22,748 nucleotides of DNA, taken from a virus (lineage: Duplodnaviria; Heunggongvirae; Uroviricota; Caudoviricetes). A program made the translations under genes and the position numbers. This document shows positions 1 through 22,748 of the stretch, one piece after another (position 1 is the first letter of the stretch; every line of letters begins with the position of its first letter). The notes under the pieces are model-generated. The model did no database searches and was not told the origin of the DNA. It worked only from the letters and a program-made list of their open reading frames with translations. Location: the IMG/VR virus record IMGVR_UViG_2671180674_000012, positions 1 to 22,748 of that record. One strand, 5' to 3'.

Positions 1-1020
1 TTACTTACTGACCACAAGAGGTAGATCCAGTGTTGGCGTGATTTTTGTTTTGCGATCATAAATCAACACCTGATTTTCTGTTTTGTGCCCACTGAAAATT
101 TGTTTGTCGCGGCTGCTGCCTTCGTAATCTGAAATCCCTTTGGCTTTTATGTCATGGAAGTTGCACCCAAACGGAACGTCGGCTTTTTGCTCGGCTGCAC
201 GTTTAGCCTGATTCCACCAGTTGTTCAGCGTTTTAGCTATGACCTTCCCGCCTTTGGTTGTGTTGATCACATACTCGCATGTGCCGGAAGATACATTTCG
301 GGCTAATTGGATCACTGTGCGTAATCGCGGAGACCATTCCTTGATTTGTTTAGTGCCGGTCTTGTTTTGCTCAATGTAAATCCCTTTATCCATAATATCC
401 TGCCATTTCAGCTCGAGTACATCACCGAGCCTTGCCGCACAAAGATAGGATATCTCCATTGCAATACGTAACTGTGGAATTGCTTCCGCATATATCGCAG
501 CATACTGTTCATCGGTGATGTAAACAGTACGGGCTTTAAGCGTGAATTTTCTGACTCCTTTGCATGGATTATTTTTCACATACCCACGCTCATACCCCCA
601 TCCATATACGCGACTCAGACTTGCCAGTTCATGATTTGCCTGGGTCTTGCTCTCAAGCCCCCGTTTATCCATGAAAATTCTTACCTGCTCAATTTTTACA
701 TTATCAGCAAGCACTTTTCCGAATACCGCCAGCAACGCCCTTTGATGTTGTCGATAATCTTTTTGAGTTCGGGGTGCCAATTCTGTAAATGCAGGGGAGT
801 CCATAAACATGTGCCATAATTTAGCGACGGTCATTATGTCGTGGAGTTTTGCCTTTTCCAGTTCATAATTTTGCCAGACTTTAGCCACGCTGGTTTCCCG
901 CACCCTTCCGAGCCTTATCGTTCTCGTGCTTCCTTTGGGTTTCCATACGTAACTGTAACCATTCGATCTAACCCGTGGTGGCAGTACATTATCTTTTTTG
1001 TTTATTCTTGGTCTTCCCAT
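1..1020 (-). CDS. int: Tyrosine recombinase, phage integrase
   Basis: 339-aa ORF; C-terminal SGHKTENQVLIYDRK resembles the His/catalytic-Tyr region of lambda-family Int; overlapped at its start by an xis-like ORF; RBS GAGG upstream of ATG at 1020. Confidence 0.85.
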   Translation of the reverse strand: MGRPRINKKDNVLPPRVRSNGYSYVWKPKGSTRTIRLGRVRETSVAKVWQNYELEKAKLHDIMTVAKLWHMFMDSPAFTELAPRTQKDYRQHQRALLAVFGKVLADNVKIEQVRIFMDKRGLESKTQANHELASLSRVYGWGYERGYVKNNPCKGVRKFTLKARTVYITDEQYAAIYAEAIPQLRIAMEISYLCAARLGDVLELKWQDIMDKGIYIEQNKTGTKQIKEWSPRLRTVIQLARNVSSGTCEYVINTTKGGKVIAKTLNNWWNQAKRAAEQKADVPFGCNFHDIKAKGISDYEGSSRDKQIFSGHKTENQVLIYDRKTKITPTLDLPLVVSK

Positions 1021-1240
1021 TATTTAGTGCCTCAAAATCAGGTTCGGCAGAAACCAGTTCAGATGCATCCGGTATCGATGTCAGCCCTAGCGGAACGTCC
1101 TTGCGAAGAACTATTGGTTCATTTTTAGGTCCGGTTACAAATGGAATTCCGTGCAGCCTTAACTGGTGTTGCTGTCTTGTGTATCGCTCGTATCTCGTGA
1201 TCTCTTGAATCTCTGCTGGCGATAGAGTTAATTCGTACAT
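989..1240 (-). CDS. xis: Putative excisionase / small DNA-binding recombination directionality factor
   Basis: 83-aa ORF directly upstream of int, overlapping its start by 32 nt, as xis-int pairs typically do. Assigned by position and size, not by clear sequence recognition. Confidence 0.5.
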   Translation of the reverse strand: MYELTLSPAEIQEITRYERYTRQQHQLRLHGIPFVTGPKNEPIVLRKDVPLGLTSIPDASELVSAEPDFEALNNGKTKNKQKR

Positions 1241-1306
1241 GTGGTCACGTGCCTTACAGCATGACCGCCGCCAATATAATTCGGAGACGGCGATCAGGGT
1301 TGAACA

Positions 1307-3628
1307 TTAAAAATCAACCTGACTCGGGATCAGTTTTTGCCAGATAGCTGAAACTTGTTTTGCCTGGTGGCGGGCATCATCCAGTGCATTATGGCGTACG
1401 CCTTCGAACGGAATAGCTGTTCTGGCATCGAAGTCTATGGCTTTTCCCAGATCAACGATTGTGCGCACATCGCGATCGTTGCAGTAACGCCACGGGCAGG
1501 GGATACCCTGCCGTTCATATGAACGGCGTAAAATCACGTTGTCGAAGCTGGCTCCATTTCCCCAGACCCGAACAAAAAATTCACCGGAGTTTTCGTCGAT
1601 AAATTCCCGCAATTGCAATAGTGCATCATCTAACGGAATTTGATTTACCAATATTGCAGATCTGGCCTCGCTGGACTGCGCCAGCCACCATTCGATTACG
1701 TCACCATCGGGAGTAGCACCTTTGTCCATTGCGTCAACCAGACTGATGACAACATAAAATATCGGTCCGATTTCCCCGGTCTGCGGATCGAAAAACACTG
1801 CAGCAATAACTACGATGGGCGCATTGCTGTTAATTCCCATCGTTTCAAGGTCGATCATCAGATGGTGCCATACCCTGCTGGTGGATGTGATAATGTGATG
1901 ACTGTTCACCGTAATTAAGGGATCTGCCGCCTCGCCCATCACCGCGCCACAATCAGGGCAGTTGCCGCCACCGCTCTGACCGCAGGCGGTGCAGACTTTT
2001 TCCGGTTCTTGTTGCTCTTCTGGTTCAGGCTGTTTCGTTTCTGGCTCGTTTTGTAACGTATTTGGGCTGTTCTGTTCCGCTTTCTGGTCGTTTTGTTCCG
2101 ATTCGGGCAGGTTCTGGTTCACAGAATCGCGGGTTTCAATCCCCTTAACCCATTTCGGATCATTCGGGTCGCTAATTCCGTCAACGAACTCACCGCGATG
2201 GACTGCCAGTATTTTGTCGGCATCAGGCTGGTTGATATTGGTTGCCTGCATAATTTTGTTTACTTCGTCAGCGGTAACTTTTACCTGTTTAACTGGATCT
2301 ACCTGTTCCTGAGTATCCAGCGATTGCGTGTCCTGGTGATGTTCAGTTGTATCCGGCTCCATTGCTTCGGCCGTTGCCTGTTCATCTGCCATTGCGTCAG
2401 ACGGTTGTGATTTTTCCTCATTATTTTTTTCTTCTTCTGTTTCGCGTTCAGCAGCCAGTTCGCGGTTAACTTCTTCCAGGATATCTTTTTCCGGTGTATG
2501 TCGTGCAGCAGCGAGAGTTTCCTCGGTAGGGTTCTCGTGATCAGTCTCCGTTAAATAGGCGTTGATATACCCCTGAAGGCGTCCCGGGTAATGATAAAAC
2601 TCAGGGTGTGCGCTCCGGATAAGTGCAAAAATAGCGGCGCGGGAATAATCCAGGATACCCGGGATTGCGCGAAGTGCTGCGGACCATTCTTTGAACGGAC
2701 TTTCTTTCTTCTGGACGACTTCTTTTGCGCGACGATAAACGCTGCCCGGAATTTCATAAATATTAAAATCCATCGGAAGTGTGGCCGCTGCAATCTCCAC
2801 ATCCAGCGTATCGAAGGTGTGTACTAAATTCGGATTGCGATCGGTTTTGTTCCCGCCACCGGCATTTGCACCGGAAGCCGTACGGGTGATACGCGAAACA
2901 CGATTTCCTTTCATCCACTCTTTTGTCAGCAGACCGCGATCGGTGTAGTCGGCGTCCAGGTATGCTTCGATAAAAGAAGTTATCAGTCCCAGGTCCGAAT
3001 TTACGGGGGCGGGGAAAACTTTGTCAGTGTCTCGCACCAGTTTGTGGAGATCGCGAATCTCCAGCGGTTCGAGTTGCGCTGCTTTATTTGAGATAGCCAG
3101 CGCGGTAACGGCGGGAAGTTTTTCATCCTGTGCGTTATGTAATGCGCGCAGTTCGTCCCGCGAAACGTGTGTGATCGGTTTTTCGCTGCCGTGCTGTGCC
3201 AGCCATCGAACAGGCAGAATCTGACCTGAAACCGGCAGGAGCATGTTCTCCTCAATCTCAGTCATGTCTTCGCTGTTGACGTTGGTATTGTCAGTGTTGG
3301 CTGGTTTGTCCTGCGCAGAGGGTGAGGGCGCGATAAATACCATTGTGATGCCATCTTCCCCGCCTTTTTCGTAACGGTTACAGAATTCAGTATCAAACAC
3401 GCCTTCAGGTGGAAGGTCATTCACAACGGGTAAATGGACGCGGACGGGTTTTTTAAAGTCGTCTTCATCATAATCGTTGTCATCCATTGCGGTAATGCAG
3501 CGGGAGATGGCAACAGATAATTTTTTTGCTGTAGTCCAGTAAAAACCACCTTTAATTCCAAGGCGTTTTCTGACTTTGTCATTTTTTGCTTCACAATATA
3601 ATGCAAATTCTTCTTTATCAGTGCTCAT
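1307..3628 (-). CDS. Large multi-domain exonuclease: acidic low-complexity linker, CxxC...CxxC zinc ribbon, C-terminal DEDDh-type 3'-5' exonuclease domain
   Basis: 773-aa ORF with GAGGT RBS. C-terminus carries DEDDh motifs (MIDLET, WGNGASFD, HNALDDARH). Middle region has CTACGQSGGGNCPDCG and a long E/Q/P/D-rich segment. Confidence 0.7.
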   Translation of the reverse strand: MSTDKEEFALYCEAKNDKVRKRLGIKGGFYWTTAKKLSVAISRCITAMDDNDYDEDDFKKPVRVHLPVVNDLPPEGVFDTEFCNRYEKGGEDGITMVFIAPSPSAQDKPANTDNTNVNSEDMTEIEENMLLPVSGQILPVRWLAQHGSEKPITHVSRDELRALHNAQDEKLPAVTALAISNKAAQLEPLEIRDLHKLVRDTDKVFPAPVNSDLGLITSFIEAYLDADYTDRGLLTKEWMKGNRVSRITRTASGANAGGGNKTDRNPNLVHTFDTLDVEIAAATLPMDFNIYEIPGSVYRRAKEVVQKKESPFKEWSAALRAIPGILDYSRAAIFALIRSAHPEFYHYPGRLQGYINAYLTETDHENPTEETLAAARHTPEKDILEEVNRELAAERETEEEKNNEEKSQPSDAMADEQATAEAMEPDTTEHHQDTQSLDTQEQVDPVKQVKVTADEVNKIMQATNINQPDADKILAVHRGEFVDGISDPNDPKWVKGIETRDSVNQNLPESEQNDQKAEQNSPNTLQNEPETKQPEPEEQQEPEKVCTACGQSGGGNCPDCGAVMGEAADPLITVNSHHIITSTSRVWHHLMIDLETMGINSNAPIVVIAAVFFDPQTGEIGPIFYVVISLVDAMDKGATPDGDVIEWWLAQSSEARSAILVNQIPLDDALLQLREFIDENSGEFFVRVWGNGASFDNVILRRSYERQGIPCPWRYCNDRDVRTIVDLGKAIDFDARTAIPFEGVRHNALDDARHQAKQVSAIWQKLIPSQVDF

Positions 3629-3705
3629 TGATAAACCTCATTACAGATTTAAGGGTGAACAAATCCCTGTCATTGCTGACATATAAAAATGAAACCGAAT
3701 ATCAA

Positions 3706-3909
3706 TTACGGCGCTGTTTTAAGTCCTGCCGGGATTTCGTTATTATCCTGGTGAATAACTTTATCGACCGGATAACAGTTACCGGGAATTTTCTGTTCAT
3801 CTGCGGCAGCCATGCATTCTTTCATTGAGCTGTATACGCCAATAACCATGTCAACTGGTTCACCGGAAACAAGAAAAACCGTCAGAACAAGTGCAAATGT
3901 GGTATTCAT
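3706..3909 (-). CDS. Small hypothetical protein with hydrophobic N-terminus (possible signal/TM segment)
   Basis: ATG at 3909 overlaps the upstream gene's TGA (ATGA coupling); product begins MNTTFALVLTVFLVSG. The ORF-track start at 3963 would overlap the upstream gene. Confidence 0.4.
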   Translation of the reverse strand: MNTTFALVLTVFLVSGEPVDMVIGVYSSMKECMAAADEQKIPGNCYPVDKVIHQDNNEIPAGLKTAP

Positions 3910-4094
3910 TGCCAGCATCCTTTTTGCGTCGGGCGTAAACGGGCCAGCATTGAAGCAATGCATATCTCATTTGATGAATCTGGCTCATGCTTTATCTGAT
4001 TAATGGCATCCTCAATAAAGTTTTTATCGCCAGTGATAACGCCAATTTCAAAACGAGTCTCAGGCGTAGTGGAATTGAGTAATAACGTTTCCAT
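3906..4094 (-). CDS. Small hypothetical early-left protein (62 aa)
   Basis: Internal ATG at 4094 is preceded by GAGGA at good spacing; the longer ORF-track version (to 4229) has no RBS. Confidence 0.4.
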   Translation of the reverse strand: METLLLNSTTPETRFEIGVITGDKNFIEDAINQIKHEPDSSNEICIASMLARLRPTQKGCWQ

Positions 4095-4584
4095 TATCGC
4101 GTCCTCAACAATGAATTTTGTGATGCGGTGCCTGGTGCCTCCAGGTGACGTTAACCAGTTAACAATTAACGCCGGAATACAGGGACCCGCCTGCAAGTAC
4201 CTACCCATAAGTATTGATACGGAGAACAAATGGTCTTTTAACTGTTCCGCGTGCGCTTAGCCGCATTCACCACATCACAAAATTCACTTTAAAAAGGGCG
4301 GACATCAGCCAGCAATTAAACTGATGCCGCCAAAGGTCAATACTCAACATGGAGTGTTGTAGCGGGGTTGTCACTTAAGCGTATGGTCAACCTGCCAACC
4401 CGGTGCCACAATGGGGTAAGGATAACCCCGCCATACTTACCGCCGCGCCATTTCGCGGATTGCCACAACCGGAAGCGCACGGTCGAAGAAATCTAACGAC
4501 AAGACTTCTAAGGAAAAGAAACCTTCGCCGTGCGCTTTCGTGTTGTGTGCCTGCTTTTAACCACATCAGGCGAGGTGGTTCCTG

Positions 4585-4615
4585 TTGTTCCCCAACAACA
4601 AGAAATTTGTATAAT
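4585..4615 (+). promoter_or_regulatory. Putative sigma70 promoter for the antisense moron (TTGTTC -35, consensus TATAAT -10 at 4610-4615)
   Basis: Perfect TATAAT about 28 nt upstream of the ATG at 4643; -35-like hexamer with a 19-nt spacer (slightly long). Confidence 0.35.
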
Positions 4616-4642
4616 CCGGATACCCCAACAACACAGAGAAGA

Positions 4643-5161
4643 ATGCTATCTGGAATAACTTCATCAATAACGGCAATTAAAGTCTCGATTGATTTATTAC
4701 AGGTAATACTTGATGCAAAAAGCCAATCTGAACGTGAAAAGGCTGTCTACGAAATGCGTCGCCAACTGGCAGACTTACAAATACAGAACGCAGAGCTAGC
4801 GAAAACGCTCGCGCTTCAGTACGAGGAAATACTCTTGCTTAAGCAAAAATGTCATGAAATTGACGAGCGTAATCGAAAACTTGAATGCTATACGATACAC
4901 AAAACTGGTTTTGGGCATTTTGTCTATGCTTTCAGGAACAGCCTCGACGAAGAAGACACATGTTTTCACTATGCCTGTCCCAATTGCTATCAGCATGGTG
5001 TAATAGCAATACTTCAACCTGTTAAAATTGGTGAGCATGATAAGTTCCATATTTCTAAATGCCTGAAATGTGATTCGCGCTTTAAATTTGAACGCAATGA
5101 TGACTATATACCGCCCCCATCTGAAGAAGAGATAGGTAGAGCATTGAGCAGCAATCCGTAG
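4643..5161 (+). CDS. Hypothetical protein, predicted coiled-coil N-terminus and C-terminal CxxC...CxxC zinc-ribbon-like domain; moron antisense to the early-left operon
   Basis: 172-aa ORF from ATG 4643; the Arg-rich N-terminal extension in the ORF track (from 4403) looks non-coding. CPNCYQHG and CLKCDSRF motifs; lower GC than flanks; own promoter-like element. Confidence 0.55.
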   Translation: MLSGITSSITAIKVSIDLLQVILDAKSQSEREKAVYEMRRQLADLQIQNAELAKTLALQYEEILLLKQKCHEIDERNRKLECYTIHKTGFGHFVYAFRNSLDEEDTCFHYACPNCYQHGVIAILQPVKIGEHDKFHISKCLKCDSRFKFERNDDYIPPPSEEEIGRALSSNP

Positions 5162-5323
5162 GTTATTGCTGTTGTGGATATCCAGATTGTTAAAGAGCAT
5201 GCCGGAAGGTTATCCGTGTCCGGCGCACGACCACACGTAGCAGCGTGTTGGTCTCCATTTTTAATTCACCCCTTAATGGAGGATAAAATAATCGTGGTGC
5301 TGGTCGGCTCGGTCCCGCAGGTG

Positions 5324-5959
5324 TTACCCTTTAAACCAGTCAATCCAGAGCGGATAGTGTTCAGCATAAATATAGCTATACACATCCAGGTTGTATTTGC
5401 GGTCTGTCCTTAGCAGGTCGCAAATACAGGCCGCAGCTTCCAGGGCAGCAGCTTTGTTGCTGAATAACCATGTAGCAACATTCCGGCGATTATCTGTATC
5501 CCACTCTTTTGTGAGGGCTGACACCACGAAGGAGCCGTTGGTGTTGCCATCAAATACTTCCGTTTCCAGATTTTTAAGTAATGCCTGGTGAATTTTTGCC
5601 AGGTATTCAGTCGGAATTTCGCCACGAATTCGGATAAGTTTGTCATAAACAAACATGTTCCCCGCATATGGCGATTTTTCTTTCTTTTGTTCACTGGCAG
5701 GCTGGTCAATTTCGTCTTCGGTTGGTTTCGTATTGATGTTTTGCACTGTCGTTTCTGCAATTTTCTTTGCCACACTCTCTGAGTCGTGTTTATTTACAGG
5801 CGCACAGGAATACAGTCCGACAAACGCATCTCGCACATTTCGAGCCATATTATCAGTGTCTTTTTTCGTTACCGATTCCAATGCAAGTTCGTTCAGACGT
5901 TGACGTAGTGTGTGTACTGCAATCTCCTGGATTGATAGCGATAAATCTTTAAATTCCAT
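5324..5959 (-). CDS. Hypothetical early-left protein (211 aa)
   Basis: ATG at 5959 with GAGGT RBS, 11 nt downstream of the preceding gene's stop (operon arrangement). No family recognised. Confidence 0.55.
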   Translation of the reverse strand: MEFKDLSLSIQEIAVHTLRQRLNELALESVTKKDTDNMARNVRDAFVGLYSCAPVNKHDSESVAKKIAETTVQNINTKPTEDEIDQPASEQKKEKSPYAGNMFVYDKLIRIRGEIPTEYLAKIHQALLKNLETEVFDGNTNGSFVVSALTKEWDTDNRRNVATWLFSNKAAALEAAACICDLLRTDRKYNLDVYSYIYAEHYPLWIDWFKG

Positions 5960-5970
5960 CGTTAACCTCA

Positions 5971-6123
5971 TCAGTCAGTATTTCTGGCTAACCAGCGACG
6001 CGCGCCAGCTTCGGTTTTAAACGTTTTGCTTTTTGTATACGTCATCGCGGTGAACGTGCCGTCCTGGTTTGGGAACACGCCGTATACCAGAGATTCGTTG
6101 TTGCCAAGATCGATAGTATCCAT
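5971..6123 (-). CDS. Small hypothetical protein (50 aa), first gene of the early-left operon
   Basis: ATG at 6123 with GAGGT RBS, immediately downstream of the pL-like promoter; product MDTIDLGNNESLVYGVFPNQDGTFTAMTYTKSK... Confidence 0.4.
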   Translation of the reverse strand: MDTIDLGNNESLVYGVFPNQDGTFTAMTYTKSKTFKTEAGARRWLARNTD

Positions 6124-6196
6124 GTTGACCTCATATCCCCTTAACGCCGGGGTAGCGGAACTAAGACCTGTCGCACCGTTGTGCTTTGATGACCGA

Positions 6197-6224
6197 ATAA
6201 TACTACTTGAAGTAGACGTGTCAA
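6197..6224 (-). promoter_or_regulatory. pL-like early-left promoter with embedded operator palindrome
   Basis: On the minus strand: TTGACA (6224-6219), 16-nt spacer, TATTAT (6202-6197). The spacer contains the 13-bp palindrome CTACTTGAAGTAG (6203-6215); an additional AAGTAG half-site lies at 6231-6236. Confidence 0.5.
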
Positions 6225-6277
6225 CACTAAAAGTAGAGTGTGTTGTGTTTTTGTCTACATAAAATTGTTTTTTAAGG

Positions 6278-6303
6278 CAAAAAAAACCCGGCAATACCGG
6301 GGG
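6278..6303 (-). terminator. Rho-independent terminator downstream of the repressor gene
   Basis: Stem CCCGG/CCGGG with 5-nt loop; the 9-A run on plus (6278-6286) gives a U-tract after the hairpin on the minus strand. Confidence 0.55.
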
Positions 6304-6319
6304 TTGTTAACAGATAAAG

Positions 6320-6808
6320 TCACTCAGAAGGTGGTGGGGTGCTGGCGTATTTCTCGTAGAAATCGTAAAGTTTCTTGAGTCTCATCTCAAAAGCCAGAAG
6401 CATATTCCTGGCTTCAACTGGCGGAAACTCCCGAAACGTTCGTATCAGTCGCTTTTCATCTTCACTTAACTCAGTAAATTCGCCATTGCTATTGGCACCA
6501 GATCTTTGTGTTACAAATGAATCTTCTGCTGGTTCAATTCCTTTCTCTGTTAGCTGACCGTATTCCAGCCATGCAGGTTCAACTCCCAGAAATTCTGCTA
6601 TTCGTTCGAGTTTTTCGTCGCGGGGTTTAGCTGTACCTAGGGTGTAGCGCCGCGCCATTTCGTATGTGACGCCCGTAGATAAGCTTAAGTCTTTGATGGA
6701 TTTGTTTTTTCTATCCATTTCTGACTTAAGTCTTGTTGCGAATGCGTGATGTTTATGTGCGTTTTCTACCATATGTAGAAGATTAAAGCAGTTGCCTTGA
6801 TTCGTCAT
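6320..6808 (-). CDS. CI-like phage repressor, XRE-family HTH, no S24 peptidase domain
   Basis: HTH signature HAFATRLKSEMDRKNKSIKDLSLSTGVTYEMARRYTLG; divergent from the cro-like gene across an operator-rich gap. Start is ambiguous (ATG 6808 or 6772, or TTG 6829) and there is no SD, so possibly leaderless. Confidence 0.75.
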   Translation of the reverse strand: MTNQGNCFNLLHMVENAHKHHAFATRLKSEMDRKNKSIKDLSLSTGVTYEMARRYTLGTAKPRDEKLERIAEFLGVEPAWLEYGQLTEKGIEPAEDSFVTQRSGANSNGEFTELSEDEKRLIRTFREFPPVEARNMLLAFEMRLKKLYDFYEKYASTPPPSE

Positions 6809-6878
6809 TTCTATTTTGTGTAGTTGCAAATTCTACTTTATGTAGTATTATTCTCTCGTTCTTGAAATGGAGCTGACG
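6809..6878 (+). promoter_or_regulatory. Divergent immunity control region: pR-like promoter with operator
   Basis: TTGCAA (6824-6829), 16-nt spacer, TATTAT (6846-6851), with the imperfect palindrome CTACTTTATGTAG (6834-6846) in the spacer; same half-sites as the pL operator. Confidence 0.5.
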
Positions 6879-7163
6879 ATGAGCACTACATACAAAAACA
6901 TTACAGAAAAGGCAGTTATGGTTATTGGTTCTCCCTCTGCTGTAAGTCGCATGTTTGGTTTCAAATCGCCTCAATCCATTTTTAATTGGATTATCAGGAA
7001 CAGGGTTCCTAGTGAGAGGGTTATTAGGCTTTGTGAGCTTGGGGAATGGATTGTTACTCCGCATGATCTCCGGCCTGATTTACACCCTACTCCAGTTAGT
7101 GGGATTCCAGAAGAAGTTATCAGATCCAAAAAAATAGGGTTGATTCATGAAAATCAAGCATGA
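6879..7163 (+). CDS. Cro-like / YdaS-family HTH protein
   Basis: ATG 6879 with GGAG RBS. Motif SIFNWIIRNRVPSERVIRLCELGEWIVTPHDLRPD resembles YdaS-type Cro proteins (GxxQxVxQWxxxxRVPxER...ELRPD). Confidence 0.6.
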   Translation: MSTTYKNITEKAVMVIGSPSAVSRMFGFKSPQSIFNWIIRNRVPSERVIRLCELGEWIVTPHDLRPDLHPTPVSGIPEEVIRSKKIGLIHENQA

Positions 7164-7572
7164 ACACATCCGTATGGCGATGAATGCCTGGGCGCATCCG
7201 GACGGTGAAAAAGTTCCGGCAGCTGAAATAACCCAGGCTTATTTTGAGTTGGGGCTGACGTTTCCTGAACTGTACGACGACAGCCATCCGGAAGCCCTGG
7301 GCCGTAACACCCAGAAAATTTTCCGCTGGGTGAAGAAAGACACTCCTGATGCGGTTAAAAAAATTCAGGCGTTGTTACCAGCGATCGAAAAAGCAATGCC
7401 GCCTCCGCTGGTGGCCCGAATGCGCAGCCACAGTTCCGCTTATTTTCGGGAGTTGGTAGAGACGAAGGAACGGCTGGTGAAAGATATTGATGATTTCGTT
7501 GCATCAGCGATCGTTCTGTTCGATCAGATGAATCGTGGTGGCCCGGCAGGAAACACTCTGGCTGTGCATTAA
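7147..7572 (+). CDS. YdaT-like protein (CII-position regulator of Rac-type prophages)
   Basis: Begins MKIKHEHI, which I recall as the YdaT N-terminus; overlaps the cro-like gene's end; Rac-like order racR-ydaS-ydaT. Confidence 0.5.
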   Translation: MKIKHEHIRMAMNAWAHPDGEKVPAAEITQAYFELGLTFPELYDDSHPEALGRNTQKIFRWVKKDTPDAVKKIQALLPAIEKAMPPPLVARMRSHSSAYFRELVETKERLVKDIDDFVASAIVLFDQMNRGGPAGNTLAVH

Positions 7573-7585
7573 TTGGGTAATAAAT

Positions 7586-8095
7586 ATGAGTAATGACAAA
7601 AAATTGACACTGAGCGTTTACGAAAACAGTCCGCACATCTGGCGTGGCGGTTTATCTGATGTGGAGCTGGCAGAGTGGTTGATACATAAAGCTAATGCGC
7701 TGCTCTGGCGTTTGTCAGCCAGAGAGCAGCGCAAGGAAACCAGAATAAAGCTGGCTGATGCAGAAGCGTGTGCCGGGCTTATTGAGGATTATACAAATCT
7801 TGGTATTTCTTCAGCAGAGAGTGATCCCATTCAGCCTCTGAGCAGGGAGTCAATCCAGCACGCTGGTTGTATGGCACATCTTGTAACTGCTCGTCAACAT
7901 GAGGTGGGTATTGGATCACTTTCGGTGGGATATTCGCTGATTCCAGAGCTGGTTGAAGCAAGAAAATCAGTTCAGAAAAAGAGAGATGACGCACTTCAAT
8001 TATTGAGAGAGCACTATGGCGCGATACCAGAATGCGAACAGCGTCGATACCCTGAAGGTTATGAATGGATGCAGTCTCTTTTTGAAGTTCGCTAA
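7586..8095 (+). CDS. Hypothetical phage early protein (169 aa)
   Basis: ATG 13 nt after the upstream stop; an alternative GTG at 7535 would overlap the upstream gene. No family recognised. Confidence 0.5.
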   Translation: MSNDKKLTLSVYENSPHIWRGGLSDVELAEWLIHKANALLWRLSAREQRKETRIKLADAEACAGLIEDYTNLGISSAESDPIQPLSRESIQHAGCMAHLVTARQHEVGIGSLSVGYSLIPELVEARKSVQKKRDDALQLLREHYGAIPECEQRRYPEGYEWMQSLFEVR

Positions 8096-8312
8096 TCAAT
8101 ATGTCGAGACGAAGGTATGTTTCGGCGCGCAGCCAGGCTCTGTAATCCGGGAGCATTTCGGGGCTGTTACACCAGCGGTTTGTTGCTGCAACATTTAATA
8201 CATGAGCCTGATAAAGGCTTTTCAAAAAATACATGTCGAACCTCCTCTGGTTCTGTTGATTGGGAACCACAGATTATATCCGGAGGAAGGTTCGGCACCA
8301 GATGAGGTAGCC

Positions 8313-9422
8313 ATGCGTGATTACGCAAAAGTTTCTCCGCGATTCTGGCTGGGAGAAACGGGGAGAGAACTTAGAAAGGCGGGTGCAGAAGCGCAAGTTG
8401 TTGCTTTTTACCTGATGACATCCCCTCACGCAAATATGCTGGGTTTGTATTACCTGCCAGTTTTATACCTTGCTCATGAAACCGGGCTTGGTCTGGAAGG
8501 GGCTTCAAAGGGGCTTAAAAGGGCTGTTGAAGCTGGTTTTTGTAGCTATGACCATGATGCCGAGATGGTCTGGGTCCATGAAATGGCAGCCTGGCAGGTT
8601 GGGGAAACGTTGAAGCCAGGCGATAACCGTTGTGCAGGTGTCAGGAATGAGTATGCATCATTACCTGAAAACGCTTTTCTGTCAGCGTTTTACGACAGAT
8701 ATAAAACGGATTTCCATCTTGATGTGAGGCGGAATAATAGCCGAAATTCGGTAAGGGGCTTTGAAGGGGCTTTTAAGGGGCTTCGAAGCCAAGAACAGGA
8801 GCAGGAGAAAGAACAGGAACAGGACAAAAACACTATGGTTCATGGCGAAAAAAACACCATGAACCAGGCAGGGGATGTTCAGACCGTAAATTCTGGTCAG
8901 CCAGCAGGCACGACACCGGAAGCCGATTCGGCGTATGCGCTGAAAGCCGATTCGGGCGCTGTGCAGCAGGTGATGACCGCAGGGTCGGAGCAATCACACC
9001 AACTGCAGCAGCCTGAAGCCGATTCCGCCATTCAGCGGGAAGCCGATCGGGTAGTCCCGGAAAACGCCGGGCGGCCTGTGGGACGAGTGGATTATCCGGA
9101 TGTGTTCGAACAGGTCTGGCGGGAATACCCGTTGCGTGCCGGGGCAAACCCGAAGAAATCCGCATTCAGTGCCTGGAAGGCCAGATTGCGCGAGGGGGTG
9201 CCACCAGAGACCATGCTGGATGGTGTGAGGCGTTACGCGAGATACCTGGCGGCGACCGGGAAAGCGGGAACGGAATTTGTTCAGCGAGCGACGACGTTTT
9301 TTGGACCGGACCGGAATTTTGAGAACCCCTGGTTGCTCCCGGTAAGCGGCACGAACAACCAGCGTTGCGTGAATCACATTTCTGAACCGGACACCGAAAT
9401 TCCGCCGGGATTCAGTGGGTAA
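8313..9422 (+). CDS. Putative replication initiator (YdaU/O-like) with internal iterons
   Basis: ATG 8313 with GAGGT RBS (the ORF-track start at 8202 lacks one). Immediately precedes the DnaC-like loader; contains two DNA iteron clusters. Confidence 0.6.
   Translation: MRDYAKVSPRFWLGETGRELRKAGAEAQVVAFYLMTSPHANMLGLYYLPVLYLAHETGLGLEGASKGLKRAVEAGFCSYDHDAEMVWVHEMAAWQVGETLKPGDNRCAGVRNEYASLPENAFLSAFYDRYKTDFHLDVRRNNSRNSVRGFEGAFKGLRSQEQEQEKEQEQDKNTMVHGEKNTMNQAGDVQTVNSGQPAGTTPEADSAYALKADSGAVQQVMTAGSEQSHQLQQPEADSAIQREADRVVPENAGRPVGRVDYPDVFEQVWREYPLRAGANPKKSAFSAWKARLREGVPPETMLDGVRRYARYLAATGKAGTEFVQRATTFFGPDRNFENPWLLPVSGTNNQRCVNHISEPDTEIPPGFSG
8496..8785. repeat. Putative replication origin: two clusters of three AAGGGGCTT iterons at 11-bp period
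   Basis: Cores at 8498-8505, 8509-8516, 8520-8525 and at 8753-8761, 8764-8772, 8775-8783. The 11-bp spacing is not a codon multiple, so this is a DNA-level repeat. Purine-rich tract follows the second cluster. Confidence 0.5.
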
Positions 9423-9428
9423 CGGGTT

Positions 9429-10157
9429 ATGAAAAATATTGCGGCAGGTGGTGTTCTTGAGCGTATCCGTAAGCTGGCCCCGCAGCATGTAACCGCGCCG
9501 TACCGGACAGTGGACGAGTGGCGAGAGTGGCAGCTTGCAGAAGGGCGAAAGCGTAGTGAGGAAATTAACCGCCAGAATCGCCAGATCCGGGTGGAGAAAA
9601 TTATGAAGCGTTCCGGTATCCAACTGTTGCACCAGAAGTGTTCGTTTGCGAATTACCAGGTGAAGAACGATGGCCAACGCCACGCGCTGAGCCAGGCAAA
9701 ATCCATCGCGGAAGAAATGATGACCGGATGCACAAATTTCGTGTTCAGCGGTAAGCCGGGTACCGGAAAGAATCATCTGGCAGCAGCCATTGGCAACCAT
9801 CTTCTGGCGAAAGGTCGCAGCGTGATTGTGGTGACGGTGGCGGATGTGATGCTGGCGTTACACGGCAACTACGACAACAAAAACTCGGGCGAAAAATTTT
9901 TGCAGGGGTTGTGTGAAGTTGACCTGCTTGTCCTGGATGAAATTGGTATGCAGCGGGATACGCGTAACGAACAGGTCACACTGAACCAGATAGTCGATCG
10001 CAGAACAGCCTCGATGCACAGCGTCGGGATGCTGACGAACCTGAACCATACGGCAATGAATACGCTGCTTGGCGAGCGCGTGATGGATCGCATGACCATG
10101 AACGGTGGTCGCTGGGTGAATTTTAACTGGGAGAGCTGGCGTTCAAATGTTGGTTAG
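9429..10157 (+). CDS. DnaC-like helicase loader (AAA+ ATPase)
   Basis: Walker A FSGKPGTGKNHLAAAIG and Walker B LLVLDEIG; position after the initiator as in lambdoid replication modules (Rac ydaV-like). Confidence 0.8.
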   Translation: MKNIAAGGVLERIRKLAPQHVTAPYRTVDEWREWQLAEGRKRSEEINRQNRQIRVEKIMKRSGIQLLHQKCSFANYQVKNDGQRHALSQAKSIAEEMMTGCTNFVFSGKPGTGKNHLAAAIGNHLLAKGRSVIVVTVADVMLALHGNYDNKNSGEKFLQGLCEVDLLVLDEIGMQRDTRNEQVTLNQIVDRRTASMHSVGMLTNLNHTAMNTLLGERVMDRMTMNGGRWVNFNWESWRSNVG

Positions 10158-10196
10158 CCAGGAATTGAGAAATAATTTTACCGGGAGGAAATTTTA

Positions 10197-10952
10197 ATGG
10201 AGACCGTTTTTGATGCACTGAAAGCAATGGGAAAAGCCACGTCGGTGGAACTGGTCGCACGACTTGAAATCAGTCGTGAAGAAGTGCTGAACGAGCTGTG
10301 GGAACTAAAAAGAAATGGCGTCGTTGATAAAACTGGCCACACCTGGTTTCTGGCTGGCGAAGGTGAATCCGGGGTAACCGAAGAGCAGCCAGCACAATCT
10401 GAAGCACCGGATGTGCTAACCGGGGTGGTCGAACAAAAAGTTACCGCTGACATGATGATTGAGTTTATCGGCCAGGAGGGGGCTAAAACGTGTGAGGAAC
10501 TGGCGGGTAAGTTCGGTGTCAGCATTCGCAAGGTTGCTTCCACGCTGGCGGTAGTAACCTCAACAGGGCGGCTGGCACGCGTTAATCAGAACGGTAAATT
10601 TCGTTACTGCATGCCGGGCGAGAATTTACCAGCAGAACCGAAAGCTGCATCGGTAGCGGAAACTGATGGTAAAGCCTTTCCTCAGCCAGCGGGTGTTGTG
10701 TTACCAGCACAGGAGGCTGCAACACAGGAAGATATTAAAACAGAAACTGTAGCGGACATTGTGCAGTCGCTGCCATCGTTTACTGCAACGCGAGCTGATG
10801 ATTTGATTTTGCCATCGCTGCATACGGCAAACCGCGAACTGCGTCGGGCGAAAAGTCATGTCCGGAAGTGGGAGCGAGTCTGCGCGGCGCTGCGGGAACT
10901 GTACAGGCACAAGGATATTGTCAGACAGATTATCGCCACCGGAGAACGGTAG
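10197..10952 (+). CDS. Hypothetical protein, possible N-terminal winged-helix domain
   Basis: ATG with GGGAGG RBS at 8-nt spacing; N-terminus [26 protein letters not shown] looks wHTH-like. Confidence 0.5.
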
Positions 10953-10954
10953 CG

Positions 10955-11272
10955 GTGAGTGGCTGGAAGAAGTGGTGCAGGGCTGAAATCATGGTGCTCC
11001 GGCAGTGTGCGGGAACGATGACAGTCGACAGCATCGGCAGTCTGATTGGTCGTAGTGAGCCGGCGGTCAGGGCGAAAGCACGGGAACTGGGTATCGGCAT
11101 GATGTTGCGTGGTGATTATCACCAGTCAACAAAATATCCGCAGAGCGATATTGAGCTGGTACGACAGTTGCATCAGCGTGGCGTGTCCAGGAGAGAAATT
11201 GCCAGAAAATTCGGAATGCCGTTGCGCACAGTGAATAACTACGTTTATTTCAACAGGAGGGTTCTGGAGTGA
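10955..11272 (+). CDS. Hypothetical protein with two HTH-like segments
   Basis: GTG start 3 nt after the upstream stop with GGAG upstream; segments GRSEPAVRAKARELGIG and GVSRREIARKFGMPLRTVNNYV. Confidence 0.45.
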   Translation: MSGWKKWCRAEIMVLRQCAGTMTVDSIGSLIGRSEPAVRAKARELGIGMMLRGDYHQSTKYPQSDIELVRQLHQRGVSRREIARKFGMPLRTVNNYVYFNRRVLE

Positions 11273-11559
11273 GGGTTTATATCGCCGGTCCAATGACGGG
11301 CTATGAAAATTTCAACCGTGAGGCGTTCCACAAGGCGGAAGAGGAACTGAAACGGGATGGGCACACAGTCTTAAATCCGGCAGTACTTCCGGACGGACTG
11401 ACGCAGCCGCACTACATGGATATTTGCATGGCAATGATTCGCTGCGTGGATGCGATCTACATGCTGAATGGCTGGCAGCGGTCGGCAGGTGCCAGGGCAG
11501 AACTGGCACTGGCGGAGAAGCTGGGGCATGCGGTTATTTTACAGAAGGCGATGCAGTGA
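11269..11559 (+). CDS. DUF4406-like protein (nucleoside 2-deoxyribosyltransferase-like fold)
   Basis: GTG start overlapping the upstream stop (GTGA); MRVYIAGPMTGYENFNREAF matches the N-terminal motif of this family as I recall it. Confidence 0.5.
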   Translation: MRVYIAGPMTGYENFNREAFHKAEEELKRDGHTVLNPAVLPDGLTQPHYMDICMAMIRCVDAIYMLNGWQRSAGARAELALAEKLGHAVILQKAMQ

Positions 11560-11561
11560 AT

Positions 11562-11738
11562 ATGTTCTGGATAATCAAAATTGAGCTGTTTGTTATTGTT
11601 TTCCTGATCAGTGCATTTCTGGCAGCGGCTTTTATTATCTGGGAAAATCCTTTTCGACATATCAGTCCACTGTTTGCAATCAGGGTGTTAATAGCATCGG
11701 TTGTAGAGGTGTGGTTAATTTGTTTTGCATTATTTTAA
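11562..11738 (+). CDS. Small predicted membrane protein (58 aa)
   Basis: ATG 3 nt after the upstream stop; hydrophobic product MFWIIKIELFVIVFLISAFLAAAFIIW; weak RBS. Confidence 0.3.
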   Translation: MFWIIKIELFVIVFLISAFLAAAFIIWENPFRHISPLFAIRVLIASVVEVWLICFALF

Positions 11739-11751
11739 TGGAGTTAATGTT

Positions 11752-12063
11752 ATGAACGAAATCAAAGAAATGCCGGTAGAACGTGATGCATATGGCTGCT
11801 GGACACATCCTGAATATGAAAAATTTTGTGATGGCCGGGAGTATATTTCGACGGAAGAATTTAATGCCTGGATGAAGGCAAATAATCTTCAGTGGACCAT
11901 TCGCGCAATGGATGAAGATGATTTTAATCCGGATGCGGATGGTCCTGATATTACCGCATGGGAGCCGGAACGACCAGAGGGTGAGGGGTGGTTTATTGGC
12001 TCCATTCATGACACGGAAGACGGCCCGGTTTGTGTATGGATGAGAAATAAGGTTCAGGCATAA
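11752..12063 (+). CDS. Hypothetical protein (103 aa)
   Basis: ATG with GGAG RBS at 10 nt; acidic product; no family recognised. Confidence 0.5.
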   Translation: MNEIKEMPVERDAYGCWTHPEYEKFCDGREYISTEEFNAWMKANNLQWTIRAMDEDDFNPDADGPDITAWEPERPEGEGWFIGSIHDTEDGPVCVWMRNKVQA

Positions 12064-12191
12064 AGCGATAAACAAACTGACAATAAGACACTGAAATTTA
12101 AATCAGAAGTGATTTTTATTAAATCCTTAACCGGAGGGATTTCTGCACCCTCAAAACATCAGGAGGCCGCCCGAAAGGGCGGTAATAAATA

Positions 12192-12782
12192 ATGCAAGAC
12201 ATCAAAGAAAATATCAGACAACAGCTTTACGGGTTTTATATTGCTTATGATTTGTGGCTGAGTAATGGGGCGAAACCAGGTGGGGTGTTTTCTCGAAATT
12301 ATGGTTTATGCGCCAATCTTTTCGATTATCTCACATCAATCGGTGCCTCCAGCGAAGCGGCACTGGAACAATTACACGCTGATTTCAGAAGTGCCGGGCT
12401 GAATGAGGTGTTGCCATTTAACGAGAGTAATGGGCATTACCATGAAGAAAAAAGGAACAACATGTGCCATGTGAATCCGGCGCGGGTGGCGTGGGTCAGG
12501 GCGCAGATTGCACTGGTATCACTGGAAGCAGAGCCGATAGCAGTAAGCGACGACATGGCTTACGCATTCCATCATGCACTGTCAGATTCATCGTCAGGTG
12601 CTGATGAGGTAGAGGAAATTAAGGCCGGGTTGCGTGCAGCCTTTGCCAATGTCACCGTCCAGCCGGTACTGATAGTGCCGGATGAAATGGATTTGCTTAC
12701 CTGCCATCTCGACGGTGTAACTGAAACATATGCTGATGGCTGGAACGCCTGTCGCGCCGCCATGCTTAAGGGAGATAAATAA
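12192..12782 (+). CDS. Hypothetical protein (196 aa)
   Basis: ORF preceded by an AGGAGG element and a GAAA-tetraloop hairpin; no family recognised. Confidence 0.55.
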   Translation: MQDIKENIRQQLYGFYIAYDLWLSNGAKPGGVFSRNYGLCANLFDYLTSIGASSEAALEQLHADFRSAGLNEVLPFNESNGHYHEEKRNNMCHVNPARVAWVRAQIALVSLEAEPIAVSDDMAYAFHHALSDSSSGADEVEEIKAGLRAAFANVTVQPVLIVPDEMDLLTCHLDGVTETYADGWNACRAAMLKGDK

Positions 12783-13366
12783 TGATTAATCGAACCAAAC
12801 TGGAGCACATTCTCGAATATGCCAGGCTGCAGAAATGTATTGGGCAACTTTGTAAAATTCCACCAGGAGATATGGTTGAAATCGTGGAAATGGCCATGCG
12901 TAAGGCTGGCAACTCTCCGGTAACTCCGGCTCGCCTGCCTGGTGGTTTCACCATTGAGGATGCGAAGGAGTTACATGAAGACTTGGTACGCAGCCACATA
13001 AGCCAGGCTTTAAGTTGTGAGAGGATGAAAAAGAACGATCGCGATGCTGATTTGCGCTGGATTCATGGCGTTATAGTTCAGGCCGCGTGGTTTGTAAAAG
13101 CGTCACTGGAGCAGAATGCGCTAACGGGCAACTCTCCGGTAACTCCGGCTGGCTGGATAAGCTGTAGTGAGCGAATGCCGGAAAAGAATCAGAACGTACT
13201 TATTTCGGTGAATTTTGATAGCTCTCTGGTTGAACCGCTAATATGCTCCGCACGCTATACCGGAAGCACATTCCGGCGCGGAGATGCAACGATTAAGCCG
13301 GGTAATGGTATTGAGTCGGCAACTCACTGGATGAAATTACCGGAACCGCCGCAGGAGGTGAACTGA
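12782..13366 (+). CDS. DUF551-like prophage protein with an internal duplicated GNSPVTPA segment
   Basis: GGGAG RBS; start overlaps the upstream stop (TAATG). C-terminal WISCSERMPE...VLISV...ATHWMKLPEPP resembles DUF551; contains the 24-bp exact direct repeat. Confidence 0.55.
   Translation: MINRTKLEHILEYARLQKCIGQLCKIPPGDMVEIVEMAMRKAGNSPVTPARLPGGFTIEDAKELHEDLVRSHISQALSCERMKKNDRDADLRWIHGVIVQAAWFVKASLEQNALTGNSPVTPAGWISCSERMPEKNQNVLISVNFDSSLVEPLICSARYTGSTFRRGDATIKPGNGIESATHWMKLPEPPQEVN
12908..13151 (+). repeat. 24-bp exact direct repeat (GGCAACTCTCCGGTAACTCCGGCT) at 12908-12931 and 13128-13151
   Basis: Read directly from the sequence; both copies lie inside the DUF551-like CDS and encode GNSPVTPA. 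Confidence 0.8.
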
Positions 13367-13758
13367 TGAATGAAGGCGACAATGTTATCACCCTGGTGCA
13401 GCCAAAATCAGAAGAGGAAGAACTTCTCAACGTTGTGATAACCGACGAAAAAAGCGTCGAGCAAAAATGCTGTCAGCATTTCCGTACAACAATTTCAGAA
13501 GTGAATCGTACGATTACCTGCAAACGGTGTGGATTGGCTTTAGATCCGTTTGAACTTGTTCTCGACCGTGCGAGAAACGGTGAAAACATCGTGTCAGAGA
13601 TTAAATCACTCTATACAAAGCGGGATGCTCTTCGTGAAGCTGTGGCAAAACTTGAACGTGAAGAGAAAAACGCCAAAGCGCGGTTACGAGCAGTCAGGAC
13701 AGCAATACTGTATGCGGAAAATGACCTTAAAAATATTGAGCAGGAGGTGAATCGATGA
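13366..13758 (+). CDS. Hypothetical protein with zinc-ribbon-like motif (130 aa)
   Basis: GGAGG RBS; start overlaps the upstream stop; CCQH...CKRCG motif and a coiled-coil-like C-terminus. Confidence 0.5.
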   Translation: MNEGDNVITLVQPKSEEEELLNVVITDEKSVEQKCCQHFRTTISEVNRTITCKRCGLALDPFELVLDRARNGENIVSEIKSLYTKRDALREAVAKLEREEKNAKARLRAVRTAILYAENDLKNIEQEVNR

Positions 13759-13832
13759 CCGAAGCATTCACAACGGCAGGAATTGCGATGGCGGTGGCGC
13801 TGGTGGTGTATTCGATTTGCCGCTGGGGATAA
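13755..13832 (+). CDS. 25-aa hydrophobic peptide (MTEAFTTAGIAMAVALVVYSICRWG), translationally coupled
   Basis: ATGA overlap with the upstream stop; strong GGAGG SD 8 nt upstream; followed directly by a terminator. Absent from the ORF track because it is under 60 aa. Confidence 0.35.
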   Translation: MTEAFTTAGIAMAVALVVYSICRWG

Positions 13833-13842
13833 CAAACAAAAA

Positions 13843-13868
13843 CCCCGGATTGACGGTCCGGGGTTTTT
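13843..13868 (+). terminator. Rho-independent terminator ending the early plus-strand gene run
   Basis: Stem CCCCGGA/TCCGGGG with 7-nt loop, then TTTTT. Confidence 0.5.
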
Positions 13869-14206
13869 GAAGGAAACAAACAGAAACAACAATTGCCGTT
13901 ATCTGTTGCCACCAATGACAAGTAAACGTATCTCAGGCGAGCGCATTGCGCCGTTCTGACGCGGATACATTAGCCTGGGCAGAAGGTTCTGGCAATAAAA
14001 AATAGCGTTTTCTTATCGGTGTCGGTAAGATTGTTGCGGGTGCTTGAGGCTGTCTGCCTCGGGCATGCCACTGTAAGGCAGACAGAGAAAAGCCCCAGTT
14101 AACATCACGCGTCCTGCAAGACGCTTAACATTAATCTGAGGCTCAATCCATGCTGAACACATGTAGGTTAGCCTCTTACGTGCCGAAAGGCAAGGAGAAG
14201 CAGGCT

Positions 14207-14362
14207 ATGAAGCAGCAAAAGGCGATGTTAATCGCCCTGATCGTCATCTGTTTAACCGTCATAGTGACGGCACTGGTAACGAGGAAAGACCTCTGCGAGG
14301 TACGAATCCGAACCGGCCAGACGGAGGTCGCTGTCTTCACAGCTTACGAATCTGAGGAGTAA
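14207..14362 (+). CDS. hok: Hok/Gef-family type I toxin (HokD/RelF-like membrane peptide)
   Basis: Product MKQQKAMLIALIVICLTVIVTALVTRKDLCEVRIRTGQTEVAVFTAYESEE is near-identical to Hok/Gef peptides as I recall them; AAGGAG RBS; structured leader and own terminator. Confidence 0.8.
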   Translation: MKQQKAMLIALIVICLTVIVTALVTRKDLCEVRIRTGQTEVAVFTAYESEE

Positions 14363-14432
14363 GAGACCTGGCGGGGGAGAAATCCCTCGCCACCTCTGAT
14401 GTGTCAGGCATCCTCAACGCACCCGCACTTAA

Positions 14433-14452
14433 CCCGCTTCGGCGGGTTTTTT
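14433..14452 (+). terminator. Rho-independent terminator after hok
   Basis: CCCGC-TTCG-GCGGG followed by TTTTTT. Confidence 0.55.
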
Positions 14453-14587
14453 GTTACGATTATTTTTAATCAAACAGGCTTTTTGTGTTTTTGTGATTTG
14501 TTGTTCTTGAGGCTAATTACGGGGGAAATAGAATCTCATTACTTGATTGGCGCGCAGGGAGAAGAAGGATGGTCCCCTTAAGGGGAG

Positions 14588-14782
14588 GTGTTTAAAGTTC
14601 ACGGGATTTTGGTTATGAACGATAAGGAATTAATTGCTGCGCTTTCTATACCAGGTAATTATGAAGTAATAGTTCTTGAGAATGGTGAGTTTATCGTAAT
14701 GCCATTGCCATCCGATGTTATTCTGATCACCAAAGAATCACATGCGGATTCGGTCAGTCACTTCAGCATTAAGAAAGACTAG
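14588..14782 (+). CDS. Small hypothetical protein; start uncertain (GTG 14588 or ATG 14615)
   Basis: ORF of 64 codons; the SD-like AGGGGAGG lies at a poor distance from either candidate start. Confidence 0.3.
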   Translation: MFKVHGILVMNDKELIAALSIPGNYEVIVLENGEFIVMPLPSDVILITKESHADSVSHFSIKKD

Positions 14783-14848
14783 ATTATAATGTTGTAGTTA
14801 AAGCCAGCCTGAACAACTGGCGTCTGTCGCACCATTACGAGGATAGTA

Positions 14849-15121
14849 GTGGTGCATTACAAGAAAATTAACAATTCTGATGCCGCCCCTGCCAGCAGAT
14901 ACGGGCGGCGTTCTCACACATTCAAATATGACTGGTATCAGCATGCCCCCTGCACTGAAGAACAGGCCGAATGGCTGATACAGAACTACCGCAGACGTGG
15001 GTATGAGTTTAGGAAAGCCCTCAGCCTCGATTATCGTCACTGGATAATCTCCGTCAGGCTTCCTTACTCCGAACGCCCACCGCGTCCGTCCCGCACATAC
15101 CAGCAACGCATCTGGAGATAA
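14849..15121 (+). CDS. Hypothetical protein (90 aa)
   Basis: GTG start with GAGGA upstream; its stop is 1 nt before the DUF968 gene start. Confidence 0.45.
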   Translation: MVHYKKINNSDAAPASRYGRRSHTFKYDWYQHAPCTEEQAEWLIQNYRRRGYEFRKALSLDYRHWIISVRLPYSERPPRPSRTYQQRIWR

Positions 15122-15122
15122 C

Positions 15123-16172
15123 GTGCGGGTATTACTTCGACCTGTTCTGGTACCGGAACTTGGGCTGGTTATCGTTAAGCCAGGCCGTGAATCCATGCAG
15201 GTATTCCATAACGGCAGGGTGCTGGTGGAGCCGGAACCGAAAAACATGCGCGGTCTGCCGTCCGGAGTCGTTCCTGCCGTTCGCCAGCCGCTGGCGGAAG
15301 ATAAAACATTGCTGCCGTTTTTCAGCGATGAGCGTGTGATTCGTGCTGCTGGCGGCGCTGGCGCACTGTCTGACTGGCTCCTGCGTCATGTTAAATCCTG
15401 CCAGTGGCCTCATGGAGACTATCACCACAGTGAAACCGTCATACATCGTTACGGTACCGGCGCAATGGTGTTGTGCTGGCACTGCGACAACCAGCTGCGC
15501 GACCAGACATCCGAATCACTCGGGCAGCTTGCTCAACAAAATCTGACCGCCTGGATGATTGACGTCATACGTCACGCAATAAGTGGTGCACAGGAACGGG
15601 AATTATCGCTGGCTGAATTATCCTGGTGGGCGCTCTGCAATCAGGTAGCGGACGCACTACCGGAGGCAGTATTACGTCGTTCTCTGGGGTTACGCGCGGA
15701 AAAAATCCACTCAGTATACCGCGAGAGTAACATCATACCGGGAGAACAGACAGCCACCAGCATACTGAAGCAGCGCACAAAAAATTTTGCGCCGTTGCCT
15801 CACGCCCACCAGCAACAGAACCCACCACAGGAAAAGACGGTTGTAAGTATCACAGTTGATCCGGAGTCACCGGAATCATTCATGAAGCGGCCTAAACGTC
15901 GCCGCTGGGTGAATGAGAAATACACGCGCTGGGTAAAGACACAGCCGTGTACGTGTTGTGGTAAGCCAGCAGACGATCCCCATCACCTGATTGGTCACGG
16001 TCAGGGCGGAATGGGGACAAAAGCCCACGATATTTTTACGTTGCCGCTGTGCCGGGAACATCACAACGAACTTCATGCAGATCCGCAGGCGTTCGAAGAA
16101 AAGCATGGTTCTCAGGTTGATTTAATTTTTCGTTTTCTTGATCACGCCTTTGCAACTGGCGTACTCGGATAA
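15123..16172 (+). CDS. DUF968-family prophage protein with C-terminal HNH-like zinc-binding motif
   Basis: C-terminal CTCCGKPADDPHHLIGHGQGGMGTKAHDIFTLPLCREHHNELH; sits upstream of rusA and Q as ydfU does in Qin-like prophages. Confidence 0.6.
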   Translation: MRVLLRPVLVPELGLVIVKPGRESMQVFHNGRVLVEPEPKNMRGLPSGVVPAVRQPLAEDKTLLPFFSDERVIRAAGGAGALSDWLLRHVKSCQWPHGDYHHSETVIHRYGTGAMVLCWHCDNQLRDQTSESLGQLAQQNLTAWMIDVIRHAISGAQERELSLAELSWWALCNQVADALPEAVLRRSLGLRAEKIHSVYRESNIIPGEQTATSILKQRTKNFAPLPHAHQQQNPPQEKTVVSITVDPESPESFMKRPKRRRWVNEKYTRWVKTQPCTCCGKPADDPHHLIGHGQGGMGTKAHDIFTLPLCREHHNELHADPQAFEEKHGSQVDLIFRFLDHAFATGVLG

Positions 16173-16184
16173 AAGAGGTTACTG

Positions 16185-16559
16185 ATGGGGATAGAATTTG
16201 TTTTGCCTTACCCGCCGACGGTAAACACCTACTGGCGACGCCGTGGCAGCACATATTTTATATCGGAAGCCGGTAAGCGTTATCGCCGTGATGTGGCACT
16301 TATAGTTCGCCAGCAGAGGCTGAAATTAAACCTGTCCGGAAGGCTGGCGATAACGGTTATTGCCGAGCCTCCGGATAAGCGCCGTCGTGATCTGGACAAT
16401 ATCCTGAAAGCGCCACTGGATGCACTGACACATGCGGGGTTGCTCATAGACGATGAGCAGTTTGATGAAATCAATATTGTGCGCGGTCAGCTCGTTCCTG
16501 GTGGGCGGCTGGGCGTGAAGATTTACGAAATAATGCATGACGGGCAGGTCCAAAAATGA
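16185..16559 (+). CDS. rusA: RusA-family Holliday junction resolvase
   Basis: LPYPPTVNTYWRRRG...PPDKRRRDLDNILKAPLDALTHAGLLIDDEQ matches the RusA signature; AGAGG RBS. Confidence 0.85.
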   Translation: MGIEFVLPYPPTVNTYWRRRGSTYFISEAGKRYRRDVALIVRQQRLKLNLSGRLAITVIAEPPDKRRRDLDNILKAPLDALTHAGLLIDDEQFDEINIVRGQLVPGGRLGVKIYEIMHDGQVQK

Positions 16560-17377
16560 AACTGGAAGATTTACCGAAATACTATTCCCCAAAATCGCCA
16601 GGCCTGACTGATGTATCCGCCTCGACGTCAAAAGATGCACTGAGTATCACTGATGTGATGGCTGCGCAGGGGATGACACAGAACCGGGCTGAGATGGGAT
16701 TTTCTGCGTTCCTGGGGAAAATGGGTATTAGTATGAATGACAGGGTGCGGGCAACAGAATTACTGACAGATTATGCATTAAGTCAGTGCGATCGTGTGGC
16801 GGCGTTAAGGAAACTTCCGGCAGAAATAAAACCGGCAGTGATGCGTATTATGGCTTCGTATGCTTTTGAGGATTATGCCCGCAGCGCAGCGAGTAAAAAG
16901 CAGTGCCCTTGTTGCCATGGGGAAAAATTTATTGAAAGCGAAGTTTTTACAAACAAGGTTCAGTATCCGGATGGTAAGCCGCCAGTATGGGCAAAGTGTA
17001 CAAAAGGCGTGTATCCGTCTTACTGGGAAGAATGGAAAAAAATCCGGGAGGTGGTGAAAGTTTCCTGTCCTGAATGTAAAGGGAAGGGGGAGATCTCCAC
17101 TGCCTGTAAAGACTGCCGTGGGCGTGGTGTTGCCATTCATCGTGAAGAGTCAGAAAAACGGGGTATGCCTGTTATCAGGGGCTGCCGGCGTTGTGGCGGT
17201 CGTGGCTATGAAAGACTGCCATCAACGGAGGCATTTAATGCCATATGCAAAGTGACGAGTGCTATCACGCTTGATACATGGAAAAAATCAGTGAAACGCT
17301 TTTACGATACGTTGGTGGTTCGGTTTGACATTGAAGAGGCATGGGCGGAGCGGCAGTTAAAGATGGTAACGCGATAG
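16556..17377 (+). CDS. Putative late antiterminator (Q-like) with four CxxCxGxG zinc-finger repeats
   Basis: ATGA overlap with rusA; CPCCHGEKF, CPECKGKG, CKDCRGRG, CRRCGGRG; positioned directly upstream of a promoter/terminator pair. Identity as Q is inferred from position. Confidence 0.55.
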   Translation: MKLEDLPKYYSPKSPGLTDVSASTSKDALSITDVMAAQGMTQNRAEMGFSAFLGKMGISMNDRVRATELLTDYALSQCDRVAALRKLPAEIKPAVMRIMASYAFEDYARSAASKKQCPCCHGEKFIESEVFTNKVQYPDGKPPVWAKCTKGVYPSYWEEWKKIREVVKVSCPECKGKGEISTACKDCRGRGVAIHREESEKRGMPVIRGCRRCGGRGYERLPSTEAFNAICKVTSAITLDTWKKSVKRFYDTLVVRFDIEEAWAERQLKMVTR

Positions 17378-17382
17378 TGTTG

Positions 17383-17410
17383 TTGATTTTTCCCGAATCT
17401 GTGGTAAATT
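17383..17410 (+). promoter_or_regulatory. pR'-like late promoter
   Basis: TTGATT (17383-17388), 16-nt spacer, TAAATT (17405-17410), immediately after the Q-like stop. Confidence 0.4.
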
Positions 17411-17458
17411 CGCCCTAACGATGGGCGTTTTGTGCCTGACGTTAGCGTGATTTCTACA

Positions 17459-17481
17459 ACCCGCCAGCGAGCGGGTTTTTT
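17459..17481 (+). terminator. tR'-like terminator downstream of the late promoter
   Basis: Short GC stem (CCGC/GCGG, loop CAGCGA) followed by TTTTTT; an earlier hairpin CGCCC/GGGCG with TTTT lies at 17411-17431. Confidence 0.5.
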
Positions 17482-17642
17482 GTTGTGATAGATAACAACT
17501 CCAGGTGGCATTCATTAGTGAATATTAGTTAATGTGTGCTGCCATGCGTTAAAAGATGTCAATTCGTTATTGACCGATATCAAATTATGGAAAGATGAAT
17601 TTCATTACTATTGAAAATCCGTTGTTTCAATAGGTGATATTT

Positions 17643-18359
17643 ATGCATAAACTAATTAAGCTGTTTTCATTTTTTATTGCACTATCGATATCTCAGTGTT
17701 ATGCCACTAGTAATGAATTCATAAGCGCCAGTAACAGTAGGGCATTTTCATTTTTTTTGCCTACAGGGCAAGCAATGGCTATCCAGTATCTTGATGGACT
17801 TAAAAGATATTCAGCGAGTGAGATTATAGACGATTTCAATAATAATGAATTGAGAGCAAAGAAAAAGTATAAAGATATATTCATCATAAACTCAACAGCG
17901 CGGGCGATTAAGCAAGACCTTGATGATAGGTTTTTTGTTCTGCTAAGGGATGGTAATAGTGGATTTGAATCGTTTTATGCTTACTATGATAAGAAATCAG
18001 AAGGTGACTTAGAGTTTCTTAACGAAGGTGATAATGTGGAGTTTATTTGCTCCAATGTTAAAAACATCATTATGCCAAGAGCGGAATGTTTTTCTATCGC
18101 TTTAAATCTTGAATCTAAAAATATTCAGGGAAACCCTATAAGATTTTTTGATAATGCTTATAAGTTGCAAAACACTTATAAGGCTACAAAAATAACATTT
18201 ATACTTTATTCTCTTCTGAAGGATAAAATTGAAAAGGACTGCGAAGAATCTATTGAAGCATGCAACCTGGCTGCCAGGAGGTTTACGGATAATGGCGCAT
18301 TACTTGACTCCATGCTTGAACCTTATGCGGATATGTTAAGTAAAATCGGTAACAATTAA
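17643..18359 (+). CDS. Secreted protein with Sec-type signal peptide and OB-fold (tRNA_anti-like) domain; AT-rich cargo
   Basis: AGGTGA RBS 5 nt before ATG; N-terminus MHKLIKLFSFFIALSISQCYA; central region resembles the tRNA_anti-like OB-fold pattern from memory; markedly AT-rich. Confidence 0.55.
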   Translation: MHKLIKLFSFFIALSISQCYATSNEFISASNSRAFSFFLPTGQAMAIQYLDGLKRYSASEIIDDFNNNELRAKKKYKDIFIINSTARAIKQDLDDRFFVLLRDGNSGFESFYAYYDKKSEGDLEFLNEGDNVEFICSNVKNIIMPRAECFSIALNLESKNIQGNPIRFFDNAYKLQNTYKATKITFILYSLLKDKIEKDCEESIEACNLAARRFTDNGALLDSMLEPYADMLSKIGNN

Positions 18360-18481
18360 CAAGGTTACATTCCAGGCATCCTGCCAGGGCTGCTTTTTTT
18401 ACCTCATTTACATCTATTGCTTGCTGGCTTTTTGGACAAGAGTTATTGGTATGTCACGTTAACCAGAAAAGGAAAAAAGAC

Positions 18482-18679
18482 ATGCTAAAACAGCAGGATA
18501 TGACCGAAACCGCCAGAGTGGTGTTTAATGAGTTAAGCGTCACCGAACCGGCGACCGTCGGGGAGATTGCACAGAATACTTACCTTTCACGCGAACGCTG
18601 CCAGTTAATACTGACCCAGCTTGTTATGGCGGGTCTGGCAGATTATCAGTTCGGTTGTTACAGACGCCTTTCGCAGTGA
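18482..18679 (+). CDS. Small HTH/winged-helix-like protein (65 aa), possible controller-type regulator
   Basis: ATG with AAAGGA RBS; TVGEIAQNTYLSRERCQLILTQLVMAGL is HTH-like; directly upstream of the methyltransferase. Confidence 0.45.
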   Translation: MLKQQDMTETARVVFNELSVTEPATVGEIAQNTYLSRERCQLILTQLVMAGLADYQFGCYRRLSQ

Positions 18680-18692
18680 AGGCTTTTTTATT
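18665..18692 (+). terminator. Putative terminator overlapping the HTH gene stop
   Basis: GCCTT-loop-AAGGC followed by TTTTTTATTT. Confidence 0.4.
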
Positions 18693-18829
18693 TGTGGTAA
18701 TGGGCGGCTGGTGGGTGTTAGCGGCACCTGCCAGCCATCTGCTCATGCGTTGGGGTCACAAGCAAACCTCAGGCCCATCTGCTTTGCGCAAAAGCGGAAT
18801 GAGCCTATCAGAGAAGTGCTTATTGATCT

Positions 18830-19876
18830 ATGATTAATACTGTAAAAATATCCAGTTGTGAGTTAATCAACGCTGATTGCCTGGAATTTATCCAGACCTT
18901 ACCGGAAAACTCTGTCGATCTGATAGTCACAGACCCGCCATACTTTAAAGTGAAGCCCGAGGGCTGGGATAACCAGTGGAAGGGCGACGCTGATTACCTG
19001 CAATGGCTGGACCAGTGTCTTGCGCAGTTTTGGCGGGTATTAAAACCCGCCGGAAGTCTTTACCTGTTCTGTGGTCATCGCCTGGCATCTGACACCGAAC
19101 TCATGATGCGTGAACGTTTTAATGTGCTGAACCACATTATCTGGGCGAAGCCGTCCGGACGCTGGAATGGGTGCAACAAGGAAAGCCTGCGGGCGTATTT
19201 CCCGGCAACAGAGCGCATTCTGTTTGCCGAACATTATCAGGGGCCATACCAGCCCAAAAGTGACGGTTATGCAGCAAAGGGGCGCGAGCTTAAGCAGCAT
19301 GTCATGGCCCCGCTGATTTCTTACTTTCGTGATGCGCGCGAATCACTGGGGATAACGTCAAAACAGATAGCAGAAGCCACCGGAAAGAAAAACATGGCTT
19401 CGCACTGGTTTGGTACCAGTCAGTGGCAGTTACCGAATGAGGCCGATTACAGTAAACTGCAGGCGCTGTTTGCACGTGTGGCGGCAGAAAAACACCAGCG
19501 CGGTGAACTGGAGCAGCCACACCACCAGCTGGTCAGCACATACAGCGAACTGAACCGGCAATATGCCAGCCTGCTGGAGGAATACAAATCACTGCGGCGT
19601 TATTTTTCCGTATCGGCTGTCGTTCCTTATACGGATGTCTGGACGCACAAGCCCGTGCAGTATTATCCGGGTAAGCATCCCTGTGAAAAACCGGCGGATA
19701 TGTTGCGTCAGATAATTACTGCCAGCAGCCGTCCAGGCGATTTGGTCGCAGATTTTTTTATGGGGTCGGGGTCGACAATAAAAGCGGCACTGTCGCTGGG
19801 ACGCAGGGCGATTGGCGTGGAACTGGAAGAGGAACGTTTTAATCAGACGGTCAGAGAAATAACGAAAGATTTTTAA
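18830..19876 (+). CDS. DNA methyltransferase, N6-adenine/N4-cytosine type, beta-class motif order
   Basis: DPPY catalytic motif near the N-terminus (LIVTDPPYF) and AdoMet motif FFMGSGST near the C-terminus; 348 aa. Confidence 0.85.
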   Translation: MINTVKISSCELINADCLEFIQTLPENSVDLIVTDPPYFKVKPEGWDNQWKGDADYLQWLDQCLAQFWRVLKPAGSLYLFCGHRLASDTELMMRERFNVLNHIIWAKPSGRWNGCNKESLRAYFPATERILFAEHYQGPYQPKSDGYAAKGRELKQHVMAPLISYFRDARESLGITSKQIAEATGKKNMASHWFGTSQWQLPNEADYSKLQALFARVAAEKHQRGELEQPHHQLVSTYSELNRQYASLLEEYKSLRRYFSVSAVVPYTDVWTHKPVQYYPGKHPCEKPADMLRQIITASSRPGDLVADFFMGSGSTIKAALSLGRRAIGVELEEERFNQTVREITKDF

Positions 19877-19984
19877 TTCAGTGATGATATAAGTTGTATA
19901 TTTCTGATACAGATGTATACACATATTTAAAACTGAACACCAAATATATTTTTGATGCCCACACAATCATTGTTAGTATTTGTG

Positions 19985-20008
19985 ACGACCTGAAGGTGGT
20001 CGTTTTGT
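19985..20008 (+). terminator. Putative terminator after the methyltransferase
   Basis: ACGACC/GGTCGT stem with 7-nt loop followed by a T-rich tract. Confidence 0.4.
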
Positions 20009-20433
20009 GTTCACAGGGTGTTAATACCACCGGAAAGGTCAGTGCTGACTTCCTGGTGATCAGTTTGTTGATTCAGTAATAACCGGTCAGCAGTGTGATT
20101 CCGGAAGTCAGCATTTTATGTGTGAGGGTAATTTCTGCTACCCGCACTGGTAAACAAATGAGGCATATCGTTTCAGCACTGGCGAGTTTCGCGGAGAACA
20201 GGTTTTGCAAGCGCCTTTGTCGTTCTTCATTCTGTAATATCTGACTGATTACAGTTTCGGTGCTGTTTTTTACATTGTTAACGTTGTGTATCATCGGATG
20301 GTTTTTATCAGAATGAGTCGCTGCCTGTTTCGGGGTCTGTGATTCGTCAGAATTACGTTGCAGGCTGACGAATCATTCTGGTAGTAACCATACAATTAAA
20401 CGCTGTCTAATTCTTATACGATGAATGCTTTGG

Positions 20434-20459
20434 GCCCGTCTCATGACGGGCATTTTTTT
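20434..20459 (+). terminator. Rho-independent terminator closing the repeat-rich noncoding segment
   Basis: GCCCGTC-TCAT-GACGGGC followed by ATTTTTTT. Confidence 0.5.
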
Positions 20460-20556
20460 ATCCGTGCGCAATGCCTGTTCTGTTATGGCATTTTTCATCT
20501 TTTCCCGGTTGGCTATTATTATGTTTTATTTTTCTGTATACAGGAGAATTGAGACT

Positions 20557-21048
20557 GTGATCACATATGCAGACATTCGGGCAAAGCAGGCTGAAATTCA
20601 GGAGGCCAGACAGGAGTACATCCAGCGACTGCGGGATATGGCAAAAAGGCTGGTCAAGACCTATGAAGACTCACTGGCATTGCCGAAACCACGATGGCTG
20701 GATATTGAGGGTAACTCCCATCCCTATGTTTATCTTTCTCATGATAGTTGTTGTGAGAAACCGGAGGATTTGCAGGTAGATTTTCAGGATGGGGTTACTT
20801 TTAATTTATATACGGTTGTTGATGATGATCCCCGCCAGTCTGTAAGTGTGAATATTACAGTGAGTATTCTGTTACTTGATGGCGACAACATGACGATTTC
20901 GGTTGATGGTTATCAGGCCAGGACATTTTCGCATGTGGATACCAACGCAAAAATTAATGAAGTGTGCGAATACATTAAAGACAGCATACTTATGTCAATG
21001 AATGAAGTGACGTTTGGCAAAAAATCCCTTTCAGAAGTGAAAGGGTAA
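20557..21048 (+). CDS. Hypothetical protein (163 aa)
   Basis: GTG start with AGGAG 10 nt upstream (the ORF-track start at 20425 lies inside the terminator and has a hydrophobic junk-like N-terminus); followed by its own terminator. Confidence 0.5.
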   Translation: MITYADIRAKQAEIQEARQEYIQRLRDMAKRLVKTYEDSLALPKPRWLDIEGNSHPYVYLSHDSCCEKPEDLQVDFQDGVTFNLYTVVDDDPRQSVSVNITVSILLLDGDNMTISVDGYQARTFSHVDTNAKINEVCEYIKDSILMSMNEVTFGKKSLSEVKG

Positions 21049-21083
21049 ACCAGCTGACACTCCGCTGATTCAGAAAATTATCA

Positions 21084-21108
21084 GGCTGCGCACGTGCGTG
21101 GCCTTTTT
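21084..21108 (+). terminator. Putative terminator after the 163-aa gene
   Basis: Imperfect stem GGCTGCG/CGTGGCC around the palindrome CGCACGTGCG, followed by TTTTT. Confidence 0.4.
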
Positions 21109-21245
21109 CATATCTGCGCCACGCCCGGCGCACATCAAAAAACCACAGAGCCTTTCAGGGGGGAGCTTACGGGATGGTCAGTGTGACTTTCTCTGTGGGC
21201 TGCTCATCCCGGGGCGAGGCTCACCCACTAAAAGGAAAAGTCACG

Positions 21246-21671
21246 ATGTTTGGTATTTTCAAAAAGAAAACCCGTAAGGCTATTACTGAAGTGAAGAAAA
21301 TGGAGAACCGCGACGCGGTGGAGGCGACCGTCTGGGGCGCGTATTCCATTGCATACGCTGACGACACCTGTGACGCGAAAGAAATTGCGGTACTGGAGAA
21401 AACCATTGCAGCACTTCCTGCCTTTGCGCCGTTCTCCGGTGAGATTGCCCAGATGAGCGCGAATATCCGCGCCCGTTATGAAGCATCGCCGCGTTCTGCC
21501 AATGCTGAAGCCCTCCGTCAACTGGCTGATGTCGCCGGTACTGATGATGCCGTTAATGTGCTGTGCCTGTGTCTGGATATCGCAGACCAGGATGGCATTG
21601 GTCCGGATGAAGAAGCACAGCTCAAGAAAATTGCTCAGGCGCTGCAGTTACCGCTGGAGCAGTACCTGTGA
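21246..21671 (+). CDS. TerB-like (tellurite-resistance TerB family) protein
   Basis: 141-aa product with AAGGA RBS; helical, acidic composition and motifs (EIAVLEKTIAALP, VNVLCLCLDIADQDGIGPDEEAQLKKIAQAL) resemble the TerB fold from memory. Confidence 0.6.
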   Translation: MFGIFKKKTRKAITEVKKMENRDAVEATVWGAYSIAYADDTCDAKEIAVLEKTIAALPAFAPFSGEIAQMSANIRARYEASPRSANAEALRQLADVAGTDDAVNVLCLCLDIADQDGIGPDEEAQLKKIAQALQLPLEQYL

Positions 21672-21826
21672 AAAGCGCACGCCTTGCGCTGGCTGCCGTC
21701 CTGCTGTTTCTGGTAGTGGCGGTGGATTTCACCGGACGGCTGATGTCGGTACTGGCTGATGGTGTACTGGTGGCGATGGCGCTGGTCGTGCTCCGGCCTT
21801 TATTCCGGAACAAAAACAACAGCTGA
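21668..21826 (+). CDS. 52-aa hydrophobic peptide, start overlapping the TerB-like stop
   Basis: GTG at 21668 overlaps TGA at 21669-21671; product VKSARLALAAVLLFLVVAVDFTGRLMSVLADGVLVAMALVVLRPLFRNKNNS has two hydrophobic segments. Absent from the ORF track because it is under 60 aa. Confidence 0.35.
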   Translation: MKSARLALAAVLLFLVVAVDFTGRLMSVLADGVLVAMALVVLRPLFRNKNNS

Positions 21827-21834
21827 TTATTTGA

Positions 21835-21862
21835 GCGGGCATTGAAAGCCCGCTGCATTTTT
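21835..21862 (+). terminator. Terminator between convergent genes
   Basis: GCGGGC-ATTGAAA-GCCCGC followed by TGCATTTTTA; overlaps the stop codon of the minus-strand DUF4145 gene. Confidence 0.45.
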
Positions 21863-22541
21863 ATTGCTGCTGTTCCTTAATGCGTTCCGGTAGCACAAAT
21901 GCCACTTCAAGGAACAGGCGGAGAAACGCCACAAACTCTTTTGCCTGTTCACCACTGGCCTCGAGCTCGTGCACAGCCTCATTGCCTTCCATACGGATTC
22001 GGTGAGCCCAGTTTCTCATTGATTCCGTCAGTATGCCGTCCTGCCGTGCCAGTTCAATGCGTGACAGCAGATTGCCTTTTTCGTACCCCAGGGCACGGAG
22101 GGCAACCTCGAGGACGCTACGGCAGCCAACAATGATACGCGGGGCGGTTCTGCCGGACCGAACATCCTCCTGCAACTCGGTGAAGACTGCGCGAATTTTT
22201 TCGGGATAGTGGGGGGAGTCATCGGGCAGCCTGAGTTCAGGATAGATTTTGATGCTTCCCTCAAGTGGAGCATTCAGCACCCAGGCTTTGTTGTTGATGG
22301 CTTTTTTCATGTCCACCAGTTCACTGACTGAACATTCGAATGCGATCATTAATGGGTTGTTACATTCTGTGCAAAAGTCTGTTGAGTATGCTTTTGCTGA
22401 TGTTATTTCAGAGGTGCGCGGCTGTTGCACGTAAAGCTTGTTTTCTGTAGCCGGGCGCCTGCTGTGGTACTGGGTGACCTCATTCAGAGAAATATGAACC
22501 TGATGAAGGCAGTACGGGCATCTAATTTTCAGGGAGTACAT
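21861..22541 (-). CDS. Zinc-ribbon plus DUF4145-domain protein
   Basis: ATG at 22541 with AAGAGG upstream; N-terminus MYSLKIRCPYC...CTECNNP; C-terminus matches my recollection of DUF4145 (RSVLEVALRALG...NWAHRIRMEGNEAVHE...FVLPERI). The ORF-track extension to 22730 lacks an RBS. Confidence 0.6.
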   Translation of the reverse strand: MYSLKIRCPYCLHQVHISLNEVTQYHSRRPATENKLYVQQPRTSEITSAKAYSTDFCTECNNPLMIAFECSVSELVDMKKAINNKAWVLNAPLEGSIKIYPELRLPDDSPHYPEKIRAVFTELQEDVRSGRTAPRIIVGCRSVLEVALRALGYEKGNLLSRIELARQDGILTESMRNWAHRIRMEGNEAVHELEASGEQAKEFVAFLRLFLEVAFVLPERIKEQQQ

Positions 22542-22748
22542 ATGACCTCTTCGACAGAAGTGATAACTGAATTTGAAAATTGCATAGCAGATTCTGCCAT
22601 TGATTCTGTAGCAGCGATAGAACGAAGGTTTGCTGCTGCTCAGACCCGGTATGGTCATGATGCAGCCGTCAAAGGGCTGGCAATGGCGTTTGTTATTGCG
22701 GAGAACCGCCGTCGCTTTATTGAAGCGCAAATGACACTAAAGCAATAA
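22542..22748 (+). CDS. Small hypothetical protein (68 aa), divergent from the DUF4145 gene
   Basis: ATG 22542 with AGGGAG SD at 5-nt spacing; product MTSSTEVITEFENCIADSAIDSVAAIERRF... ; the window ends at its stop codon. Confidence 0.5.
   Translation: MTSSTEVITEFENCIADSAIDSVAAIERRFAAAQTRYGHDAAVKGLAMAFVIAENRRRFIEAQMTLKQ

Follow-up and report, generated by a model that had tools for sequence, protein, structure and literature searches.

In lambda, the late genes are transcribed after induction by Q-modified polymerase, which reads through terminators. The closest described relatives of the gene that we discuss here are the phage morons (Juhala et al. 2000; Cumby et al. 2012), for example bor and lom of lambda and gp15 of HK97 (summarised in PMC8065619; bioRxiv 10.1101/2024.10.15.618418), and the late region typically harbours morons with a promoter and a terminator of their own (PMC8065619). 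[quoted passage not shown] Another relevant site is the old/tin locus of P2, between gpA and gpQ, an anti-phage hotspot that has been validated by experiment (Rousset et al. 2022, PMC9122126).

The stretch of DNA that we analysed (the window, 22,748 nucleotides) is a lambdoid prophage of E. coli. Our subject is one ORF within it, which we call gene X, and its setting is as follows:

14038-14212: sok antitoxin RNA (Rfam RF01794, 114 bits), a hok/sok-type locus in the early-right region of the prophage
15123-16172: DUF968
16556-17377: antiterminator gene Q
17634-18359: low-GC ORF directly after Q (241 aa; GC 30-35%)
18830-19876: N6/N4 DNA methyltransferase gene
20073-20294, minus strand: 73-aa ORF with no family match
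20557-21048, plus strand: gene X, with GTG start at 20557-20559, TAA at 21046-21048, and 163 codons
21246-21671: TerB
21668-21826: DUF3927 membrane peptide (52 aa), whose GTG start overlaps the TerB stop as GTGA
21834-21854: terminator shared by the TerB-DUF3927 pair
21861-22730, minus strand: 289-aa ORF with a C-terminal DUF4145 domain (E 3.6e-11)

Several of these neighbours deserve a comment of their own. The ORF directly after Q has a sub-threshold, tRNA_anti-like OB-fold match (E 3.8e-4), and it is probably another independently acquired cargo gene. The GTGA overlap suggests that TerB and DUF3927 are translationally coupled. Holins come next in both near-identical and diverged E. coli prophages, and in the window the DUF4145 ORF is inserted antisense between DUF3927 and the place where they are expected. 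This ORF also weakly matches PD-T7-4, a single-gene defence model of PADLOC (E 0.0011), and strain 08-00022 has a DUF4145 gene at the same site. An Rfam scan of the whole window found nothing but sok, far upstream of gene X, and a tRNA search of the window found none. Most relatives of gene X have a tRNA cluster (Ile/Met, Arg, Thr, Gly) between the methyltransferase and gene X, while the window and EC11-type loci have about 600 nt instead, with no tRNA in 19877-20486.

We think that gene X belongs with the morons. In our preferred reading, to which we assign a probability of about 0.6, it is a self-contained moron cassette in the Q-to-lysis slot; its soluble product would most probably be a stoichiometric binder that serves as a non-essential conversion or phage-competition factor and does not depend on the neighbouring genes. 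The kind of element is known, even though the protein family itself is uncharacterised. Like the described morons, gene X is a single accessory gene of the late region that some genomes have and otherwise collinear ones lack. It runs in the same direction as the late genes, is followed by an intrinsic terminator of its own, and has a GC content unlike that of the genes around it. Unlike the described morons, it encodes a soluble cytoplasmic protein, whereas the known morons are mostly envelope or membrane proteins, and its promoter is only putative. There is also a likeness to the stxAB cassette, which occupies the same slot and has the same expected Q-dependent read-through from pR'; relatives of gene X follow a tRNA cluster, as stx does. 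On the other hand, gene X is a single gene with no signal peptide, its product is not a toxin, and it has no sequence or fold relation to Stx. The initial annotation had placed gene X in a cargo island, and this agrees with its position in the Q-to-lysis interval.

Gene X is, by its pattern of substitutions, a real gene under purifying selection. Relative to orthologs that are about 74% identical, its dN/dS is 0.14-0.19 and the differences fall on the three codon positions at roughly 27:26:67; the 69 nt upstream show no codon-position pattern like that of the ORF. (We left out the dN/dS value from locus L017, which was an alignment-offset artefact.) Where translation starts is less obvious, and two features matter here:

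20521-20523, plus strand: alternative in-frame ATG, 12 codons upstream of the GTG and conserved in the family, which would yield a 175-aa isoform
20542-20546, plus strand: Shine-Dalgarno sequence AGGAG, 10 nt before the GTG

The predicted anti-Shine-Dalgarno duplex at the GTG has an energy of -7.4 kcal/mol, which is in the top 5% of background 15-mers, as against only -3.6 kcal/mol, or background level, at the ATG at 20521. We therefore take the GTG at 20557 and the 163-aa protein as the best call in the window, with the 175-aa isoform as a possible second product. This call agrees with the initial annotation in its coordinates, its GTG start, and its AGGAG ribosome binding site. That the ORF is coding is further supported by a match to PHROG 5091 that begins at the first residue of the protein (see below). 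The ORF stays open mechanically as far back as an ATG at 20425 (207 aa), and in E. coli EC11, whose locus is 99.6% identical, the PGAP/RefSeq call for the ortholog is 201 aa (L001 12044-12649, which corresponds to 20443-21048 of the window). We considered a membrane-anchored form of 201 or 207 aa and rejected it: the ATG of the 201-aa call falls within the stem of the upstream intrinsic terminator, outside of the conserved cassette, and no homology with diverged loci is seen before 20487, so we regard these forms as artefacts. The N-terminus of the EC11 ortholog is probably mis-annotated in RefSeq/PGAP.

The edges of the cassette are well defined and are marked by the following:

20434-20459, plus strand: upstream intrinsic terminator, stem-loop 20434-20451 plus T7 (-14.9 kcal/mol, z -4.85)
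20470-20492, plus strand: weak hairpin whose tail is the left boundary repeat (-6.4 kcal/mol, z -1.2)
20487-20499, plus strand: left copy of the cassette-boundary repeat GGC(A/C)TTTTTCAT, with homology to the filled locus L002 starting at 20487
21083-21109, plus strand: downstream intrinsic terminator of the cassette, hairpin 21083-21104 plus T5 (-14.9 kcal/mol, z -4.05)
21100-21112, plus strand: right copy of the boundary repeat GGC(A/C)TTTTTCAT, which overlaps the downstream terminator, with homology to the empty site beginning at 21100

That gene X is bracketed by terminators had been noticed in the initial annotation, and both a terminator scan and folding confirmed it: for each of the two, none of 200 shuffles folds as well. 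The scan, which includes both of them, found 15 terminator-like sites in 17500-22748, as compared to 5.2 +/- 2.4 in shuffled sequences. The upstream terminator lies outside of the region that is homologous to diverged loci with gene X, which starts at 20487. From what is known of lambda, it would insulate the cassette from upstream transcription unless the polymerase were Q-modified. The downstream terminator marks the start of the conserved leader of TerB.

An empty site and a filled site can be compared directly. Locus L023 (NZ_CP028192) has the order methyltransferase, tRNA-Ile, tRNA-Arg, 175 nt, TerB, DUF3927, and holins, with no gene X. In locus L002, gene X lies between tRNA-Arg and TerB, and both flanks are 98% identical to the empty site. 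The alignments of the two flanks have 31 nt of the empty site in common (CCAGGCTCGCTTCGGCGGGCCTTTTTCATAT), which is a hairpin plus a T-run, so the cassette sits between two imperfect copies of one terminator hairpin and T-run; the hairpin at this site reads GGCC-T5-CATATCCGCGCC. The cassette is about 0.6 kb, and its GC content is 41-45%, as compared to 50-57% for its neighbours (50-54% for the methyltransferase and 53-57% for TerB). Because it is present or absent between prophages that are otherwise collinear, as in the comparison of L023 with L002, gene X is dispensable. The right-hand terminator and the TerB leader are also present in about 40 E. coli genomes that lack gene X. In 42 of 54 E. 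coli records only a short stretch was matched (among the matches listed, query 683-751, which is 21082-21150 of the window), and all of these records lack gene X. Where gene X is present, a hairpin and T-run follow its stop codon at all 13 of the loci that we examined, each from a different lineage, and in 12 of these the hairpin is within 45 nt of the stop.

The position of gene X had led to the suggestion that it might be an effector or partner of the upstream methyltransferase. In its strongest form, gene X would encode a nuclease or toxin that is paired with the N6/N4 DNA methyltransferase, in the manner of a restriction-modification system or of a toxin and its immunity protein. Nothing but proximity to the gene at 18830-19876 speaks for this, and the comparison across loci that had been proposed as a check gave an inconsistent association: among the 17 lambdoid loci with enough upstream sequence, an intact methyltransferase accompanies gene X in only 7. 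Furthermore, tRNA clusters usually separate the two genes, L023 keeps the methyltransferase, the tRNAs, and TerB without gene X while being otherwise collinear, and the X protein has no conserved catalytic motif on a fold like that of a restriction endonuclease. At the level of comparative genomics we consider the pairing to be already refuted, and we give it almost no credence.

It had also been suggested that gene X might be a partner of the TerB module, and this proposal needs more discussion. Gene X could then be, for example, a regulator or a third component. TerB-DUF3927 lies directly downstream of gene X in 18 of 19 lambdoid loci of the window's subfamily, and the same adjacency is seen in phage CharmingMan, despite the fact that its X protein is only 29% identical to that of the window. 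Against this, a strong terminator lies between gene X and TerB, followed by the conserved and apparently structured TerB leader of about 140 nt. The distributions are also quite different. The TerB module is found in at least 332 of 5,426 complete E. coli genomes, as against about 12 for gene X, which makes it roughly 30-fold commoner, and 171 of the 399 places where the TerB-DUF3927 pair occurs are on plasmids. Nor do the two diverge together: the TerB of the window is 88% identical to that of CharmingMan, where the X proteins are 29% identical, and 98% identical to that of L002, where the X proteins are 70% identical. Different alleles of gene X have thus replaced one another at a single position, with a conserved TerB block downstream of it. 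Finally, gene X often occurs without TerB, both at L017, L020, L021/22, L066, L067-70, L071, L072, L073, L074, and L076 and at L004 and 39 other P2-type loci. Judging from these comparisons, the adjacency is positional, and a partnership is largely refuted by the distribution; we view it as very unlikely, although the adjacency in 18 of 19 loci leaves some room for a loose functional link in this subfamily. That gene X functions independently of both the methyltransferase and the TerB-DUF3927 pair is part of the reading that we prefer, and we hold it with the same confidence.

The TerB leader (21105-21248) is highly conserved, even relative to phage CharmingMan. A long-range structure is predicted for it (consensus -45.7 kcal/mol), in which the 3' arm is paired with the Shine-Dalgarno region of TerB (CTAAAAGG). 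Only one compensatory pair was seen, amid too little variation for a test of covariation.

Outside of its immediate relatives, gene X belongs to a wider family. The X protein matches the profile phrog_5091 (PHROG 5091, to which no function is assigned) at E 9e-42, with residues 1-154 aligned to profile positions 2-161 of 164, and a Klebsiella-type relative matches this profile as well. An exhaustive profile search gave 108 representatives at E <= 1e-3, which are nearly all single-domain proteins of 155-180 aa, and the family comprises about 100 clusters. As judged from these sequences, all members belong to temperate phages of Enterobacterales. The named ones come from Escherichia, Salmonella, Citrobacter, Serratia, Klebsiella, Phytobacter, and Xenorhabdus, and every one is annotated as "hypothetical". 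We found no characterised homolog; the literature yielded nothing on PHROG 5091 and only an incidental mention of DUF3927. Relatives in deposited phages were found by tblastn alone, at 27-29% identity, while megablast against those phages gave no match, and a scan of contigs from one genome per species found no relatives. The alignment of the diverse family is too variable for pattern-based searches for loci.

In all 12 lineages that we sampled, the genomic context is a phage, and the slots are as follows:

antiterminator-to-holin interval: 6 of 12 lineages
after the lysis genes or just before terminase: 3 of 12 lineages
P2 gpA-gpQ locus: 1 of 12 lineages, with at least 40 P2-like genomes, where it is in a constant block beside the portal gene
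within the tail operons of myoviruses: 2 of 12 lineages

Relatives of gene X occur in several unlike phage slots that contain neither the methyltransferase nor TerB. The initial annotation had raised the counter-possibility of a common phage protein, structural or lysis-accessory, unrelated to its neighbours, and this is essentially what we see as far as an accessory gene of many phages is concerned; the structural part did not stand, and the protein does not correspond to any known lysis protein either.

Two of these slots can be described further. In the old/tin hotspot, a 27%-identical relative is present in at least 40 P2-like genomes (L004 5998-6537; L025-L063). Between its end and the stop of gpQ, the portal gene that converges on it, there are 15 nt. 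The block to which it belongs (a small exported protein, a 42-aa ORF, and X) is constant and lies at the edge of the variable gpA-gpQ hotspot. In this respect it is unlike the variable cargo of the hotspot, and no PADLOC model matches it. The relatives in Xenorhabdus (L071 6001-6498) and Serratia (L072 4001-4486) lie inside myovirus tail gene clusters: the former is flanked by the tube region and a probable tape-measure gene, the latter by a baseplate-V-like gene and the sheath gene. Both still have their own terminator-like hairpin after the gene.

A second start codon recurs across the family. Among 96 representatives, the called start is at M-x-(I/V)-T-Y in 51, at 10-14 residues upstream of this in 39, and elsewhere in 6, and 34 of the 39 upstream starts are at exactly 12-13 residues. 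In most lineages whose DNA we examined, the reading frame continues without a stop to an in-frame upstream ATG, which is often preceded by a Shine-Dalgarno sequence; the loci concerned are L020, L021, L066, L067, L071, L072, L074, and L076. The N-terminal extension shows sequence conservation within sub-families (MLIRN....MEKAM|SITY). This conserved dual start may produce two isoforms.

How would such a cassette be expressed? The cassette consists of a ribosome binding site, the 163-aa ORF, and its own intrinsic terminator. In our reading, it entered a lambdoid prophage at a terminator hairpin, in the cargo interval that separates the late antiterminator gene Q from the lysis genes. By analogy to lambda, gene X should be transcribed with the late operon after induction, when Q-modified polymerase would read through the flanking terminators, as for stx. 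Some transcription in the lysogen may come, in addition, from a weak putative promoter of its own:

20492-20519, plus strand: promoter-like site TTTTCA, 16-nt spacer, TATTAT (9 of 12 matches, with such sites at chance frequency in the region)

The TATTAT hexamer is invariant in six diverged loci, but it adjoins the conserved upstream ATG, which confounds any explanation of why the hexamer is conserved. We rejected an argument for a promoter from this conservation alone.

It is also conceivable that gene X is expressed solely from the Q-dependent late transcript, as an accessory of the lytic cycle that would help the phage itself, for example in the timing of lysis, in late counter-defence, or as a packaged or injected protein. 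The fact that gene X directly follows the antiterminator gene in several lineages, or lies inside tail operons, would fit with this. Nevertheless, we think that this is unlikely, while still a possibility to be taken seriously. The presence or absence of the gene between otherwise collinear prophages implies that it is dispensable. In addition, a private terminator in 13 of 13 lineages is what we would expect if transcription of the cassette in the lysogen must stop before the lysis genes, and so it is indirect support for such transcription. And the P2-type copy lies in the old/tin exclusion hotspot, where it converges on the portal gene. We continue to prefer the moron reading, in which late read-through may be supplemented by transcription in the lysogen.

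As to what the protein does, its composition and predicted structure give some hints. The X protein has 163 aa (18.6 kDa), is acidic (pI 4.77), and has no hydrophobic or transmembrane segment, from which we expect it to be soluble. The earlier statement that it has no recognisable domain was correct, as no Pfam, NCBIfam, PADLOC, or PDB-sequence family matches it: neither searches with the protein and 62 family members against Pfam, NCBIfam, and PADLOC (PADLOC-DB v2) nor comparisons of two alignments of the family to PDB sequence profiles gave anything above noise. An AlphaFold model based on an alignment of 62 sequences is confident (pLDDT 91.9, pTM 0.83) and has a helix (4-39), an antiparallel sheet (46-124), a second helix (130-149), and a disordered tail; the topology was unchanged with a shallower alignment. 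A Foldseek search of BFVD with this model gave no match at E <= 0.001.

The near-invariant residues of the family are Y36, S39, L40, L42, W47, G52, Y57, T86, D90, and K141, which lie within the motifs Y..SL.LP...W.D..G...PYV, TV.DD.PR, and EVC..IKD. We found no nuclease motif or fold in either the sequence or the predicted structure. The initial annotation had already seen no canonical nuclease motif, and the nearest match that it mentioned, SHDSCCEK, lies in the most variable segment of the family alignment. The structure prediction and fold comparison that it had called for thus gave a confident model with no nuclease fold.

The closest solved folds are the FP dimerisation domain of PI31/Fbxo7, the subunits of actin-capping protein, and the C-terminal domain of Mediator Med17. 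In all of these, as in the model, an antiparallel sheet has one of its faces packed against two helices, one N-terminal and the other, a long one, C-terminal, and all are non-enzymatic modules for protein binding or dimerisation. From the predicted fold and the composition, we infer that the X protein acts by binding rather than by catalysis. The product would be a soluble, acidic helix-sheet-helix protein with neither a catalytic motif nor an enzyme fold, and it would most probably act stoichiometrically, by binding another protein or by dimerising.

We also considered whether the X protein is a class I chaperone of type III secretion (CesT/SicP-like) or some other virulence-associated adaptor. 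Fold scores for such chaperones are in the non-specific range, below the matches to the FP domain and to capping protein. No effector gene adjoins gene X, and the family is found in cargo slots of P2-like phages and of prophages from Klebsiella, Serratia, and Phytobacter. With no confident fold match and no adjacent effector gene, we rejected the chaperone identity, and the broader adaptor reading strikes us as extremely improbable.

Our impression, then, is that gene X is a non-essential factor in lysogenic conversion or in competition between phages. The benefit might lie in excluding other phages, in counter-defence, or in modulating the host. A more specific proposal would be that PHROG 5091 is a single-gene phage-competition factor (for defence or counter-defence) whose fold lacks a close relative among solved structures; that it is made as two isoforms, with the choice between them perhaps depending on the promoter (its own promoter in the lysogen versus Q-dependent read-through); and that the cassette moves from one phage cargo slot to another by recombination at terminator hairpins. 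We offer this as speculation that is rather doubtful as a whole. On present evidence, the X protein remains a hypothetical accessory protein.

Even so, the locus is informative in several ways. Gene X should not be read as part of a restriction or toxin system linked to the methyltransferase, nor should it be assigned to the TerB module. The stx-equivalent slot of this prophage has several independent cargo cassettes stacked in it, and gene X is one of them. It is also a clean example of how morons are bounded, with duplicated terminator hairpins and with matching empty and filled sites. And it represents an uncharacterised, phage-restricted family whose fold is predicted with confidence and whose second start codon is conserved, which is unusual. 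Should the family turn out to act in exclusion or counter-defence, it would add a small and easily testable single-gene system.

Follow-up and report, generated by a model that had tools for sequence, protein, structure and literature searches.

The window analysed here, a stretch of 22,748 nucleotides of viral DNA, is a lambdoid prophage whose late operon carries a two-gene cassette that is almost certainly the tciA/tciB pair, already named and catalogued, with the name coming from the genome annotation of phage P1. The identity rests on family matches, on the P1 locus, on homology to TerB across nearly the whole protein and on the fold. On balance, tciAB is probably an accessory cassette in which a TerB protein and a membrane partner act for the phage in lytic growth. 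The only element of the locus for which no earlier description was found is the leader of tciA (Table 1).

Table 1. Features of the tciAB locus and its antiterminator in the window.
Feature	Coordinates	Strand	Remarks
Late-gene antiterminator Q	16556..17377	+	Pfam PF03589 “Antitermination protein Q”, E = 1e-49
Intrinsic-terminator-like hairpin, 5′ of leader	21083..21109	+	9-bp stem 21083-21104 with 6 GC pairs, then TTTTT
Structured 5′ leader of tciA	21110..21245	+	Conserved, ~135 nt; hairpin 21115-21132
tciA	21246..21671	+	ATG 21246 to TGA 21669-21671; 141 aa
GGAG Shine-Dalgarno of tciB	21656..21659	+	Within the last tciA codons; 8 nt 5′ of the GTG
tciB	21668..21826	+	GTG 21668-21670, TGA 21824-21826; 52 codons
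Intrinsic-terminator-like hairpin, 3′ of tciB	21834..21863	+	7-bp stem 21834-21854 with 6 GC pairs, then GCATTTTTAT

A sequence-only reading had proposed that the stop of a TerB-like gene overlaps a GTG opening a 52-codon ORF, and that the two form a compact module of TerB-family protein and small membrane peptide between terminators. Its coordinates were confirmed on the sequence, where the tciB start overlaps the tciA stop as GTGA, and hairpins were found on both sides of the pair. The downstream hairpin begins 8 nt past the tciB stop, and relatives carry hairpins of other sequence with a T run at the same place as the upstream terminator; a terminator scan returned nine terminator-like sites in the region compared with 3.0 ± 1.7 expected from shuffles. 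A simple consensus scan detected no sigma-70-like promoter between the upstream terminator and the tciA ATG. We preferred ATG 21246 as the start of tciA because it has an AAGGA ribosome-binding site and because an in-frame ATG further upstream (21174), from which TciA would be 165 aa long, is not conserved and is absent in a relative. At the position of the tciB Shine-Dalgarno, P1 and the JLK-2012 clade also have GGAG or GGAA; of the two N4-like homologues, FSL SP-058 does and FSL SP-076 does not. The ORF list has no small reading frame after tciB that could represent the third gene, tciC, and the terminator stands there instead; tciC is confined to the P1 lineage, and membership of the cassette does not require it. 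An upstream ORF of 207 aa (20425-21048) was considered as a third cassette member and rejected, as homologues occur in only 15 of the ~390 fetched loci, which makes it a facultative neighbour.

TciA is a cytoplasmic protein of the TerB family and, by its sequence relationships, a full-length homologue of TerB. Although its match to Pfam TerB (PF05099; 29 bits, cut-off 24.4) is limited to residues 11-57, it scores 215.7 bits against PHROG 632, and a profile built from 13 TciA homologues retrieves Klebsiella pneumoniae TerB (2JXU) with E = 1.7e-19, profile positions 13-142 aligning to chain residues 19-149 and thus to nearly the full length. The AF2 model (pLDDT 86.7, pTM 0.82) is all-alpha with six helices, and its top Foldseek match in the PDB is 2H5N (PG1108; probability 1.00, TM ~0.55), which the TciA profile also matches weakly by sequence. 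The conserved acidic “DG...E” motifs of the TerB family, a proposed ligand or metal site, are present, with D39-G40, E46, G117 and E122 varying little or not at all among the 13 homologues (28-88% identity). The six-helix domain is preceded by a basic N-terminal tail (residues 1-20) that is predicted to be disordered and whose MFG(I/F)FKKK sequence is conserved.

The peptide encoded by tciB had been described as unannotated, a description that does not hold: it matches Pfam DUF3927 (PF13064) over residues 4-49 of 52 with 51.9 bits (cut-off 25) and PHROG 1470 “TciB-like” with 86.5 bits, and an identical 52-aa protein is labelled “DUF3927 family protein” by NCBI/RefSeq on 183 contigs. It should not be presented as a new gene. 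The same reading had called it a two-segment membrane peptide, which stands as far as hydropathy is concerned, with hydrophobic stretches at residues 6-19 and 25-42, D20-F-T-G-R24 between them and basic ends. The AF2 monomer model, however, is a single continuous helix from residue 2 to 49 (pLDDT 88.7), and the peptide may form either a membrane hairpin or one long kinked helix. Residues D20, S27, D31-G32 and P44 are conserved, and proteins from unrelated phage families, at 20-58% identity, retain a recognisable motif, LLFLVV.VDFT...S.LADG...WP..K.

To count how often the two genes occur together, loci were selected through either protein. A tblastn search of the phage collection with TciB returned 16 records, none of which were the close relatives obtained from the DNA search; we suspect that the low-complexity filter masked the hydrophobic query. 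HMM searches of the fetched loci took its place. For TciA, the wide alignment holds no conserved stretch of 7-10 residues, and the locus search was run on closer sub-alignments. Among loci selected by TciA, 112 of 118 have TciB directly downstream at offsets of −8 to +3; among those selected by TciB, TciA is present in 79 of 80, the sole exception being interrupted by a contig end. The pair was likewise found in 70 of 74 loci of the JLK-2012 clade, in which TciA is only 41% identical, and in all 10 genomic places reached through two TciB proteins. Coupling is thus near-obligate in both directions. Conservation of the overlap across homologues, a check named beforehand, was also borne out, mostly by the same GTGA (98 of the 112 pairs). 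Taken with a pN/pS of 0.095 for tciA and 0.48 for tciB in frame (0.70 and 1.19 in the other frames), these comparisons indicate that both genes are real and under purifying selection.

A few longer proteins combine TerB and DUF3927, and they look like frameshift or assembly chimeras. One such “fusion” of 196 aa was rejected as a basis for modelling the complex, MAFFT having put the TciB sequences at its N-terminus. Where distant TciA homologues lack TciB, the gene alongside encodes a different small membrane protein or TerC. In Pseudomonas phages AF and Zuri the place of TciB is taken by a single-TM protein unrelated to it, in AF again with a GTGA overlap, and in Vibrio phage BUCT194 a TerC/Alx gene adjoins the TciA homologue.

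Upstream of tciA, the leader is 84-99% identical at the nucleotide level over more than 60 distinct loci and still 85% identical in the JLK-2012 clade, despite the divergence of TciA there. A search for its pattern in viral contigs yielded 114 assessable matches, of which 97 were assigned automatically, and a further 11 on reading, to a position upstream of tciA; the remaining six are four truncated remnants and two matches that fall within coding sequence by chance. Within a 15-pair helix, the anti-Shine-Dalgarno CCUUU at 21151-21155 is proposed to pair with the Shine-Dalgarno region AAAGG at 21231-21235, and an alternative helix (21143-21150 with 21191-21198) excludes this pairing. A compact pseudoknot containing both helices was rejected on geometric grounds, there being no linker between the two 5′ strands, and we treat the helices as putative alternative folds. 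Predicted sequestration of the tciA ribosome-binding site by an anti-Shine-Dalgarno and an exclusive alternative helix are features that the leader shares with RNA thermometers and translational riboswitches, but unlike these it matches no Rfam family at E ≤ 5. Thermometer behaviour found no support in silico, as the mean accessibility of the Shine-Dalgarno was nearly the same at 25°C (0.60) and at 45°C (0.58).

The cassette lies between antiterminator Q and the lysis genes, and Q presumably drives transcription through it. Related prophages show the same order of Q, methylase, tRNAs in some cases, tciAB and lysis genes. Genes near it in the window encode a DNA methylase, a protein of PHROG 5091 (function unknown) and a DUF4145 protein; the DUF4145 gene, which lies next to the cassette, has weak similarity to PD-T7-4. 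The window has no terC, terD or terE, and no Ter genes were found in the related loci examined. The position is the accessory-gene slot in which Stx phages carry stx, and location there does not prevent a gene from being expressed in a lysogen.

The closest described counterpart is the P1 locus tciA-tciB(-tciC) (NC_005856, 70233-70929), whose TciA is 85% identical to that of the window and whose TciB, of the same Pfam and PHROG family, is 44% identical. Stop and start are tightly coupled in both, with an overlap of 1 nt in P1 and 4 nt in the window. Whereas P1 continues with the small ORF tciC and then a tRNA, the window has its terminator straight after tciB, and whereas the P1 copy lies downstream of the C1-operated ban promoters, that of the window is part of a lambdoid late operon. 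The conserved 135-nt leader is absent from P1 tciAB.

Beyond P1, tciAB is common to temperate lambdoid phages, P1-like and SSU5-like phage-plasmids, and virulent N4-like and jumbo phages, the virulent carriers being Schitoviridae, Lietduovirus, Nickievirus and Erwinia jumbo phages. Literature searches found no functional study of tciA, tciB or DUF3927. By CRISPRi, tciA and tciB are dispensable for plaque formation of P1, and loss of tciABC affects about half of the members of one P1 subgroup (PMC9603915), which implies that the benefit of the cassette is conditional.

How the two proteins might work together can be proposed from these observations. Coupled translation would deliver TciA and TciB together, and TciB may be a membrane partner by which TciA is kept on the cytoplasmic side of the inner membrane, an arrangement that would parallel, in two pieces, the pairing of TerB with TerC in ter operons. 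We give this membrane-partner model an even chance. It is suggested by the hydrophobic stretches and basic ends of TciB together with the basic disordered tail of TciA, by the single-TM protein that takes the place of TciB in AF and Zuri and the TerC/Alx neighbour in BUCT194, and by reports that TerB is an interaction partner of the membrane protein TerC (PMC11003894) and that it is membrane-associated. The complex would be active in lytic development and to the benefit of the phage, not as a suicide effector. The spread of the pair into strictly lytic phages favours a function in lytic growth of the phage itself over host suicide defence, and the lytic-phase reading draws in addition on the ban-promoter position in P1, the position between Q and holin and the lack of a detected promoter. 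In such a setting, the complex would most likely prepare the inner membrane to withstand superinfecting phages, pore-forming colicins or too early a loss of membrane potential. Membrane protection or exclusion for the benefit of the phage is a tentative proposal, which we hold with less than even confidence. A broader anti-competitor role, for example superinfection exclusion, is compatible with the data.

T4 Imm illustrates superinfection exclusion by a small membrane protein: it is a short inner-membrane protein that is made in infection and changes the membrane in favour of the phage. The likeness to tciAB would be one of working principle, as no sequence or family relation is known and Imm-type proteins are not known to have a TerB partner. 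For phage Ter genes in general, competition with superinfecting phages has been proposed (Iyer et al, 2021; PMC7824862).

An alternative that we consider unlikely is that of an abortive-infection or defence pair, in which TciA would detect an infection or a disturbed membrane and TciB would disrupt the membrane, so that the lysogen is killed or arrested and the incoming phage blocked. The sequence-only reading had placed TerB-family proteins in phage-defence contexts, correctly so: Bunzi, Shango and Dionysus are validated systems in which TerB domains serve to defend the host, and on this account the alternative retains some weight; “membrane surveillance” has been proposed for these domains. 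Dionysus couples a TerB protein (DinB) with a pore-forming membrane protein (DinC); ter operons, too, are associated with phage inhibition, and both the accessory-gene slot and the weakly PD-T7-4-like neighbour would suit a defence function. However, these three systems are host chromosomal defence genes, whereas tciAB is phage-borne, and strictly virulent phages, for which there is no lysogen to defend, carry the same coupled pair. The architecture described for Dionysus (DinA with a MAEBL domain and TM; DinC a 4-TM pore-forming toxin) is absent from the window, where the cassette consists of two genes and its peptide has two hydrophobic segments, as are the helicase, ATPase and BnzB partners of Shango and Bunzi, and no PADLOC model, those of Shango and Bunzi included, matches either protein at E ≤ 1. 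The control of the cassette also speaks against defence of a lysogen: the P1 copy sits behind C1-operated promoters, and the lambdoid copies lie behind a terminator with no promoter detected and a ribosome-binding site predicted to be sequestered. The further suggestion of that reading, a sensor with a membrane effector, if taken as an abortive-infection pair protecting the lysogen, fits poorly with virulent carriers, ban promoters and a Q-dependent late operon.

Still less probable is lysogenic conversion for chemical stress, with tciAB as a miniature ter operon conferring tellurite, metal, oxidative-stress or colicin resistance, even though ter clusters have been connected with tolerance of tellurite, colicins and oxidative stress and the P1 annotation suggests such a role by homology. 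TciA does resemble the TerB of ter operons (terZABCDE) in its near-full-length homology, its all-helical fold and a duplicated “ADG...E...L” motif. In ter operons, however, the membrane partner is the multi-pass TerC in place of a 52-aa peptide, and the setting is a plasmid or genomic island in place of a phage; the window has no terC/D/E/Z/A neighbours, and all related loci examined are without terC, terD and terE, whereas the smallest construct cited for resistance is terBCDEF. Virulent carriers and the late-operon position speak against expression in lysogens, and P1-like plasmids often lose the cassette.

We judge it similarly improbable that tciAB is a lysis-timing module that tunes the holin in an antiholin-like or potential-buffering manner and thereby prevents early lysis. 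A small membrane peptide would suit such a role, and a holin gene, from at least two unrelated holin families, immediately follows the cassette in all 10 E. coli prophage places examined. In the window, however, the DUF4145 gene and another ORF separate the cassette from the lysis genes, in P1, N4-like, jumbo and JLK-2012-type phages it is not adjacent to them, and the position is simply the standard accessory-gene slot. Finally, the notion that tciB is a chance reading frame and the TerB-like gene alone is functional is effectively refuted by the Pfam and PHROG matches, the conserved motif, the two-way co-occurrence and the frame-specific substitution pattern, even though the pN/pS of tciB is only moderately low and ORFs of at least 50 codons at the stop of a long ORF are not rare by chance (15 of 57 long ORFs in the window), which is why its status as a gene rests on conservation and family matches and not on the ORF itself.

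TerB domains have a wide distribution that takes in ter operons, phages and several recently validated anti-phage systems, and the presence of tciAB in virulent phages means that TerB proteins serve both sides of the phage–host conflict. The tciA-tciB pair is the smallest natural context of a TerB domain, with one soluble domain, one membrane peptide of 52 aa and obligate coupling. More speculatively, and with a probability that we would put as low, tciAB and its leader may constitute an RNA-gated membrane-conditioning module that very different phages switch on in lytic growth, in which TciB would be a minimal membrane receptor for a TerB domain and the leader a translational riboregulator of a new class, whose two folds exclude each other and are supported by covariation, and which might respond to a TerB-linked signal. 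If this is true, no simpler system than these two genes would be available for finding out what TerB domains do.

The sequence-only reading had described a TerB-like gene whose stop overlaps the GTG of a 52-codon hydrophobic ORF, with a terminator on either side, and both the sequence and a terminator scan bear this layout out. The two genes are referred to here by their phage P1 names, tciA and tciB. The region contains nine terminator-like sites, compared with 3.0 ± 1.7 in shuffled sequence (consensus scan). The TciB peptide, MKSARLALAAVLLFLVVAVDFTGRLMSVLADGVLVAMALVVLRPLFRNKNNS, has two strongly hydrophobic stretches by hydropathy (residues 6–19 and 25–42), separated by DFTGR and with basic residues on both sides. 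By itself the tciB ORF is weak evidence for a gene; ORFs of at least 50 codons overlap or abut the 3′ end of 15 of the 57 long ORFs in the window. We count tciB as a gene because of its family matches and its conservation, not because of the ORF as such.

Features of the tciAB region, in window coordinates
Feature	Position	Strand	Remarks
Antiterminator Q	16556–17377		window gene
DNA methylase	18830–19876		window gene
PHROG 5091 protein, 207-aa ORF	20425–21048	+	PHROG aligns from residue 45
Terminator-like hairpin and T run, 5′ of cassette	21083–21104	+	consensus scan
tciA leader	21110–21245	+	135 nt, upstream terminator to ATG; conserved and structured
tciA ribosome-binding site AAGGA	21232–21236	+	read from sequence
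tciA	ATG 21246 to TGA 21669–21671	+	141 codons, read from sequence
GGAG	21656–21659	+	8 nt 5′ of tciB GTG; read from sequence
tciB	GTG 21668–21670 to TGA 21824–21826	+	52 codons; GTG overlaps tciA stop (GTGA)
Terminator-like hairpin and T run, 3′ of tciB	21834–21854	+	consensus scan
DUF4145 gene	21861–22349, possibly to 22541	−	Pfam 45 bits; convergent with tciB

The 141-aa TciA scores 29 bits against Pfam TerB, above the cut-off of 24.4, and 215.7 bits against PHROG 632 (“tellurite resistance”). The 52-aa TciB scores 51.9 bits against Pfam DUF3927, where the cut-off is 25, and 86.5 bits against PHROG 1470 ([quoted passage not shown]). DNA and protein searches both point to phage P1, whose annotation gives the pair the names tciA/tciB, with tciC following; P1 TciA is 85% identical to that of the window. 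RefSeq holds a “DUF3927 family protein” identical to the 52-aa TciB (183 contigs), and NCBI PGAP annotates both genes in E. coli C5 with the same 4-nt overlap. The peptide had been taken to be unannotated, which these matches and annotations show to be incorrect. The pair is almost certainly the P1-type tciA/tciB cassette, a known, catalogued phage pair of low novelty that has a name but owes its functional label solely to homology. TciA, for its part, is homologous to TerB as a whole and not just TerB-like. A profile of 13 TciA homologues aligns with K. pneumoniae TerB (PDB 2JXU) over nearly the full length (E = 1.7e-19); the AlphaFold2 model (pLDDT 86.7, pTM 0.82) has six helices after a basic tail (residues 1–20) predicted to be disordered, and its top Foldseek match in the PDB is 2H5N (probability 1.00). 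The TciB family is small and narrow: 1.84 billion proteins yield 92 representatives of it at 50% identity, nearly all of them stand-alone and 45–65 aa long; the few longer matches resemble chimeras.

The overlap is kept across homologues. Of the 118 loci retrieved with TciA, 112 carry a TciB-type ORF whose start lies −8 to +3 nt relative to the tciA stop, and 98 of these share the window's GTGA. Of the six exceptions, four are distant homologues, one falls at a contig end and one is a prophage remnant (locus L084, ~5423–5480) in which a deletion joint cuts tciB after ~17 codons and fuses it to an unrelated reading frame, an example of cassette decay by deletion. Conversely, TciA lies directly 5′ of TciB in 79 of 80 loci fetched through TciB, the exception being a contig end, and for two common TciB variants TciA was also present at 10 of 10 genomic places. 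Even the JLK-2012-type clade, a second group whose TciA is only 41% identical to that of the window, keeps the GTGA in 70 of 74 assessable loci. The pN/pS ratio is 0.095 for TciA; for TciB it is 0.48 in its own frame, compared with 0.70 and 1.19 when the other two frames are read; the TciB motif LLFLVV.VDFT...S.LADG...WP..K is still recognisable at 20–58% identity. That tciB is a non-coding ORF has a negligible probability.

The window is a lambdoid prophage with the gene order integrase, RecE-type exonuclease, DUF968, RusA, Q, DNA methylase, PHROG 5091 protein, tciAB, DUF4145 and a 68-aa ORF. The 207-aa PHROG 5091 ORF probably starts further 3′, because a terminator-like hairpin (20434–20451) sits in its 5′ end; as a cassette member it was rejected, homologues lying 5′ of tciA in only 15 of ~390 fetched loci. 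The DUF4145 gene separates tciAB from the lysis cassette expected there; its start is uncertain, as the PHROG 1305 alignment begins at residue 63 of a longer ORF (289 aa) with CxxC...CxxC at the N-terminus. Its protein weakly resembles PD-T7-4, a single-gene defence system (PADLOC E = 0.0011, 16.4 bits). Holin and endolysin genes come next in E. coli C5 (insertion adjoining ompW), the closest of the complete relatives. Other E. coli prophages have the order Q, methylase or AraC-like gene, tRNA genes, tciAB and holin, with four different Q families and two unrelated holin families around tciAB, and in JLK-2012-type phages a DUF1737 (yjhS) gene follows. The Q-to-holin position is an accessory-gene slot, occupied by stx in Stx phages. 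From the upstream terminator to the tciA ATG a consensus scan found no sigma-70-like promoter, and tciAB transcription would depend on Q-antiterminated late transcription. In P1, tciAB lies downstream of the C1-operated ban promoters, and CRISPRi showed the tci genes to be dispensable for plaque formation (PMC10695390).

tRNA genes often lie just 5′ of tciAB: Asn/Thr in P1 (L002), Asn/Thr/Gly in JLK-2012 (L017), Met(CAT)/Arg(TCT) or Met/Lys/Thr/Gly/Val in E. coli prophages, and several in phage Asesino (L005–L014, L004 and L018 are among these tRNA loci). The window has no tRNA genes at all.

The tciA leader is more conserved than the tciAB genes, with nucleotide identities of 84–99% across more than 60 distinct lambdoid loci and of 85% in the JLK-2012 clade despite its divergent TciA, and Erwinia jumbo phages still have a recognisable version of it 5′ of their tciA homologue. 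The in-frame ATG at 21174, considered as a coding start, is not conserved, so the leader is non-coding. With a leader motif of 16 specified bases (AGAGCCTTTCNGGGGTG), viral contigs yielded 114 assessable matches, 97 of them scored automatically as preceding tciA; on inspection, 11 of the 17 unscored matches were likewise found to precede tciA, whether disrupted or complete but with a variant start, and the rest were two chance matches in coding sequence and four truncated remnants. No Rfam family matched the leader at E ≤ 5.

Covariation across 21 non-redundant leaders supported three structural elements. A 15-pair helix (GCCUUUC.GGGGUGAGC with GCUCACCC...AAAGG; 97.8% paired) joins an anti-Shine-Dalgarno (SD) element (21151–21155) to the tciA ribosome-binding site (21231–21235), with compensatory changes of AU/UA (10:10) at one pair and, at another, a replacement of AU by GC in three sequences. 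Covariation is also seen in a nested inner helix. A mutually exclusive helix (21143–21150/21191–21198; 96.4% paired) carries double compensatory changes in the two jumbo-phage sequences. For both proposed structures the observed covariation score was reached by none of 500 shuffles, and sliding the partner by 1–3 columns lowered it greatly. This is supportive of both folds rather than conclusive, since the leaders compared are related and also served to derive the structures. In the window's own leader the fold that sequesters the SD (−50.6 kcal/mol) is about as stable as the minimum-free-energy structure (−51.0); forming the alternative helix costs ~11 kcal/mol, and temperature is predicted in silico to have no effect. 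The leader looks like a candidate new translational riboregulator of tciA.

Beyond lambdoid phages, the coupled pair occurs in the virulent N4-like Salmonella phages FSL SP-058 and SP-076, in Pantoea phage LIET2, in Erwinia jumbo phage Asesino and in Pseudomonas phage ZY21 (L024 986–1174), where the 62-aa TciB-type peptide is unannotated. Distant TciA homologues without TciB still have a membrane-protein neighbour: Pseudomonas phages AF and Zuri carry an unrelated 67–73-aa single-TM protein in the TciB position (in AF, L019 2432–2653, an unannotated 73-aa protein with a GTGA overlap, homologous to Zuri gp47), and the virulent Schitoviridae Vibrio phage BUCT194 (L020 424–2426) has TerB, TerC/Alx and TciA-like genes in a row. 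Sinorhizobium phiM5 is the only distant homologue without any partner.

Coupling is expected to give co-synthesis of TciA and TciB. TciB would be inserted in the inner membrane, and TciA may be held at its cytoplasmic face, with a basic and hydrophobic MFGIFKKK tail. The two small proteins would then mirror the TerB–membrane partner arrangement reported for TerB–TerC (PMC11003894); that TciB is the membrane partner of TciA stands at about even chances. Distribution and operon position suggest that the cassette is expressed in lytic development, to the phage's benefit. The phenotypes of ter operons are inhibition of phages and resistance against colicins that form pores, and Iyer et al proposed that phages use their Ter genes to compete with superinfecting phages (PMC7824862). 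On this basis, the inner membrane might be conditioned or protected, either for superinfection exclusion or to keep the membrane potential until programmed lysis, a specific function that we put forward tentatively.

The sequence-only reading had instead proposed a TerB sensor with an abortive-infection effector. The coupled pair stands and the link of TerB to defence is legitimate, but the distribution speaks against a lysogen-protecting suicide module, because virulent phages carry the same pair, and PADLOC defence models match neither TciA nor TciB at E ≤ 1; abortive infection is unlikely. Conversion for tellurite, metal or oxidative stress and control of lysis timing are each less probable still, and cell-division inhibition, after the historic P1 name, has a small probability. 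The remaining interest lies in the question of what TerB does, in the use that virulent phages make of the cassette and in a leader RNA without prior description.

Follow-up and report, generated by a model that had tools for sequence, protein, structure and literature searches.

The analysed window is a stretch of 22,748 nucleotides of a Caudoviricetes virus. Its right end carries two head-to-head genes, a minus-strand gene for a 226-aa zinc-ribbon/HEPN protein, termed RAZR-like after the RNase with which it is compared below, and a plus-strand gene for a 68-aa protein, whose stop codon is formed by the last bases of the window. The features of the locus are:

21834..21864, plus strand: intrinsic terminator downstream of the DUF3927 gene, with stem AGCGGGC...GCCCGCT and a T run; adjoins the RAZR-like gene at its 3' end and forms the left border of the cassette
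21861..22541, minus strand: RAZR-like gene, 226 aa, N-terminal Cys4 zinc ribbon and C-terminal DUF4145/HEPN domain, stop codon at 21861-21863 (ORF, Pfam, phrog_1305, PADLOC)
21864..22202, minus strand: HEPN (DUF4145) domain, residues 114-226, with putative catalytic R183 (21993-21995) and H191 (21969-21971) in an Rx7H motif
22329..22541, minus strand: zinc-ribbon domain, residues 1-71, with C8 (22518-22520), C11 (22509-22511), C57 (22371-22373) and C60 (22362-22364)
22452..22601, no strand: zone in which synonymous codons are more conserved, covering ~30 codons at the start of the RAZR-like gene and ~20 at the start of the small gene
22532..22536, plus strand: Shine-Dalgarno sequence GGGAG of the small gene, within codons 2-4 (Y-S-L) of the RAZR-like gene (direct reading)
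22539..22544, no strand: CATATG junction at which the two divergent start codons adjoin with a spacer of 0 (direct reading)
22542..22748, plus strand: small partner gene, 68 aa, predicted two-helix hairpin with the conserved motif ..DS..IER.FA.AQ..G.D.A..GLAMAF.IAENRRR (ORF)
22546..22551, minus strand: Shine-Dalgarno sequence AAGAGG of the RAZR-like gene, within codons 2-4 (T-S-S) of the small gene (direct reading)

A first-pass annotation had assigned the large protein to DUF4145, and the assignment held in a profile search: Pfam DUF4145 (PF13643, HEPN clan CL0291) matched residues 137-202 with an E-value of 2.3e-11 and 44.1 bits, above the gathering threshold of 23.1. The profile phrog_1305, which bears the PHROG label 'DNA binding protein', aligned over residues 2-225. 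In the AF2 model, beta strands span residues 2-7, 14-19, 22-24, 48-56 and 63-71, and a variable insert separates the two Cys pairs of the zinc ribbon. The alpha-helical HEPN fold was found as well, and HepT-MntA structures rank among the top fold matches. Full-length homologues (n = 29) extend down to 42% identity. M1, C8, C11, C57, C60, R183 and H191 are invariant in 18 homologues with identities down to 43%, and the cysteines of the CPxC...CxxC pattern and H191 are conserved to at least 90% in 101 homologues at 22-45% identity. Clustered at 50% identity, the family has 102 representatives at E ≤ 1e-30; a profile scan of the genome contigs with the family alignment gave three loci only. For this putative RNase, we infer both the nuclease activity and a function in defence.

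PD-T7-4, described in E. coli by Vassallo et al. 2022 (PMC9519451), is an abortive-infection RNase composed of a zinc finger and DUF4145(HEPN) (Zhang et al., Nature 2026, PMC13017515). It was published in 2026 as the single-protein immune sensor RAZR (ring-activated zinc-finger RNase), which becomes active on assembly around portal or Gp77 rings and is not toxic without its trigger (PMC13017515); the zinc-finger domain sets the trigger specificity. The connection of DUF4145 with defence, which the earlier annotation had drawn, is backed by this work, the window protein having the same architecture with Rx7H spacing; HEPN RNases typically have Rx4-6H (PMC13017515). Both proteins consist of an N-terminal Cys4 zinc ribbon, a linker and a C-terminal DUF4145/HEPN domain, measure about 200-230 aa, occur on mobile elements and are most variable in the zinc-finger region. 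R146 and H154 of RAZR correspond to R183 and H191 of the window protein, Arg and His being eight residues apart in both. The window protein differs in having ~37 more residues N-terminal to the catalytic motif and an inter-Cys insert longer than that in the roughly 65-residue zinc-finger domain of RAZR.

The PADLOC model for PD-T7-4 (PDLC04109) matched the window protein weakly and in the HEPN part only (E 5.9e-4, 17.4 bits). It was matched weakly by 59 of the 101 relatives, with a best E-value of 1.1e-10, and a few relatives aligned to model positions 13-186, zinc-finger part included, at E about 1e-7. Because the match to this model is weak, we call the window family a sister family of RAZR/PD-T7-4 rather than a member. 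In a PDB sequence search with the family profile there was no relevant match, and RAZR was not among the entries obtained; its structures 9Y9C and 9Y6U were absent from the results of both the sequence and the fold searches. DS-38 of DefensePredictor (HEPN plus zinc-finger) was considered as the identity and rejected; its gene has 1,101 nt (about 366 aa, WP_001313577) and thus encodes a different protein.

The junction of the two genes reads ...cagGGGAGtaCATATGacCTCTTcg..., with CATATG at 22539-22544. CAT (22539-22541) is the reverse complement of the start codon of the minus-strand ORF 21861-22541 and ATG (22542-22544) is the start codon of the plus-strand ORF 22542-22748, which agrees with the earlier claim of start codons on adjacent bases. 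The good Shine-Dalgarno sequences credited to both genes were also found: GGGAG lies 5 nt ahead of the plus-strand ATG, and AAGAGG (minus strand, 22551 to 22546) lies 4 nt ahead of the minus-strand ATG. TAC TCC in the RAZR-like gene of the window is GGAGTA on the opposite strand, and positions 2-3 of the RAZR-like protein are Y/F-S/T in most of 18 aligned relatives. As each ribosome binding site lies inside the ORF of the partner, a transcript with either site is antisense to the 5' end of the partner. An identical CATATG junction is found in two further loci (L018 and L019); the junctions of relatives read CATG, CATNATG and CATATATG.

Two explanations for this arrangement had been offered initially, an extremely compact divergent control region or a misassigned start. 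The former is favored over the latter because both starts are conserved. By the conservation of the N-termini, the start is misassigned for neither gene: M1 of the large protein is invariant, phrog_1305 aligns from residue 2, and M1-T-S-S of the small protein is invariant among close homologues. The error is the RefSeq/PGAP gene call, a truncated protein of 162 or 149 aa from which the zinc ribbon is dropped; in the annotated genomes examined, this truncation hides the zinc ribbon of the RNase. Codon usage was compared among amino-acid-identical pairs. In the RAZR-like gene, the fraction of identical codons was 0.48 near the junction versus 0.39 (p = 0.02), and in the small gene it was 0.53 versus 0.36 (p = 0.03). 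The raised synonymous constraint is modest in size and present on both sides of the junction. Given this layout, the embedded 5' UTRs and the putative promoters must fall in the zone 22452..22601. Consensus σ70 scans near the junction gave no promoters above shuffled expectation on either strand in the window and in loci L001, L003, L011 and L038, and an Rfam search at the junction gave no known RNA.

The AF2 model of the small protein (pLDDT 93.9) contains two helices, residues 4-37 and 39-67, and the dN/dS of the gene is 0.08-0.16. The small protein had no match in Pfam, PHROGs, PADLOC or NCBIfam, and a fold search with the model gave no meaningful match (E ≥ 6); neither a helix-turn-helix nor a known fold was recognized. 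Its family consists of 16 clusters only. At least five of them agree with RAZR-like clusters in the length of the longest contig, several others are the small proteins from RAZR-like loci, and homologues occur essentially only beside RAZR-like genes. Judged by this distribution, the small ORF is no accidental reading frame but a conserved partner of the RAZR-like gene.

In 17 distinct pairs, a divergent gene for a helical hairpin of 62-84 aa begins -2 to +32 nt from the RNase start; the spacing of the start codons is -2 to +2 nt in 11 pairs and 10-32 nt in six. The large proteins of these pairs are about 26-100% identical to the window protein, and the small proteins are homologous. The tight start-to-start spacing exceeds chance, because it recurs in 17 independent pairs. 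The pairs were found in lambdoid, Mu-like, P2-like and Stx prophages, where they occupy the slots Q-to-holin, lysis-to-terminase and Mu DUF3164-to-GemA as well as baseplate clusters and the replication region of Stx phages. By these positions, the two genes move together from one genomic slot to another, unrelated one. The small gene is co-directional with the flanking phage lytic genes and the RNase gene is opposed to them in all gene-called prophage contexts (11/11). Since phages have compact genomes and the small gene is followed by its own terminator, one might regard the two genes as functionally unrelated neighbors pressed together by compaction, the small ORF being a phage gene with its own function. 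This is very improbable, given that the head-to-head pair is found at five or more unrelated positions in the genomes and in bacterial groups that are only distantly related, and that the small family is essentially confined to the vicinity of RAZR-like RNase genes.

The 888-bp pair was detected in 6 of 5426 E. coli genomes at 94.7-99.9% identity; a version with 32% identity to it is carried by Shiga-toxin phages and by 48 of the 5426 complete E. coli genomes. All members of the large-protein family examined but one are inside prophages. This prophage habitat, the phrog_1305 label and the low PADLOC score would suit a phage regulatory factor without a role in defence, i.e., a nucleic-acid-binding zinc-ribbon protein or an RNase that targets phage transcripts during the lysis-lysogeny decision, with the small gene as its antagonist. 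We consider this rather improbable: the gene sits in accessory (moron) slots which vary by phage type and not in a conserved regulatory position, its two variants are rare (the 6 and 48 genomes above), the putative catalytic Rx7H motif is conserved, and the closest characterized architecture is that of a defence RNase.

The surroundings of the pair were inspected as well. In strain C5, a strong terminator comes after the small gene, with the holin/endolysin cassette behind it; further partners beyond the right end of the window, which had been suspected, did not appear there. At locus L011 the immediate neighbors of the cassette are a tR'-like terminator after Q on one side and the holin on the other, and in the window several plus-strand terminators lie between Q and the cassette. 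Having its own strong downstream terminator, the small gene could be an autonomous unit that is also expressed in the lysogen. A HEPN survey notes links between DUF4145 and TerD. Coupling of the pair to the neighboring TerB/DUF3927 genes was rejected, because that segment was matched in 367 E. coli genomes and the pair in only 6.

Each gene also occurs without the other. One clade has an intact RNase gene and a pseudogenised small gene, a chromosomal, non-prophage relative of the RNase is without partner, and in phage phiSTEC1589-Stx1c the small gene is present but no RNase gene. The orphan small gene in this Stx1c phage hints at an anti-defence use of the small gene. The clade with the pseudogenised small gene sits in an apparently ordinary prophage late region, and therefore the partner would not always be needed. 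An experimental precedent comes from Staphylococcus aureus prophages, which carry Tha/Ith (Rostol et al., Nat Microbiol 2024, PMC11087260). Tha is a HEPN RNase triggered by tail proteins, and Ith, a small protein from an antisense gene (ith-1, 201 nt), inhibits Tha and prevents autoimmunity on induction; transcription of tha and ith is mutually exclusive through the antisense layout (PMC11087260). Both single-gene states at the present loci fit an Ith-like inhibitor and not an essential antitoxin.

The first-pass annotation had proposed a regulator or antitoxin-like component for the small protein. The partnership stood, as the two genes stay together in prophages of very different kinds, but a role as classical antitoxin is unlikely because in one clade the RNase gene is retained although the small gene has become a pseudogene, and because RAZR alone is non-toxic (PMC13017515). 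In a classical toxin-antitoxin system the HEPN protein would be intrinsically toxic and the small protein a constitutive, labile antitoxin, and phage infection or loss of the element would free the toxin. Many HEPN RNases are indeed toxins with cognate antitoxins, HepT-MntA is among the top fold matches, the pairing is tight, and the size and helical nature of the small protein are typical of many antitoxins. However, the genes are divergent instead of co-transcribed, an MNT-type nucleotidyltransferase is missing, and the chromosomal relative lacks a partner altogether. We therefore regard such a system as unlikely.

The mean pairwise identity is 0.27 for the small protein, 0.25 for residues 1-100 of the large protein (zinc ribbon and the linker after it) and 0.46 for the HEPN part. 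Thus, the divergence rate of the small protein matches that of the N-terminal part of the large protein. Such co-divergence, together with the strict co-occurrence and an arginine-rich C-terminal motif (ENRRR) which could bind nucleic acid, would also be expected of a positive partner, i.e., a sensor, adaptor or transcriptional activator needed for RNase defence in a two-component system. Yet mRNAs which are mutually antisense at their 5' ends are a poor design for co-expression, and the small gene, always with the lytic genes, would be silent in lysogens. The RNase-only clade and the orphan small gene are hard to explain in this way, and the small protein has neither a helix-turn-helix nor a known fold. 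A positive partner is accordingly a quite unlikely reading.

With moderate confidence, we propose that the pair is a prophage-borne two-gene defence cassette of a RAZR-like RNase and a cognate small off-switch. The 226-aa protein would be an abortive-infection RNase with the zinc ribbon as sensor and the HEPN domain as nuclease, made in the lysogen, which it guards, from a promoter located within the small gene or past it. The 68-aa helical hairpin would serve as self-immunity factor, as Ith does for Tha. Since the small gene is always co-directional with the lytic genes, lytic transcription (in the window presumably the Q-antiterminated late transcription) would both oppose the RNase gene and yield the small protein; running antisense through the RNase gene, it would cover the RBS and promoter of the latter. 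The small protein would bind and block the RNase and thereby keep it from being triggered by structural proteins of the prophage itself. Inhibition of the RNase by the small protein and mutually exclusive expression are what we infer from this arrangement.

More tentatively, the cassette may be a self-contained life-cycle toggle of an undescribed kind. Without any intergenic DNA, each gene would carry the RBS and probably the promoter of its partner in its first 20-30 codons, and a ring- or structure-sensing RNase of the lysogenic state and a dedicated inhibitor of the lytic state would be mutually exclusive by construction. The hairpin might then be the first protein known to inhibit RAZR-type RNases, and phages could use its gene for anti-defence. 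Should the partner act as an inhibitor, it would represent a ready-made anti-RAZR-type protein. It would also provide a second, independent case of the Tha/Ith principle, by which prophages must disarm their own abortive-infection systems, in unrelated phages of Gram-negative bacteria and with a different HEPN family. As the 32%-identical version occurs in Shiga-toxin phages and the 48 E. coli genomes, the pair may affect induction of Stx phages and superinfection.

Compared to known systems, the novelty lies in a large prophage-borne sister clade of RAZR with a conserved, so far undescribed small partner and an unusual head-to-head layout. Unlike the single-gene RAZR, this clade has the divergent small partner in 17 distinct pairs and sits in prophage lytic operons. 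Tha/Ith is similar in that a HEPN gene of a prophage has a small gene on the other strand as its partner. However, Tha has 301 aa and an Rx4H motif without a zinc ribbon, whereas the window protein combines Rx7H with a zinc ribbon. Furthermore, ith is embedded antisense in the cI operon, whereas the window genes are head to head with abutting start codons, and it is the RNase gene that opposes the surrounding operon in the window and the inhibitor gene in Tha/Ith. When homology to Tha/Ith was examined by tblastn against 50,697 phage records, the 226-aa protein had no Staphylococcus phage match at E ≤ 1e-5 and the small protein no match at all.

BstA/aba (Owen et al. 2021, PMC8585504) likewise combines a prophage abortive-infection protein with a linked cognate self-immunity element, but aba is a DNA element inside bstA and not a protein, and BstA does not belong to the HEPN RNases. 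HepS of the Gifsy-1 prophage (PDB 9oik, by PDB title) is related at the level of the fold only; it is without a zinc ribbon and has no known head-to-head partner. In comparison with HepT-MntA (HEPN-MNT), the window pair has no MNT nucleotidyltransferase antitoxin, is divergent rather than arranged as an operon, and carries Rx7H. In excludons or noncontiguous operons, overlapping divergent or antisense transcripts make two opposing functions mutually exclusive. The window pair differs from these in that the overlap is forced by zero intergenic DNA, the ribosome binding sites and presumably the promoters being located in the first codons of the partner.

The first-pass annotation had described a minus-strand DUF4145 protein and a plus-strand 68-aa protein with directly abutting divergent starts. 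Direct reading of the sequence at ~22540 of the window (...GGGAGTACATATGACCTCTTCG...) and of both ORFs showed this description and its coordinates to be correct. The junction comprises the following elements:

21861-22541, minus strand: putative RNase gene, 226-aa ORF; the start is the reverse complement of CAT at 22539-22541
22542-22748, plus strand: small gene, 68-aa ORF with ATG at 22542-22544; the final base of the window is the end of the ORF
22532-22536, plus strand: Shine-Dalgarno sequence GGGAG of the small gene, 5 nt 5' of the plus-strand ATG
22551 to 22546, minus strand: Shine-Dalgarno sequence AAGAGG of the RNase gene, 4 nt 5' of the minus-strand ATG

Thus, each Shine-Dalgarno sequence lies within codons 2-4 of the opposite gene.

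Whether this is a compact divergent pair or one start is misassigned had been left as an alternative; homologue comparison backed both starts. For the large protein, 29 homologues were found in a collection of 5.8 billion proteins. M1, C8, P9, C11, C57, C60 and many C-terminal residues are invariant in the 18 full-length homologues (43-80% identity), and the alignment of PHROG family 1305 begins at residue 2. The RefSeq/PGAP versions (in NZ_CP010122.1 and NZ_CP098183.1) use internal ATG starts and comprise 162 aa or 149 aa, whereby the conserved Cys4 zinc ribbon is lost. Judged by conservation, the 226-aa long form is the real, conserved protein and the RefSeq/PGAP starts are wrong. The small protein begins with an invariant M-T-S-S in close homologues, its gene has a dN/dS of 0.08-0.16 against diverged copies (where dS was computable), and AlphaFold2 models it as a two-helix hairpin (mean pLDDT 93.9). 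On the basis of conserved start, dN/dS and model, the small ORF is a real gene.

The DUF4145 assignment was borne out by a domain search (Pfam, E 2.3e-11); DUF4145 is a HEPN domain for which fusions to zinc ribbons are described (PMC3710099). The AlphaFold2 model of the large protein (pLDDT 79 overall, ~90 in the C-terminal half) combines a beta-rich N-terminal ribbon with a helical C-terminal domain, and R183 and H191, forming an Rx7H motif, are invariant in the 18 full-length homologues. RAZR, formerly PD-T7-4, consists of an N-terminal Cys4 zinc-finger domain and DUF4145/HEPN with the catalytic residues R146 and H154, also spaced by x7; it is an abortive-infection RNase which assembles around rings of phage portal or Gp77 and thereby becomes active; the zinc-finger domain determines its trigger specificity (PMC13017515). 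Hence, both proteins are alike in Cys4 zinc domain, DUF4145/HEPN and x7 Arg/His spacing. The PADLOC model PD-T7-4 matched the window protein weakly (E 5.9e-4). An exhaustive HMMER search of cluster representatives with the family profile gave 2360 relatives at E<=1e-3 and 102 at E<=1e-30, mostly full length (220-250 aa). Of 101 of these 102 relatives, 59 matched PD-T7-4 (best E 1.1e-10), and a few align to model positions 13-186, zinc-finger part included. Judging by profile and published description, we regard the family as a sister of RAZR which shares its domain logic, not as a canonical member.

Every relative with retrieved gene context was inspected in order of falling identity. In all intact pairs, a divergent gene of 62-84 aa was found, the start of which adjoins that of the RNase gene:

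Salmonella pair (locus L003): junction CATTATG
Metagenomic enterobacterial prophage pair (L009): junction CATATATG
Pantoea-like pairs (L011, L017): junction CATG, 2-nt overlap
Paraburkholderia Mu-like prophage pair (L013): junction CATCATG
Shigella phage 75/02 Stx gp19/gp20: junction CATG
Trabulsiella, Budvicia and three more IMG/VR loci: pattern as in the other pairs
Five representatives of 26-34% identity: start-to-start spacing 10, 13, 22, 27 and 28 nt
Pair of a 211-aa relative: start-to-start spacing 32 nt

The start codons are spaced by -2 to +32 nt in 17 distinct pairs; the pairing frequency among the 2360 relatives is a sample from fetched loci, not a census. The small proteins align mutually via the motif ...DS..IER.FA.AQ..G.D.A..GLAMAF.IAENRRR, which fades with distance. 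A profile search for this family yielded only 16 clusters, all unannotated. At least 5 of the 16 agree with RAZR-like clusters in the length of their longest contig, and several further clusters correspond to small proteins from loci that had been retrieved via the RNase. The key finding of this comparative sequence analysis is that the RNase gene has a conserved partner in the small gene.

The window represents a lambdoid prophage, the plus strand of which carries, in this order, hok/sok, DUF968, RusA, the Q antiterminator, a tR'-like terminator pair, an OB-fold protein, an N6/N4 DNA methylase, an unknown 207-aa protein, TerB (tciA-like) and DUF3927; the RNase gene (minus) and the small gene (plus) follow 3' of DUF3927. 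Features of the prophage are:

1307-3628, minus strand: 773-aa protein with exonuclease VIII and Rv2179c-like 3'-5' exoribonuclease domains, prophage early region
14038-14212, plus strand: sok antitoxin RNA (Rfam RF01794, 114 bits) of a hok/sok (hokD-like) type I toxin-antitoxin locus
16556-17377, plus strand: Q antiterminator gene
17411-17477, plus strand: tR'-like terminator pair just past Q
17634-18359, plus strand: 241-aa protein directly 3' of Q, weak tRNA_anti-like OB-fold match; in the Salmonella prophage (L003), a gene of this kind is likewise found together with the methylase
20425-21048, plus strand: 207-aa ORF (phrog_5091) between methylase and TerB, hydrophobic N-terminus, no Pfam match above threshold
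21174-21826, plus strand: TerB-family (tciA-like) gene, then a 52-aa DUF3927 gene; 82% DNA identity to phage P1 tciA

The segment including TerB/DUF3927 has matches in 367 E. coli genomes; therefore, the TerB gene is independent of the RNase pair. Of the 17 terminator-like hairpins in region 17300-22748 (6.1 +/- 2.4 expected), 10 are on the plus strand; the 17 include the tR'-like pair and one behind each accessory gene block. The region resembles a row of terminator-bounded morons within the Q-dependent late leader.

The E. coli C5 pair (locus L001) is 99.9% identical to that of the window, and a strong terminator, two holins and an M15 endolysin follow 3' of its small gene. In the same prophage, the gene after the large terminase (L001 21558-22994), at the expected portal position, bears the RefSeq name 'anti-CBASS protein Acb1 family protein', which may be a naming artefact. 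Elsewhere, the pair is located between lysis genes and terminase, immediately flanked by a tR'-like terminator behind Q and by the holin (L011), between DUF3164 and GemA in Mu-like prophages, within baseplate clusters, or beside ren/DnaC in Stx phages. Since these places are quite different, the pair moves as a unit. In all 11 gene-called contexts, the phage genes on either side share the orientation of the small gene, and the RNase gene is opposed to them. Among 5426 complete E. coli genomes, the window version is rare (6 genomes), and 48 carry the Stx-phage version. The latter (Shigella phage 75/02 Stx gp20/gp19, L038 2008-2926; 32% identical to the window pair) also occurs in POCJ13, PhiR5_2 and PhiR12_3; gp19 carries the label 'DNA binding protein'.

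The gap between the starts, 0 nt in the window and never above 32 nt in the relatives, leaves no space for two promoters between the genes. An mRNA with either ribosome binding site must start within, or read through, the opposite gene; therefore, the two mRNAs are mutually complementary over both ribosome binding sites and start codons. Consensus promoter scans were uninformative. Synonymous-codon conservation is raised in codons 1 to ~30 of the RNase gene (0.48 vs 0.39 elsewhere, p 0.02) and codons 1 to ~20 of the small gene (0.53 vs 0.36, p 0.03), a modest effect among phylogenetically related sequences, which is consistent with embedded signals.

For the function of the pair, a model similar to Tha/Ith is proposed, to which we give about even chances, all of its functional steps being drawn by analogy. 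In the lysogen, the RAZR-like RNase would be produced and protect against superinfecting phages. At the lytic switch, phage-direction transcription (in the window, presumably Q-antiterminated late transcription passing many plus-strand terminators) would traverse the RNase gene antisense and yield the small protein, which would inhibit the RNase once the prophage is lytic.

A classical antitoxin role of the small protein fits less well, since either gene also occurs alone. In a clade at 62% identity (L006-L008, L020), the RNase gene is intact and the small gene upstream is decayed, with its start lost and an in-frame stop (L006 5700-6000, L020 3700-4000); an NMT1_3 periplasmic-binding-like gene lies just past the pseudogene in L006 and L020. 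Conversely, Escherichia phage phiSTEC1589-Stx1c has the small gene (L040 2501-2758) but lacks that of the RNase. At the nucleotide level, homology to the cassette of the Stx phages ends there 3 nt 5' of the small-gene ATG, and the orphan ORF now starts at an upstream GTG. P0179, a chromosomal, non-prophage relative, has no partner, which also speaks against an antitoxin, as does the fact that RAZR is non-toxic without its trigger (PMC13017515). Finally, the small protein diverges at the same rate as residues 1-100 of the large protein, i.e., the zinc ribbon and the linker behind it (mean pairwise identity 0.27 and 0.25, respectively; HEPN part 0.46).

RAZR as a zinc-finger HEPN defence RNase and antisense-encoded inhibitors of prophage HEPN systems (Tha/Ith) are already known. 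In the literature searched, neither a partner gene for RAZR-type proteins nor the small-protein family nor the start-to-start architecture was found. The closest experimentally resolved analogue of the pair is Tha/Ith of S. aureus prophages: Tha is a HEPN RNase triggered by tail proteins and shut off at induction by the small product of the antisense gene ith-1 (201 nt), and antisense transcription renders the two states mutually exclusive (PMC11087260). BstA/aba provides a second precedent, for prophage self-immunity (PMC8585504).
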